Part shown: one piece after another, positions 1-64,000 of the stretch
How positions within the stretch are numbered: the first letter of the stretch is position 1
How the letters are laid out: every line of letters starts with the position of its first letter
Origin: Spirochaetota bacterium
GTDB taxonomy: Bacteria; Spirochaetota; UBA6919; CBDBPB01
NCBI GenBank assembly: GCA_965208615.1
Contig: CBDBPB010000002.1
Coordinates: 32,001-96,000 of the forward strand
Length of the DNA: 64,000 bases
Direction of reading: 5' to 3'
Notes under the pieces: model-generated
What the model was told of the DNA's origin: nothing
Databases searched by the model: none
What the model saw: only the letters and a program-made list of their open reading frames with translations
Translations under genes and position numbers: made by a program

Positions 1-124
1 TTATGGAAAAGAGCGTATTGAGTTAGTGTCTAAGAGAGGTATATTCACAGCGGATATTGATTATAATAGTGAGACAGGCATTGAGTTTACCAAGAAGGCT
101 AAAAACTACGCTGAGATTATATAG
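1..124 (+). CDS. cas3: C-terminal end of probable Cas3 helicase/nuclease (partial, runs off window)
   Basis: Frame 2 reads YGKERIELVSKRGIFTADIDYNSETGIEFTKKAKNYAEII*. The Y-x-S-x-x-G tail and position directly before cas4-cas1-cas2 fit type I-B gene order. Confidence 0.6.
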   Translation, partial: YGKERIELVSKRGIFTADIDYNSETGIEFTKKAKNYAEII

Positions 125-260
125 TTTTAGTCCTAATACCCACCGCCACAAGGTGGTGGCACAGCAAAGTGGGTACACCTAGTGGGATTTAAAGTTATTC
201 AAAGTGATAAATTTTGTCATTTTAGATAAAAGTTTTAGTCTCCAATAGTGGGGTTTAAAG
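124..260 (+). CRISPR. Degenerate CRISPR mini-array (2 repeats, one 37-nt spacer) between cas3 and cas4
   Basis: 232-260 GTTTTAGTCTCCAATAGTGGGGTTTAAAG has 2 mismatches to the array repeat. 124-194 is a repeat split by a ~42-nt insert (GTTTTAGTCCTAAT...TAGTGGGATTTAAAG). Spacer 195-231. Confidence 0.85.
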
Positions 261-271
261 GAGATTATATA

Positions 272-766
272 GTGACTTCTACTTATGTTACGGGCATACA
301 GGTTAATTATTATCATATTTGCCTTAGGAAGTTGTGGCTATTTTCTCATAACATACAGATGGAGCATAATAGTCAGGCAGTTAGTATGGGAAAGGTTATT
401 CATGACACGTTTTATAGGCGTAAGAGAAAAGAGATTAGGATTGAAGGCATAAAGATAGACTTTTTTGATGCTAAAAATGCTATGATCCACGAGGTTAAGA
501 AGTCGAGGGCAATGAGTGACTCTCACATTTGGCAAATGAGATATTATCTTTATTTTTTAAAAGGGCTTGGGGTTAATGTATCAGGCATGATTAACTATCC
601 GTTATTGAGAAAGAGAGAGAGGGTTGAGCTTAATAGCCAAGACATTGTCTATTTGGATAAGGTTTTATTAGATATACAGAGTATTGTGTCTAGGAGTAAT
701 ATACCAGAGGTTATTAACAAAAAGCTTTGTAAGAGATGTAGTTATTATGATCTTTGTTATGTTTGA
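272..766 (+). CDS. cas4: CRISPR-associated exonuclease Cas4
   Basis: TG..VNYYHIC.RKLWLF, EVKKS, Q..YYLY and C-terminal CxxCSYYDLC motifs. Likely start GTG272 after AAGGAG; the ORF-track start 248 lies inside the repeat. Confidence 0.95.
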   Translation: MTSTYVTGIQVNYYHICLRKLWLFSHNIQMEHNSQAVSMGKVIHDTFYRRKRKEIRIEGIKIDFFDAKNAMIHEVKKSRAMSDSHIWQMRYYLYFLKGLGVNVSGMINYPLLRKRERVELNSQDIVYLDKVLLDIQSIVSRSNIPEVINKKLCKRCSYYDLCYV

Positions 767-772
767 GGCACT

Positions 773-1759
773 ATGAGGGACTATTATATTTTTCGTTCTG
801 GACGATTAAGGCGTAAGGATAAGTCTTTGATGTTTATTTATATGGATGATGGGTCTAAAAGGTATAAGCCTATTCCCATAAAGGATGTGGACACTATCCA
901 TATTTTTGGTGAGATGGGTATAAACACAAAGCTCATTAACTTTTTATCTCAGAGGCGTATAGCTCTTCATATATTTAATTACTATGGATTTTATTCTGGT
1001 AATTTTTATCCTAGGGACTACTTAAATGCAGGGGATATTGTAGTAAGGCAGGTTAGTCACTATTTGGATTATGAAAAGCGATTATTTATAGCAAAAGAGA
1101 TGGTAAAGGGTGGGATTTATGGTATTATCAATAATTTAAAGCGTTATTTAGGGGATTGTGAGTTATTAGGTTCAGTTATTAATCTTGAGGATAGCATTGA
1201 TAAACAGGGTAAGATCCCCTCTCTTATGGGTATTGAGGGTAATATTCGTGATCTTTATTACAAGTCGTTTAATTACATAATAAAGCAGGACATTGATTTT
1301 AAAAAGAGGGTTAAGCATCCCCCTGACAACTGGATAAATGCCATAATATCGTTTGTAAATAGTTTGGTATACACAGAGGTTTTGAGGGCATTATATAGAA
1401 CACAGTTAAATCCTACGGTTAGCTATTTACACGAGCCATTTTACCGTAGATATTCTTTATCTTTGGACATAGCGGAGATATTTAAGCCAATACTGGGAGA
1501 TAGATTGATTTTTTCATTATTAAACAACAATCAGCTTAAAAAAAGTCATTTTGATAAGACATTAAACTTTAGTTATTTAAAAGAGCCAGGACGAAAGATA
1601 GTGGTTACGGAGTGGGATAAGAGGCTTAGGGACACGATTTACCATAAGCAGTTAAAGAAGAAAGTTAGTTACAGGCGTTTAGTTAGGCTGGAGGCATATA
1701 AGCTAATTAAGCATTTGTTAGGTGAGGAAGAGTATAAGAGTTTACGTATTTGGTGGTGA
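773..1759 (+). CDS. cas1: CRISPR-associated endonuclease Cas1, type I-B
   Basis: FNYYGFY, LMGIEG, R..HPPDN.INA.ISF.N, SYLHEP, SLSLDIAEIFKP motifs. Confidence 0.97.
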   Translation: MRDYYIFRSGRLRRKDKSLMFIYMDDGSKRYKPIPIKDVDTIHIFGEMGINTKLINFLSQRRIALHIFNYYGFYSGNFYPRDYLNAGDIVVRQVSHYLDYEKRLFIAKEMVKGGIYGIINNLKRYLGDCELLGSVINLEDSIDKQGKIPSLMGIEGNIRDLYYKSFNYIIKQDIDFKKRVKHPPDNWINAIISFVNSLVYTEVLRALYRTQLNPTVSYLHEPFYRRYSLSLDIAEIFKPILGDRLIFSLLNNNQLKKSHFDKTLNFSYLKEPGRKIVVTEWDKRLRDTIYHKQLKKKVSYRRLVRLEAYKLIKHLLGEEEYKSLRIWW

Positions 1760-1762
1760 ATT

Positions 1763-2044
1763 ATGTTTGTAATAGGAGCTTATGACGTATCAACAGTGGA
1801 CAAGGCAGGGAGAGCAAGGTTACCGAAGTTGATGAAGTTGATGAGGCAATATTTGCATCATAGTCAGAGGTCGGTTTTTGAGGGTGAGATAACAGAAGGA
1901 GATTTATTGGAATTACGTAAGTCCATTAATAAAATAATTAATAAGGATGAGGATTATGTAGTTATATTTAAGGTAGCCAACCATAAAAATGTAAAGCGAG
2001 AGAATCTTGGTATAGAGTTTGATCCTGGGGATGTAATAATATAA
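1763..2044 (+). CDS. cas2: CRISPR-associated endoribonuclease Cas2
   Basis: AYDV...R..K....L...Q.SVFEG motif; follows cas1. Confidence 0.95.
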   Translation: MFVIGAYDVSTVDKAGRARLPKLMKLMRQYLHHSQRSVFEGEITEGDLLELRKSINKIINKDEDYVVIFKVANHKNVKRENLGIEFDPGDVII

Positions 2045-2122
2045 AAAGCATGATTGGAGGTTTGGGAATAAATTTAAGAAATGGTATATATAATTATATG
2101 TTATATAATAATTTGTGGATGG
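2045..2122 (+). promoter_or_regulatory. Probable CRISPR leader
   Basis: AT-rich 78 bp between cas2 and the first repeat, containing TATAAT-like hexamers. Confidence 0.55.
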
Positions 2123-2347
2123 GTTTTAGTCGCCAATAGTGGGATTTAAAGATCGTGTATACTATTGCCTTCACTCAAATAATATATGGTTTTAGTCGCC
2201 AATAGTGGGATTTAAAGAGAGAATTGGATATTAAAACTTAGAACAATCATAGTGTTTTAGTCGCCAATAGTGGGATTTAAAGGATGTCTTCTTTGTCAAT
2301 AGTGTCTTTGCACATTTTGTTTTAGTCGCCAATAGTGGGATTTAAAG
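2123..2347 (+). CRISPR. CRISPR array, 4 identical 29-bp repeats, 3 spacers (37, 36, 36 nt)
   Basis: GTTTTAGTCGCCAATAGTGGGATTTAAAG at 2123, 2189, 2254, 2319. The 3' end ATTTAAAG resembles the canonical ATTGAAAG handle, suggesting + orientation. Confidence 0.98.
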
Positions 2348-2456
2348 GCAACATAGTTGCTTTTAAATAAGATAGATATATGCTATCTATATAAAGATTT
2401 AAAGCCAATACTGTTAAAACACAAATCAACTTATACTTTATAAAAACTAATAAATA

Positions 2457-2485
2457 TTGACCAACAATATAATATTAAATATCTT
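2457..2485 (+). promoter_or_regulatory. Putative sigma70 promoter for cbiG
   Basis: TTGACC-17bp-TATCTT. Confidence 0.45.
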
Positions 2486-2533
2486 TTCTTAAATCCCTTA
2501 TAATTGCCTCTCAATATCTATAATGGTACACCA

Positions 2534-3598
2534 ATGCACAAAATAGCAATCATAACTATAAATAATCCAGGACTAAACTCGGCTCTTAAACTACTAAATA
2601 TACTAAATACACATTATAAACCAGATAAAATTGCAGTCTTTTATAAAAAGGATAGCATAATTAACAATAACAAAAACCTAATCCCGTTCAATAACATAGA
2701 TGATATACTATCAGAGGCTTGGACTAACTTTAATATTATAATATGCTTTTTGGCAACCGGGATAGTCATTAGAAAAATAGCCCATAAGCTTAAATCTAAA
2801 ACATCTGATCCAGCAGTACTTGTTATGAGTTTCGACCTAACACAAGTTGTACCCCTAATATCAGGACATATAGGCGGTGCCAATGAGTTTGCACTAAAAC
2901 TAGAACGCATAATACCAAATTGTAAAAGCTTTATATCCACAGCTACAGACCAAACTAATGTATTCGCCTTTGATCTATTCGCAAAAGATCAAAACTTCAC
3001 AATAGAAAATATAAATAAATTAGCAGTTGTATCAAACCAACTCATTAATAATCAACAAGTTAATGTGTTTACTTATCCCACTATTTTTGAGCTAATAAAA
3101 AAGTATAAACAATATTCCAACAAAATTATATTTAAAAATATAGATGATGTTAATAATCAGGATAAGCCTTTATCAGTAAGCATATCCCCCTTTAATATAC
3201 AAAATCATAAACAACTTATAATCCGCATTCCCTCAATATATATTGGCATAGGACTAAATAAAAATACGCCTTTTAAGACTCTAATCAAGGCATTACACCT
3301 TTTTACTCTAGAACATAGCCTAAATATAAATGATATAACTAAAATAGGCTCATTCAAAGAAAAAGAAAATGAACCAGGTCTAAAAGAATTATCAGAACAC
3401 CTATCAATACCAATAACCTTTTTATCCGCAGATAGTATAAACTCTGTTGACTATAACTTATCCGATTCGGCAGCCAATAAGTTCTTTAATATAAAAGGCG
3501 TTGCTGAACCATCGGCTATTATAACATCCAAGCATAAAACCCTATTTCTAAAAAAACACTCCTATTTTAGAGAGGTAACCATAGCCTCTGCTTTTTAA
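2534..3598 (+). CDS. cbiG: Cobalt-precorrin-5A hydrolase CbiG
   Basis: ATGIVIRKIA..L.SK.SDPAV, SGHIGGAN, STATD, GVAEPSA motifs; ATG2534 preferred start. Confidence 0.92.
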   Translation: MHKIAIITINNPGLNSALKLLNILNTHYKPDKIAVFYKKDSIINNNKNLIPFNNIDDILSEAWTNFNIIICFLATGIVIRKIAHKLKSKTSDPAVLVMSFDLTQVVPLISGHIGGANEFALKLERIIPNCKSFISTATDQTNVFAFDLFAKDQNFTIENINKLAVVSNQLINNQQVNVFTYPTIFELIKKYKQYSNKIIFKNIDDVNNQDKPLSVSISPFNIQNHKQLIIRIPSIYIGIGLNKNTPFKTLIKALHLFTLEHSLNINDITKIGSFKEKENEPGLKELSEHLSIPITFLSADSINSVDYNLSDSAANKFFNIKGVAEPSAIITSKHKTLFLKKHSYFREVTIASAF

Positions 3599-3698
3599 CA
3601 AAAATTAAATAAAATAAAATATAACTTCTTAAACAATATTTTACTATTTTTATATCATTGTTTAACAAAAATCAAAACTATATTAAGGAATAACAATT

Positions 3699-4673
3699 AT
3701 GCTCAACTTAATAAAAAAAGTAATACTAAACAAAAGAATACTAACTCTTATCGATATACTTATAAGCCCTTTTGTTTTTATTAGTTCTTATCTTTTTCTG
3801 TTTATAAGAAGAGTAGAAATCCATAGAATGAAAATAAGTAAAAAAGTGTTCTTAAAAACCGGTATCTATCCAATAATGGACCACTACTATGAACCTCTTT
3901 TTAATCCAGCTCATCTAAGTAAGTCATTACGAGAAGATAGAGTATTACCTGGCCTGGATTTTAATACTAAACAACAACTTAATATGTTAAAAAACTTTAA
4001 TTATAATGATGAGTTAATACAATTTCCATCAGAAAAAAAAGACGATCTTAACTTCTATTACAATAATGACTCCTTTGCACCTGGAGATTCTGAATATCTG
4101 TATAATATGGTCCGTTTTTTAAAACCAAAGCAAATTATTGAAATTGGTTGTGGACATTCAACTTTAATGGCTTGTAATGCTATTAAACAAAATAAACAAG
4201 AAAATACAAACTATAAATGTCAGCAAGTTTGTATAGAACCTTATGAAAACCCATGGTTAGATAAACTAGATATAAAAATAATCCGAAAGAAAGTAGAACA
4301 AGTCGACTATTCAATGTTTAATTCTTTAGAAAAAAATGATATTCTTTTTATCGACTCCTCACACATGATAAGACCTCAAGGAGATATTTTATTAATATAT
4401 TTAACAATACTACCAATGCTAAAAAAAGGAGTATATGTCCATATTCATGATATATTTACGCCAAAAGATTATCTCGATAAATGGATTTTAGAAAATGTAT
4501 ACTTTTGGAATGAGCAGTATTTAGTCGAAGCATTACTCAGTATGAATAAAGAGTATAAAATAATTGGTGCCTTAAACTTCTTAAAACATAATTACTTTGA
4601 AAAACTTTTAGAAAAGTGTCCTATGTTGAAAGAAGATAATGAACCTGGATCACTGTGGATAGTAAGAAATTAA
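3699..4673 (+). CDS. Class I SAM-dependent methyltransferase (Methyltransf_24-like)
   Basis: IIEIGCGHST, DILFIDSSH, HIHDIF.P.DY, WNEQY motifs. Confidence 0.85.
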   Translation: MLNLIKKVILNKRILTLIDILISPFVFISSYLFLFIRRVEIHRMKISKKVFLKTGIYPIMDHYYEPLFNPAHLSKSLREDRVLPGLDFNTKQQLNMLKNFNYNDELIQFPSEKKDDLNFYYNNDSFAPGDSEYLYNMVRFLKPKQIIEIGCGHSTLMACNAIKQNKQENTNYKCQQVCIEPYENPWLDKLDIKIIRKKVEQVDYSMFNSLEKNDILFIDSSHMIRPQGDILLIYLTILPMLKKGVYVHIHDIFTPKDYLDKWILENVYFWNEQYLVEALLSMNKEYKIIGALNFLKHNYFEKLLEKCPMLKEDNEPGSLWIVRN

Positions 4674-4790
4674 CCTAATATTTAGATAAAAAGCTCTATA
4701 ATGCAATCAATTGCTTTGCAAGATAATCCATCGTTATTAATTTATACAAATAAATAGATATTTTTTTTATTTAGCATAAAAAGGAAAACT

Positions 4791-5582
4791 ATGAAAGGAA
4801 AACTATATATTTTATCAACTGGTCCTGGTGATATAAGCTACCTAACACAAGATGCACTAAAAGCATTAGACGAATCACAAGTTATAGTAAGCTATAACAA
4901 ATACATCGACGATATAAAAACCCTTATACAAAATAAAACTATTATAACATCTGGTATGACAAAAGAGATAGACAGGTGTAATCAGGCAATAGATAATGCC
5001 TTATTAGGTATGACGGTATCATTAATATCCAACGGTGACAGCCATGTATACGGTCTTGGATCATTAGTTATTGAGCTAATAGACCAAAAAGACCTTTGGG
5101 ATAAGATAGACCTTAAGTCCATACCCGGTATAACAAGCTTTTTAGCTGTGGCCTCTAAAGTAGGTGCACCAATAAGTCAAGACTTCTCTATTATTAGTCT
5201 GTCAGACAGGTTAACACCAATAGACCTAATAGAAAAAAGAATTAGATGCTCACTAGATGCTGACTTTGTAATGGGTATATATAATCCCCTATCTAAAACG
5301 AGAATAAAGCCTTACGAGCTATTTTTAAGTATATTAAGTGAGTATAACATAGAAAAGCGTCCCATTATATTGGCCTCTAACATTGGACGTCCAACAGAAA
5401 AGATAATATTATCCTGTGCAGAAGAGCTAATCAAACAAGGTAGCAGTTATTCAGAGATAAGTATGTCCACTTTGATAATAGTTGGTAACAGCATATCAAG
5501 ATGGACTAAAAATAATATGGTGCTAACTCCAAGAGGCTATCTATCAAAGTATGACATAGACGGCAAATTAAAGTCATCTTAA
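4791..5582 (+). CDS. cbiH: Precorrin-3B C17-methyltransferase
   Basis: GPGD...LT, GMTKEIDR, IPGITS, GAP.SQDF..ISLSD.LTP, IYNP.S, TPRGY motifs (CbiH/CobJ). Confidence 0.93.
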   Translation: MKGKLYILSTGPGDISYLTQDALKALDESQVIVSYNKYIDDIKTLIQNKTIITSGMTKEIDRCNQAIDNALLGMTVSLISNGDSHVYGLGSLVIELIDQKDLWDKIDLKSIPGITSFLAVASKVGAPISQDFSIISLSDRLTPIDLIEKRIRCSLDADFVMGIYNPLSKTRIKPYELFLSILSEYNIEKRPIILASNIGRPTEKIILSCAEELIKQGSSYSEISMSTLIIVGNSISRWTKNNMVLTPRGYLSKYDIDGKLKSS

Positions 5583-5597
5583 ACAAGGATAGCCTTT

Positions 5598-6350
5598 TTG
5601 AATCTTATATACGAGCTTAAAAAGCTATGTTATGCCCTAACCTTCTATACAATAATACCCTCTCCAATATATATCGACTATACAAAACATAAACTTAGCG
5701 ATGTATCTATGTACCTCCCTATAATTGGCTGGTTAGTAGGTTTATTCTCTTGGCTTGTATATTATGTTGCCCAACTTATATTACCGCAGTCAATAGCAGT
5801 TGTACTAAGTATAACATCCGCCATTATAATTACAGGGGGACTACACGAAGACGGTCTTGCCGACACCTGTGATGCCTTTGGAGGGGGATATAGCAAAGAT
5901 CAAATCCTAAATATAATGAAGGACTCATCAATAGGAGCCTTTGGAACAATAAGTCTAATCTTAGTAATTCTAATAAAGTACCTTAGCCTTATAGAGGTGA
6001 ATAACATTGCCTATACGTTAATAGCAGGACATTCTATTAGTAGGTATATCTGTATAACGTTTATGTATACCGATGTATATATACTAAAGGCTAATAGCAA
6101 GTGTAACATTAACTCTAAGCTATCTTTTACTAGGCTATTACTAGCCTCTTTTTTTGGTCTTATACCCCTTATACTTTATTACGACTACAAAGTTATTTTT
6201 ATATTAGTCCCCATGTTTATATTAAGACAATTGGCAAAATATATATTCATAAGAAAGATAGGCGGCTATACAGGGGACTTATTAGGAGCAGTACAACAAA
6301 TCTCAGAAGTATTATTTTATTTAATTATGGCATCATGGACATTTATTTAA
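5598..6350 (+). CDS. cobS: Adenosylcobinamide-GDP ribazoletransferase
   Basis: TGGLHEDGLADTCDAFGG, MKDS.IGAFG, GG.TGD.LGA motifs; multiple TM segments. Confidence 0.95.
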   Translation: MNLIYELKKLCYALTFYTIIPSPIYIDYTKHKLSDVSMYLPIIGWLVGLFSWLVYYVAQLILPQSIAVVLSITSAIIITGGLHEDGLADTCDAFGGGYSKDQILNIMKDSSIGAFGTISLILVILIKYLSLIEVNNIAYTLIAGHSISRYICITFMYTDVYILKANSKCNINSKLSFTRLLLASFFGLIPLILYYDYKVIFILVPMFILRQLAKYIFIRKIGGYTGDLLGAVQQISEVLFYLIMASWTFI

Positions 6351-6916
6351 TTCGTCATACGTCTGTGGCTAATGATAATAACATTTGCTATGGACAAAGT
6401 AATATTCCTCTTTCTGATAGCTTTGTAGAAGAGGCTAAGGCTATAAAGAACTATCTATCTGATGATATACAGTTAATATCTAGTCCTAGTATTAGGTGTG
6501 TTAGGCTGTCTGAGTTTATAAGTCAGGGTGTGGTATATGATAATCGTCTTTTAGAACTTAACTTTGGTCTTTGGGAGGGTATGGAGTGGTCATCCATATC
6601 CAAAGGTGAAATTGAGTTGTGGGCTAAGGATATAATTTATAGACCTTGTCCTAATGGGGAGTGCTATAATGATCTTTATAAAAGAGCTACTTTATTTTGG
6701 GATAACATAAAAACTAAAACTTGCTATACTAAAATAGCTGTCATAACCCATAGTGGGGTTATAAGGTCTATTTTGTCATATATCCTTAACATCCCACTAG
6801 AAAATAGTTTTAATATATCCATTGATTTTGCAGGTATAAGCAAAATATCAATTTGTAATCAGTTTAGTAGGATTGAGTATATTAATATAAGTTATAATTT
6901 CTTAAAGAGGCTTTAG
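6335..6916 (+). CDS. cobC: Alpha-ribazole phosphatase
   Basis: Histidine phosphatase LIRH, EL.FG.WEG, THSGVIR motifs; overlaps cobS. Confidence 0.9.
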   Translation: MDIYLIRHTSVANDNNICYGQSNIPLSDSFVEEAKAIKNYLSDDIQLISSPSIRCVRLSEFISQGVVYDNRLLELNFGLWEGMEWSSISKGEIELWAKDIIYRPCPNGECYNDLYKRATLFWDNIKTKTCYTKIAVITHSGVIRSILSYILNIPLENSFNISIDFAGISKISICNQFSRIEYINISYNFLKRL

Positions 6917-6950
6917 TATTTTTACGATAAAACATAAAAGGAGTTACTAG

Positions 6951-7181
6951 GTGATAGATGTTAAAGAAGCATCCCAAAGGTCAATCGAGTATCTAAAGGG
7001 ATTAATCGAAAAAATATATGAACTAACCCTTGAAGAAGTAGAGTTATCCGATGATGAACAGTTTTGGTTTGTAACCCTCGGATACAATAAAGAACAGGCA
7101 GGTTATTTAAGGGTATATAAACAAATTAAAATATTGGCAGAAGATGGTAAGTTTATATCGATGAAGAATATTAAAATGTAG
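6951..7181 (+). CDS. Small hypothetical protein
   Basis: 76 aa ORF with a good RBS (AAGGAG); LEEVEL..W.VTLGY...YK pattern. Confidence 0.7.
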   Translation: MIDVKEASQRSIEYLKGLIEKIYELTLEEVELSDDEQFWFVTLGYNKEQAGYLRVYKQIKILAEDGKFISMKNIKM

Positions 7182-7193
7182 TATGGGGATAGT

Positions 7194-7847
7194 ATGGGTT
7201 TACTTAGTATTTATTTATTATTGGTATTTGGTATATTTGGCTGTAAGGAGAATACTAAATACTCTAGTGATACTCATAAGCACTCTTTTCAGGCGGATAA
7301 GTATGCTAAGATGTTTGAGTCTGACGAGAGAACTAAATGGCAAAAGCCAAATGAAGTGATTAGCTTAATGAATATAAAAAATGGTAATTATATTGCTGAT
7401 ATTGGTGCTGGTACTGGTTATTTTACAAGGCGTTTTGCAAGGGCAGTAGGTATAAATGGTAAGGCTATTGGTTTTGATATAGAGCCTAGTATGGTTAAAT
7501 ATATGAAAAGGGATGCCAATAAGCTTGGTTTAAAGAATTATGAGGCAGTTCTTGTTAACGCTAATAGTCCTAATTTAGGCAGGGCTTTTAATATTATTTT
7601 TATGTGTAACACCTATCATCACATTACTAACAGGGTTGATTATTTTAAAAGGCTCAAGTTATTTTTAAATAAAAACGGCAGATTAGTTATAGTAGATTTT
7701 ATGAAAAAGTCATTACCTGTTGGTCCACCGCTTGACTACAAGCTTTCAAGAGCTTATGTTGAAAAGGAGCTTAATAAAGCAGGATATAGGCTTATAAACC
7801 ATAAGGAGCTTACTTATCAATATTATTTGGAGTTTAAGTCTTTATAA
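7194..7847 (+). CDS. Class I SAM-dependent methyltransferase, probable lipoprotein
   Basis: ER..WQKP, IADIGAGTGYF, YHH motifs; IFGC lipobox-like signal. Confidence 0.85.
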   Translation: MGLLSIYLLLVFGIFGCKENTKYSSDTHKHSFQADKYAKMFESDERTKWQKPNEVISLMNIKNGNYIADIGAGTGYFTRRFARAVGINGKAIGFDIEPSMVKYMKRDANKLGLKNYEAVLVNANSPNLGRAFNIIFMCNTYHHITNRVDYFKRLKLFLNKNGRLVIVDFMKKSLPVGPPLDYKLSRAYVEKELNKAGYRLINHKELTYQYYLEFKSL

Positions 7848-7888
7848 TATTTCTTTTTGTTTTTAAGCTTGCTGTTTGCTATCTGTAA

Positions 7889-8035
7889 AAATTATTTATT
7901 AGTTTTCAAGTTATTGTATAAAGAATGCTGATCAGATTAGATTATAAGCATAATGGGTATTTATTATGATAAAAAAAGTTTTATTGTTTAATCTGTTAAT
8001 TATGGTATTTTTATTTGTACAACTTGATATATACG
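7889..8035 (+). repeat. 147-bp direct repeat, left copy (upstream region plus first 23 codons of the VWA gene)
   Basis: Aligns ungapped to 10692-10838 with about 6 mismatches. Confidence 0.95.
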
Positions 8036-8580
8036 ATCCATTTATTTTTGAATGGAAAGAAAGGAATTAGTAGTTATCAGCTTCAAAGAGAAATTAAAGG
8101 TAGCTACAAAACTTCTTGGAGAATGTTAAAACAAATACGACTCGCTATGAGTAATTTAGAATCTAAAAATATGTTTGAAACTATTGTAGAAATTGATGAA
8201 ACTTATGTAGGTGGGAAACCAAGAAAAAACAATGATAAGTTTTTGACTGGTAGTAAAAGAGGTCGTGGAACTAAAAAAAACACCAGTGGTAGGAATGGTA
8301 GAAAGGAACTCTAAAAAGGTGTATGCTAAAGTTTCTTTACCTAACAGGGAAGGTCAAAAGTTGGCTGGGAAGCAGCTTTTAGATATATTAAATAAAGTTA
8401 AAAAAAGATTCAATTGTTATTTCAGATGAGGTTAGAAGTTATAGAAAGCTTGAAAAGAGTGATAAGTTTTTACATTTGGTAGTTGGTCATACTAAAAACT
8501 ATGAAAATGAGTTTTGCTTTAGATATAACAATTTAAATAGAAATATGTTTGATATAGTTTTGAGGCAAGGAATTTTATGA
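8036..8580 (+). pseudogene. IS1595-family (ISXO2-like DDE) transposase remnant, 5'-truncated and frameshifted
   Basis: KGISS.QL.R....YKT.W.ML..IR, VEIDETYVGG, KRGRG.K, then TPVVGMVER and EFCFRYN in shifted frames. Confidence 0.9.
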
Positions 8581-9614
8581 GTAAGAAATTAACATTTATC
8601 GATTTGTTTGCTGGTATTGGTGGTTTTAGATTAGGTTTTGAAAAAGCTGGGTATAAATGTGTCTTTTCTTCTGAAAATAATAAGTATTGTCAAGAAACGT
8701 ATTACAATAATTTTAATGAAATACCTTTTGGCGATATTCGTAATTTAAATTCCAGTGATATTCCTGATTTTGATATTCTTTGTGCTGGATTTCCTTGTCA
8801 ACCATTTAGTATTGCTGGAGAAAAAAAAGGATTTGAAGATACAAGGGGAACTTTATTTTTTGAAATTTGTAGAATAATTGATACTAAACAGCCTAAAACG
8901 GTAATATTGGAAAATGTAAAACATTTATATTATCATGATAATAAAAGAACTTTTAAAACAATGTTAAGAATATTAAATGAACTGAATTATAAAGTTAGTT
9001 ACAATATTCTTAATGCTAAAGATTTTGGTGTTCCTCAAAATAGAGAAAGATTGTTTATAATAGCTCAAAAAGATAGTTATTTTGATTTTAACCTTTTACA
9101 AACAAAGAATTCGCTAGTATTGAAAGATTTTTTAGATGTGGATTGTTTCAGTGATTTTTTAAGTGAAGATGAGTATACTTTAATTGATGTACCTGTTAAA
9201 CAAAAATCAGGACTCATTTTTATGGGGTATAGAAATAAAAAGATAAGGCAAATAGGAGTTAGACCTAATACAGAGCATTTATCAAGAGTTCACAAACAAC
9301 CAAATAGAATTTATTCGATAGAAGGAACCCATCCTACTATACCTTCTCAAGAACCTTCAGGAAGATTTTTTATATATTTGCCTAAAATAAACAAAGTTAG
9401 AAGAATGACATTGGATGAATGTTATCATATCATGGGATTTCCAAAAACATTTAAAAAACATCCAATATTGACTGAATGTTATAAACAAATTGGGAATTCA
9501 GTTTGCGTTCCACTGATAGAAGAAATTGCCCTTTCATTAAAGGGAGTAAATTGTAATACAAATGAATCACAAAGAAAAGTTAATGGAAATTTACAACCGC
9601 TCATTTTTAATTGA
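8577..9614 (+). CDS. DNA (cytosine-5)-methyltransferase
   Basis: DLFAGIGG, GFPCQPFS, ENV, PQNRER, YKQIGNSV motifs. Confidence 0.96.
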   Translation: MSKKLTFIDLFAGIGGFRLGFEKAGYKCVFSSENNKYCQETYYNNFNEIPFGDIRNLNSSDIPDFDILCAGFPCQPFSIAGEKKGFEDTRGTLFFEICRIIDTKQPKTVILENVKHLYYHDNKRTFKTMLRILNELNYKVSYNILNAKDFGVPQNRERLFIIAQKDSYFDFNLLQTKNSLVLKDFLDVDCFSDFLSEDEYTLIDVPVKQKSGLIFMGYRNKKIRQIGVRPNTEHLSRVHKQPNRIYSIEGTHPTIPSQEPSGRFFIYLPKINKVRRMTLDECYHIMGFPKTFKKHPILTECYKQIGNSVCVPLIEEIALSLKGVNCNTNESQRKVNGNLQPLIFN

Positions 9615-10662
9615 GGATATTGTTGATGTACCTAAAAAATATATAGAATATGTAAAAATTATTGCTAATAAATCATATAATCAAAAAGGTGTATTTACAG
9701 TATTGCTGACTCTTTTAATCCATAAATTGATCGATTCTAAACAAGATATAAGGTTTCATCAAAGTAATCTGAAAAATGGTTTTTCAGGTAGAAGCATAGA
9801 CACTAAATATATTACTCCTACATTAAAAGCATTAAAATTGCCTTCTATGGCAGAAAGCGGTTGGCTCACAAGATCGTTAGAACAACCTTATCCTTATAAC
9901 TTAAGTTACAATGGCAAAATTAGTAATATACAAGTAAAGGAAGCTTCTCTTAATATAATTGATTTTGTTCAAACTAAAAAAGGTGATAGTTATGAAATAA
10001 CTCGACTTCTATTCTATTATGTTTTGAAGAAAAAGAAAGAGTTTGAAATTATAATAAATCCCTTAAAAGATTCTGATAAATTAACAATTAGCGATATAGT
10101 AAATTGCCTTACTGAATTTTTTACATATAACTATGGTGTTTTTGGAGCTTCAAAACTTCCTGTACTTTCTTTTTACTCAATTTTTCAGATATTAGTAGAT
10201 GAACTTTTTAGATATAAGAATTGTCAATTAAAAGAATTGGGCAGTCATACAGCGTCTGATAAAACATCTCAATCATGTGGAGATATTGAAATAAATAAAA
10301 AGAAGAAATTATTTGAAGCAATAGAAATAAAGTTGAATAAACCTATTGATATGATAATGGTGAGAATTGCCATAGAAAAAGTAATTAAGTTTAATCCAAA
10401 AAGGTATTATATATTCTCATTGTTAGATGTTAAAAAAGATGAAAAAGAAGAAATTGAAAAGTCTATTTATGCTTTTAAGCTTAAACACGGCTGTCAGATA
10501 ATACTTAACGGCACTATACCTACTCTTAAATATTATTTACGTTTAATAAGCTCTTTAAAACTATTCATAGAAATTTTTTCAAAGAAAATTGAAACTGATT
10601 TGGAAATTAAAAAAGAACATAAAGAAAAATGGAATATTTTAGTTAGCAAATATTTTTCATAG
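9562..10662 (+). CDS. Probable type II restriction endonuclease
   Basis: Overlaps the MTase gene; GDIE...AIEIK PD-(D/E)XK-like motif. Confidence 0.75.
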   Translation: MNHKEKLMEIYNRSFLIEDIVDVPKKYIEYVKIIANKSYNQKGVFTVLLTLLIHKLIDSKQDIRFHQSNLKNGFSGRSIDTKYITPTLKALKLPSMAESGWLTRSLEQPYPYNLSYNGKISNIQVKEASLNIIDFVQTKKGDSYEITRLLFYYVLKKKKEFEIIINPLKDSDKLTISDIVNCLTEFFTYNYGVFGASKLPVLSFYSIFQILVDELFRYKNCQLKELGSHTASDKTSQSCGDIEINKKKKLFEAIEIKLNKPIDMIMVRIAIEKVIKFNPKRYYIFSLLDVKKDEKEEIEKSIYAFKLKHGCQIILNGTIPTLKYYLRLISSLKLFIEIFSKKIETDLEIKKEHKEKWNILVSKYFS

Positions 10663-10691
10663 GATTTTATGCACTTTAGGGTATTAATCCG

Positions 10692-10838
10692 AAATTATTT
10701 ATTAGTTTTCAAGTTATTGTATAAAGAATGCCGACCAGATTAGATAATAAGCATAACGGGTATTTATTATGATAAAAAAAGTTTTATTGTTTAATCTGTT
10801 GATTATGGTATTTTTATTTGTACAACTTGATGTATACG
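10692..10838 (+). repeat. 147-bp direct repeat, right copy
   Basis: Matches 7889-8035. Confidence 0.95.
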
Positions 10839-12754
10839 CAAAAAAGACTTTACTATTACCGATAAAAACGAGTTTAGGCCTTTCTAACAGCGATAATCTT
10901 ATTAACCAAAAAGGTATTAGTCAGCTTATAATATCTCATTTATCCCTTTATGGAGTGGATATACTTAGTTATAAACAATCCAAGATCATTGGGGATATGC
11001 TAATAAAAAAAAAGATTAGATATTCCAACCTTAAAAACTATGCTAGATATATTATATCTGGCGAACTCATAAAGTATTTGGAGTATTATGAGCTAAATTT
11101 AGCGGTCTATGATTTTAGTAAAGAAAAGGTTATATTCGAAAAGCATAATAAACTTTTTGTTCCAAATATCAAAGAAGATAACCCGCTTTTCCACCTGCAA
11201 AAAGATAGATTAGTCCTACTACTAAAAAGTATTAATGCGAATAAACTGAATAAAAAAAAGTATTACCTGCTAAAAAGTTATATTAAAAAACTTTCCCAGC
11301 CTAATAGGCTATCTGCTAAGCTAAACAAAAATATTGTAATATATCTTAGGTCTTTGTTAAGGTCGAACATTAAAAAGAATAGCAAGAATAAGATTACTGC
11401 CTACATTAACAGCAGTAAAAATCTGCTTATGACAAATTCTGATGTGTTAAACCTTAGCAATCCCCTTATAGATATGTTAATACCCTCTATTAAAATTAAA
11501 ACTAGATCCAAAAGCTGGAAAAGACAAGTTGATATTATGTTTGTAATTGACTTTACTAAAAGTCTTTATGATGAGGTAAAATATCTCAAAAAATCTCTGA
11601 GAGATATTTTAAACAATATTCACAATATAAGACCGGATATAAAACTGAGAATAGGAATAACTACATATAAAGAACTATATAGTAAGCATAAAATAAAGAT
11701 GCTACCCTTAACCGGTGATATAAAAGTCGTAGAAAACTATTTGGATTTTATTTTAAAACAAGGTTCAGAAGTCCAAACTAACGGCATTAGATATGGACTT
11801 TTTTATACTTTAAGTAATGCAAATTGGTTACCATACAAAGATCAGCTAAAAATGGTCTTTGTATTAACAGATAAAACAATTAAGGAAAACCTAGAACAAA
11901 GTATAAAATCTACAATATCCAAATATAGCTTTACTGAGTCTATTAAATTAGCTAATTCCAAAAATATAAAGGTATATACCATTGGATGTAGTGGTATTGA
12001 TAAAAATAGTCAGACTGCATTAACTCGTATATCTAGGTTAACTAAGGGGGATTACTTTAATCTTGAATACTACTTTTCTGCTTATTTGTTAACTTTTCAA
12101 AAAGTTAATTTTATATATAAGGATAAAGAGCTTTTTAAGCCCATAGGCGATATATCTAGTTTGCAGTATCCCGAGCTTATTACTAAAAACACTATTAGCA
12201 AATTTGAAAATATTAGTCTCGGTGATATGGTATACAAAGCAGAGGATACTAAAAATTATTTACTAAAGGAGAAGTATCCAATAAAAGAATCAAGCTTTAA
12301 TAGAGAAAAAGTTAATAACAATTTAATTAATATTGTAATAAAAAAAATAAAAGATAATATTCCTCCCTCACCACCCTATCAGCACTTTACTTTTGTAAGT
12401 GAAAATTATTATTTGCCCGTAAAAATAAGCGGCCTGACCAAAGAAGACTTGAAACTATTAAAATCATGGTCTAAAAATAATAAGGATGTTTATATAGCGG
12501 TTAATGTAGTCCCTACTGCTTTGAGTCAGACTAACTATTTGGAGAATAATCACTTTACAACTAAAACCATTTCTTTTAATATTAATCCATATATAATTAA
12601 AATATTTAGTCCTGATAAAACCAGTATGATACCTAATTTTTTAGTGAAAAAAATATCGGATATAAATAAAACTCCGTATGAATACACAAAAAAAGGTGTG
12701 TCTAAAAAAAAATACTGGTTTCTAAAAGGAAAGATGTTATTATTTACTAAATAA
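10769..12754 (+). CDS. Secreted VWA-domain protein
   Basis: Signal peptide; VDIMFVID.T.S MIDAS-like motif, LRIG.TTY, KVYTIG, LS..T.G.YF. Confidence 0.75.
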   Translation: MIKKVLLFNLLIMVFLFVQLDVYAKKTLLLPIKTSLGLSNSDNLINQKGISQLIISHLSLYGVDILSYKQSKIIGDMLIKKKIRYSNLKNYARYIISGELIKYLEYYELNLAVYDFSKEKVIFEKHNKLFVPNIKEDNPLFHLQKDRLVLLLKSINANKLNKKKYYLLKSYIKKLSQPNRLSAKLNKNIVIYLRSLLRSNIKKNSKNKITAYINSSKNLLMTNSDVLNLSNPLIDMLIPSIKIKTRSKSWKRQVDIMFVIDFTKSLYDEVKYLKKSLRDILNNIHNIRPDIKLRIGITTYKELYSKHKIKMLPLTGDIKVVENYLDFILKQGSEVQTNGIRYGLFYTLSNANWLPYKDQLKMVFVLTDKTIKENLEQSIKSTISKYSFTESIKLANSKNIKVYTIGCSGIDKNSQTALTRISRLTKGDYFNLEYYFSAYLLTFQKVNFIYKDKELFKPIGDISSLQYPELITKNTISKFENISLGDMVYKAEDTKNYLLKEKYPIKESSFNREKVNNNLINIVIKKIKDNIPPSPPYQHFTFVSENYYLPVKISGLTKEDLKLLKSWSKNNKDVYIAVNVVPTALSQTNYLENNHFTTKTISFNINPYIIKIFSPDKTSMIPNFLVKKISDINKTPYEYTKKGVSKKKYWFLKGKMLLFTK

Positions 12755-12948
12755 AAATTATAATTTTACCTAAAAAAAATTAAGATTGTTATATATTATT
12801 ATATTATAGTAATTGTGTTATAATACACTTTGTTTAAGTTAAAGTGTTAGTATTTCAAATATGTTGTGATATAGAACAAAGTTTAGTTCTATTTTTTTAG
12901 ATGTAGCTTTAAATAGTCAGGGCTATCTGCTATAATGCAAATGGATCA

Positions 12949-12977
12949 TTGACAAAAAAAATATAATATATTATTCT
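12949..12977 (+). promoter_or_regulatory. Putative sigma70 promoter for ino1
   Basis: TTGACA-17bp-TATTCT. Confidence 0.55.
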
Positions 12978-13058
12978 TTAGTTAAATAAAGTATAGAATA
13001 AATAATAAAACTTATTATTTAGCTTTTTATCAATATGGGTTAGTATTTTGGAGGATTC

Positions 13059-14207
13059 ATGGCTAAAATTAGAGTTGGACTAGTAGGAGTAGGAAATTGT
13101 GCTTCATCATTGGTGCAAGGCACTTTTTACTATGCAGATCCAAGTGTAGAGATACCTGGTTTAATTACTAAGAATCTTGGTGGTTATTATGCTAGCGATA
13201 TACAATTTGTTTCTGCCTTTGATATTGACTTTCGTAAAGTTGATAAAGATTTAAGTAAAGCTATTTTTGAAAAACCAAACTGTACAAAAGTTTTTAATCC
13301 AAATATACCTAACTTAAGTTGTACTGTTAAAATGGGATATAGATTAGATGGAGTAGCTGATCATCTTACTAAATATCCAGAGGAACATAGAATAAGTCCA
13401 AAAAAAGATATTTATTTTTCTTATAGCGAAGCTAAAAGTGAAATTGTTAAAATATTAAAAGAAACTAATACAGAAATTTTAGTAAACTATTTACCCGTTG
13501 GAAGCGAAAAAGCCGCTCGCTTTTATGCCGAATGTTGTTTAGGCGCTAATATAGCTCTTATTAATGCAATGCCTGTTTTCATATCCCAAATATATGGAGA
13601 CCGATTTAAAGAAGCTGGACTCCCTATTCTTGGAGATGATATTAAATCGCAGGTTGGTGCTACTATTATACACAGAGTACTGGCTAAGCTTTTTGAGGAT
13701 AGAGGAGAGAAAATTAGAAATACATATCAACTTAATGTTGGCGGTAATATGGATTTTCTCAATATGATGGATAGCTCCAGACTAGAAAGTAAAAAAACAA
13801 GTAAAACTAAAGCTGTTACTAGTCAAATAGAAACCGGTATAAGAGATAAAAATGTTTATGTTGGTCCTAGTGATTATGTTCCATGGCTTGATGACAATAA
13901 AATTTGCTTTATAAGAATAGAGGCTGAGCAATATGGTGGTGTACCTATGAATCTTGAGTTAAGGTTATCTGTAGAGGACTCTCCTAATTCTGCTGGTGTT
14001 ATTACTGATGCTATTAGGGCCGCTAAAGTTGCCTTAGAGCGTAATCTTTCTGGTCCTATTATCGAAGCTAGTGCATATTTATTCAAGTCTCCTATTAGGC
14101 AGTTTGACGACTCAACTGCACGTGATATGCTAAAAGATTTTGCTAAGGTTTCGCATAGTGAATCTAAGCCTTATTTAATTAATACTTCAAAGGGTAGTTC
14201 TGCATAA
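13059..14207 (+). CDS. ino1: Myo-inositol-1-phosphate synthase
   Basis: GVGNCASSLVQG, YLPVGS, GDDIKSQVGAT, YQLNVGGN.DF.NM, DSPNSAG motifs. Confidence 0.96.
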   Translation: MAKIRVGLVGVGNCASSLVQGTFYYADPSVEIPGLITKNLGGYYASDIQFVSAFDIDFRKVDKDLSKAIFEKPNCTKVFNPNIPNLSCTVKMGYRLDGVADHLTKYPEEHRISPKKDIYFSYSEAKSEIVKILKETNTEILVNYLPVGSEKAARFYAECCLGANIALINAMPVFISQIYGDRFKEAGLPILGDDIKSQVGATIIHRVLAKLFEDRGEKIRNTYQLNVGGNMDFLNMMDSSRLESKKTSKTKAVTSQIETGIRDKNVYVGPSDYVPWLDDNKICFIRIEAEQYGGVPMNLELRLSVEDSPNSAGVITDAIRAAKVALERNLSGPIIEASAYLFKSPIRQFDDSTARDMLKDFAKVSHSESKPYLINTSKGSSA

Positions 14208-14219
14208 AATAATATATAT

Positions 14220-14253
14220 TCTCTAAAGGGGATTTTTATTAAGCCTTTGGAGA
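14220..14253 (+). terminator. Stem-loop after ino1
   Basis: TCTCTAAAGG...CCTTTGGAGA inverted repeat; no strong T tract. Confidence 0.4.
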
Positions 14254-14431
14254 CTAATATATCCTTATTTTTCATCACACAAATTAATACTTTAATCATA
14301 TATTTTAATATAATTTTTATTATTTAGCTATTTTTTTATGTTAATAAAAAACATTTGACTCTATATTTTTTTAACTTATTTTTATGAGGAAAATAAGCAA
14401 GAATGAATTAAAAGTTATTTAAGAGTGTATT

Positions 14432-15367
14432 ATGAAAAAACGAATTATGGTTGCTGGTGGAGCTGGATTCCTTGGTTCTCATCTTTGTGAAAGACTTTTA
14501 AACAATGGTAATGAAGTTTTATGTGTTGATAACTTTTTTACTGGTAACAAAAGTAATATTGCTCATCTTTTATCAAATGCATACTATGAAGTGATTCGTC
14601 ATGATGTTAACTTTCCTCTTTTTGTTGAGGTGGATGAGATTTATAATCTTGCATGTCCAGCATCTCCGATTCACTATCAGCTTGATCCAGTGCAAACAAC
14701 AAAGACCTCTGTGCATGGATCAATAAATATGTTAGGGTTAGCTAAACGAGTTAAGGCTAAGATTCTTTTAGCGTCAACATCTGAGATATATGGTAATCCT
14801 ATTGTTCATCCTCAAAAGGAGAGCTATTGGGGCAATGTAAACCCCATAGGCCCAAGATCATGTTATGATGAGGGTAAGAGGTGCGCTGAGACTCTATTTT
14901 TTGATTACTATAGGCAACATAAACTAAAAATTAAAGTAGCTCGTATTTTTAATACTTATGGCTCCCATATGCATCCTGATGATGGTCGTGTAGTTAGTAA
15001 CTTTATTATACAAGCACTAAAAAATAATGACATTACAATATATGGCGATGGCAAGCAGACAAGGAGCTTTTGTCATGTGGATGATATGATAGATGCCTTA
15101 ACAAGCCTAATGAGTAGTTCTGATCAGTTTATAGGTCCTGTTAATTTAGGGAATCCTACAGAAATTACTATTTTAGAGTTAGCCCAAAAGGTAATAGAGC
15201 TTATCAATTCTAAATCAAAAATTATACACTTACCCCTACCTCAAGATGATCCAGTAAAGAGAAAGCCTGATATATCCCTAGCTAAAAAAGAACTTAAATG
15301 GCAACCAAAAGTCAATTTAGAAGAGGGGTTAATAAAAACAATCGAGTACTTTGAAAAGATAGTATAG
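14432..15367 (+). CDS. UDP-glucuronate decarboxylase (UDP-xylose synthase)
   Basis: [53 protein letters not shown] motifs. Confidence 0.93.
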
Positions 15368-15377
15368 GATATTTATA

Positions 15378-16079
15378 GTGAATAATAAGCTACTTTCTGT
15401 TATTATCCCTGTGTATAACGAAAAAGATACAATTAATAAACTTGTTGATAGGGTATTGGCTGTAAACACAATAGATAAAGAAATTATAATAATTGATGAC
15501 TATTCCACTGATGGAACAAGGGATGTCTTAGACAAAGAAATAAAAGCAAAAGTATCAAAGGTAATTTATCAGCCCAAAAATATGGGAAAAGGTGCTGCCC
15601 TTAAAGTTGGTATACAACAAGCAACTGGTGATTTTCTAATTATACAAGATGCTGACTTAGAGTATAATCCACAAGAATATCCTATTCTTTTAAAGCCTTT
15701 ATTAGAGAAAGAGGCTGATGTAGTTTATGGTTCAAGGTTTGTAACCGCTTATGAAAGAAGGGTGGTTTATTTTTGGCACTATGTTGGCAATCAATTTCTT
15801 ACTTTATTATCAAACATGTTTACCAACCTTAATTTGACCGATATGGAAACCTGCTATAAGGTATTTCGTAGTGATATAATAAAAAATATAACCATAAAAG
15901 AGAATGGCTTTGGTTTTGAACCAGAAATCACCGCTAAAATAAGCAAAATACCTAATATACATATATATGAGGTTGGTATTTCATATCATGGAAGAACTTA
16001 TAACGAAGGAAAGAAAATCAATTGGAAAGATGGCTTTCGTGCTATATGGTGTATTCTAAAGTATAATTTATTTGACTAA
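15378..16079 (+). CDS. GT2 glycosyltransferase, polyprenol-phosphate (DPM1/GtrB-like)
   Basis: [49 protein letters not shown] motifs. Confidence 0.92.
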
Positions 16080-16087
16080 TTGGAGTA

Positions 16088-16699
16088 GTGATAGTGTCTA
16101 ATAATAACATAACAAGAGGATATGGTTTATTAGAGGGCTTTTTAGCTAAACAAAGGGCGAATATTGCTAATAAGCTAATAGATAATAGTTATAGAGCTGG
16201 TAAGATCTTAGATATAGGATGTGGTAGTTATCCTTATTTTCTTAATAATACTTTGTTTAGTTTTAAATTTGGTTTAGATAAATTAACTGACGAACACCAT
16301 AATAAGAATAGATATTCAAATATTAACTTTATCAACCATGATCTTGAGCATAATAACCAACTAACTTTGGAAAGTAACAACTTTGATGTAGTTACTATGC
16401 TTGCTGTTTTTGAGCATATTGAACCAGCAAAAATAGTAAGCTTATTAAATGAGATTAACCGTGTGTTAAAGGTAGGTGGTGTTTTTATTATAACTACTCC
16501 TAATATTTTGGCAGATAAACTTTTAAGGATAATGGCTAAACTACGCTTGGTTAGTCCTGTAGAGATTGAAGAACATAAAGATGCATATAACTTTTCTAAA
16601 ATAACCTATCTTTTTGAAAAGAGCAACTTTAACGTAAATAATCTTAAGTTGGGTTATTTTAAAATGTTTTTAAATATTTGGTGCAGTATTAAAAAGTAG
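16088..16699 (+). CDS. Class I SAM-dependent methyltransferase
   Basis: ILDIGCG, FDVV...AVFEH, RVLK.GG...ITTP motifs. Confidence 0.88.
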   Translation: MIVSNNNITRGYGLLEGFLAKQRANIANKLIDNSYRAGKILDIGCGSYPYFLNNTLFSFKFGLDKLTDEHHNKNRYSNINFINHDLEHNNQLTLESNNFDVVTMLAVFEHIEPAKIVSLLNEINRVLKVGGVFIITTPNILADKLLRIMAKLRLVSPVEIEEHKDAYNFSKITYLFEKSNFNVNNLKLGYFKMFLNIWCSIKK

Positions 16700-16788
16700 A
16701 TTTATGTATTATAAATAACTTCTTAATGCAATTAATCCTGATAAATTATAGCTAAAAACTGTGATAAATAGAAATTCTAGGTTATAAA

Positions 16789-18486
16789 ATGTTAATCATA
16801 TTAATTGTTTGGATTTATGCTACGTTCTTACTCTGGTCATTTGGACTGGCTTATCAGAGGATAATCGAAAAGGTATTCTCAGAGCAAAAAGATATATCAC
16901 CATATTTAACCCTGTGGAATGGTATTTTATTTATTACTGTTATATTGTCGGTAATATCTATTTTCTCTAAGATAACTTATGAGTTGTCTTTTGTTTTTTT
17001 GTTGTGTTCTATACTATATATTATATTTGATTTTAGTTATGTTAAAGATAAGTTTAAAAGCATTATACAAAGGTTAAAAGGTATTTCACCTTTTGTTTAT
17101 GTAGTTTTTTTAGTATTTATTATTATTACTTTACACCAAAGTCTACCATCCTTGCTTCAAGGTGATGCTGTTGGATATCATCAGCCAGCGGTTAAGTGGA
17201 TAAATAATTATTCAGTGGTACCTGGGTTAGGTAATTTGCATAATAGACTAGCTTATAACCCCCATTGGTTTTTGTTTTCTGCACTACTTAATTATAACGA
17301 TTATAATTTTCATTTTATAAGTGGATTAATTATGCTATTTGCCATATTTTGGGGGTTAACTGGACTAAATAAGCTATTTCAAAAAAGATTTAATATTACA
17401 AATATAATTAAAGCATTATCACTGCTTCCTATGCTTCTTCTTTTTAGTAATCCTAATGTAAACCACGCTTTCAGTACAGATTTAGCAACTTTTTTTATTG
17501 TCTATTTTATATTATATTATGCAGTTAAATTATTAGTAGAGAAGAAAAAGGATAATAAAGTTTTAATATTTATGCTTGTTAACTTTTCTTTTTTTGTATT
17601 AACAATTAAGCTATCTAGTTTATTTATAGTTATTGCCCCATTGTACTTTTTATATCTTTTTTTAAAGAGGTCTGATATAAAGCTTAAGTCTATTTCTTTT
17701 GTAGCAGTAAGTTTTATTATAATTATAATGCCTTTTTTAATAAGAAATATTATTTTATCAGGATATTTAGTTTTTCCTTTCCCAATGTTAGACTTCTTTA
17801 ATTTTGACTGGAAGATGCCTTATAATGCAGTGGTTGACTTAAAGAATTTTATAGGGCTTTGGGCCAAATGGCAAGGTGGAGGCTATTTGGAAGTAGCTAA
17901 TAATGATTTTTGGTTTTGGTTTATACCATGGATAAAAGTAAACTGGAAAACTCGAGAATTACTTTTATTAGTTATAAGTATTATAACTTATGTTTTTTAT
18001 TTCTTTTTTCACTATAACAGGGCAATAAGCCATTTAAAAAAGTTTAGTATTATTTATTTGACTTTGTTAGTTAATATTAGTGTATGGTTTATTACTGCAC
18101 CTGCTATTAGATTTGCTAGTGGTTATATATTCTTTTTTAGTATATTTTTAATAGCTTTACAAGAGTGGGACTTTATAATTAAAATTAGAGAAAATGTTAA
18201 TACAATACGACTGGCAAAAGTATTATTAATATTAGCACTTTGCGTTTTGTTTTTTCGTATGGATTTTACTAAATTTATAAACATTAAAGACTGGATAACC
18301 TTATCCTCTTATCCAGAGGCAGAGCTAACTACTAAAAAAACAATAGACAATACAATAATTTATGTGCCAGTAAAAGATGAAATCTGTTACAACTCCCCCT
18401 TAACTTGTACGGCATATTTTAATCCTAACTTAGAGATGCGTGGTAAAAGCCTACAAGATGGGTTTAGGATAGCGGATAATAAATAG
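16789..18486 (+). CDS. Polytopic membrane protein, GT-C-like (LIC_10190-like), paralog 1
   Basis: Many TM segments, D...YH loop, PGLGNL..RLA.N, N...SGYL.FP, AP..RF, C-terminal CY..PL.C and RG..L.DGF. Confidence 0.8.
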   Translation: MLIILIVWIYATFLLWSFGLAYQRIIEKVFSEQKDISPYLTLWNGILFITVILSVISIFSKITYELSFVFLLCSILYIIFDFSYVKDKFKSIIQRLKGISPFVYVVFLVFIIITLHQSLPSLLQGDAVGYHQPAVKWINNYSVVPGLGNLHNRLAYNPHWFLFSALLNYNDYNFHFISGLIMLFAIFWGLTGLNKLFQKRFNITNIIKALSLLPMLLLFSNPNVNHAFSTDLATFFIVYFILYYAVKLLVEKKKDNKVLIFMLVNFSFFVLTIKLSSLFIVIAPLYFLYLFLKRSDIKLKSISFVAVSFIIIIMPFLIRNIILSGYLVFPFPMLDFFNFDWKMPYNAVVDLKNFIGLWAKWQGGGYLEVANNDFWFWFIPWIKVNWKTRELLLLVISIITYVFYFFFHYNRAISHLKKFSIIYLTLLVNISVWFITAPAIRFASGYIFFFSIFLIALQEWDFIIKIRENVNTIRLAKVLLILALCVLFFRMDFTKFINIKDWITLSSYPEAELTTKKTIDNTIIYVPVKDEICYNSPLTCTAYFNPNLEMRGKSLQDGFRIADNK

Positions 18487-18487
18487 G

Positions 18488-18544
18488 CTAATCTTTATAT
18501 TGGGATAGTCCAATAACTGCCTGACCAAGGGATACTCCTCTATC
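18488..18544 (-). repeat. Duplicated 3' tail of hypF within the 91-bp inter-paralog spacer (also at 20283 and 22126)
   Basis: 47 bp identical to 23921-23967 plus about 10 diverged bp. Confidence 0.92.
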
Positions 18545-18577
18545 TTAACCTAAATTAAACTTTATTGAGGAGTAAAA

Positions 18578-20281
18578 ATGTTAATCATATTAATTGTTTG
18601 GATTTATGCTACGTTCTTACTCTGGTCATTTGGAGTGGCTTATCAAAGGATAATCGAAAAGATATTCTCTGAGCAAAAAGATATATCACCATATTTAACT
18701 CTGTGGAATGGTATTTTATTTATTACTGTTATATTGTCGGTAATATCTATTTTCTCTAAGATAACTTATGAGCTATCCTTAGTTTTTTTCGCTTGCTCTG
18801 TACTATACATTATATTCGATTTTAGTTATGTTAAAGATAAGTTTAAAAGCATTATACAAAGGTTAAAAGGTATCTCACCTTTTGTTTATGTAGTTTTTTT
18901 AGTATTTATTATTATTACTTTATACCAATCCAGCTTATCGTCCCTGCTTTTAGCTGATTCTGGTGGCTATCATCATCCAGCGGTTGAGTGGATAAATAAT
19001 TATTCAGTGGTACCTGGGTTAGGTAATTTGCATCATAGACTAGCCTTTAACTCTCATTGGTTTTTGTTTTCTGCACTGTTTAATTATAACGATTATAATT
19101 TTCATTTTATAAGTGGATTAATTATGCTATTTGCCATATTTTGGGGGTTAACTGGACTAAATAAGCTATTTCAAAAAAGATTTAATATTACAAATATAAT
19201 TAAAGCATTATCAGTGCTTCCTATACTTTTTATCTTTAGTAATCCTAATATAAACCAAGCTTTCAGTACAGATTTAGCAACTTTTTTTATTGTCTATTTT
19301 ATATTATATTATGCAGTTGAATTATTAGAGAAGAAAAAGGATAATAAAGTTTTAATATTTATGCTTGTTAACTTTTCTTTTTTTTTAGTAACAATTAAAC
19401 TATCTAGTTTATTTATAGCTATTGTTCCATTGTACTTTTTATATCTTTTTTTAAGAAAGACTGATATAAAGCTTAAGTCTATTTCTTTTGTAGCAGTAAG
19501 TTTTATTATAATTATAATGCCTTTTTTAATAAGAAATATTATTTTATCAGGATATTTAGTTTTTCCTTTACCAATGTTAGACTTCTTTGATTTTGACTGG
19601 AAGACTCCCTATAATGCAGTGCTTAACTTAAAGAATGTAATAGAGTTTTGGGCTAAAAAGCCAGGTGAAGGCTTTTGGGAAGTAGCTAATAATGATTTTT
19701 GGTTTTGGTTTATACCATGGATAAAAGACAACTGGAAAACACGAGAACTATCTTTACTAATTATAAGTATTATAACTTATGTATTTTATTTCTTTTTTCA
19801 CTATAATAGGTCAATAAGCCATTTAAAAAAGTTTAGTATTATTTATTTAACTTTGTTAGTTAATCTTAGTGTATGGTTTATTACTGCACCTGCTATTAGG
19901 TTTGCTAGTGGTTATATACTCTTTTTTAGTATATTTTTAATAGCTTTACAAGGGTGGGACTTTATAATTAAAATTAGAGAAAATGTTAATACAATACGAC
20001 TGGCAAAAGTATTATTAATATTAGCACTTTGCGTTTTGTTTTTTCGTATGGATTTTACTAAACTTATAAATATTAAAAGCTGGATAACCTTATCCTCTTA
20101 TCCAGAGGTAAAGCTAACTACTAAAAAAACAATAGACAATACAATAATTTATATGCCAGTAAAAGATGGAAATTGTTACAACGCTCCCTTACCTTGTACA
20201 CAGCCTTATATTTTTAATTCTAAGTTAGAGATGCGTGGTAAAAGCCTACAAGACGGCTTTAGGATAGCGGATAATAAATAA
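18578..20281 (+). CDS. GT-C-like membrane protein, paralog 2
   Basis: Near-identical scaffold to paralog 1. Confidence 0.8.
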   Translation: MLIILIVWIYATFLLWSFGVAYQRIIEKIFSEQKDISPYLTLWNGILFITVILSVISIFSKITYELSLVFFACSVLYIIFDFSYVKDKFKSIIQRLKGISPFVYVVFLVFIIITLYQSSLSSLLLADSGGYHHPAVEWINNYSVVPGLGNLHHRLAFNSHWFLFSALFNYNDYNFHFISGLIMLFAIFWGLTGLNKLFQKRFNITNIIKALSVLPILFIFSNPNINQAFSTDLATFFIVYFILYYAVELLEKKKDNKVLIFMLVNFSFFLVTIKLSSLFIAIVPLYFLYLFLRKTDIKLKSISFVAVSFIIIIMPFLIRNIILSGYLVFPLPMLDFFDFDWKTPYNAVLNLKNVIEFWAKKPGEGFWEVANNDFWFWFIPWIKDNWKTRELSLLIISIITYVFYFFFHYNRSISHLKKFSIIYLTLLVNLSVWFITAPAIRFASGYILFFSIFLIALQGWDFIIKIRENVNTIRLAKVLLILALCVLFFRMDFTKLINIKSWITLSSYPEVKLTTKKTIDNTIIYMPVKDGNCYNAPLPCTQPYIFNSKLEMRGKSLQDGFRIADNK

Positions 20282-20372
20282 ACTAATCTTTATATTGGGA
20301 TAGTCCAATAACTGCCTGACCAAGGGATAGTCCTCTATCTTAACCTAAATTAAACTTTATTGAGGAGTAAAA

Positions 20373-22124
20373 ATGTTAATCATATTAATTGTTTGGATTT
20401 ATGCTACGTTCTTACTCTGGTCATTTGGAGTGGCTTATCAAAGGATAATCGAAAAGATATTCTCTGAGCAAAAAGATATATCACCATATTTAACTCTGTG
20501 GAATGGTATTTTATTTATTACTGTTATATTGTCGATTATATCTATTTTTTCTAAGATTACTTATGAGCTATCCTTAGTTTTTTTCGCTTGCTCTGTACTA
20601 TACATTATATTCGATTTTAGTTATGTTAAAGATAAGTTTAAAAGCATTATACAAAGGTTAAAAGGTATTTCACCTTTTGTTTATGTAGTTTTTACTTTAT
20701 TTTTTATTGCTACTCTATTTCAATCTAGTTTGCCTGGTACAATATATAATGATACACTGATATATCACCATCAAACGGTTAAGTGGATAAATAATTATTC
20801 TGTGGTACCTGGTTTAGGCAATTTATTTCCTCAACTTGCTTTTAACTCCCATTGGCTTTTGTTTTCTGCACTGCTTAATTATAACGATTATGATTTTCAT
20901 TTTATGAATGGATTAATTGTTATATTTGGCTTCTTTTGGGTACTAACTGGGCTAAATGAATTACTACAAAAAAGATTTAGTCTTATAAAGATAATTAAAG
21001 GCTTAACAATACTGTTTGTAGCATTAAAAATCTTTGCTATTCGTTCCCTTAGTACAGACTTTCCTACTGCTTTTATTATCTACTTTATTTTATTTTATGC
21101 AGTTGAGCTATTAGAGAAGAAAGAGGATAATAAAGTTTTAATATTTATGCTTCTTAACTTTTCTTTTTTTGTAGTAACAATTAAGCTATCTAGTTTATTT
21201 ATAGTTATTGCTCCATTATACTTTTTATATCTTTTTTTAAAGAGGTCTAATATAAAGCTTAAGTCTATTTCTTTTGTAGCAGTAAGTTTTATTATAATTA
21301 TAATGCCTTTTTTAATAAGAAATATTATTTTATCAGGATATTTAGTTTTTCCTTTTCCAATGTTAGACTTCTTTGATTTTGACTGGAAGGTTTCTTATAA
21401 TATAGTAATCCTTGAAAAGAATGCAATAGAGTTTTGGGCTAAAATGCCTTTAGCAAACTGGCCATCAGTAGCTAATAATGATTTTTGGTTTTGGTTTGTA
21501 CCTTGGATAAAAAGAAATCTACTCTTTATAGGAAACAAAGAAAAGTGGGAAGCTATAGAACTTGTTTTATTTTTTATAAGTGTTATAGCTTATATATTTT
21601 ATTCCTTTTTTAATTTCAATAAGGTAATTAACCATTTAAAAAAGTTCAGTATTATTTATTTGACTTTGTTAGTTAATATTAGTGTATGGTTTATTACTGC
21701 ACCTGCTATTAGATTTGCTAGTGGTTACCTATTTTTTTCTATCGTATTCTTAATAGCTTTGCAAGAGTGGAAATGGATTGTTAAGGCTAAAGAAAATATA
21801 AATATAATAAAGCTAGCAAAGGTATTATTAATAATATTATCAGTTGGTTCTATTTTTTTTCGTCCAGTTGCTGTTATTGAAATGACATTTACAAATCCTA
21901 AAAAGTGGTTGACTTATGTAATAACTCCAGCACCTTATCCAGAAAGAAAGTTAATAAGCAAAAAATTATCGGACAAAGTAATACTTTATATGAGTCCAGA
22001 CTCTGGACAGTGTTCTAATGCCCCTTTACCTTGTGTAGAATATCCTCGACACTTTAATAATCCTAAGTTAGAGATGCGTGGTAAAAGCCTACAAGACGGC
22101 TTTAGGATAGCGGATAATAAATAA
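20373..22124 (+). CDS. GT-C-like membrane protein, paralog 3 (most divergent)
   Basis: Near-identical termini, divergent internal loops. Confidence 0.8.
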   Translation: MLIILIVWIYATFLLWSFGVAYQRIIEKIFSEQKDISPYLTLWNGILFITVILSIISIFSKITYELSLVFFACSVLYIIFDFSYVKDKFKSIIQRLKGISPFVYVVFTLFFIATLFQSSLPGTIYNDTLIYHHQTVKWINNYSVVPGLGNLFPQLAFNSHWLLFSALLNYNDYDFHFMNGLIVIFGFFWVLTGLNELLQKRFSLIKIIKGLTILFVALKIFAIRSLSTDFPTAFIIYFILFYAVELLEKKEDNKVLIFMLLNFSFFVVTIKLSSLFIVIAPLYFLYLFLKRSNIKLKSISFVAVSFIIIIMPFLIRNIILSGYLVFPFPMLDFFDFDWKVSYNIVILEKNAIEFWAKMPLANWPSVANNDFWFWFVPWIKRNLLFIGNKEKWEAIELVLFFISVIAYIFYSFFNFNKVINHLKKFSIIYLTLLVNISVWFITAPAIRFASGYLFFSIVFLIALQEWKWIVKAKENINIIKLAKVLLIILSVGSIFFRPVAVIEMTFTNPKKWLTYVITPAPYPERKLISKKLSDKVILYMSPDSGQCSNAPLPCVEYPRHFNNPKLEMRGKSLQDGFRIADNK

Positions 22125-22215
22125 ACTAATCTTTATATTGGGATAGTCCAATAACTGCCTGACCAAGGGATAGTCCTCTATCTTAACCTAAATTAAACTT
22201 TATTGAGGAGTAAAA

Positions 22216-23919
22216 ATGTTAATCATATTAATTGTTTGGATTTATGCTACGTTCTTACTCTGGTCATTTGGAGTGGCTTATCAAAGGATAATAGAGAAGG
22301 TATTCTCTGAGCAAAAAGATATATCACCATATTTAACTCTGTGGAATGGTATTTTATTTATTACTGTTATATTGTCGGTAATATCTATTTTCTCTAAGAT
22401 AACTTATGAGCTATCCTTAGTTTTTTTCGCTTGCTCTGTACTATACATTATATTCGATTTTAGTTATGTTAAAGATAAGTTTAAAAGTATTATACATACA
22501 TTAAAAGAGATTTCACCTTTTGTTTATGTAGTTTTTTTAGTATTTATTATTATTATTTTATACCAATCAAGTCTTTCATCCCTGCTTCTAAGTGATTCTG
22601 GTTACTATCATCATCCAACGGTTGAGTGGATAAATAATTATTCAGTGGTACCTGGGTTAGGTAATTTAAGTCTTCTATTTTCTTATAACTTTCATTGGTT
22701 TTTGTTTTCTGCATTGTTTAATTATAACGATTATAATTTTCATTTTATAAGTGGATTAATTATTCTATTTGCTATAGTTTGGGGGTTAACTGGCATAAAT
22801 AGGCTATTTCAAAAAAGATTTAATATTACAAATATAATTAAAGCATTATCAATATTTTTTATAATTATCTTTGGTGATCCTATTAGAAACCCAACTTTAA
22901 GTGTAGATTTACCAATTTTTTTTATTGTCTATTTTATATTATATTATGCAGTTGAGCTATTAGAGAAGAAAGAGGATAATAAGGTTTTAATATTTATGCT
23001 TGTTAACTTTTCTTTTTTTGTAGTAACAATTAAGCTATCTAGTTTATTTATAGCTATTGTCCCATTGTACTTTTTGTATCTTTTTTTAAGAAAGACTGAT
23101 ATAAAGTTTAAGTCTATTTCTTTTGTAGCAGTAAGTTTTATTATAATTATAATGCCTTTTTTAATAAGAAATATTATTTTATCAGGATATTTAGTTTTTC
23201 CTTTACCAATAGCAATGTTAGACTTCTTTAATTTTGACTGGAAGATGTCTTATAATGTAATGGTTAACTTAAAGAATGTAATAGAGTTTGGGGCTAAAAA
23301 GCCAGGTGAAGGCTTTTTGGAAGTAGCTAATAATGATTTTTGGTTTTGGTTTATACCATGGATAAAAGAAAACTTGAAAACCAGAGAACTATTATCTTTA
23401 CTAATTATAAGTATTATAACTTATGTTTTTTATTTCTTTTTTCACTATAACAGGGCAATAAGCCATTTAAAAAAGTTTAGTATTATTTATTTAACTTTGT
23501 TAGTTAATCTTAGTGTATGGTTTATTACTGCACCTTCTATTAGATTTGTTACTGGTTATACACTCTTTTTTAGTATATTTTTAATAGCTTTACAAGAGTG
23601 GGACTTTATAATTAAAATTAGAGAAAATGTTAATACAATACGACTGGCAAAAGTATTATTAATATTAGCACTTTGCGTTTTGTTTTTTCGTATGGATTTT
23701 ACTAAACTTATAAATATTAAAAGCTGGATAACCTTATCCTCTTATCCAGAGGCAGAGCTAACTACTAAAAAAACAATAGACAATACAATAATTTATATGC
23801 CAGTAAAAGATGGAAGTTGTTACAATGCTCCCTTACCTTGTACGCCATTTTTTAATCCTAAGTTAGAGATGCGTGGTAAAAGCCTACAAGACGGCTTTAG
23901 GATAGCGGATAATAAATAA
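22216..23919 (+). CDS. GT-C-like membrane protein, paralog 4
   Basis: Near-identical scaffold; abuts the hypF stop. Confidence 0.8.
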   Translation: MLIILIVWIYATFLLWSFGVAYQRIIEKVFSEQKDISPYLTLWNGILFITVILSVISIFSKITYELSLVFFACSVLYIIFDFSYVKDKFKSIIHTLKEISPFVYVVFLVFIIIILYQSSLSSLLLSDSGYYHHPTVEWINNYSVVPGLGNLSLLFSYNFHWFLFSALFNYNDYNFHFISGLIILFAIVWGLTGINRLFQKRFNITNIIKALSIFFIIIFGDPIRNPTLSVDLPIFFIVYFILYYAVELLEKKEDNKVLIFMLVNFSFFVVTIKLSSLFIAIVPLYFLYLFLRKTDIKFKSISFVAVSFIIIIMPFLIRNIILSGYLVFPLPIAMLDFFNFDWKMSYNVMVNLKNVIEFGAKKPGEGFLEVANNDFWFWFIPWIKENLKTRELLSLLIISIITYVFYFFFHYNRAISHLKKFSIIYLTLLVNLSVWFITAPSIRFVTGYTLFFSIFLIALQEWDFIIKIRENVNTIRLAKVLLILALCVLFFRMDFTKLINIKSWITLSSYPEAELTTKKTIDNTIIYMPVKDGSCYNAPLPCTPFFNPKLEMRGKSLQDGFRIADNK

Positions 23920-23920
23920 A

Positions 23921-26197
23921 CTAATCTTTATATTGGGATAGTCCAATAACTGCCTGACCAAGGGATAATCCCCCGTCATTACAGGGTACTTCTTTATGGG
24001 TATAAACTTTAAAGCCTGTTTTTTCTAATAGGCTTATTAATCCACTAAATAATACATCATTTTGGAATACCCCCCCACTTAGTACTACGTTATTAATACT
24101 GGTATGCTCTTTAGCTTTTTGAGCCACCTTATTAAACAGCTGTATTAGCGTATTATGGAATATGGCACTAATCTCAGATAATGGACTATTAACTTTTAGC
24201 ATTTTGACAACAGACCTAATTATAGGGGATATTAACATGATATACTGGTCATTATACTCCTGAATATCAGAGTCAAAGGTCTTATTAGACAAAGACTCAA
24301 TGGATTGCATAAACTCTATTGCACTTTGTCCTTCATACTCTATGGTTTGTCGTCCACCGCTAATGGAGGCTATAGCATCAAATAGGCGTCCACAGCTACT
24401 TGTTGTTGGACAGTTAAAGTTTTTATCTATCATATCAGTAATGAGTTTTATGGGATAATCCGTCATAAACGGTAGTTCTGGGATGTTTTTTCCGTATGCC
24501 TTATATAAATAGCTAATCCCAGTATGCCATGGCGATTTGATGGCACTATCACCCCCAGGTAGTGGATGAGGTTCAAAGTATGCAAAACGACTAAATCCAT
24601 TATAATCACCGATTAAGACTTCACCTCCCCAAATAGTATTATCTGTACCATATCCTGTACCGTCCATTATAATACCAATAACTGGATCAGCTAATCTATT
24701 ATCCGCCATACAAGATGTAAGATGAGCGTGGTGATGTTGTACAGCAATGATATTAACATTTTGCTCTTTTGCCCACTGACTACATAAGTATTGTGGGTGC
24801 AGATCATGGACAATTATATTAGGTTCCACTTTTAATATTTTTTTAAAGCTTTTTATCGTAGACTTGAAAAACTCATAAGCCTCAATATTAGTTATATCGC
24901 CAATATGCTGGCTTACAAATGCCTTATCCTTTTTTATAATGCAGATGGTATTTTTTAGTTCTCCGCCAACAGCCAGTACTGTGTTTTTAGACTTTTTTAT
25001 GAATATAGGCTTTGGAGTATAGCCCCTTGATCTACGTATAAAGCGGCGACTACATTCTAAATGCAGTGTAACAGAGTCGTCCACTCTTATTAGTATATCC
25101 CTATTGTGGAATAGAAAGCCATTCACAATATTACTTAGGCGGGTTTTAGCATCATCATTATCTATGGCGATAGGCTCTTCTGATATGTTACCACTGGTCA
25201 TGACCAAAGCTTTTATAGAGTTAGATTTGCTCTCACAAAGCTTTTGTAAAATGAGATAGTGAATAGGCGTATAGGGGAGCATAATACCAATACGGTTATT
25301 ATCCGGTGCAACAGCCTCACTAATATAGTTATTAGGTTTTTTATTTAGTAGTACAATAGGTCTGTTATGGCTCAATAATAGTTTCTCTTCTTCGGTATTA
25401 ATATTTGCCAATGTGTTAGCAGTTTTAATATCCATAACCATTATGGCAAAGGGCTTTTTAGCTCTCTTTTTGTTTTGTCTAAGGAGGTTAATAGCCAATT
25501 CATTAGAGGCATTTACTGCTATATGAAAGCCGCCTAATCCCTTAATAGCTATGACTTCACCGTTTAAGAGACTCTTAACAGCAGTATCTATGGCAGTATT
25601 TTGGTCAGTTATTTTAAGACCCTTAGTTGACTGAAACCATAAACTTGGTCCACACTCAAAGCAGGCATTAGGCTGAGCATGAAAACGACGATTACTTGGA
25701 TCATCATATTCACTTTGGCACTTAGGGCATTGTATAAACTGTCTCATGGACGTAAATGGACGATCATAAGGTATACCGTTTATTATGGTATATCTTGGTC
25801 CACAGTTAGTGCAGTTTATAAAGGGATAATGGTATCGTCTATTTTGAGGATCAAATAACTCTTTTAGACAGTCATCACAAATGCTAATGTCAGGGGATAT
25901 AAGGGTATCATGGCTAACACTACTAGGAGAGGACTCTATAACAAAATTACTATCCCTTTTACAGGGGATATTTATTTGACTAATACTTTTAATATCCGCA
26001 AGGGGTGGGGGACTGCTTTTAAGACTATTAATAAAATTATTTATTTTAGTTATATGTCCTTCTACCTCTACCTCAACGCCATTGGGAGTGTTTTTAACAA
26101 ATCCATTAAGATTTATTCTCTTTGCCAGATTATAAACAAAGGGTCTAAACCCCACTCCTTGTACTATACCATTTACATAAATCCTTATTCGTTGCAT
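23921..26197 (-). CDS. hypF: Hydrogenase maturation carbamoyltransferase HypF
   Basis: GIVQGVGFRPF, zinc fingers CTNCGPR, QHHHAH, SSCGRLFD, NDGGLSLGQ motifs. Confidence 0.98.
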   Translation of the reverse strand: MQRIRIYVNGIVQGVGFRPFVYNLAKRINLNGFVKNTPNGVEVEVEGHITKINNFINSLKSSPPPLADIKSISQINIPCKRDSNFVIESSPSSVSHDTLISPDISICDDCLKELFDPQNRRYHYPFINCTNCGPRYTIINGIPYDRPFTSMRQFIQCPKCQSEYDDPSNRRFHAQPNACFECGPSLWFQSTKGLKITDQNTAIDTAVKSLLNGEVIAIKGLGGFHIAVNASNELAINLLRQNKKRAKKPFAIMVMDIKTANTLANINTEEEKLLLSHNRPIVLLNKKPNNYISEAVAPDNNRIGIMLPYTPIHYLILQKLCESKSNSIKALVMTSGNISEEPIAIDNDDAKTRLSNIVNGFLFHNRDILIRVDDSVTLHLECSRRFIRRSRGYTPKPIFIKKSKNTVLAVGGELKNTICIIKKDKAFVSQHIGDITNIEAYEFFKSTIKSFKKILKVEPNIIVHDLHPQYLCSQWAKEQNVNIIAVQHHHAHLTSCMADNRLADPVIGIIMDGTGYGTDNTIWGGEVLIGDYNGFSRFAYFEPHPLPGGDSAIKSPWHTGISYLYKAYGKNIPELPFMTDYPIKLITDMIDKNFNCPTTSSCGRLFDAIASISGGRQTIEYEGQSAIEFMQSIESLSNKTFDSDIQEYNDQYIMLISPIIRSVVKMLKVNSPLSEISAIFHNTLIQLFNKVAQKAKEHTSINNVVLSGGVFQNDVLFSGLISLLEKTGFKVYTHKEVPCNDGGLSLGQAVIGLSQYKD

Positions 26198-26204
26198 TAG
26201 ATAG

Positions 26205-26948
26205 CTATTTTAGCATATCCCTAAGCCAGCTATACCACTTATCCATGCCTTCGTTAGTTTTAGCGGATACCTCGAAAAACTTAAGATTATGGTTTACCTT
26301 AAGGGCATAGTCCTTACACTTATCAACGCTAAAATCCAAGTAAGGGAGCAGGTCAATCTTATTTATAATACAAATGTCTGCCTCATAAAACATATTAGGG
26401 TATTTAATAGGTTTATCCTCACCCTCTGTAGTGCTTATTATAACCACTTTTTTTGATTCACCCAAGTCAAACATAGCAGGACATACAAGGTTACCAACGT
26501 TTTCTATAAACAGTATGGAGTTATTATTGGGTTTAATGGCTTTAACTGCCTTATCTATCATTTCAGAGTCCAGATGACAACCACTACCAGTATTAACCTG
26601 TACTACAGGAACTCCAACATCTTGGATGCGTTTAGCATCGTTTAATGTTTGCTGATCACCTTCTATAACGCTAAATGTTATTTTATTTTTGAGGTCGGAT
26701 ATAGTCTTCTCGAGTATCGTAGTTTTACCTGATCCAGGAGAGCTCATAAGGTTAATGGCAATAATGTTTTTTGATTTGAGATACTCTCTATTTTTGTTAG
26801 CCAGAGAACTATTCTTTTGTAATATATCCTTTTCTATTTTTAAGACAGTTTCACTATTGTGTTGGTGATAATGAAAATGATTATTATTATTTGGAGCTTG
26901 TATTGTAATGGTATTATTTGGTTTATGGCATCCACAGGTGTCGCACAT
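26205..26948 (-). CDS. hypB: Hydrogenase nickel incorporation GTPase HypB
   Basis: MCxxCGC, His-rich segment, SSPGSGKT, CHLD, ENVGNLVCP, NKID motifs. Confidence 0.98.
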   Translation of the reverse strand: MCDTCGCHKPNNTITIQAPNNNNHFHYHQHNSETVLKIEKDILQKNSSLANKNREYLKSKNIIAINLMSSPGSGKTTILEKTISDLKNKITFSVIEGDQQTLNDAKRIQDVGVPVVQVNTGSGCHLDSEMIDKAVKAIKPNNNSILFIENVGNLVCPAMFDLGESKKVVIISTTEGEDKPIKYPNMFYEADICIINKIDLLPYLDFSVDKCKDYALKVNHNLKFFEVSAKTNEGMDKWYSWLRDMLK

Positions 26949-26959
26949 AATATATCTCC

Positions 26960-27301
26960 TTAATCTACTATAATAGATTTTATTTTAAGTTCTTGTCCTT
27001 GTATTAGATTAACTTTCATGCTATTACAGTTATTACACTGCATAAACAGAGAATTAATATTAAACTTCGACTTACAGTTTTGACACTCTCCCATAGCAGG
27101 AACTTTATACAAACTAAGTTTTGCACCTTCAGCAATGGTATTCTTACAAACAGCTTCAAAACAGAACTCTAAGGCACTATCAACAATTCCTGATAGCTCA
27201 CCTAACTCTATTTCTATAAGGTTAATCTTTTGTGCATTGGCTGACTTAGCATGATCAAGGACTATATCGATCATGCTAGTTGCTATGGAGAGTTCATGCA
27301 T
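26960..27301 (-). CDS. hypA: Hydrogenase nickel metallochaperone HypA
   Basis: MHELS start and two CxxC motifs. Confidence 0.97.
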   Translation of the reverse strand: MHELSIATSMIDIVLDHAKSANAQKINLIEIELGELSGIVDSALEFCFEAVCKNTIAEGAKLSLYKVPAMGECQNCKSKFNINSLFMQCNNCNSMKVNLIQGQELKIKSIIVD

Positions 27302-27382
27302 AACTTAAAAATAGATAATTCTTTTTTTACTGTCAACGGTTTTAACTAGTTTTTACGTATGTATCACTTAGAAGATGAAAAA

Positions 27383-28888
27383 CTATTCTGAATAGGCTTC
27401 ATAAGCCTTTTGTGCATCCATATATGCTTTAGTAGCCTTATCAAGATTATTGTTTTGATCTCTTATATCGGATAGCTCTGTATAAGAGGCACCTAAGTGA
27501 ATATTTGTCTTTGCAAAACAACCTGGATTACTCTCAATATCGTATATACTAAGAGCGTTTTCTAAAAAGTGAATAGACTTTTTTAAGTTATTCTCTCTAC
27601 TTCTGTATGCAGATAGCCCGCAATATGCTACTCCTAAGTCACAAAGGGTTTCGGCATAATGTTCTGCTGTAATTTTATTATTAATACCAAGCTTTAACAC
27701 CTCTTCCCAAGCCTTTATGGACTCTAACAAGTCTTTTTCTTTTTCATCCCTATGGTTAGACAAAGACCAATAAGCACCGCCAAGGTTTTTTAATGTTCTG
27801 GCATACTTAGAAGGATCTTTATCAAGGGTATATACTTTTAATGCTTCTTTACAAGCAAGAACTGCATTTTTAAGATTATCTTTTCTACTATGGTGTTCGG
27901 ATAGGTTCCAATAGCTTGTACTCAAATTATCTTGCAAAGAGGCATAATAATCTGGATAACTATCTATGGTATAAATCGTAAGAGCCTTATTAAATGACTT
28001 TATAGCATTATGGAGTTCACTTTTTTCTTTTTTAATATAAGCAAGACTTAAATAGCTATTACCCAAATTATCGTGTATTAGTGCATAGTGATCGGGATAG
28101 TCATCTTTATTGTATATATCAAGTGCCAATTTATATGCATCAATTGAGAGATATAGGTTTACTTCGCTATCTTTATGTTGGGAAAGTTTTTGATAGGTAT
28201 TACCTATATTATTTTGAACAGTGGCAAAGTTCTTAGGATAATGTACAGCAGTATAAACCTTTAGGACAAGTTTATATGTAATTATAGCATTTTCTAAGTT
28301 TTTTTCTATGTTGGATATGTTACTAAGAGACCTATAAACAATAGCCAAATTATTCATAAGTCCTGCATATTCAAGGGGATGGCTTTCAAGAGTTCTAACT
28401 TTTAAGCCATCTTTACAAGCCTTCATAGCTTTTTTAAGGTAACTTTCTTCGTTTCCAAACATAGAAAGCTTCCAATATATTTCCCCCAAGCTATTTTTTA
28501 TGTTTGTATACTTAGATAAATTTGTATTTAAAGCTAATATACCTAGAGCTTTTTCATAGGCATTAGCTGATTTAATAAGGTTTTTCTTATTGTGTTCGTC
28601 AGTAAAAAGCTGATTATACCCCATTCCTTTAGAACATAAAATATCAATATATAACTCCGTACTCTTAGATGGCATTTTTCTAAGTACTTTGTTGTATATT
28701 GTAATAGCTTCTTTGATATGACCATTAGATAACAGGTTATCAGCCCTATTAGCTTCTTCCCTTATTTTTGTATTAAGGGATCGTTTTTTTGAGTTTTCAA
28801 GCATAAAATAAAAAACACCTCCTCCTATTACTCCCCCTATTAAGCCTCCAATCATAGCGACTAACCAAATTATAATTTGGGATATCAT
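27383..28888 (-). CDS. Membrane-anchored TPR-repeat protein
   Basis: N-terminal TM helix; about 10 repeats of YA...NNLG..Y..L......NL..AI..Y..AL. Confidence 0.85.
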   Translation of the reverse strand: MISQIIIWLVAMIGGLIGGVIGGGVFYFMLENSKKRSLNTKIREEANRADNLLSNGHIKEAITIYNKVLRKMPSKSTELYIDILCSKGMGYNQLFTDEHNKKNLIKSANAYEKALGILALNTNLSKYTNIKNSLGEIYWKLSMFGNEESYLKKAMKACKDGLKVRTLESHPLEYAGLMNNLAIVYRSLSNISNIEKNLENAIITYKLVLKVYTAVHYPKNFATVQNNIGNTYQKLSQHKDSEVNLYLSIDAYKLALDIYNKDDYPDHYALIHDNLGNSYLSLAYIKKEKSELHNAIKSFNKALTIYTIDSYPDYYASLQDNLSTSYWNLSEHHSRKDNLKNAVLACKEALKVYTLDKDPSKYARTLKNLGGAYWSLSNHRDEKEKDLLESIKAWEEVLKLGINNKITAEHYAETLCDLGVAYCGLSAYRSRENNLKKSIHFLENALSIYDIESNPGCFAKTNIHLGASYTELSDIRDQNNNLDKATKAYMDAQKAYEAYSE

Positions 28889-28983
28889 AATAATTACACT
28901 CCTAATAAATTATATGATAATCCTCATGGTTGTCTACTCAAAAAACTGACTTGGATAAGTTATAGCATAATTATATATCATAT

Positions 28984-29292
28984 TTAATCAGCTAAAACTT
29001 CTTTTTTAGTTTTTGTATTTTTCTTATCTTTTTTATCTTTTCCAATCATTTTACCTAATGCAAAAGCCATTCGCTGGAATATCTCATCAACTTTAGCCTT
29101 TGAACCACACTTCATATAAAGAGGAAGAGCATTTAATGGTAATCTTTTTTCATAGAAATAATGATCTGCAACTCTTAATATACCATCCTGATAGTCAGCT
29201 CTCATAAAATATTTCTTTGCAGTTTCTACTTCTCCATTATTAAAAAGCTCATTTCCTTTTCTAATAAAAAACATTTTATCTTTACTAGTCAT
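28984..29292 (-). CDS. Hypothetical protein with TPR-like helix pair
   Basis: IRKGNELFN.G..E.AK pattern; RBS-like AGGGG. Confidence 0.7.
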   Translation of the reverse strand: MTSKDKMFFIRKGNELFNNGEVETAKKYFMRADYQDGILRVADHYFYEKRLPLNALPLYMKCGSKAKVDEIFQRMAFALGKMIGKDKKDKKNTKTKKEVLAD

Positions 29293-29789
29293 TTTAATCC
29301 CCTATTAATTAAACCCCTTTTATATTAAAATAATATCATAATAAAGATCGGCCTAATAATAAAAAACTTGTAATATTCCTAAGCTATGCTATTATCATAC
29401 TGCTAAAACTTATTAATACTCTTTAAGTTAACTTATACTAACACGTTTATAATAAGACAATTAAAACTAATTGACTCCTCAATTTTATATACAGTTGTAT
29501 ATAATATAAATTTAATTAATTTTTACAAAAAGAAAAACACTTACTTTAAAATAGTGTAACAAAATAATGTAACACTTTGTTAAAGGTTATAATTTCTTTG
29601 TAGAAAAATAAAATTATAATATAACAGTTTATTAAAGCCTTTGCTAAAAAAGATAGCAGTGAAAAGCTATTTCCTTAAGCATAAAAGTATAATATATTTT
29701 TAATATAAACTTTTGTAGTTTTTTATGATTTATGCCAATAATGATAAATTAAATAATTATTGGCACAGCAAAAAATGGAGCTTATTAAA

Positions 29790-31343
29790 ATGAAAAAAAT
29801 AGTTTATATTATAATAATTAGCTTAGTAATTCCCTATGGGACTATGTATGGTTTTCAGGTAGAAGAAAATGAAATAAAAAAAGCTAAGAAAGTTAAATTC
29901 ATAAATTATAAAGGAAAATATAGTAAAACAGATTCAGTAAAAAGTGTTAGGCTAATTGGTAGTCAATTATCTGAGGGAATTGATAAAGATAATAACTACT
30001 TTAACTTTTATGGTAAATATTCTATTATTCATGCAACTTCTGAAGAAGAAAAAGATAAACTATCTGCTGATATAATATCCATTGACAAAAAAGCACAAGT
30101 AAAACATATTAATTATATCCGCTATATAATTTCCGAATACCTTATGAAAAAATATGACTATTCCAAAAAAGATGGAGACTCCCTTGCCCTTTTTATAACC
30201 TATTATAACGCCATTTATCGTGGTAATATCGAATATATAAAGTCTAAATATAAAAAGGTTGTACTAAAACATATAAATAAAAAGAATGCTGGTATTTCTA
30301 CTGTATATTATGATTGGCCGGGTAAGACTAAAATACTTATACCTTTATCTGATAGAAAATCAGTTGATCCTTTTGCAGTATCTGATGATAAGGTCAGAGA
30401 AGAGGTTAGAAAAGATGATTCTAATATTGATGAACGTAAAAAAATTGTCAAGCTAAAAGAAAAAGATATTGGCCAAGACAAAAAAGAACTTGATAAATTA
30501 AAAGATAAACTAACTAAAGAAAAAACACAACTAGATAAACGTAAAACCGATATAGATAAAGAAAAGAAAGATAGTACAAAAACAGAACTTGTAAAAAAAG
30601 AAGAAAAAGAGATAGCAAAAAAAGAACAAAAAATTAAAGAAAAAGAAGAAGTATTAAAGAAAAAAGAAGAAAGCTTAAAAAAAGATAAAGTAGCTCTTAA
30701 AGAAGATGAAATAAAAAAAGAAATAAAAAAAGACCCTGTTAAGTTTAGCAAAAAGCTAAAGGAAAAATCAAAAGAACTTGATGAAAGAGAAGATCGTCTT
30801 AGAGATAAACAGGTAGATAAAAATATATTCGGGAATATGCTGTATTACCTAAAAGTTAAAAAGTATCTAAAAGATGGACATTATGATAATGAAATGTATA
30901 TGATAAATGCTTCTAATGGTAAAGTTGTTTTGAAATCTCCTGTTAATAATATATGCGGTAAAAAGTATGACATTTTTGCAAAAGGTATAGTTGTAATTAC
31001 TCATAGAGGGGGACATAGTAGTTATCATCGTCTTACAATTCTTGATAGAAAAACTCTAAAAGCTATTAACTCTAGTAATACTAATATATTTTGGCGTAGC
31101 TTTGTAGAGATAAGAGAAGGATTTATTTATACAGTAATAGTTGATAGTGGTGGTTATAGACTGGCAAAACATGATAATGAGTTAAAGCTAAAAGCTAAAT
31201 CGGATGTTTTTATTGCAGAGAATACTTTTATAACTTTTTTTAAAGACCTTATTTATATAAATGCTAAGGATGGTAAAAAAGTTATTATACTAAAAAAAGA
31301 TAACCTAAAAAAGATTGCTGAGGTAAATACTGAAGGATTCTAA
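29790..31343 (+). CDS. P83/100-family spirochaetal protein
   Basis: V.FINY.G, ADI......A.V.HI..IR.I, YNA.YRG, W.GKT.I.IPL motifs and Lys/Glu coiled coil; ATG29790 gives a signal peptide. Confidence 0.8.
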   Translation: MKKIVYIIIISLVIPYGTMYGFQVEENEIKKAKKVKFINYKGKYSKTDSVKSVRLIGSQLSEGIDKDNNYFNFYGKYSIIHATSEEEKDKLSADIISIDKKAQVKHINYIRYIISEYLMKKYDYSKKDGDSLALFITYYNAIYRGNIEYIKSKYKKVVLKHINKKNAGISTVYYDWPGKTKILIPLSDRKSVDPFAVSDDKVREEVRKDDSNIDERKKIVKLKEKDIGQDKKELDKLKDKLTKEKTQLDKRKTDIDKEKKDSTKTELVKKEEKEIAKKEQKIKEKEEVLKKKEESLKKDKVALKEDEIKKEIKKDPVKFSKKLKEKSKELDEREDRLRDKQVDKNIFGNMLYYLKVKKYLKDGHYDNEMYMINASNGKVVLKSPVNNICGKKYDIFAKGIVVITHRGGHSSYHRLTILDRKTLKAINSSNTNIFWRSFVEIREGFIYTVIVDSGGYRLAKHDNELKLKAKSDVFIAENTFITFFKDLIYINAKDGKKVIILKKDNLKKIAEVNTEGF

Positions 31344-31531
31344 TGATTAATCATAGCTATATTTTATAAAGTTACTATTAAAAGGTTAAATTAAATTTTA
31401 TTTTTTATTAATAATTTAGCCTATTTCTTTTATTTTACAGGTTTAGAGGTCGATAAAAATATATATTTGATTATTATTCTTATAATGATATATAAGTTAT
31501 CTTAATCTATCGTAAAAGGGGTTTTATAGGC

Positions 31532-32410
31532 ATGATATATAAAAAAACTTTGGTTTTTATGATTTTGCTTTTAATGATTATTTTTGATTGGTCAGGTATA
31601 GCTCATTCTGAGGTAAGTCATGAGGCTATTGTTATTAATACAGTAGATGACTTTGAAACTCCAGGTGAGTGGGTAGCTAAGTTTTCTAAATTTAGATCAA
31701 AAAATTGGGAAGACAGTGCAAAAAAACCATTTCAAGACTCCAACGCTTGGATAAAGTGGTTAAATAGTTCTTCTTATAAAAAAGGCTCTATATTACCAGA
31801 GGCAGTACAAAAAAACCCATATCTAAGAGATAAAGAAAAAACAATTTTGGCTGTTCGCGGAAAGTGGGATGTCTCAGGATATAACTGGTTAGTAATAGAG
31901 CCTAATGCTATAAGACCTTCTAAAGAGTATTCATTGGATTGGTTAAGATTAGTAGCAAAAAATAAAACCTTTAAACCTATGCGTACAAAATGGGATAAAT
32001 CAGTAAATCCTAATTTTATTTGGCTGTCTGGTAACACTAAACACTTATATATATATGTTTGGGGAGGGAATTATAATTATAAGATAGAATGTCACTTGCA
32101 GGATTATATGGGCAATACTCATTCTATTCCTTTTGGAGACCTTAATTTTAAGGGTTGGAGAAAAATGCGAATATCTATACCGTTTCATATTAAGCAAAAA
32201 AGTAAATCACTTCCTAGTGTACGTCCACTAAAGTTTTTGAGGTTTAAAATAATTGCTGATCCTTATGAAAATCCTAGTGAATTTTATACATATTTTGATT
32301 ACTTTCACGTGGTAACTGATATATATGAAGAAAGCTATGTAGGTGAAGAACTTCAGTTTGTTTACAACTATTGGGATAATGGAAATAAAAATCCTGCTCC
32401 AAAAAAATGA
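31532..32410 (+). CDS. flaA: Flagellar filament outer layer (sheath) protein FlaA
   Basis: Signal peptide; DDFE..GEW, VWG.NY.Y, G.LNF.GW, FY.YFD motifs. Confidence 0.85.
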   Translation: MIYKKTLVFMILLLMIIFDWSGIAHSEVSHEAIVINTVDDFETPGEWVAKFSKFRSKNWEDSAKKPFQDSNAWIKWLNSSSYKKGSILPEAVQKNPYLRDKEKTILAVRGKWDVSGYNWLVIEPNAIRPSKEYSLDWLRLVAKNKTFKPMRTKWDKSVNPNFIWLSGNTKHLYIYVWGGNYNYKIECHLQDYMGNTHSIPFGDLNFKGWRKMRISIPFHIKQKSKSLPSVRPLKFLRFKIIADPYENPSEFYTYFDYFHVVTDIYEESYVGEELQFVYNYWDNGNKNPAPKK

Positions 32411-32437
32411 TAATGCAATCTATTTAAGGAGAGTTTT

Positions 32438-33256
32438 ATGAAAGTTAATAATACACTAATGTTATCAATACTAATTTTATTGGTTGGTTCTATTGGTAAC
32501 GGGTTTGCTCAGGAGAAAACCACTGATAAAAAAGACAATAATAGAATTGACTTAAATCAAGATGATGAGTCAAAGACTGCTAAGGAACAGTTAGGTCCTG
32601 ATGCGTCTAAGTCTCTTTACTTGATAACTGTGGATACATTTGAAGAAGTAGGCGAATGGACTATTAATATACCAGAAGATCAAGGTATTGCTACTACAAG
32701 AAGAGTATTGGGAGCACCTCTTGCGCTTAAGAAGCAAGGTAAGAAAGAAGTAAAAGTACCTCCTAAGTACAGAAAGCCTGATGGAGTATATGAAAGAAAG
32801 TATTATAGGCCATATACTGATAATAAGAAGTACATTTTAGGTGCAAAAGTTAATTTTTATAAACGGGGACATAATTGGTTCTCTATTCACCACAATAGGC
32901 CTATTAGACTTGATGGAATAGTAAAGGCTTTTGAAGTATGGGTATGTGGTCGAGAAAAACAGCATACACTTTATATTATAGTTGAGGATCTTTTTGGAAA
33001 AGAATTGCTTATAAAAATGGATAAGCTTAACTTTTTGGGTTGGAAGCGATTAAAAGTAACTGTACCTCTTTATGTTGTTCAGGATAACTATCGTTTTACT
33101 AGTAAACGGGGACTTAAATTTAAAGGTTTTTTTATTAAAGTTGATCCATTAGAATCCTACGGAAAATATTATGTATATTTTGATAATCTTGTTGCAGAGG
33201 TTGATAGGTTTAAAGAAGAAAGTCGTAATGTAAGGGATCCGATAGACAACTGGTAA
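32438..33256 (+). CDS. flaA: Flagellar filament outer layer protein FlaA (second paralog)
   Basis: D.FE..GEW, LG.KV.F..RG, VWV.GR...H.L, LNF.GWK.L, P.E.YG.YY.YFD motifs. Confidence 0.88.
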   Translation: MKVNNTLMLSILILLVGSIGNGFAQEKTTDKKDNNRIDLNQDDESKTAKEQLGPDASKSLYLITVDTFEEVGEWTINIPEDQGIATTRRVLGAPLALKKQGKKEVKVPPKYRKPDGVYERKYYRPYTDNKKYILGAKVNFYKRGHNWFSIHHNRPIRLDGIVKAFEVWVCGREKQHTLYIIVEDLFGKELLIKMDKLNFLGWKRLKVTVPLYVVQDNYRFTSKRGLKFKGFFIKVDPLESYGKYYVYFDNLVAEVDRFKEESRNVRDPIDNW

Positions 33257-33281
33257 GTTATATTAGTTATACAAAAAAATC

Positions 33282-33316
33282 AATAGTATGGGAATTTATC
33301 TCATACTATTTTTTTT
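33282..33316 (+). terminator. Rho-independent terminator after flaA pair
   Basis: AATAGTATGGGA...TCTCATACTATT followed by a T run. Confidence 0.75.
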
Positions 33317-33325
33317 ATATATAGT

Positions 33326-34153
33326 TTGTTATTAATATTTTATATATTATTTTTAGTTAGTAGCAAAACACTTTTTTTACGAGGAATAATTATAGAAAAC
33401 AATCCCATAAAAATAAGAAAGATTATTAACAATCTAAAAGGTGTACTTAAAACAAGTTCTAATGAAACTCAGCGTATTCGTGTATATAAAGAAATTCAAA
33501 AGCTGGAAAAAGAACTTCTTAGCTTAGATTTAGAAGAAAGTTCGGATGATTCTCATTTGGACTATGATAATACATCCAATTCTATTAGCGAATACAAATA
33601 CTTAAAAGACATCGAAGTTTTGAAAGTTCCTTCTTCGGTTGACAATAGTGAAGCTAATGAGATTTATACTTTTTTAAAATACTTTGAAGAAGAATTTCTT
33701 GTTTTACTGAGTCCATACTATATTAAGTTAGGGCTAAACTACTCTATTACAAGAGAAACATTTTATACTGATATTTATAATTGTTATTCAGCTTTATACT
33801 TATACGTTGAGACATTAGAGAAAATAGCTAATGACAGCTTATTAGAAAACTATAAGATTAAGTTAAAGCTGGATTCTCAAAGTGAATACAGAAACTTATT
33901 TTCAAAGCTAAGCACTTTTTTACATAAGCTTTATAAGTTCACCTATGACCTAATTGAGAACTACGATACTGGCGGAAGACTTATTTTAAATGCGGATGAT
34001 ATACTTAAACTTGAAGTACCCTTAAAAGGAAAGATGCTTTTAAGGGATTATACAGTAATAGACGGATTTAGGTATTTATATGACTTTCTGACAGAGCTAA
34101 TTGATTATTTAAGACTACCTCGCATAGCAATAAACAATATATATATAAAATAA
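33326..34153 (+). CDS. Hypothetical protein
   Basis: 275-aa ORF; start uncertain. Confidence 0.65.
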   Translation: MLLIFYILFLVSSKTLFLRGIIIENNPIKIRKIINNLKGVLKTSSNETQRIRVYKEIQKLEKELLSLDLEESSDDSHLDYDNTSNSISEYKYLKDIEVLKVPSSVDNSEANEIYTFLKYFEEEFLVLLSPYYIKLGLNYSITRETFYTDIYNCYSALYLYVETLEKIANDSLLENYKIKLKLDSQSEYRNLFSKLSTFLHKLYKFTYDLIENYDTGGRLILNADDILKLEVPLKGKMLLRDYTVIDGFRYLYDFLTELIDYLRLPRIAINNIYIK

Positions 34154-34159
34154 ATAGTA

Positions 34160-35410
34160 TTATATTTTTGATAAAGATTTAAAATCATTACCTGTAGGAT
34201 TTTGAAATACTTTTAGTTCAAACTTTGGTATGACTGCGAGAATGTGATCAAAGATATCCCCTTGAATGGATTCATAGTTAGCCCACTCCTGATCATTACT
34301 AAAAACGTATATTTCTATAGGCACTCCGTATTCTTTTGGAGCTAGTTGTCGTATAATAAATGTCATATCATTATGTATTTTTGGATGATTACTCAAATAT
34401 GATATTATATAAGCTCTTAGCACGCCGATATTAGTCATTTGTCTGCTACTAATATCTGGAGGCATAATATTATGGAGGTGATTATAGTTATCTATTTCAG
34501 TTTTTTTACTTTTTATATAGTTTTTTAGATAATGTATATTTTCAAATTCGTTTATCATCTTTTCAGAACAGAATTTTATACTATTTATATCGATATTTAT
34601 AGCTCTTTTAATACGTCTTCCCTCTGACTCACTCATACCTCGCCAATTTTTAAAGGAACCCATAACTAGGGAGTATACCGGAACAGAGGATATAGTTTTA
34701 TCCCAATTTTGGACTTTAACAGTGGTCAAAGATATATCGGTTACATTACCGTCGGCACCGTACTTTGGAACTTCTATCCAGTCACCGATGTGGATCATAT
34801 TATTGGATACTATCTGAAAGCCAGCTACTAGTCCTAGAATAGTATCCTTAAAGACCAATAATAATATAGCGGTCATTGCACCAATACTAGTTAATAGTAC
34901 TACAGGCGATTTACCAATTATGTTTGATATTATTAGTATAAAGGCGATAATGTATAAAAATATTTTAATTAGTTGTACATAGCTTTTTATGGGTCTTTCT
35001 TTAGAGACTTCGAAGTTTTGATAAATAGCAATTCCGGTATTTAGTATAGAGTTAATAGTTAGGACTATAAGAAAGATTATATAAATTATAACGAGGTCAT
35101 GTATCCAGTGGGTCATATCTGGTATAGAGTATGCGGCGAAGTATATAATTATAGCGGGGATTAATCTAACAAGGTGTTTAACGACTTTTTCTTTTAAGAG
35201 GAGGTCATCCCATTTAATTTTGGTTTTTTCTATGAATTTCTTCAACCTTACGAGTATAATTTTTTTTGATATTATACTGGATATATAGCCCAATAATAAT
35301 ATCATTATTATTAATAATACATAGCTTATATAGTAAGCCATATCATTGGACATATAGTTTTGTAATAGGGTTTGGGTATATTGTATTAGTCCATTTTGTT
35401 TATCGTTCAT
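34160..35410 (-). CDS. Mechanosensitive channel, MscS family (YbdG/MscM-like)
   Basis: FKDTILG.VAG.Q, GDWI..P.YGADG, VQNWDKTI, NWRGM....RRIKR, FQ.PTG motifs. Confidence 0.93.
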   Translation of the reverse strand: MNDKQNGLIQYTQTLLQNYMSNDMAYYISYVLLIIMILLLGYISSIISKKIILVRLKKFIEKTKIKWDDLLLKEKVVKHLVRLIPAIIIYFAAYSIPDMTHWIHDLVIIYIIFLIVLTINSILNTGIAIYQNFEVSKERPIKSYVQLIKIFLYIIAFILIISNIIGKSPVVLLTSIGAMTAILLLVFKDTILGLVAGFQIVSNNMIHIGDWIEVPKYGADGNVTDISLTTVKVQNWDKTISSVPVYSLVMGSFKNWRGMSESEGRRIKRAINIDINSIKFCSEKMINEFENIHYLKNYIKSKKTEIDNYNHLHNIMPPDISSRQMTNIGVLRAYIISYLSNHPKIHNDMTFIIRQLAPKEYGVPIEIYVFSNDQEWANYESIQGDIFDHILAVIPKFELKVFQNPTGNDFKSLSKI

Positions 35411-35554
35411 ATATTTTCCTTTAATAATTGGTTGATATAAGCGTTGGTATTTTTAATTATAATCTTTAGAGTTAAGATAACATATTTAGTTATAAAAGTT
35501 AATAGTTTAAGTTATTTTTATTAGATTTTTTTTAAAAGTATTTTTAATCTATGA

Positions 35555-36269
35555 TATTACTAATTGTTCTAGTAGTATAGTTCAAAAGTATTTTAAGTTA
35601 GTTTATCTTTTTAAAACTTTCTAAAATGCAGATAAAATTTATTTATTAGTTGTCTTATAATAATTTTTTATCTAAAAGCTATAGTAGTTAGTAACAGGGA
35701 GTATATCTTTTCTTTTTTATGGTTTAGTATAGCAGGCACTTCATCAAGTTTAGGTTATTGACAATGGGGATAAACATAAACATTTACGTTTAGACTTTGA
35801 GTCAGGGCTGGCAAGTATATTTATTTTTTTTGTTAAGGTGTAAGGCGAGTAGGGTTCTTTTTTTTTGATAATTTAGTTTATCTAGAGTGATATTATTTAA
35901 TAATTTAGTTATCATTTTATGATAGAGTTATAGCAAAGCGTATAAGGTAAAAAGTGAGACATATAACGTAAAGGGAAGTGAATTCCAGATTTCTTTATGG
36001 AACAGGAAAGTTAAAATATTATTGGAAAAGTTATTTTCTTGTGTCATAGGTGTTATCCTTATATGCGCTTAAAGTGCTGTTTAAATGATTCAGTAATAAA
36101 CACAAAAAGCACTTTTTATGCAAGTAGTCATCACTACGAGAGCTATTAAGAATCCCTTACTGAGACTAAGGATTATAGACCTTTATTAAGTGATGACGGA
36201 TTCGCCTTTCCATAAAGGCTTAGAGCGGATTATTTAAATATCGCATATTGACGTTATGTGTAAAACCTC
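35555..36269 (+). repeat. Dispersed non-coding element, copy A (single 146-bp-type subunit)
   Basis: Colinear with 48762-50592; distal part also matches the reverse complement of about 56140-56575. Confidence 0.92.
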
Positions 36270-36607
36270 CGCCGATTAATTGGAACCTTCTTATATCATA
36301 GAATGTCCAACTTCGCTGATATAAAAAATATTCCCAAAAAAACATTACTATATCCTGCTAATAAACTTCATAACTCAATACCCATTTAACCATATCAATA
36401 TCATAAAAAAGTTAATTTACTTGCCTTATATTAAAAATATATTATCTTTTTACGTTAGAATTAAAGTGTTGTACATTAATTTTTAATGCTTATCCTTTCA
36501 TATAATTCTTTATATAGTTAGAAGATATTAGAAGTCGATTATTATTTTTGTAGTTTTACATAGGATTAATTAAATATAATGTTTTATAAAATTGAGCAGG
36601 AGGTAGA

Positions 36608-38293
36608 ATGAGTGTATTTAAACACGATGTTTTAGTTGTGGGAGCAGGTTTAGCAGGTCAGAGGGCCGCTATTGAAGTAGGACGTTCAGGACTAGATGTT
36701 GCAATGATATCAAAGGTATATCCTGTTAGGAGTCACTCAAGTGCTGCACAGGGCGGTATTAATGCGGCTTTAAACGCTGATGACTCTATTGAGTCTCACA
36801 TATTTGATACGGTTAAGGGCAGTGATTATCTTGGCGATCAGGACTCAATAGAGACGTTTTGTAATGAGGCGCCTAATGATATTGTAGAGCTTGAGAATAT
36901 GGGTGTTCCATTTATGCGTCATCCTGATGGTAAGATAGGCAGTAGGCCTTTTGGTGGAGCCAGTTATCCAAGGGCATGTTTTATTGCTGATATTACTGGA
37001 CAGGCTATACTGCACGTTATGTACGAGCAGGTGGTAAAAGGTGGTTTTAAGGTATATGAGGAATGGTGGGTATCGTCATTGATAGTTGAGGATGGAAAGT
37101 GTGTTGGAGTTGTAGCTATAGACTTAAGGACTCAAGAATTACATGTAGTTCAGGCTAAGGCTGTGGTATTAGCTACTGGAGGCTATGGTCAGGTGTTTGC
37201 ACCTACTACTAACGCACTTATTAACACTGGTGATGGCATGAGTCATGCTTATCGTGCTGGCACTCCCCTTATGGATATGGAGATGGTACAGTTCCATCCA
37301 ACTTCATTAAAGAAGACTGGTCTTCTTTTGAGTGAGGCCGCAAGAGGTGAGGGTGGTTATTTAATCAACAAAAATGGTGAGCGATTTATGAAGAAGATTG
37401 CGCCTAATAAGATGGAGTTAGCATCAAGGGATGTGGTCTCAAGGGCTGAGCAGATTGAGATTAATGAGGGGCGTGGAGTTGATGGATGTGTTTTATTAGA
37501 TATGCGTCATTTGGGTGCTGATCTTATTATGTCAAAGTTAGCTCAAATCCGTGATTTAGGCATTACTTTTGCTGGAGTTGATATGATAGAGGAGCCTGTT
37601 CCTGTTAGACCAGGCATGCACTATATGATGGGGGGAATTAAGACTGATGTTAATGGTGCAACTTACATACCGGGATTATATGCGGCTGGTGAGTGTGCAT
37701 GTGTTACGGTTCATGGTGCCAATAGGTTAGGGGGTAATTCTCTTATGGAGGCTGTAACTTTTGGTCGTCGATCTGGTAAGGGTGCATTAGACTTTGTTAA
37801 AAAGCTAAGCACTGATCATAAGCAATTAACTCAGGATGCGGCTAGTAAGGATGCTGAGTTAATCAAGTCTTTATTGGATAGGCCTGATAAAGGGGTTTAT
37901 TCTGCTCAAATACAAGCTAAGATGGGTAGTCTTATGGTAGAGAAGGTTGGGGTATTTAGGCAAGAGAAGGTTTTAAAAGAGGCTAAAGAGGATATTAAGA
38001 ATTTAAAGGCTGAGTGGGAAAGTGCATCTATCAAGGATAAGGGTCAGCAGTTTAACACTGAGATTATTAGAACTTTAGAGCTTCGTAATATGCTTGACCT
38101 TGCTCAATGTACTGTTGAGGGTGCCATTATGAGAAATGAGAGTAGGGGTGCACATACACGTACTGATTTCCCAAATAGGAATGATAAGGATTGGGTAAAG
38201 CATATTTTATTTTATCATGAGGATAAAGGTCCTAAGCATGAGTTTTTACCTGTTACACTAACAAAGTGGGAATTACAAGAGAGGGTATATTGA
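36608..38293 (+). CDS. sdhA: Succinate dehydrogenase/fumarate reductase flavoprotein
   Basis: GAGLAG, RSHS.AAQGG, QFHPT, SEAARGEG, HY.MGG, HGANRLGGNSL, ESRGAH motifs. Confidence 0.95.
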   Translation: MSVFKHDVLVVGAGLAGQRAAIEVGRSGLDVAMISKVYPVRSHSSAAQGGINAALNADDSIESHIFDTVKGSDYLGDQDSIETFCNEAPNDIVELENMGVPFMRHPDGKIGSRPFGGASYPRACFIADITGQAILHVMYEQVVKGGFKVYEEWWVSSLIVEDGKCVGVVAIDLRTQELHVVQAKAVVLATGGYGQVFAPTTNALINTGDGMSHAYRAGTPLMDMEMVQFHPTSLKKTGLLLSEAARGEGGYLINKNGERFMKKIAPNKMELASRDVVSRAEQIEINEGRGVDGCVLLDMRHLGADLIMSKLAQIRDLGITFAGVDMIEEPVPVRPGMHYMMGGIKTDVNGATYIPGLYAAGECACVTVHGANRLGGNSLMEAVTFGRRSGKGALDFVKKLSTDHKQLTQDAASKDAELIKSLLDRPDKGVYSAQIQAKMGSLMVEKVGVFRQEKVLKEAKEDIKNLKAEWESASIKDKGQQFNTEIIRTLELRNMLDLAQCTVEGAIMRNESRGAHTRTDFPNRNDKDWVKHILFYHEDKGPKHEFLPVTLTKWELQERVY

Positions 38294-38295
38294 TT

Positions 38296-39243
38296 ATGGA
38301 GACAAAATTTAAGATTAAGCGTTTTGATCCTACAGAACAAAAGTCATACTATCAAACTTTTAATGTCACCACAGAGCCAGGAGATACAATTTTAGAGGCC
38401 CTTTTAACTATTCAGGGCAAACAGGATCAGACATTTGCTATGCGTTGTTCTTGTAAGAGTGCAATTTGCGGATCATGTGCTATGAAGGTAAATAAGCGTA
38501 CAAGGTTAGCTTGTAATACACAAATCCGTGATCTTGAGTTAATTAATGGTGAGATACTTGTTGAGCCTATGGGTAATATGCCTGTTATTCGTGATCTCAT
38601 TGTTGAGTTAGAGATGCACTGGGAAAAATTAAGGGGTATTGATCCATTTTTGAAGGTTAATAAGCCTCCTGATGAGAGAGAATATCTTTGTTCTAATGAG
38701 TCTATGGTTCACGTATCACATGTTACTGAGTGTATACAGTGTGCATCTTGTGTATCTGACTGTACTGTACTCGAGGTGGATAAGAGTTTTCGTGGACCTG
38801 CGGCATTGGCTAAGGTATATAGGTTTGTGTCTGACCCTAGGGATACTAATGATAAGCATAGACTAACCCAGGCGTCAAAGAGCTCAGAGATGTGGGACTG
38901 CACTCATTGTTTTAAGTGTGTAGAGGCTTGTCCTAAGCTAACAAGACCTATGGAGCGTATTTTAGCTCTTAGAAAGACTGCTATGAAAAAAGGCTATCGT
39001 AATAATTGCGGTTCAAGGCATTCTTATGCTATTTTGGATTCTATAAAACATAGTGGTACTCTTAATGAGAATACTGTAATGCCAAAGTCTTTTGGATATT
39101 TAAACATACCAAAGTTATTATCCATTGTTCCTGTAGGGCTTAGAATGGCGTCGGCTGGCAAGCTACCTCCTTTAATACATAAGAAGATTGGCAGTATAAA
39201 GAAGGTGCAAAAGATATTTGATAAATTAGAAAGGGAAAATTAG
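38296..39243 (+). CDS. sdhB: Succinate dehydrogenase iron-sulfur subunit (long form)
   Basis: SC..AICGSC, CIQCASC..DC, CTHCFKCVEACP motifs; ATG38296. Confidence 0.93.
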   Translation: METKFKIKRFDPTEQKSYYQTFNVTTEPGDTILEALLTIQGKQDQTFAMRCSCKSAICGSCAMKVNKRTRLACNTQIRDLELINGEILVEPMGNMPVIRDLIVELEMHWEKLRGIDPFLKVNKPPDEREYLCSNESMVHVSHVTECIQCASCVSDCTVLEVDKSFRGPAALAKVYRFVSDPRDTNDKHRLTQASKSSEMWDCTHCFKCVEACPKLTRPMERILALRKTAMKKGYRNNCGSRHSYAILDSIKHSGTLNENTVMPKSFGYLNIPKLLSIVPVGLRMASAGKLPPLIHKKIGSIKKVQKIFDKLEREN

Positions 39244-39253
39244 GAGGGTTTGA

Positions 39254-40105
39254 ATGAGATACGCTTTTTATCCTGGTTGTGTTGCTAAAGGGGCATGCCC
39301 TGAGTTAAAACTATCCGCTGAGAATGTTAGTAGTAAGCTTGGCATTGATCTTGCTGAGTTGACTGAGGCAACTTGTACTGGTGCTGGTATTATGAGTGAG
39401 CATGATCAAGAGTTAGGGGATACCCTTAATGCAAGAACTTTTGCTATGGCTGAGAAGTTAGACATTCCTCTTATGAATATTTGTAGTACTTGTCAGGGGG
39501 GTATGAGTCATAGTAATTATAGATTGAATAATGAGTCTGGCTTATTGGATAAAGTTAATGAGACTCTTGCTAATGAGGGGCTTAAATATAGTGGTAATTT
39601 ATCCATTAAGAACTTCATGTGGGTTCTTATAGAAGACTTTGGCTTGGATAAGTTAAAGTCTATGATTAAAAAGCCTCTTACTGGTCTTAAGGTAGCTCCT
39701 TTTTATGGGTGTTATATTTTAAGACCATCGTGGGAGCTTGGGATTGATGAGAATAGAGATAGGGCACATTATTTAGAGTATCTTATTGAGGCATGTGGTG
39801 CAAGTCCTGTTGATTATGAGGGTAGGGATAAGTGTTGTGGCTTTCCAATTCAGGCTATGAATGGTAAGAACTCAAAGGCTATGGCTAAGAATCACGTTCA
39901 AGAGGCGGCTGAGAAGGGTGCTGATTGTATGGTTACGCCATGTCCTCTTTGTCATTTGCAGTTGGATGCTAATCAACCTGACTATACCAATGTGAAGTTA
40001 CCTATACTACACTTACCTCAGATGATTGGTTTAGCTATTGGTCTTTCTGCTAAAGAGTTAGGGTTAGATAAGAACATTATTAAAGCAAATAAGGTTTTGG
40101 TATAA
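39254..40105 (+). CDS. CCG-domain (HdrB-like) subunit of type E succinate dehydrogenase
   Basis: FYPGC, CTG/CCG, CSTC, FYGC...RP, CPLCH.QLD motifs; no TM segments. Confidence 0.88.
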   Translation: MRYAFYPGCVAKGACPELKLSAENVSSKLGIDLAELTEATCTGAGIMSEHDQELGDTLNARTFAMAEKLDIPLMNICSTCQGGMSHSNYRLNNESGLLDKVNETLANEGLKYSGNLSIKNFMWVLIEDFGLDKLKSMIKKPLTGLKVAPFYGCYILRPSWELGIDENRDRAHYLEYLIEACGASPVDYEGRDKCCGFPIQAMNGKNSKAMAKNHVQEAAEKGADCMVTPCPLCHLQLDANQPDYTNVKLPILHLPQMIGLAIGLSAKELGLDKNIIKANKVLV

Positions 40106-40116
40106 ATAGATAGTGC

Positions 40117-41499
40117 TTATTTATTGGGGCTAGTATCGTTGATTATTTTTATAATCGACTGTATTAGCTCTTTTATGTGGGGGTCACGTTCTTTTTTTAG
40201 TCTTATCTTTAACAGCGGCACTTTTGCTTCATATTTGCTTTTGAACAGTGAGTAAATGGCATTAGTTCTTATTAGTTTATTGGGATGATTTATAAGATAG
40301 TTAATTTGTTGTTTATTCTTTGGAAAAGCTTCTCTTTGGGATAGTATTAATGGGTTTTTGTTAAAGAACTTTTTATTAGACTCTATGGCATTGGGATTGT
40401 TTTTTAGGAATATTAATAAGGGTTTCATTGATTTTTTGCTATAGTAGTTTATAATTAATTCTGGTAATATATTACTACATTTTAGTTTAGCCAATGATAT
40501 TAAGGATATTCTTTTTAGGTTTTTTTGATAGGTAATTAGGGTATTTGCTTTATTTAGGTTTTGGTAGTAGTTTTTTAGTGGTTTACAGTTATTATTACTG
40601 CCTATTTCTCCTAGTAGTTTTACAGCTTTAAATTGGATTTTTGGATTTATATCTTTTAGTGCTAATTTTAAGACTTTCACTCTATTTTCTTTGATGTTTT
40701 TAATTTTATTTGGGTTTTCTTCGTTATAGTGTTTAAAGTAGGTTTCAGCTTTATAAGAGGCGTTATAGTTATTGCTCCCTATGTCCGCAAGTTTATTCAT
40801 GAGTACGTTATCAAATAGCTTAATATATTTATTGTTGTTATTCATTATATATAGGGCTTTTTTGACACTTCTTGTTAGTCTTTTATCTTTTACTTCTGCA
40901 TTTAGTTTTATTAGGGTATTTTTTATATATTCGTTTTTATATTTGTCCCCTAATAGAGCGGTTGTGATAATTACTTCGTCATAGAGGGCGGTTTTATCTT
41001 GGACATGCTTTATTAATATAGGATATGAGGGTTTATAATTTGTTAGTCCTATTGTGATAGAGGCTTTTTTTATACTATCTTCTAATTTGGATATTTTTAA
41101 TATATTATGGGCGATTTTAGCATATTTAGTTTTATTTTTTATTGGATAGTTATTTTTTAGCAGTGTATTTATTATTTCTAGTCCACAGTTTTTGATTACT
41201 TCTTTATTGCTTTTGAGAAGGCTTAAGGCATATATCAGTATATTTTTATTCATAATTAGGGCAAGTGATCTGCTGGATAAATATCGTTCCAATGGTATAT
41301 GATTTTGCTTATGGATTATTTGTTTTAGTTTGGGTATAAATTGTATAAGCTTATGTTCAGCGATTAGGTGTATAGCTTTCCGTCTATGGACCTCGTTTTT
41401 AGATATGAGTAGTTGTTTTATGTTATCAGAAAGGTTTTTTGTTGTTACTTGGCAAAACTGGATAAGTATTATTATTAAGAAGGTTATTAATTTTTTCAA
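40117..41499 (-). CDS. HEAT-repeat probable lipoprotein
   Basis: Signal ending IQFC; L.D....IQ..AV..LG.IG repeats. Confidence 0.7.
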   Translation of the reverse strand: MKKLITFLIIILIQFCQVTTKNLSDNIKQLLISKNEVHRRKAIHLIAEHKLIQFIPKLKQIIHKQNHIPLERYLSSRSLALIMNKNILIYALSLLKSNKEVIKNCGLEIINTLLKNNYPIKNKTKYAKIAHNILKISKLEDSIKKASITIGLTNYKPSYPILIKHVQDKTALYDEVIITTALLGDKYKNEYIKNTLIKLNAEVKDKRLTRSVKKALYIMNNNNKYIKLFDNVLMNKLADIGSNNYNASYKAETYFKHYNEENPNKIKNIKENRVKVLKLALKDINPKIQFKAVKLLGEIGSNNNCKPLKNYYQNLNKANTLITYQKNLKRISLISLAKLKCSNILPELIINYYSKKSMKPLLIFLKNNPNAIESNKKFFNKNPLILSQREAFPKNKQQINYLINHPNKLIRTNAIYSLFKSKYEAKVPLLKIRLKKERDPHIKELIQSIIKIINDTSPNK

Positions 41500-41847
41500 G
41501 TTTTCTAACTTAGTCTATGATCTACCTTTCAGAATACCAGTTAAATATACTTAATATAAAATAATATTTATTATCCTAAAGACAATAAGAATAAGATGTA
41601 ATTTTTATTACATAAAAACAGGCATTAATCCATAATGCCTTATATTCTATTGTCTATAAGTCATTAGCATTTAATCTGTATATTAATATAGGAGTATATT
41701 TTGTTCGGAATTTTTTTTATGCAACTTTAATAAAATAGTTGACGAAAACTAAAAATTTAGATACCGTTTTAATTAAAAGTATGTTATTTATTATTTCTTT
41801 TTGATAAAGAAGAGATTCTTAATATTTAGAATTAGATACTTTCTCTT

Positions 41848-41930
41848 CTACGGAGGTAGCGATAAAAAGAACCTTAACCAAATAGGGATATGGGAACGGT
41901 TCTTTAATATAAATAATTACCCACGGAGGG
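41848..41930 (+). promoter_or_regulatory. Putative CsrA-binding sites in flagellin leader
   Basis: CTACGGAGGTAG and CCCACGGAGGG hairpins with ACGGA; the second overlaps the RBS. Confidence 0.6.
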
Positions 41931-41936
41931 ACGTTT

Positions 41937-42923
41937 ATGATTATTAACCACAACATTAGTGCTCTATATGCAGAGCGGATGTTTAGCCTCAATAGTGCTA
42001 GTCAATCCAAAAACATTGAGAAGTTGTCAAGTGGAATGCGAATTAACAGGGCTTCTGATGATTCAGCGGGATTAGCAGTATCAGAAAAGATGAGATCTCA
42101 AATTAGGGGTCTTAACATGGCCAGTAAGAATATTCAGTCTGGTATTTCTTTTATTCAGACTGCTGAAGGCTGGCTACAAGAAACAACTATGATTTTGCAG
42201 AGAATGAGAGAGTTAGCAGTGCAATCGTCTAATGGTATTTATACCAGAGAAGATCGACTTCAGATTCAGACTGAGATAAGACAGTTAGTTGATGAAGTAG
42301 ATAGAATTTCGTCTCAGGCAGAGTATAACGGTCTTAAACTTCTTAAGGGAGGGTTTAGAAGTGCTGATAGTGAAAAAGCTCAACCGCCTGCTGATGAAAA
42401 AGCTACTGCTAACTCTGCTCAAAGGCCTATTCAAGCAGTTAAACAAGGAGATTTATCTCAACAGCATACTCTTGTGAATGACGGTGGTGGAGTAGCTATT
42501 CATCTTGGTCCTAATATGGATCAAAGAGAAAAAGTTTATATAGGTAATATGTCATCTGCGGCATTAGGTTTATCTAAAGGTCCTGTAGCCACTGATGGTA
42601 AAAGAGAGCTGTCGGTTGATTATTTATCTCAGGATGGTGCAAATAAGGCAATTGGTACAATTGATAGTGCACTTTTTGTAGTAAATCGTCAAAGGGCAGA
42701 TTTAGGTGGTTACCAGGCTAGGTTAGAGACTGCAGATAAGGGAATAAACGTAGCGGCAGAAAATCTTCAAGCATCTGAGTCATATATTAGGGATACTAAT
42801 GTAGCAAAAGAGATGGTTAACTTTGTGAAGAATAAAATCTTAACGGAGACATCTGCCTCATTATTATCACAAGCTAATATGAAGCCTTATATTGTTGGAA
42901 GGCTTTTAGAATCTATTAAGTAA
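41937..42923 (+). CDS. flaB: Flagellin (FlaB core protein)
   Basis: [48 protein letters not shown] motifs. Confidence 0.95.
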
Positions 42924-42927
42924 TTTC

Positions 42928-42964
42928 ATATACCCTGTGGATAATTTCTATGGGGTATATTTTT
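42928..42964 (+). terminator. Terminator after flaB
   Basis: ATATACCCTGTGGA...TCTATGGGGTATAT plus T run. Confidence 0.7.
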
Positions 42965-43337
42965 GTAAATATAAAATAGGCATCCTAAGCTTATTAAAAA
43001 TAGTTTCTTTATAGTTCTGGTTATTATAGGGGATTATAAAAATAAAGATAACTACTTATTAAGGTAGCCTCAATAATCTTGGTAATAGAGAAAGCTAAAA
43101 TAGTAGATATAATAAACAAAAAGCTAAGACAAGAGGTTTTACAATTTAGTTAACTTACTTCACACAGATGCCATAATTAAATTATTATAATTTTGATAGG
43201 TACTTGCCTCTTAACGTGGTTGTAAATAGCTAGTTGGACTATCCTCACTTATAACATACTGTTATTTTTTTATAATTTTTTCCTTATTGAATCTAATAAT
43301 TATAATTTAAAATTTGTTTAACTAGGGTAAGTAGGCG

Positions 43338-44186
43338 TTGATAAAAATTGACGACCAACACATTAAGAAGTTGATTTCTAATTATCAAAAAACGTCAAAA
43401 GGGATTAGACAAATAATAGAGCTTATGGCTGAATATATTTATAATTATCCCAGACTAACTCATAAAGAGTCAGAAGATAGTTGTAGTGAGTTTTTTATAT
43501 ACTTTATTGAAAGACTGCCTAAATTATTAAATAGATATAAAATTAAAGATACCTTTTTTACAACATGGCTATTACTTGTTATTAGAAGGCACTATATCAA
43601 TTGGATAAAAAAGACAAATCGTGAAGAAATAAAATCAATACTATACGAAGATGACTTTATTTTTAATGCTGAGTTAAACAATGAAAGTGATTTGTGTTTA
43701 TTGGCTAACAAAAAGATAACTAAGGATAAGATAAGGGAGGCAATTAATTCACTACCTAAAAAAGTAAAGATTGTCATAAAACTTCATTATTTTGATTTTT
43801 TTGAAAGTGAGGATATATTAGAAATTAATAAGGTGTTTAAAAAGAATATTCATATATTGATTGATAAGTATAATAAAATTATAGTTAATTTTGCGGATCA
43901 CTATGATAAAGAAAAAAAGATATTGGATAAGATTAATTCTAACTTTGTAAGGTTTTCTAACTATGAAAATAATATTGAGAGTAGTGAAGATTTTAAGCTA
44001 AAAGCTAAATTAGATAAGGCTAAATTGAGGCATAAAAAGCTTATTGAGAGATATAGACGATCATATTTATCAGTTAAGAATGAAGATATTAGTGATTTAC
44101 TTGGTATTAGCACAAATGCTATTCACAATCATATTTTTAGAGGTAAGGTGCTAATTAAAAAAAAGTTATTGGGCGTAGTTTTGTGA
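43338..44186 (+). CDS. Sigma-70 family (ECF-like) RNA polymerase sigma factor
   Basis: Region 2 F.TWL..V.R; region 4 AIN.LP....VI.L.Y and EDIS.LLGIS.NAI..H..RG, separated by an insertion. Confidence 0.75.
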   Translation: MIKIDDQHIKKLISNYQKTSKGIRQIIELMAEYIYNYPRLTHKESEDSCSEFFIYFIERLPKLLNRYKIKDTFFTTWLLLVIRRHYINWIKKTNREEIKSILYEDDFIFNAELNNESDLCLLANKKITKDKIREAINSLPKKVKIVIKLHYFDFFESEDILEINKVFKKNIHILIDKYNKIIVNFADHYDKEKKILDKINSNFVRFSNYENNIESSEDFKLKAKLDKAKLRHKKLIERYRRSYLSVKNEDISDLLGISTNAIHNHIFRGKVLIKKKLLGVVL

Positions 44187-44809
44187 TAATAGATGACTTA
44201 AATAAACTATTTCCGTTATGGGATAAGTATTTAGAGGGTAGGCTTAGTGATGCTGATAGAAAGAGTTTTGAAAAGAGGCTGAGTAGGAAAAAAGATCTTT
44301 TTAATTTTGTAATGCAGTTGAAAAAAGATATTGCTTTATTAGAGAGTCCCTTTTATGAGAGCGTACCAGAATCTTTATTAAAAAGAGTATTGAGGGGAAT
44401 AGATAAAGAGCGTTTATTAGAAAGTTGGGGTAATATAATACTCAAGGTTATTGATAGGGGTTTTCAGGTAATAGAAGATACATTTTCGCAAAACTTACCT
44501 AAAGCTGAGTTAGTTGCTTATAGGGATATTGAAAATAATTGTGAAAAGTTGATATTTAATCAGGATGAATTTAAAGTTACTTTTTTGCAGTTATCAAAAG
44601 CCAAGGTTAACATTGAGGTTACATTTGATAATTCTAATATGAAGTCAGAAAATGTTATTGTTTATTTAAAGACTATTTCAGAGGATAAGATGATTGCTTC
44701 TCTTAAGCCTGTTAAGAATAAGGTAGTTTTTAAGGCCCTACCTATAGCGGAATATAAGATTTCTATTTTAGAAAAGGATCTTAGTTTGAATTTGAATCCT
44801 CTTTCATGA
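44183..44809 (+). CDS. Putative anti-sigma factor
   Basis: Overlaps the sigma stop; D.YLEG.LS..DR..FE..L anti-sigma-like N-terminus. Confidence 0.55.
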   Translation: MIIDDLNKLFPLWDKYLEGRLSDADRKSFEKRLSRKKDLFNFVMQLKKDIALLESPFYESVPESLLKRVLRGIDKERLLESWGNIILKVIDRGFQVIEDTFSQNLPKAELVAYRDIENNCEKLIFNQDEFKVTFLQLSKAKVNIEVTFDNSNMKSENVIVYLKTISEDKMIASLKPVKNKVVFKALPIAEYKISILEKDLSLNLNPLS

Positions 44810-44837
44810 GGTAATAAGGAAAATAATCATTTTATGG

Positions 44838-45893
44838 TTAACTTTTAGGACTAACAGGTTTATTAAGTTTTTTTTGATTAGCATAATTTCGATATAATAT
44901 AACATTTTTGTTATGTTCTTTAATTGTTTCAGCGAAGTAATGATGTTTATCATCTTTTGCTACAAAGAATATATAGTTAGTTTTTTTTGGATTCATAGAG
45001 GCGAGAATGGCTTTTCTACTTGGATTAGCTATAGGACCTGGGGGTAGGCCTTTATACAGGTAGGTATTGTATGCTGAATTGATTTTCATATCTCCTTGTC
45101 TTGGATAAAGTTTACCTTTATACATATTTAGTCTTAGAAGGGCATATATTACAGTGGGATCACATTCTAGTCTCATATTTTTTTTTATTCTGTTGTGATA
45201 GACAGAGGAGACCAGTCTAAGTTCTTTTTCTACACCTGTTTCTTTTTCTATTAGGGATGCTATGGTAATAAGTTGATGTTTTGATAGGTTTATTTTAGTT
45301 TTATTACTTTCGAATTCTTTAGTGGGAAAGTTTTTTATATGTTCTTTAATCATTCTATTAGCTATTGACTTTATGGATTCGCCTTTTAGTATGAAATATC
45401 CAGCTGGATATAGGTATCCTTCAGCTGAGTCAGAAGGGATATTATATTTACTAAGAAAGTTTTTATTGGTTACCAGTTCGATAAAGTTTTTTTCTTCACT
45501 GATTATATTTTTTTCTTTAAAGAGTCTTGCTATATCATAGATGTTATAGCCTTCTGGAATAGTAATCAAGGTTTGATCAGATATAGCTTTTCCGTTTCTA
45601 ATTATGTTTAGTATTTTGCTGTTGGAGTAGTTAGTATTGAGTTTATATTTTCCTATATGTATTTTTTTATTATTGATGTGTTGTAGGGTTTGTCCGTAGT
45701 AATAGAAGAAGAGGTAATTTTTTATTAAGCTTTTTTTTTCCAATCTTTTGGAAATACTCATAAGTTTTTCGGCTTTATGGACTTTAAAGATAATTTCTTT
45801 ATTGGAGTTTATGGGGTTATTGAGGTAATAAAAGACAGCGCCTATTGAGGCGGATAAAAGTATTATAGTTATTATTAATTTTTTTAATTTCAT
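44838..45893 (-). CDS. mltG: Endolytic transglycosylase MltG
   Basis: TIPEG, EGYLYP, ASLIEKE, NR....M.L..DPT, YNTY...GLPPGPI.NP motifs. Confidence 0.95.
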   Translation of the reverse strand: MKLKKLIITIILLSASIGAVFYYLNNPINSNKEIIFKVHKAEKLMSISKRLEKKSLIKNYLFFYYYGQTLQHINNKKIHIGKYKLNTNYSNSKILNIIRNGKAISDQTLITIPEGYNIYDIARLFKEKNIISEEKNFIELVTNKNFLSKYNIPSDSAEGYLYPAGYFILKGESIKSIANRMIKEHIKNFPTKEFESNKTKINLSKHQLITIASLIEKETGVEKELRLVSSVYHNRIKKNMRLECDPTVIYALLRLNMYKGKLYPRQGDMKINSAYNTYLYKGLPPGPIANPSRKAILASMNPKKTNYIFFVAKDDKHHYFAETIKEHNKNVILYRNYANQKKLNKPVSPKS

Positions 45894-46053
45894 TTTACCA
45901 TCCTAGATTTTTTATAGCAACGATAACGTATGGAAATTAGAAAGTTTAATTTATTTTTAAATATACTTTTTGATTTGGAAAAAGGTTATTTTTTTTATAA
46001 AAAGTTTAACACGGGGATTAATTAGATATTATTAGGCAAAGGTTATTATTTAT

Positions 46054-46494
46054 TTATCGTCTTAAAATAGTCTTATTGATAATATTATCGGGATTAAGCT
46101 TGTTAAACTCTTCAACATTTTCACCAGGATATCCCCCAATAACCTCTACACCATTCTTTAAGGCAAAATGCTTATAACGTTCATCACTACCACCAGTTGG
46201 ACTACTCTGAGGATTATAAGTCCCTTGGGCTACATATACCTTCTTTTTTTTATTCTTAAAAGCATCATCAATACCCTCTTGAAGATCACTAAAGGCAGTA
46301 TTCCAGGATTTCCCATTTTTAGTAGTACGAGTTCCAGCTTTTACAAAAACTCCACCTAACAAAGCTTTAACAGGGTTATAAGGAGGAGTAGGATTTATTA
46401 CCTTACTAGCACCTTCCTCACAATCACCAGCTCTAAGCATGGAAATACTAATTAATAGTATTATTAAAATGTTTAAATAATTCTTTTTTGTCAT
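46054..46494 (-). pseudogene. Truncated paralog of the beta-helix lipoprotein (N-terminal domain only)
   Basis: Signal nearly identical to the 48667 gene; G.SW.TA..DLQ, VYVAQGTY, L.NGV...GG.PG motifs; ends before any repeats. Confidence 0.75.
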
Positions 46495-46577
46495 AATTAA
46501 CTCACTAATTTTTATAAGATAACTCAAAGTAAACAAAAAACGACTTTTTGTTAAAAGCTATAGAATTAAAAATAAAT

Positions 46578-46728
46578 TAACTTGTTCTATCACATATTAT
46601 AATGTTTATAGAAGGATAAGTCAAGTCTATTTATGCTATAACTGCTACTTATGCTACTTTGTTATAAAACCCATAAAAAAAGAGGAGCTATGCTCCCCTT
46701 AATTTTAACTGACTAAATAAATATACTT
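46578..46728 (-). repeat. Terminator+promoter module, inverted copy of 58525-58667
   Basis: Near-identical apart from a 9-nt indel; hairpin AAGGGGAGCATAGCTCCTCTTTTT and TTGACT-17-TATAAT (46624-46596). Confidence 0.9.
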
Positions 46729-48667
46729 AGTCGCCTGACTCACTTCTTGAGTCTTCATATTTATATGTATTACCAGCCTTGACAACCTTTCTATTACTTT
46801 TATCATCACCCGTTCCATAGGTTGCTTTGCCTTTTATGCTTGAATTATTATTATAAATAGCCCCGCCTTTGCCTTCTTTTTTATCTTCAATGCTACCAGC
46901 AATGTTTCCATTAAAAATCACATTACTAGTAAAAGTCACAGAGCTACCAATATTATACATGCCCCCTCCGTTATTAGAAGCCTTATTATTAGTAAAAGTC
47001 ACATCTGTTAACTTTGGAAACCCTGAAGCGTTATAATGATTATACATGCCCCCTCCAAGCTTAGCCTTATTTTCAGTAAAAGTCACATTTGTTAAAGTGG
47101 GCTTGCTATACCTCCAATTAATCATGCCCCCTCCAAAAATAGTAGCCGTATTGCCATTAAAAGTCACATTTGTTAACGTTGGAGAGCTATTCTCATTATT
47201 ATACATGCCCCCTCCGGACTGAGTAGCCGTATTGCCCTTAAAAGTCACAGTTGTTAAAGTGGGAGAGCTATTCTCATTATACATGCCCCCTCCAAACTTA
47301 GCCGTATTTTTAGTAAAAGTCACATCTTTTAATAACTTTGGAGAGCTCTTCGAATTATACATGCCCCCTCCGTTATTAGAAGCCTTATTATTAGTAAAAG
47401 TCACAGTTGTTAACTCTGGAGAGCTTTTATCATTATTATACATGCCCCCTCCGTTGCCCTGTATAATATCATCCGTTTTGGCCTTATTTTCAGTAAAAGT
47501 CACAGTTGTTAACGTTGGAGAGCTATTATTATTATACATGCCCCCTCCAAACTTAGCCGTATTTTTAGTAAAAGTCACATCTGTTAACTCTGGAGAGCTA
47601 TAATGATTATTATACATGCCCCCTCCATAATTAGCCGTATTGTCAGTAAAAGTCACATCTGTTAACTCTGGAGAGCTATAATAATTAAACATGCCCCCTC
47701 CTTGTTTGGCCGTATTGTCAGTAAAAGTCACAGTTGTTAACGTTGGAGAGCTAGTATTATTAAACATGCCCCCTCCGGACTGAGTAGCCTTATTTTCAGT
47801 AAAAGTCACATCTGTTAACGTTGGAGAGCTATTATTATTATACATGCCCCCTCCTTTATCTGTGGCCTTATTTTCAGTAAAAGTCACATCTGTTAACTCT
47901 GGAGAGCTATGATAATTATACATGCCCCCTCCTAAATCAGCCTTATTGTCAGTAAAAGTCACATCTGTTAACGTTGGAGAGCTATTATTATTATTATACA
48001 TGCCCCCTCCGTTATTAGTAGCCTTATTTTCAGTAAAAGTCACATCTGTTAACGTTGGAGAGCTCTTCTCATTATACATGCCCCCTCCTAAATTACGAGT
48101 ACCATTAGCATTGCCTTTGGTAATTATAACCCCTACTAACTTTGCAGTCTTATCTAGCTTTGCAGTAGCGGGATGATAAAAAACATTAAAGGCATCATCA
48201 CTATCATTGCCCTTTGTTCCAATATCACCGCTTAGGGTAGTCTTATGAGCTTTATGGTCATTACCCTCACCAACATTTTTACCAGGAAAACCCCCAATAA
48301 CCTCTACACCATTCCTTAATGAAAAATGCTTATGACGATCATTAGTACCTTTAGTTGGCTTACTAGTAGGCGTATAAGTCCCTTGGGCTACATATACCTT
48401 AACAGGTTTTTTAGTAGACTTAAACTTTTCTGAGGCTTTCTCAATACCCTCTTGTAGGTCACTATAAGCAGTTGTCCAAGATCTACCATTTTCAGTAGGA
48501 CGACGAGTTTTAGCTTCTTTTACAAAAACTCCTCCTACAGCACTTGGAATAGAGTTAGGAGAAGTAGGACTTATTACCTTACTAGCATCTTCCTCACAAC
48601 CAGCTCTAAGCATGGAAATACTAATTAATAGTATTATTAAAATGTTTAAATAACTTTTTTTTGTCAT
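46727..48667 (-). CDS. Pmp-like right-handed beta-helix repeat lipoprotein
   Basis: Lipobox LRAGC; about 15 GGGMYN..SSP.LT.VTF..N.A repeats (GGAI/FxxN type). Confidence 0.88.
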   Translation of the reverse strand: MTKKSYLNILIILLISISMLRAGCEEDASKVISPTSPNSIPSAVGGVFVKEAKTRRPTENGRSWTTAYSDLQEGIEKASEKFKSTKKPVKVYVAQGTYTPTSKPTKGTNDRHKHFSLRNGVEVIGGFPGKNVGEGNDHKAHKTTLSGDIGTKGNDSDDAFNVFYHPATAKLDKTAKLVGVIITKGNANGTRNLGGGMYNEKSSPTLTDVTFTENKATNNGGGMYNNNNSSPTLTDVTFTDNKADLGGGMYNYHSSPELTDVTFTENKATDKGGGMYNNNSSPTLTDVTFTENKATQSGGGMFNNTSSPTLTTVTFTDNTAKQGGGMFNYYSSPELTDVTFTDNTANYGGGMYNNHYSSPELTDVTFTKNTAKFGGGMYNNNSSPTLTTVTFTENKAKTDDIIQGNGGGMYNNDKSSPELTTVTFTNNKASNNGGGMYNSKSSPKLLKDVTFTKNTAKFGGGMYNENSSPTLTTVTFKGNTATQSGGGMYNNENSSPTLTNVTFNGNTATIFGGGMINWRYSKPTLTNVTFTENKAKLGGGMYNHYNASGFPKLTDVTFTNNKASNNGGGMYNIGSSVTFTSNVIFNGNIAGSIEDKKEGKGGAIYNNNSSIKGKATYGTGDDKSNRKVVKAGNTYKYEDSRSESGD

Positions 48668-48728
48668 AATTAACTCCATAATTTTTATAAGATAATTTTA
48701 AATATAACTCAAATTAATAATTTGACTA

Positions 48729-48752
48729 AAATAAATAAATAAATAAATAAAT
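48729..48752. repeat. (AAAT)6 tract upstream of the beta-helix gene
   Basis: Six perfect tetranucleotide units about 60 bp before the ATG. Confidence 0.7.
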
Positions 48753-48761
48753 TAAAGTTAT

Positions 48762-50647
48762 TATTACTAATTGCTCTAGTAGTGTAGTTCAAAAGTATTT
48801 TAAGTTAGTTTATCTTTTTAAAACTTTCTAAAATGCAGATAAAATTTATTTATTAATTGTGTTATAATAATTTTTTATCTAAAAGCTATAGTAATTAGTA
48901 ACAGGGAGTATATCTTTTATTTTTTATGGTTTAGTATAAGAGGCCCTTATCAAGTTGAGGTTGTTGACAATGGGGATAAGCGTTTACGTTTAGACTTTGA
49001 GTTAGGGCTGGCAGGTATATTTATTTTTCTGTTAAGGTTAGGGAGAGTATAGCTTTTTTTTAATATTATGTTATTTAAATGATAAGAGGCCCTTATCAAG
49101 TTGAGGTTGTTGACAATGGGGATAAGCGTTTACGTTTAGACTTTGAGTTAGGGCTGGCAGGTATATTTATTTTTCTGTTAAGGTTAGGGAGAGTATAGCT
49201 TTTTTTTAATATTATGTTATTTAAATGATAAGAGGCCCTTATCAAGTTGAGGTTGTTGACAATGGGGATAAGCGTTTACGTTTAGACTTTGAGTTAGGGC
49301 TGGCAGGTATATTTATTTTTCTGTTAAGGTTAGGGAGAGTATAGCTTTTTTTTAATATTATGTTATTTAAATGATAAGAGGCCCTTATCAAGTTGAGGTT
49401 GTTGACAATGGGGATAAGCGTTTACGTTTAGACTTTGAGTTAGGGCTGGCAGGTATATTTATTTTTTGTTAAGGTTAGGGAGAGTATAGCTTTTTTTTAA
49501 TATTATGTTATTTAAATGATAAGAGGCCCTTATCAAGTTGAGGTTGTTGACAATGGGGATAAGCGTTTACGTTTAGACTTTGAGTTAGGGCTGGCAGGTA
49601 TATTTATTTTTCTGTTAAGGTTAGGGAGAGTATAGCTTTTTTTTAATATTATGTTATTTAAATGATAAGAGGCCCTTATCAAGTTGAGGTTGTTGACAAT
49701 GGGGATAAGCGTTTACGTTTAGACTTTGAGTTAGGGCTGGCAGGTATATTTATTTTTCTGTTAAGGTTAGGGAGAGTATAGCTTTTTTTTTAATATTATG
49801 TTATTTAAATGATAAGAGGCCCTTATCAAGTTGAGGTTGTTGACAATGGGGATAAGCGTTTACGTTTAGACTTTGAGTTAGGGCTGGCAGGTATATTTAT
49901 TTTTTGTTAAGGTTAGGGAGAGTATAGCTTTTTTTTTAATATTATGTTATTTAAATGATAAGAGGCCCTTATCAAGTTGAGGTTGTTGACAATGGGGATA
50001 AGCGTTTACGTTTAGACTTTGAGTTAGGGCTGGCAGGTATATTTATTTTTTGTTAAGGTTAGGGAGAGTATAGCTTTTTTTTAATATTATGTTATTTAAA
50101 TGATAAGAGGCCCTTATCAAGTTGAGGTTGTTGACAATGGGGATAAGCGTTTACGTTTAGACTTTGAGTTAGGGCTGGCAGGTATATTTATTTTTCTGTT
50201 AAAGTTAAAGGGATATTATTTAATAATTCAGTTGTCATTTTATGACAAAGTTATGACGAGGGATACAAGGCAAAAGGAAGACATATAACGTAAAGGCAGA
50301 TAGATTTTAGATTCCTTTGTGGAACAGGAAAGTTAAGATATTCATGGAAAAGTTATTTTCCTATGTCAAGCAGGTTATCTCTACATGCTCTTTAAGTGCT
50401 GCTTAAATGCCTTAGTAATTAACACAAAATATCACTTTTTATGCAAGTAGTCATCATTACGGGAGCTATTAAGAATCCCTTACTGAGACTAAGGATTAGA
50501 GACCCTTATTAAGTGTTAACGGATTCGCCTTTCCATAAAGGCGTAGAGCAGATTATTTAAATATTACATGTTGACGTTATGTGTAAAACCTCGAAAAGTA
50601 TACCTAATCCTCTATGATAAATAACAATCATAAAAAGTAAACTACTA
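48762..50647 (+). repeat. Dispersed non-coding element, copy B (contains the tandem array)
   Basis: 48762-49040 and 50210-50592 match copy A; 50210-50647 matches copy C inverted. Confidence 0.92.
48936..50202 (+). repeat. Tandem array of 145-147-bp units, 8 complete plus 1 partial
   Basis: Units start at 48936, 49082, 49228, 49374, 49519, 49665, 49812, 49958, 50103; they differ only in TTTTTCT/TTTTTT and T8/T9. Confidence 0.98.
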
Positions 50648-50713
50648 AAACCTTCACTAACAAAATCGCCCGATAAAACCTTTTTTGTTATATTTGCTAA
50701 AACGTTTGTTAAC

Positions 50714-51035
50714 GCCTATAACTGCTACTTATGCTACTTTGTTATAAAACTCGTAAAAAAATGCTCCTCTTGATTTTAGAAAGCTAATTATAAATAAATA
50801 GACTTATGGTGTTTGCTTTGGAATTGGTCAAATGGTTGACTCTACAAGTTTCTTTGTTATCAGCAATGTTTTTATTAAAACTCACATTTGTTAACTCTTG
50901 AGAGCTAACATTATTATACATGCTCCCTTTGCTATTATAAGATTCTGAATCAGAACTAGCATCGCCTTTCATAATTATAACAGCCTCTAACTTTGCAGTT
51001 TTATCTTTAGGGTGAACAAAAACTATGATAGGCAT
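50714..51035 (-). pseudogene. Decayed fragment of a beta-helix lipoprotein gene with degenerate downstream module
   Basis: HP..KTAKL..VII.KG.A...GSMYN.VSS.ELTNV.F.N matches the 48667 protein; 50717-50780 resembles 46636-46708. Confidence 0.75.
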
Positions 51036-51384
51036 TATTACTAGCTTAAATATAACCCCTTAGAATGGCCTTATGGGTAGTAGTATAGTTAAACTCACCA
51101 ACCTGTCCACCTTTATAACCATAAATAACTACTTTCTAAAAAAAACTTACTACTCCGATTTAAGTTTTTTTATATAAAATCCCCTATTATGGAACTTTTT
51201 TACCATACTTATCGGTTTATTACTATAGTTGTTCTTTAATTTAATATTATAAATTATTATTTTACACTTCTTGTGACAGACTCCTGTGATATATAAATCT
51301 CTTTATAGTTGTATAATGGATTAAATTATTGTTTTTTATTTAATAAACTTTAGATGATCTACTTATAAATATTTTGGAGGTATT

Positions 51385-52639
51385 ATGCCTAACAATAAAC
51401 CTATTTTAGTAGTTGGTGGCGGTATAAGCGGTATGACATCTGCTTTAGAGGCTGCTGAGGTAGGGTATGAGGTTATTATTATAGAGAGCTCTCCTTATTT
51501 TGGTGGGCGGGTATCTCAGATGAATAAGTACTTTCCTAAGTTATGTCCCCCTTACTGTGGGTTAGAGATTAACTTTAGGCGGATTAAGACTAATCCTAGA
51601 ATAACTTATTATACTACGGCTCAGATAAAGGCTATATCTGGTGAGGCTGGTAGTTTTAAGGTGGATGTTAATATTAGCCCTAGGTATGTTAACAATAAGT
51701 GTACGGCGTGTGATGAATGTGTTAAAGTTTGTCCTGTAGAGAGAAAAGACGATTATAATATGGCTATGACTAATAACAAGGCTATTTATATGAGTCATAA
51801 GATGGCTTTTCCTGCTAAGTATGCTATTGACTCTGATGTTTGTAAGTTTAGCGAGTGTAATAAGTGTGTTGATGTTTGTAAGTATGACGCTATCGATTTT
51901 GGTATGCAGTCTAAGACCATATCTTTGGATATATCATCTATTATATATGCCACTGGATGGCGTCCTTATGATGCCACTAAGATGGATAATTTAGGTTTTG
52001 GGCAATATGAAAATATAATAACCAATATTATGATGGAGAGGTTAGCGGCTTCTAATGGTCCTACTGGTGGTAAGGTTGTTAGACCATCTGATGGCAAAGA
52101 GGCTAAAAATGTGGTATTTGTACAATGTGCTGGATCAAGGGATGAAAATCACCTGCCTTATTGTTCATCTATTTGTTGTATGGCGTCTTTAAAGCAGTCC
52201 ACCTTTGTGAGAGAGCAGTATGAGGATTCTAAGGTACATATTTTTTATATAGATTTGAGGACTCCGGGTAAGTATGAGAAGTTTTTATCCAAGATAAGGG
52301 ATGATGAGAATATTAGTTTTACTAAGGGCAAGGTAGCAAAGGTCAGTGAGGATAGTAAAACCAAAAACATAATTGTAGAGGCTGAGGATACCATTGCTAT
52401 GAAAAAGGTTAAGGTTGAGGCTGACTTAGTGGTATTGGCAACTGGGATGGAGCCATCATCTTTGAGTTGTGATTTACCTAGTGAGGTTAAGGTTAATGAC
52501 ATAGGGTTTATGTCGGCTGAGCTTCAGGGTCCTGGTATATATGCTGTTGGTGTTGGAAAGCAGCCTGTTGATGTTATGACGTCTGTACAGGATTGCAACT
52601 GGTGGTGCACTAAAGGCTATTCAGACTATAAGGAGTTAA
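51385..52639 (+). CDS. qmoA: QmoA (HdrA-like flavoprotein), one +1 frameshift near the 3' end
   Basis: VGGGISG..SA.EAAE.G, KYFPKLCPP.CGLEIN, QCAGSRDENHLPYCS.ICC.ASLKQ motifs. Removing one T at 52593-4 gives the normal end QDATGGALKAIQTIRS*. Confidence 0.88.
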
Positions 52640-52641
52640 CT

Positions 52642-54813
52642 ATGGATAAAAAAAACAGCTTTATATATATGCAGTGGTTGTGGAATTGGTGAGGCTCTTG
52701 ACATTGATAAGCTTAAAGAGATTGCTACTAAGGCTAAGGCGGATGTTTTGTAAGGTACATCCTTTTCTTTGTGGTGAAGAGGGGGTATCGCTTATAAAGG
52801 CTGACATAGCTGATGGGGTTAATGCTATTAATATTGCGGCTTGTTCTGCTAGGGTTAATACTGATGTTTTTGCTTTTGGGGCTAATATAATAAATGAGCG
52901 TACATCTTTGAGGGAGAATGTTGTTTGGCTAAGTCCTCCTAATAATGAGGATACCCAACTCCTTGCTGAAGACTATATTCGTATGGGACTTGTTAAAAAC
53001 TCAGAAGTGTAATATACCAGAGCCTTTTATCCTTGATGATATTAATAGAACTGTGGTTGTTGTTGGTGGAGGGGTTAGTGGGTTAACGTCTGCTATTGAG
53101 AGTGCAAAGGCTGGATATAATACTGTTCTTATTGAGAAAAACAAAGGGCTTGGTGGCTTTGCTAATAAGTTATACAAGCAATTACCATCTAAATATCCTT
53201 ATAGATATACTGAGTCGCCTAGTGTTAATAGTCTTATTGATGAGGCTAATAAAATAGATAATATAAAGGTTATGACCAATACGTCCATTAAGTCTGTGGA
53301 GGGCATGACTGGTAATTTTACTGTTACGGTTAATAGTAATGGGGATGATAGTTCATTTAGTGCTGGATCATTTGTGGTATCAACTGGGTGGCGTCCTTAT
53401 GATGCCAATAAGCTTGGTCATTTGGGATATAGTAAGTTTAGTAATGTGATGACCAACGTTGAGTTTGAGGAGATGGCACGCACTAATAATGGTAAACTTA
53501 GCCGTCCATCTGATGGAAAGGCTATTGGGTCTGTTTTATTTGTACAGTGTGCTGGATCAAGGGATGAGAATCATTTACCTTATTGTTCATCTGTATGTTG
53601 TATGACGTCTTTAAAGCAGGCTACTTATGTCCGTGAGATGGATGATAATGCTAAGGCATACATTATTTATAAGGATATGATAACTCCTGCACAGTTTGAG
53701 AACTTTTACAAACAGGTACAGGGTGATTCGGGTATATATTTGACAAAAGGAGTAGTTGGTGAGTTCAAGGAAGAGGACGATAAAACTATAACTGTTGGGG
53801 TTAGTGAGACTTTAATAGGCGAGGATATTGATATAAAGGTTGATCTTGTGGTATTGGCTACTGGTATGGTGCCAAGTGAGCCTGATGCTTTACAGTTAAA
53901 GTATAGGCAGGGTACTGAAATACCCACCTTAGACGATTCTGGATTTTTAGATTCTCATTATATATGTTTCCCTTATGAGACAAGGCGTACTGGTATATAC
54001 GCGGCTGGACCTATTAGAAATCCTATGACTATGTATAATAGTATGCAGGATGCTACTGGTGCGGCGTTAAAGGCTATTCAGTCTATTGAGATGTATTCTA
54101 GAGGAGAGGCTGTTCATCCAAGGGCTGGGGATCAATCACATCCTATACTTAATGTTAACGTGTGTACTCAATGTAAGCGTTGTACTGAGGAGTGTCCATT
54201 TGGCTCTATTGATGAGATTATGGAAGGTGAAGAGACCCCTCAATTAAAGGTTAGCACGCCAAAGTTTAATCCTAATAGGTGTAGGAGATGTGGTATATGT
54301 TTTGGAGCTTGTCCTGTTAGGGCTCTTAATTTTGAGAACTACTCTATGGATATGATTGGCTCTATGATCAAGGCTATTGACGTACCTGATGAGGATGAGG
54401 AAAAACCAAGAATATTAGCTTTAATGTGTGAGAATGACGCCTATCCTGGATTGGATATATTAGCTATGAATCGTAAGACTATTAGTCCATGGGTTAGGGT
54501 TATACCTGTTAGATGTCTTGGATCGGTTAACACTATTTGGATTGCTGATGCTCTTAACAGTGGTATTGATGGTATTTTATTAGCTGGGTGTAAATATGGT
54601 GATGATTATCAATGTCATTTTATTAAGGGTAGCGAGATTTGTAGTAAGAGAATGGAAAACGTACAGGAGACTCTTAATAACCTAATGCTTGAAAGTGAGC
54701 GTGTTCAGCAGGTTGAGGTTACTTTGGGTGATTATGATAGGCTGGATACTATTATTAATGATTTTGCTAAAGTGATAGAGGATGTTGGTCCTAATCCGTT
54801 TAAAGACTTTTAG
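52642..54813 (+). CDS. qmoB: QmoB (HdrA-MvhD fusion), three +1 frameshifts in the 5' part
   Basis: Reconstructed MDKKTALYICSGCGIG..., ICFPYETRRTGIY, CTQCKRCTEECPFG, CENDAYP, GCK.GDDYQCHF, GPNPFK. Confidence 0.9.
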
Positions 54814-54821
54814 GAGGTATT

Positions 54822-55994
54822 ATGTCTAACAATATGCTTATAGAGCCTAGTTTAGATTTTGCTAAGGACATTGCTGATAGTGGTGCTAATTGTATGCAGA
54901 AGTGTTATCAATGTGCCACTTGTTCTACGGTATGTAAGTTATCGTCTGATGATAGTCCTTTTCCGCGTAAGGAGATGATGTGGGCTCAATGGGGATTAGA
55001 GGATAAACTAGTTAATGATCCTGATATATGGTTATGTCACCAGTGTAATGATTGTGTTAAGTACTGTCCCAGAGAGGCAAGGCCTGGTGATTTAATGGCG
55101 GCTTTAAGAAAGCGTACATTTAAGCATTATGCCATACCTGGTTTTATGGCAAAGTTATTGGGTAAGCCTAAGATGTTACCGTTGTTATTAGCTATACCTG
55201 CCATTATTTTTTTAGTTATTGTTATGGTTAATGGTAGTTTATCTAATCTATCGGGCGAGATTATTTATTCTAAGCTTGTTCCTATGGGTTATATTGATGT
55301 AGTTTTCATCCCGCTATTTTTGTTAGGGGTTGCTACGTTATTGATATCGCTAAACAGTTTTTGGAAGGGCATGAAGGCTCATGATAACCCTACTCGTGAG
55401 ACTAGTAGCTTTATTGGGGCTATTATTAATACTGCTAAGGATATTTTATTCCACACGAAGTTTAAAGAGTGCGATGTTAATAAGGCTAGGCGTATAGCTC
55501 ATTGGATGACGTTATTTGGTTTTATTGGTTTAGCCATTACCACTACGTACGTGTGGATAATAAATTGGTTTATGACTAATCCGCTAACTGGAAAGGGATA
55601 TACTACGCCTCTTGAGACGTCAGGTGCACCAGGTGCATTATTATTCAAGGGTTTTGCGACTATTAGTGCTGGATTATTTATAGTTGGTGCAATTTTATTA
55701 TTTATTAACAGAAGAAAGGCTATGACTATTTCCAAGTCTAAGACTACTGGTTATGATTGGATATTTATGGCGATGATATTTTTTACTGGTCTAACTGGTA
55801 TGTTGAGTGTTATGCTTAGAAAGCAGGAGTTAGCTATAATTGCCTATCCTATTTATTTTATACATTTGATATGTGTATTTTACGTATTGGTATATTTACC
55901 ATATTCGAAGTTAGCTCATTTAGGTTATCGTTTTACGGCAATGGTATACTCTAAATATACTGGTAGGGATTTATCTAACAAGTCTGAGGAGTAG
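54822..55994 (+). CDS. qmoC: QmoC (HdrC/HdrE-like membrane subunit)
   Basis: KCYQCATCS..C.LS.D..PFPRKEM.WAQWG, WLCHQC.DC...CPR motifs, TM helices, Y..HL, PYSKLAH. Confidence 0.93.
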   Translation: MSNNMLIEPSLDFAKDIADSGANCMQKCYQCATCSTVCKLSSDDSPFPRKEMMWAQWGLEDKLVNDPDIWLCHQCNDCVKYCPREARPGDLMAALRKRTFKHYAIPGFMAKLLGKPKMLPLLLAIPAIIFLVIVMVNGSLSNLSGEIIYSKLVPMGYIDVVFIPLFLLGVATLLISLNSFWKGMKAHDNPTRETSSFIGAIINTAKDILFHTKFKECDVNKARRIAHWMTLFGFIGLAITTTYVWIINWFMTNPLTGKGYTTPLETSGAPGALLFKGFATISAGLFIVGAILLFINRRKAMTISKSKTTGYDWIFMAMIFFTGLTGMLSVMLRKQELAIIAYPIYFIHLICVFYVLVYLPYSKLAHLGYRFTAMVYSKYTGRDLSNKSEE

Positions 55995-56086
55995 ACAAGT
56001 TATATAATTTATAAATGGGATGAGTAAGGTTTACTTTCTTTTAGTTTTTCTTTTAAGATATTATTAGGCTATTTGTAAAGAGGATC

Positions 56087-56575
56087 TAGTAGTTTACTTT
56101 TTATGATTGTTATTTATCATAGAGGATTAGGTATACTTTTTTGAAGTTTTACATATAAAGTCAATATGTAATATTTGAATAATCCGCTCTACGCCTTTAT
56201 GGAACTACAAATCCGTTAACACTTAATAAAGGTCTCTAATCCTTAGTCTCAGTAAGGGATTCTTAATAGCTCTCGAAGTGATGACTACTTGCATAAAAAG
56301 TGATATTTTGTGTTCATTACTAAGGCATTTAAGCAGCACTTAAAGAGCATAGAGGGATAACCTGCTTGATACAAGAAAATAACTTTTTCATAAATATCTT
56401 AACTTTCCTGTTCCACAAAGGAATCTAAAATCTATCTGCCTTTACGTTATATGTCTTCCTTTTGCCTTGTATCCCTCGTCATAACTCTGTCATAAAATGA
56501 TAACTAAATTATTAAATAATATCCCCTAAATAAACTAATATCAAAAAAGAAAAGCCATGCTCCCCTTAGCCTTAA
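56087..56575 (-). repeat. Dispersed non-coding element, copy C (inverted)
   Basis: Reverse complement of 50210-50647; extends in similarity to 35832-35890. Confidence 0.92.
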
Positions 56576-56748
56576 AGTATTCTAAATTAACTTATATATC
56601 TAAAACTTAAAAAATACAGATAAAATCTGCCTAAAACAGTCTTAGAATAACTTTTTTTACCAAAAAAAGCTTTGATTTTCTATAATATTATATATCTTTA
56701 TCTTTAAAATATTATATATATTCAGACTTAAAATTATAGGGGGCTTTT

Positions 56749-58524
56749 ATGCTAAAAACTAAGAGTTATTTGAAACTTTTAACAACACTATTAATTAGTT
56801 TATCACTATTTAGCTGTGATAATAATGCGGTTAATGAGGCATTAGGTGATAAAAATACCAGTGCCATAAAAACTGCAAAGGTAAAAGAAGATAAATCTAC
56901 TATAAAGGGTTATATACTAGGGGGAGTGCATGTAAGAGCTAATGCAAATGCTGGAGGTGATGGATCAACTTGGCAAAAAGCTTTTAATGACCTTCAAAAG
57001 GCTATTGATAAAGCTAAAAAAGATGGGGGCATAGTATATGTTGCTCAAGGGACTTATAAGCCTAATAGCCATCCCAACGGCGGTAGCGGGGAACGTAATA
57101 AACATTTTGCCTTACGAAATAATGTAGTAGTCATTGGGGGATATACCACTAACCGCGATAAACGGGATAAGGATCCTACTAAGACTATTTTAACTGGTGA
57201 TCTTGGTAATACAAGGGTACTTAATGTTTTTTATAATAAGGGTTTAAATAAAACTTCAAAGTTGAAGTACTTTACTATTACTAAGGGCAAGGCTGATGGT
57301 GCTAATAAGGGCAGTGGAGGGGGTATGTATAATGATAATAGCTCTCCAAGTTTGATAAGCATTAACTTTGAGGGTAATGAGGCTAAAAATAGTGGTGGAG
57401 CTATTTATAACAGTAATAGCACTTCAAATTTAATAAGCGTTAATTTTAAGGATAATAATGCTAAAAACGGTGGGGCAATGTATAATGCTAATAAAAGCTC
57501 TCCAAAGATAGTCAATTCTAGGTTTAATAATAATACGGCTGAAGATGGAGGGGGCATGTATAATGATAATAGTTCTCCAAAGTTAATGTACAGTTATTTT
57601 ACTGGTAATAAATCTATCAGTAATAACTGGCAAATAGGAGATGGAGGAGGGGGCATGTATAATAATAATAGTAAACCTATTTTATTAGGCATTAGTTTTA
57701 CTAATAATACGGCTAAATATAGGGGAGGGGGCATGTATAATTATAGTAATAGCTCTCCCACTTTAATAGATGTGGAGTTTAATAGTAATACGGCTAGAAA
57801 GAATGGAGGGGGCATGGCTAATGGTAATAGCTCTCCCACTTTAACAAATGTGAAGTTTACTAATAATACGGCTACATATTACGGAGGGGGCATGTATAAT
57901 ACTAATAGCTCTCCCACTTTAGAAAATGTGACTTTTAATAGCAATTCGGCCACATGGGGAGGGGGCATGCATAATTGGAAAAGCTCTCCCACTTTAACAA
58001 ATGTGAAGTTTAATAGCAATTCGGCCCCATGGGGAGGGGGCATGTATAATACTAATAGCTCTCCCACTTTAGAAAATGTGACTTTTGAGAGTAATACGGC
58101 TACATATTACGGAGGGGGCATGTATAATACTAATAGCTCTCCCACTTTAAAAAATGTGAAGTTTAATAGCAATTCGGCCCCATGGGGAGGGGGCATGTAT
58201 AATACTAATAGCTCTCCCACTTTAGAAAATGTGACTTTTGAGAGTAATACGGCTACATATTACGGAGGGGGCATGGTTAATTATAATAATAGCTCTCCCA
58301 CTTTAGATAATACGGTGATTTTTAATAAAAACATTGCTGGTAGTGTTGCTAATAGCCAAATAGGCGAAGGCGGGGCTATTTATAATGTTGTTGGTTCTAG
58401 ATATGGTCCTGACTCAAGAATAATAGGCACACCAACCTATGGAACGGGTGATGATGAAAATAAAAAGGTTATCAAAGTGGATAATACATATAAACTTGTA
58501 AAGTCAAACCTTGAGTCAGGCTAA
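56749..58524 (+). CDS. Pmp-like beta-helix repeat lipoprotein
   Basis: Lipobox LFSC; same N-domain as the 48667 gene; about 13 GGGMYN..SSP.L..V.F..N.A repeats; internal duplication with 153-bp period (57982/58135). Confidence 0.88.
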   Translation: MLKTKSYLKLLTTLLISLSLFSCDNNAVNEALGDKNTSAIKTAKVKEDKSTIKGYILGGVHVRANANAGGDGSTWQKAFNDLQKAIDKAKKDGGIVYVAQGTYKPNSHPNGGSGERNKHFALRNNVVVIGGYTTNRDKRDKDPTKTILTGDLGNTRVLNVFYNKGLNKTSKLKYFTITKGKADGANKGSGGGMYNDNSSPSLISINFEGNEAKNSGGAIYNSNSTSNLISVNFKDNNAKNGGAMYNANKSSPKIVNSRFNNNTAEDGGGMYNDNSSPKLMYSYFTGNKSISNNWQIGDGGGGMYNNNSKPILLGISFTNNTAKYRGGGMYNYSNSSPTLIDVEFNSNTARKNGGGMANGNSSPTLTNVKFTNNTATYYGGGMYNTNSSPTLENVTFNSNSATWGGGMHNWKSSPTLTNVKFNSNSAPWGGGMYNTNSSPTLENVTFESNTATYYGGGMYNTNSSPTLKNVKFNSNSAPWGGGMYNTNSSPTLENVTFESNTATYYGGGMVNYNNSSPTLDNTVIFNKNIAGSVANSQIGEGGAIYNVVGSRYGPDSRIIGTPTYGTGDDENKKVIKVDNTYKLVKSNLESG

Positions 58525-58553
58525 TAAGTATATTTATTTAGTCAGTTAAAATT

Positions 58554-58579
58554 AAGGGGAGCATAGCTCCTCTTTTTTT
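58554..58579 (+). terminator. Rho-independent terminator
   Basis: AAGGGGAGC-ATA-GCTCCTCTT plus T run. Confidence 0.8.
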
Positions 58580-58620
58580 ATGGTTTTTATAACAAAGTAG
58601 CAGTTATAGCATAAATAGAC

Positions 58621-58649
58621 TTGACTTATCCTTCTATAAATATTATAAT
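58621..58649 (+). promoter_or_regulatory. Near-consensus sigma70 promoter
   Basis: TTGACT-17bp-TATAAT. Confidence 0.7.
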
Positions 58650-59112
58650 ATGTGATAGAACAAGTTATGCTATTAGTTGTTCTAATAGTGTAGATTAAAC
58701 TAAGCTAACTTATATTTCTAAAACTTCCTAAAATCTATTTGGCAATAGTCTTAGAATAACTTATCTAAAAGCTAGAATAATTAGTAACTCTAATCCACTA
58801 AAATGACTCATAAGACTTCTTTTATAATCAAATTATCATAGAACGTCATATTAGTCTATTTGCCCGTACAAAAAAATATAGATTAAAATACCTATACTAC
58901 AGCAATATTAAAAAGTTTAATAACATTATTCTTCTGGTCTTATACTAACTTTTTTATAAAAACTCTTTACTATATATAATACTTATACTATATTATTAAT
59001 ATGCAATATAAATGAACAATAAATATAATATAAAAGTATTTATTGTCAAGGTGAATTTTACTCATATTAAGATATATTGTAAAAATTAAACTATTTTATT
59101 AAGGAGGCTTAT

Positions 59113-59622
59113 ATGAAAAAGCTTAACAGAAGAGGTTTTTTAAAGTTAAGCTCTGGAGTTGCAGGAGCTGTTATAGTTAGTACATCTTGCGGTAATAGTG
59201 GTAGTATTGCTGATAGTTCTAATAAAAGTAGTAGTTCTTTCCCTACAAATACTATAGCCCAGTTAAAGGAGCTTAAAGTCGGAAAACCAAAGGATTTTAA
59301 CTATCCTGATAAGAATTCCCCATGTATTTTAATCAAGTTAGGTAATAGTGCTTTGGGTGGGGTTGGTCCTGATAAAGATGTTGTGGCATTTAGTAAATTA
59401 TGTTCTCATATGGGATGTCCTGTACTTTATGATAGTAAAAAAGCTGTATTAAAATGTGGTTGTCACTTTAGTATTTTTGATCCTGGGGTAGCTGGTCAGC
59501 AAGTATGTGGTCAGGCTACTGAAAAACTGCCACAAGTTGTACTTGATTATGACTCTAAAAGTGGTGCTATTAGTGCTACTGGTATGAATGGTATAGTTTA
59601 TGGCAGACAAAGTAATATTTAA
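59113..59622 (+). CDS. aioB: Arsenite oxidase small (Rieske) subunit
   Basis: Tat RRGFLK; F.YPD..SPC, GGVGP..D.VA.S.LC.HMGC, C.CHFS.FD, CGQAT..LP, G..YGR..N motifs. Confidence 0.95.
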   Translation: MKKLNRRGFLKLSSGVAGAVIVSTSCGNSGSIADSSNKSSSSFPTNTIAQLKELKVGKPKDFNYPDKNSPCILIKLGNSALGGVGPDKDVVAFSKLCSHMGCPVLYDSKKAVLKCGCHFSIFDPGVAGQQVCGQATEKLPQVVLDYDSKSGAISATGMNGIVYGRQSNI

Positions 59623-59637
59623 TAAGGAGGAAATTAT

Positions 59638-62097
59638 ATGAATGCTAAAAGAATACCTTTACCCCCTAAAGGGACTAAACCTAGTAATTTAACTTGTCAT
59701 TTTTGTATAGTTGGTTGTGGATATAGGGTATATAAATGGCCTATAAGTAGAGAGGGAGGTCCTAGTAAGGGTGATAATGCTCTAGGACTTGATTTTACAA
59801 AGCCATTAGTGGCACAAGAGATAACTTTAACCTCTTCTATGGTTAACGAGATACAGGATAATAACGGCAGAAAGTATAATATAATGATTATTCCTGATAA
59901 AAAATGTGTTGTAAATGAGGGCTTATCATCTACTAGAGGTGGAGCTTTGGCTAGCTTAATGTATAACAGTGCTTCTCCTACTAGTAATCGTTTAAAATAT
60001 CCATCAATATTTACTGGAGATAGCTGGTCTGATACTAATTGGGATTATGCTTTAGATTTGTATGCCGCTCTTACAAAGAAGATATTGGATAATGATGGAC
60101 CTGATCAGATATTTTTTAATGCTTTTGATCACGGTGGAGCAGGCGGTGGCTTTGAGAATACTTATGCTAGTGGAAAGTTAATGTTTTCGTCTATAAAGAC
60201 TAAGATGGTACGAATACATAATAGGCCTGCATATAACTCTGAGTGTCACGGTAGTCGTGATATGGGGATTGGTGAGTTGAACAACAGTTATGAAGATGCT
60301 CAACTTGCGGATACTATATTTTGTATAGGGGCTAACCCTTATGAAACACAAACTAATTACTTTTTAGCACATTGGTTAGCCAACTTTAGGGGAGCTAGTT
60401 TAGATAAGAAAAAGAAACGTTTTCCAGATGAAACCGTTGATAGCGCTAGGGTTATATTTGTTGATCCAAGGCGTAGTCCGACTATTGCTATTAGTGAGCA
60501 GATTGTGGGTAAGGATAAGGTTTTACATTTGGACATAAATCCTGGTACTGATATAGCTTTATTTAATGGTCTTTTTACTTATGTGGTTGATAAGGGTTGG
60601 CATGACAAGGAATTCATATCTAAACATACTAGCGGTTTTGACTCTTCATTGGCTAGTAATAGGATTTCTTTGGATGAGTGTAGTAAAATTACTGGGGTTA
60701 GTAAGGATAAGATTATTAAGGCGGCAGAGTGGGCTTATAAGTCTAAAAAGTCTGGTCATAGACCGCGAACAATGCATGCTTATGAAAAAGGTATTATATG
60801 GGGTAATGATAATTATCATATACAGGTGTCATTAGTGGATCTTGTATTGGCTACTCATAATGTGGGACGTCGTGGTACTGGGGTTGTTAGATTAGGCGGA
60901 CATCAAGAGGGATATGCTAGACCTCCATATCCGGGTCCTCGTCCTGCTCCGTATATAGATAAAGAAATTATCAATGGTAATGGTAAGATGCTTACTGTTT
61001 GGGCGTGTAATTCGTTGCAGACAACTTGTAATGCGGATACTTATAAAAAAGCAATATTAAAAAGGTCTAATATAGTTAGGGATGCTCTATCTAGGTTAAC
61101 TGCACCGTCTTTAAATAAGGTGGTAGATACCATATATAGTGCTATTAACAGAGGTGGACTTTTTATTACTACTATTGATATTTATCCTACTAAGTTTGCT
61201 GAAGTTGGACATCTTGTTATGCCGGGTGCTCATCCTGGTGAAATGAATTTAACATCCATGAATGGTGAAAGAAGAATGCGTCTTTCTGAGCGATTTATGG
61301 ATCCTCCTGGTCTTGCTAAACCTGACTGTCTTATAGCGGCAGATATTGCTAATAAAATTAAGGCCTTATATGCTAAAGAAGGTAATAATGAAATGGCTGA
61401 TCGCTTTTCTGACTTTGACTGGAAGACAGAAGAAGATGTATTTAATGCTGGATTTAGAAAACCAAAAGGTATAGATAGTCAGGGGGGTGGAACAGGTAAT
61501 ATAGCTAGTTATGAGCGTCTTAAGGCTATGGGTAATGACGGTGTTCAGTTGCCAATTAAGGAATATAAGGATGGTAAGCTAGTTGGAACAGAAATGATTT
61601 ATTCTGATTATAAGTTTTCTACCAAAGATGGTAAGGCTCATTTTATGAGTTCTCCTTGGAAGGGATTACATCCTACTGTAGCTAAACAAAAGAAAAAGTA
61701 TAACTTTTGGATAAACAATGGTCGTAATAATCAGATATGGCAGAGTGCTTATCATGATAGGTATATGGAGTTTAGAAAAAACCGTTATCCTATGGCGCCT
61801 GTTGAGATTAATCCTGTTGATGCTAAAAAGCTCAATATAAAAAGTAGTGATATAGTTGAGATATATAATGATTTTGGTTCAACTTATGCTATGGCATATT
61901 TAGAAGAGGATATAAAGCAGGGTCATGTATTTATGATGTTTGCATATCATAATGGTACAGCCGGGGATATTACCACTGATGCTGTTGATGAGAATATTGT
62001 CCCTTATTATAAAGGTACATGGGCAAACATTCGTAGGTTTGGTACTATGGCTGAATATGAAAAAACTGTTAGTTTTAAGTCGAGAAGATATAGTTAG
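59638..62097 (+). CDS. aioA: Arsenite oxidase large molybdopterin subunit
   Basis: [66 protein letters not shown] motifs. Confidence 0.96.
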
Positions 62098-62110
62098 TAA
62101 TGTATAATAT

Positions 62111-62142
62111 GCCTTCTTCTATTTCTGAAGAAGGCTTTTTTT
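62111..62142 (+). terminator. Terminator after aioA
   Basis: GCCTTCTTC...GAAGAAGGC plus T7. Confidence 0.85.
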
Positions 62143-62167
62143 AATATTTAAGTAAACCGAGAATGAA

Positions 62168-63082
62168 CTATTGTTTATGAGCTACGTGGGTAAAATGCTC
62201 TGTTACACCACTAGTTTGTGCAGTCCATGTTATACCATCGGTTGATGCTATAATTGTTCCGGCATTTCCTACAGCAACCCATTTATTATTATAATAAGTG
62301 ATACCATTAATTTGGTTTGTTATACCACTAACTATACTGCTCCAGGTTGTTCCATTGGATGATCCTATTAAGGTTCCATCAGCTCCGCCAGCAATCCACT
62401 TGTTACCATAAGCAATGCTATGTAGTTGTTTTGATGTACCACTAGTTAGGTTAGACCAGCTAGTTCCATTAGTTGATGTTATCATAGCACCATACCATCC
62501 AGCGGCAACCCATTTGCTATTACCATAGGCTACTGCAAAAAAATTAGTTAGTGAACCAATTTGTTGTGTCCATGTTGTTCCATCAGATGAAGTTTTAAGC
62601 ATTGTTGCATTTCCAACCACAACCCATTTATCGCCATAGGCTAATTCATAAAGTATATTTACACCCTGATTTTGTGAAGACCATGTTGTTCCATCACTTG
62701 ATGTTAGAATGATGCCAGCATTACCCACAGAGACCCATTGGTTATTAGCATAACTTATGTTGTGAAGAGTCTCTGTTGTACCACTGGTTACTGGACTCCA
62801 TGTAACTCCATCAGTTGATGTTAGCATTAGCCCTGTATTTCCAACAGCAATCCATTTACCATTGCCATAGGCTATACTTATAATATTTTTAATTGTGTTA
62901 GAGTTTTGTGATGTCCATTTAGACCCGTCAACTGATGTTGTAATAGTACCATTATTACCTACAGCAGTCCAAAATATCTCTTCAGTACTGTTTCCTGTAA
63001 CTGACTCAGATACATTATCACCACATGCCATTATAAACAAAAACATGCCTATCATAGCCATCAAAATAACTTTTGATTTCAT
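62168..63082 (-). CDS. Beta-propeller (BNR/Asp-box-like) repeat lipoprotein
   Basis: Lipobox IMAC; about 7 repeats of IAYG...W.AVG..G...TS.DG.TW. Confidence 0.85.
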   Translation of the reverse strand: MKSKVILMAMIGMFLFIMACGDNVSESVTGNSTEEIFWTAVGNNGTITTSVDGSKWTSQNSNTIKNIISIAYGNGKWIAVGNTGLMLTSTDGVTWSPVTSGTTETLHNISYANNQWVSVGNAGIILTSSDGTTWSSQNQGVNILYELAYGDKWVVVGNATMLKTSSDGTTWTQQIGSLTNFFAVAYGNSKWVAAGWYGAMITSTNGTSWSNLTSGTSKQLHSIAYGNKWIAGGADGTLIGSSNGTTWSSIVSGITNQINGITYYNNKWVAVGNAGTIIASTDGITWTAQTSGVTEHFTHVAHKQ

Positions 63083-63453
63083 AATAGTCTCCTTACATTT
63101 TATTTTAGTTTAATAAATATCTTATCAATTATAATTATAACCCAATTTTAATATATAACTAATATTAGGCTAAAGTAATCAGTTTGTTTCAAAGCAATTT
63201 AAACTGTACTTTAAATGATTATTTATAACTATAGTTAACTTTTATATTTGTCATAATGTGATAATATATTTTTATTCTAATTATTAATGATTGTTTAAAA
63301 AGTGGTTTGATATTTTCGTATAGTTTATTAAGTTTATAGTCTAATATATTTATAAGCTGTTGTATTTCTCTGATATAATAGTAAATAGTTATGCCATATT
63401 TAACTGTAATACAATCCAAATATAAAGATATATCCATTACTAAATTAATCTAA

Positions 63454-64000
<547 letters not shown>

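Follow-up and report, generated by a model that had tools for sequence, protein, structure and literature searches.

Within a complete type I-B CRISPR-Cas operon of a Spirochaetota bacterium, a single repeat-spacer-repeat unit lies between the cas3 stop codon and the cas4 ribosome site (positions 124-260 of the window, that is, of the whole 64,000-nt stretch of DNA analyzed here). It consists of two repeat-derived sequences, psiR1 and psiR2, on either side of a 37-nt spacer, psiS; a short perfect direct repeat brackets the block, and the spacer closely matches DNA of the host's own chromosome. We propose that Cas6 continues to cut this array-derived, host-directed unit, dividing the operon transcript and freeing a guide without a tuned target. 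The proposal is drawn from sequence, and we give it about an even chance of being right. It ranks ahead of a regulatory guide, an inert scar, and a function residing in the spacer's palindrome, in that order.

The window spans C2:32001-96000 of a 2.46-Mb genome (31% G+C, nine contigs; hereafter G000), and two DNA contig runs match the stretch at the unit without differences, one of them (run X2) over window positions 1-168 only. The operon, which we call locus 1, runs cas6-cas8b-cas7-cas5-cas3-cas4-cas1-cas2 and is followed by a leader and array. Upstream of the window start are cas6, cas8b/Cst1, cas7/Cst2, cas5b, and a full-length cas3 (C2:29881-32124, 747 aa, HD and helicase; NCBIfam cas3_core 1.3e-71, cas3_HD 7.3e-17), the 3' end of which occupies positions 1-124 on the + strand and closes with the stop codon TAG at 122-124. 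Beyond the unit, on the same strand, come cas4 (272-766; TIGR00372, 1.6e-20) with a GTG start at 272, type I-B cas1 (773-1759; TIGR03641, 1.3e-127), and cas2 (1763-2044; TIGR01573, 1e-11). The 78-nt leader of the resident array (2045-2122, + strand) contains the 18-nt motif GGAGGTTTGGGAATAAAT, which also stands in the leader ahead of a second array on contig C1. The resident array itself (2123-2347, + strand) holds four identical 29-nt repeats, GTTTTAGTCGCCAATAGTGGGATTTAAAG, with exact copies at 2123, 2189, 2254, and 2319, and three spacers of 36-37 nt.

The layout given in a preliminary description of the unit is borne out by this analysis. The first repeat does begin on the final base of the cas3 stop, with G124 serving both as the end of that codon and as the first base of GTTTTAG; no leader precedes it, the cas3 coding sequence directly abutting psiR1. 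The 8-nt 5' handle at 187-194 on the + strand, ATTTAAAG, is intact, agreeing in every base with the 3'-terminal 8 nt of the array repeat, and psiS is a full-length 37-nt spacer (195-231, + strand), exactly as quoted there. The claim that two diverged copies of the array repeat flank this spacer calls for amendment on one side. It is accurate for psiR2 (232-260, + strand), which matches the array repeat at 27/29 positions, the two changes (G10T and A22G) keeping or improving its hairpin. On the other side, psiR1 (124-194, + strand) is 71 nt long and amounts to an array repeat with a large insert, some 42 extra nucleotides in its loop. The repeat-derived parts of psiR1 are its first 9-15 nt and its last 15 nt (TAGTGGGATTTAAAG, 15/15), so that the outer stem and the 3' end are kept. 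The insert (139-180, + strand) is GC-rich, at 62% G+C relative to 31.5% for the window, forms an 8-bp G+C hairpin (stem arms 140-147 and 152-159, -16.9 kcal/mol), and is unique, with no other genome copy longer than 12 nt. In the predicted fold it sits in the hairpin loop, with the normal outer stem of the repeat retained around it.

The likeness of these sequences to the repeat is not a product of chance, as judged by its rarity in the genome. When up to 7 mismatches to the repeat were allowed, a scan of the whole genome returned only the four array copies and psiR2, and the terminal 15-mer of psiR1 occurs only in the array and in psiR1, with psiR2 carrying it at one mismatch. Likewise, psiR2 is 4 or more mismatches away from the most frequent repeat in each of 10 related arrays (11 related loci were examined and a repeat was found in 10; locus L006 gave none). 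These comparisons support the derivation of the unit from the resident array. The RNA of psiS is predicted to fold into a 15-bp hairpin (-8.7 kcal/mol), and the fold of 187-260 is more stable than that of any of 200 shuffles (z = -4.0).

Flanking the unit is a perfect 13-nt direct repeat, GAGATTATATAGT. Its left copy (113-125, + strand) comprises the last cas3 codons and the stop, and its right copy (261-273, + strand) supplies the cas4 ribosome-site spacing and the first bases of the start codon. The cas4 Shine-Dalgarno sequence, AAAGGAG (257-263, + strand), is formed jointly by the end of psiR2 and the right copy, 8 nt before the GTG. Only these two copies of the 13-mer exist in 2.46 Mb, with 0.42 expected anywhere, and the bases flanking them differ. 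A perfect short direct repeat at both ends is what a target-site duplication leaves; features of the transposon type (another genome copy of the unit, terminal inverted repeats, or a transposase) were not found, and the ends of the unit are direct CRISPR repeats. Removal of the 148-bp step would leave the cas3 stop and the cas4 start overlapping by one base. In 8 of 10 related I-B loci the distance from cas3 stop to cas4 start is -4 to +15 nt, the exceptions being L010 (a 191-nt gap) and the nearest relative, G001 (a 367-nt gap). The flanking repeat, taken together with abutting genes in 8/10 relatives, identifies the unit as a discrete insertion. Its limits agree with the outer repeat ends to within two bases, so it was pasted as a block. 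There is also microhomology with the array, between the cas3 end and the junction of the first spacer and second repeat, which would fit a template switch during replication, although this is speculation. Integration by Cas1-Cas2 is expected to duplicate a repeat-length stretch, unlike the 13 bp seen here.

Relatives were gathered by searches based on Cas4. Hits came from 8 of the 61 genomes of the phylum sample, G000 included (best relative G001, at 60%), from three loci in genome_contigs (39-49% identity, among them a Brachyspira match), and from one locus in metagenome_contigs (48% identity); the phylum sample searched contains no genome of the same family. By the pattern of these relatives and the Brachyspira match, the bacterium probably branches deeply within the spirochaetes. 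The comparison of cas3-cas4 junctions that the preliminary description recommended gave no sign of a conserved position: the unit is present in 0/10 related I-B loci, a weak test given that the closest Cas4 is only 60% identical. The 367-nt gap of G001 contains no repeat-like sequence and shows no homology on alignment with the locus-1 junction. It does hold two copies of a dispersed hairpin/palindrome of that genome's own (L006 1130-1160 and 1395-1425; G001:C53:13113-13390), an element unrelated to the psiS family and present in 36 copies at up to 3 mismatches in the G001 genome (control, 0).

On sequence comparison, the spacer is host-derived rather than foreign. In a BLAST search of the unit against 401 phylum-sample genomes, G000 included, the only match besides the unit itself and related arrays was C8:54995-55029 (91%, E = 2e-7). 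An ungapped scan aligns psiS with C8:55031-54995 at 33/37 positions, with mismatches at spacer positions 2, 10, 30, and 31. Similarity ends at the spacer borders, with 0/11 matches upstream and 5/12 downstream, giving the spacer-length, spacer-bounded identity to the host chromosome that marks a self-derived spacer. As a control, the nine ordinary spacers in the two arrays of this genome were scanned likewise; away from its own site, none of them matches the genome at more than 27 of 36-37 positions. The putative PAM position of the C8 match reads TCA, and TCA is a PAM of some clostridial I-B systems. Read on its other strand, the C8 palindrome matches psiS at 28/37, with spacer positions 1-9 exact and a flank of TTT. 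The preliminary description had named an ordinary array relic, recognizable by a phage or plasmid match, as the alternative; nothing of the sort emerged from phage, plasmid, or viral-contig searches. The unit and the whole array had no significant match in the INPHARED phage collection (best for the unit, E = 0.009 over 29% of the query), the best plasmid-collection match was E = 0.2, and an exact scan of IMG/VR for the 25-nt palindrome gave 0 matches. The C8 site lies 78 nt after ptsI and has no recognized promoter or RNA family, and Rfam returned no family at E up to 1 for either window 1-3000 or the C8 site. About 230 nt from the C8 palindrome is a lysine-rich 71-aa ORF (L045 2763-2978; C8:55262-55477), in the long A+T-rich interval that separates ptsI from a murA/aroA-type gene (Pfam EPSP_synthase).

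The C8 site is one member of a larger set. The core of psiS belongs to a genome-specific family of 23-25-bp palindromes, CAAAATGAYAAAWTTTRTCATTTTG, and its 23-nt core (201-223, + strand) has 0 mismatches to AAARTGAYAAAWTTTRTCAYTTT; by this fit, by its intergenic place, and by its multi-copy character psiS qualifies as a member. The family numbers 19 sites at up to 2 mismatches (for example, C4:258897, C8:55003, C3:131387, C7:153992, and C9:43898) and about 24 by nhmmer, where psiS scores E = 6e-4. At up to 1 mismatch there are 13 sites in this genome, compared with 0 in each of 40 relatives and 0 for a reversed control. Seventeen of the 19 sites fall outside ORFs of at least 100 aa, in convergent (such as C4:258897 and C9:82299), tandem, and divergent gaps alike, and no common theme was found among the neighboring genes. 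Most copies carry one fixed asymmetry, a T:G mismatch between the arms. The family could be REP-like or an operator. The flanks of psiS agree with the C8 copy only, at 5/6 and 6/8 flank bases, and it is on this account that the C8 copy, or a lost sister of it, is taken as the source.

Three of the roughly 19-24 family members are in cas loci, and two of these stand 76 and 114 nt after a cas3 stop. The locus that accounts for the more distant one is a second type I-B system of the Csh/TM1802 type (G000 C1:340772-348640; L032 1673-9540), here called locus 2. It begins with cas6 on the minus strand, followed by a palindrome copy, a promoter-like block, and the leader; an array of seven repeats, GTTTAACCGTACCTATAAGGAATTGAAAC, then lies between the divergent cas6 and cas8b, and the remainder comprises cas8b/Csh1, cas7/Csh2, cas5h, cas3'', cas3', and, 114 nt later, another palindrome copy. 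The cas3 of this locus is split into HD and helicase ORFs, and cas1, cas2, and cas4 are absent from it. With a leader motif common to both loci, the two arrays may depend on the single Cas1-Cas2-Cas4 set. The array and effector module is bracketed by direct repeats of 51 nt (L032 2517-2567 and 9505-9555), which are 88% identical and each contain a palindrome. A 45-nt promoter-like block is likewise duplicated at 91% identity, before the array (L032 2619-2663) and before cas8b (3313-3357). A 13-nt likeness between the end of the locus-2 repeat and the flank of the post-cas3 palindrome was set aside, having reached p = 0.02 in one of 12 tests. The palindrome copies of locus 2 would be an odd coincidence if the content of the spacer were irrelevant, which counts against the reading that we favor, and the presence of three family members in cas loci, two of them just behind a cas3, is the main reason that rival readings are kept open.

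How the unit might be expressed and processed can be set out stepwise. We suggest that a repeat-spacer-repeat block of the resident array was copied into a cas3/cas4 junction that formerly abutted, duplicating 13 bp of it; thanks to that duplication neither the cas3 stop nor the cas4 ribosome site was lost. The spacer of the block would have been captured from the host chromosome, as a copy of the dispersed intergenic palindrome, the nearest surviving copy being C8:54995-55031. On the + strand there is no promoter-like site in 100-270 and no terminator-like site in 1-2600. Placed inside an operon and having neither signal itself, the unit is expected to be carried on the cas6-cas8b-cas7-cas5-cas3-cas4-cas1-cas2 transcript. 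The preliminary description had called it a regulatory guide co-transcribed with these genes; we infer the co-transcription as well, and part company over the regulation, no target having been found in the cas promoter regions. One antisense promoter-like match (291-264) was discarded because such matches are as frequent in the region as in shuffled sequence (12 vs 12.7).

The pattern of repeat decay fits continued Cas6 processing. The last 8 nt are kept in psiR1 (8/8) and altered in psiR2 (7/8); conversely, the first 21 nt are nearly intact in psiR2 (20/21) and broken by the insert in psiR1. Of the two psiR2 changes, G10T affects a base that is not constant in the natural repeats of this family. 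A22G alters the base with which the downstream tag begins; it lies outside the predicted RNA of the unit, and the commonest repeats of the 10 related arrays all have A there. A divergent degeneration of this form, with the 5' handle kept in psiR1 (last 8 nt) and the 3'-handle part in psiR2 (first ~22 nt), is the pattern given for creA genes with two psiR in the account of PMC8501985. Since psiR1 retains the base of the stem and the last 15 nt, and psiR2 retains 20 of its first 21 nt, Cas6 most likely cuts both, with predicted cuts at about 186/187 and 252/253. The product would be crRNA-like: a 37-nt guide that folds on itself, preceded by the 8-nt handle and followed by a 3' handle of 21 nt. 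Such cutting would also leave the effector genes and cas4-cas1-cas2 on separate mRNAs. The guide itself would be tolerated because the one host site that it matches at length has seed mismatches, at positions 2 and 10. We therefore picture the unit as a domesticated or merely tolerated self-directed element, the main present effect of which, if any, would be punctuation of the operon transcript. Two considerations temper this reading: the 42-nt insert might abolish Cas6 recognition of psiR1, and the small number of substitutions in the repeat parts (2/44 nt) may mean that the unit is young rather than selected.

The strongest rival is that of a working CreR/CreA-type guide, in which the RNA loads into the locus-1 Cascade, parks it without cleavage on a host site, and represses a neighboring gene or locus 2; its candidate sites would be the C8 palindrome (in the + strand reading with positions 1-9 exact and flank TTT) or seed-only sites. 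Several features are as such a guide would have them. Cognate repeats flank one spacer-like segment with no leader; the repeats have decayed as in two-psiR creA genes; the 5' handle is unaltered; the spacer has its full length and is directed at the host, matching C8 on both strands; and palindrome members stand beside the array and cas6 promoter region of locus 2. The target searches, however, speak against it. Regulation of this type is defined by seed pairing next to a PAM in a cas or toxin promoter, and according to the account in PMC8501985 each of spacer positions 1-5 and 7-11 is essential in haloarchaeal I-B CreA. No such pairing was found here. In the locus-1 cas6 promoter region, where the preliminary description had advised a search for a partial match to the spacer seed, there is no seed-plus-flank match (the best is 9/10 with position 2 wrong; alignment p = 0.08), and no target was found in the cas promoter regions of either locus. 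The same description had likened the unit to CreR-type regulators, a function for which these searches gave no promoter target. Nor is there room for a toxin gene as in CreTA, all 147 nt between the cas3 stop and the cas4 start being repeat, spacer, or duplication; the sole antisense ORF at the junction (23-178, 51 aa) has no Shine-Dalgarno sequence and was dismissed.

The remaining candidate sites fare little better. At C8, position 10 is mismatched on both strands and position 2 also on the better strand, and the site, downstream of ptsI, has no recognized promoter or RNA family. The locus-2 palindrome mispairs at seed positions 1, 2, 6, and 10. The exact 10-nt seed (positions 1-5 and 7-11) has 80 genome sites, 37 of them intergenic, a count consistent with chance, so any seed-only target is indistinguishable from chance and such candidates are uninformative. 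When 13 seed positions are required, psiS has 7 sites including itself; at least that many were found in 202/5000 whole-spacer shuffles and 12/5000 seed shuffles, and a single repeat accounts for 4 of the 6 non-self sites. A four-copy seed match (TTAGG flank, 14 of the first 15 positions) was rejected as lying in a tandem intergenic repeat and within chance. In addition, the guide folds on itself and the unit is conserved in no relative examined. A nearly complete host match that fails in the seed has the look of a spacer that escaped self-targeting, and is the opposite of seed-only pairing. On balance, we judge a working regulatory guide of this type possible but unlikely.

The unit may instead be an inert scar, a pasted block that is transcribed, has lost Cas6 recognition, and owes its survival only to the duplication, which left cas3 and cas4 unharmed. 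The large psiR1 insert, the lack of conservation in relatives, and the negative target searches are all in keeping with such a scar. Against it, every lesion is at a position dispensable for a crRNA-like product, a distribution less expected of free decay, though youth would explain it too. We regard the scar as improbable, and somewhat behind the regulatory guide.

A further reading places the function in the palindrome itself, at the DNA or RNA level, with copies favored behind the cas3 of each I-B locus and the CRISPR repeats only a delivery vehicle. The palindrome might then bind a protein, act as a roadblock, or form a weak hairpin that ends or stabilizes a transcript. The intergenic bias of the family, its confinement to this genome in the comparison with 40 relatives and the reversed control, and the three sites in two cas loci would all be expected, and the cas3-cas4 gap of G001 likewise has two copies of its own unrelated palindrome. 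Yet psiS is among the more diverged members (nhmmer score 21, compared with 22-31 for most) and carries G at one core position, at which A predominates in the other members and T makes up the rest. The neighboring genes have no common theme, the mix of convergent, tandem, and divergent gaps is as expected of random intergenic placement, and the stem is A+U-rich, without a proper U tract, and called as no terminator-like site. This reading seems to us more doubtful still than the scar.

Least probable, and in our view very unlikely, is a trans-acting guide with the host's dispersed palindromes as its targets, including the two that bracket the locus-2 array and effectors; were it true, one CRISPR system would sense, mark, or regulate the other, or police a REP-like element, and repeat-spacer-repeat blocks could copy and paste with 13-bp duplication, giving birth to regulatory mini-arrays.

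The unit that we favor as Cas6-cut and without a tuned target invites comparison with several described systems. In the accounts of CreA/CreR (Cheng et al. 2021, PMC8501985; Liu et al., bioRxiv 10.1101/2023.03.10.532045), as here, two repeat-derived sequences and one spacer lie in an I-B cas operon with no leader, the first repeat holding the 8-nt handle and the second the 3'-handle part, and the spacer is related to host DNA, not virus. As far as those accounts go, the differences are that CreA/CreR lies around cas6/cas8 and our unit between cas3 and cas4; that ours has no seed-plus-PAM match to a cas or toxin promoter and no toxin gene; that its repeats are barely degenerate except for one large loop insert; that its host match is near full length (33/37) with a broken seed, whereas CreA/CreR pair by seed only; and that it is flanked by a 13-bp duplication. 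Mini-arrays are reported in about 19% of bacterial I-B loci, with sporadic ones elsewhere in the loci, and the repeat-like sequences of I-B loci, like the long gaps, are concentrated near cas6, the promoter of which contains the targets (Shmakov et al. 2023, bioRxiv 10.1101/2023.03.03.530964 = PMC10120712). Our unit resembles these standalone repeat units in being a repeat-like mini-array outside the array of a type I-B locus; a cas3-cas4 position, a duplication signature, and a host-palindrome spacer are not among the features described in the portions of PMC10120712 consulted, and two supplementary PDFs of that study make no mention of cas4 or I-B. A literature search on Cas6, repeat-like sequences, and processing of cas-operon mRNA likewise yielded no cas3-cas4 unit like this one by title or abstract, although supplements to the 2023 preprints may list some. 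The mini-array is thus of a known kind; what is unusual here is its position, its legible insertion signature, its loop insert, and its host-repeat spacer.

Self-targeting spacers with degraded neighboring repeats were reportedly described by Stern et al. in 2010 and read as tolerated autoimmunity. Our unit is similar to those self-spacers in its host match, mismatched seed, altered flanking repeats, and apparently intact interference genes, and differs from them in standing outside the array, inside the operon, and in having a multi-copy palindrome as its source. A literature search for self-targeting spacers derived from repetitive extragenic palindromes found none.

These features bear on how such elements arise. 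The origin of regulatory mini-arrays is mostly guessed; here the birth event can still be read, as a block, a 13-bp duplication, and a host source that can be named. We suggest that the unit represents a concrete early stage between an accidental self-spacer and a domesticated guide, and it indicates that a spacer-like segment in a cas operon can copy a host repeat element rather than viral memory. If Cas6 cuts the unit, this operon would offer a natural example of effector and adaptation messages separated by CRISPR repeats.

Finally, the genome has other repeats, some of them within the window. An intergenic tandem repeat of long period (130-165 nt), with 8.7 copies at 99% identity, occupies window positions 48936-50207. 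Others of this kind are found at C3:160800-161400, C1:11100-11450, and C7:292156-293357, and the block GTTAAGGTTAGGGAGAGTATAGCTT is common to several of these long-period families. Two further window regions, 47039-48095 and 57722-58305, contain diverged repeats with a 75-81-nt period in about 5-8 copies each, on opposite strands, and these look like coding repeats of large surface proteins.
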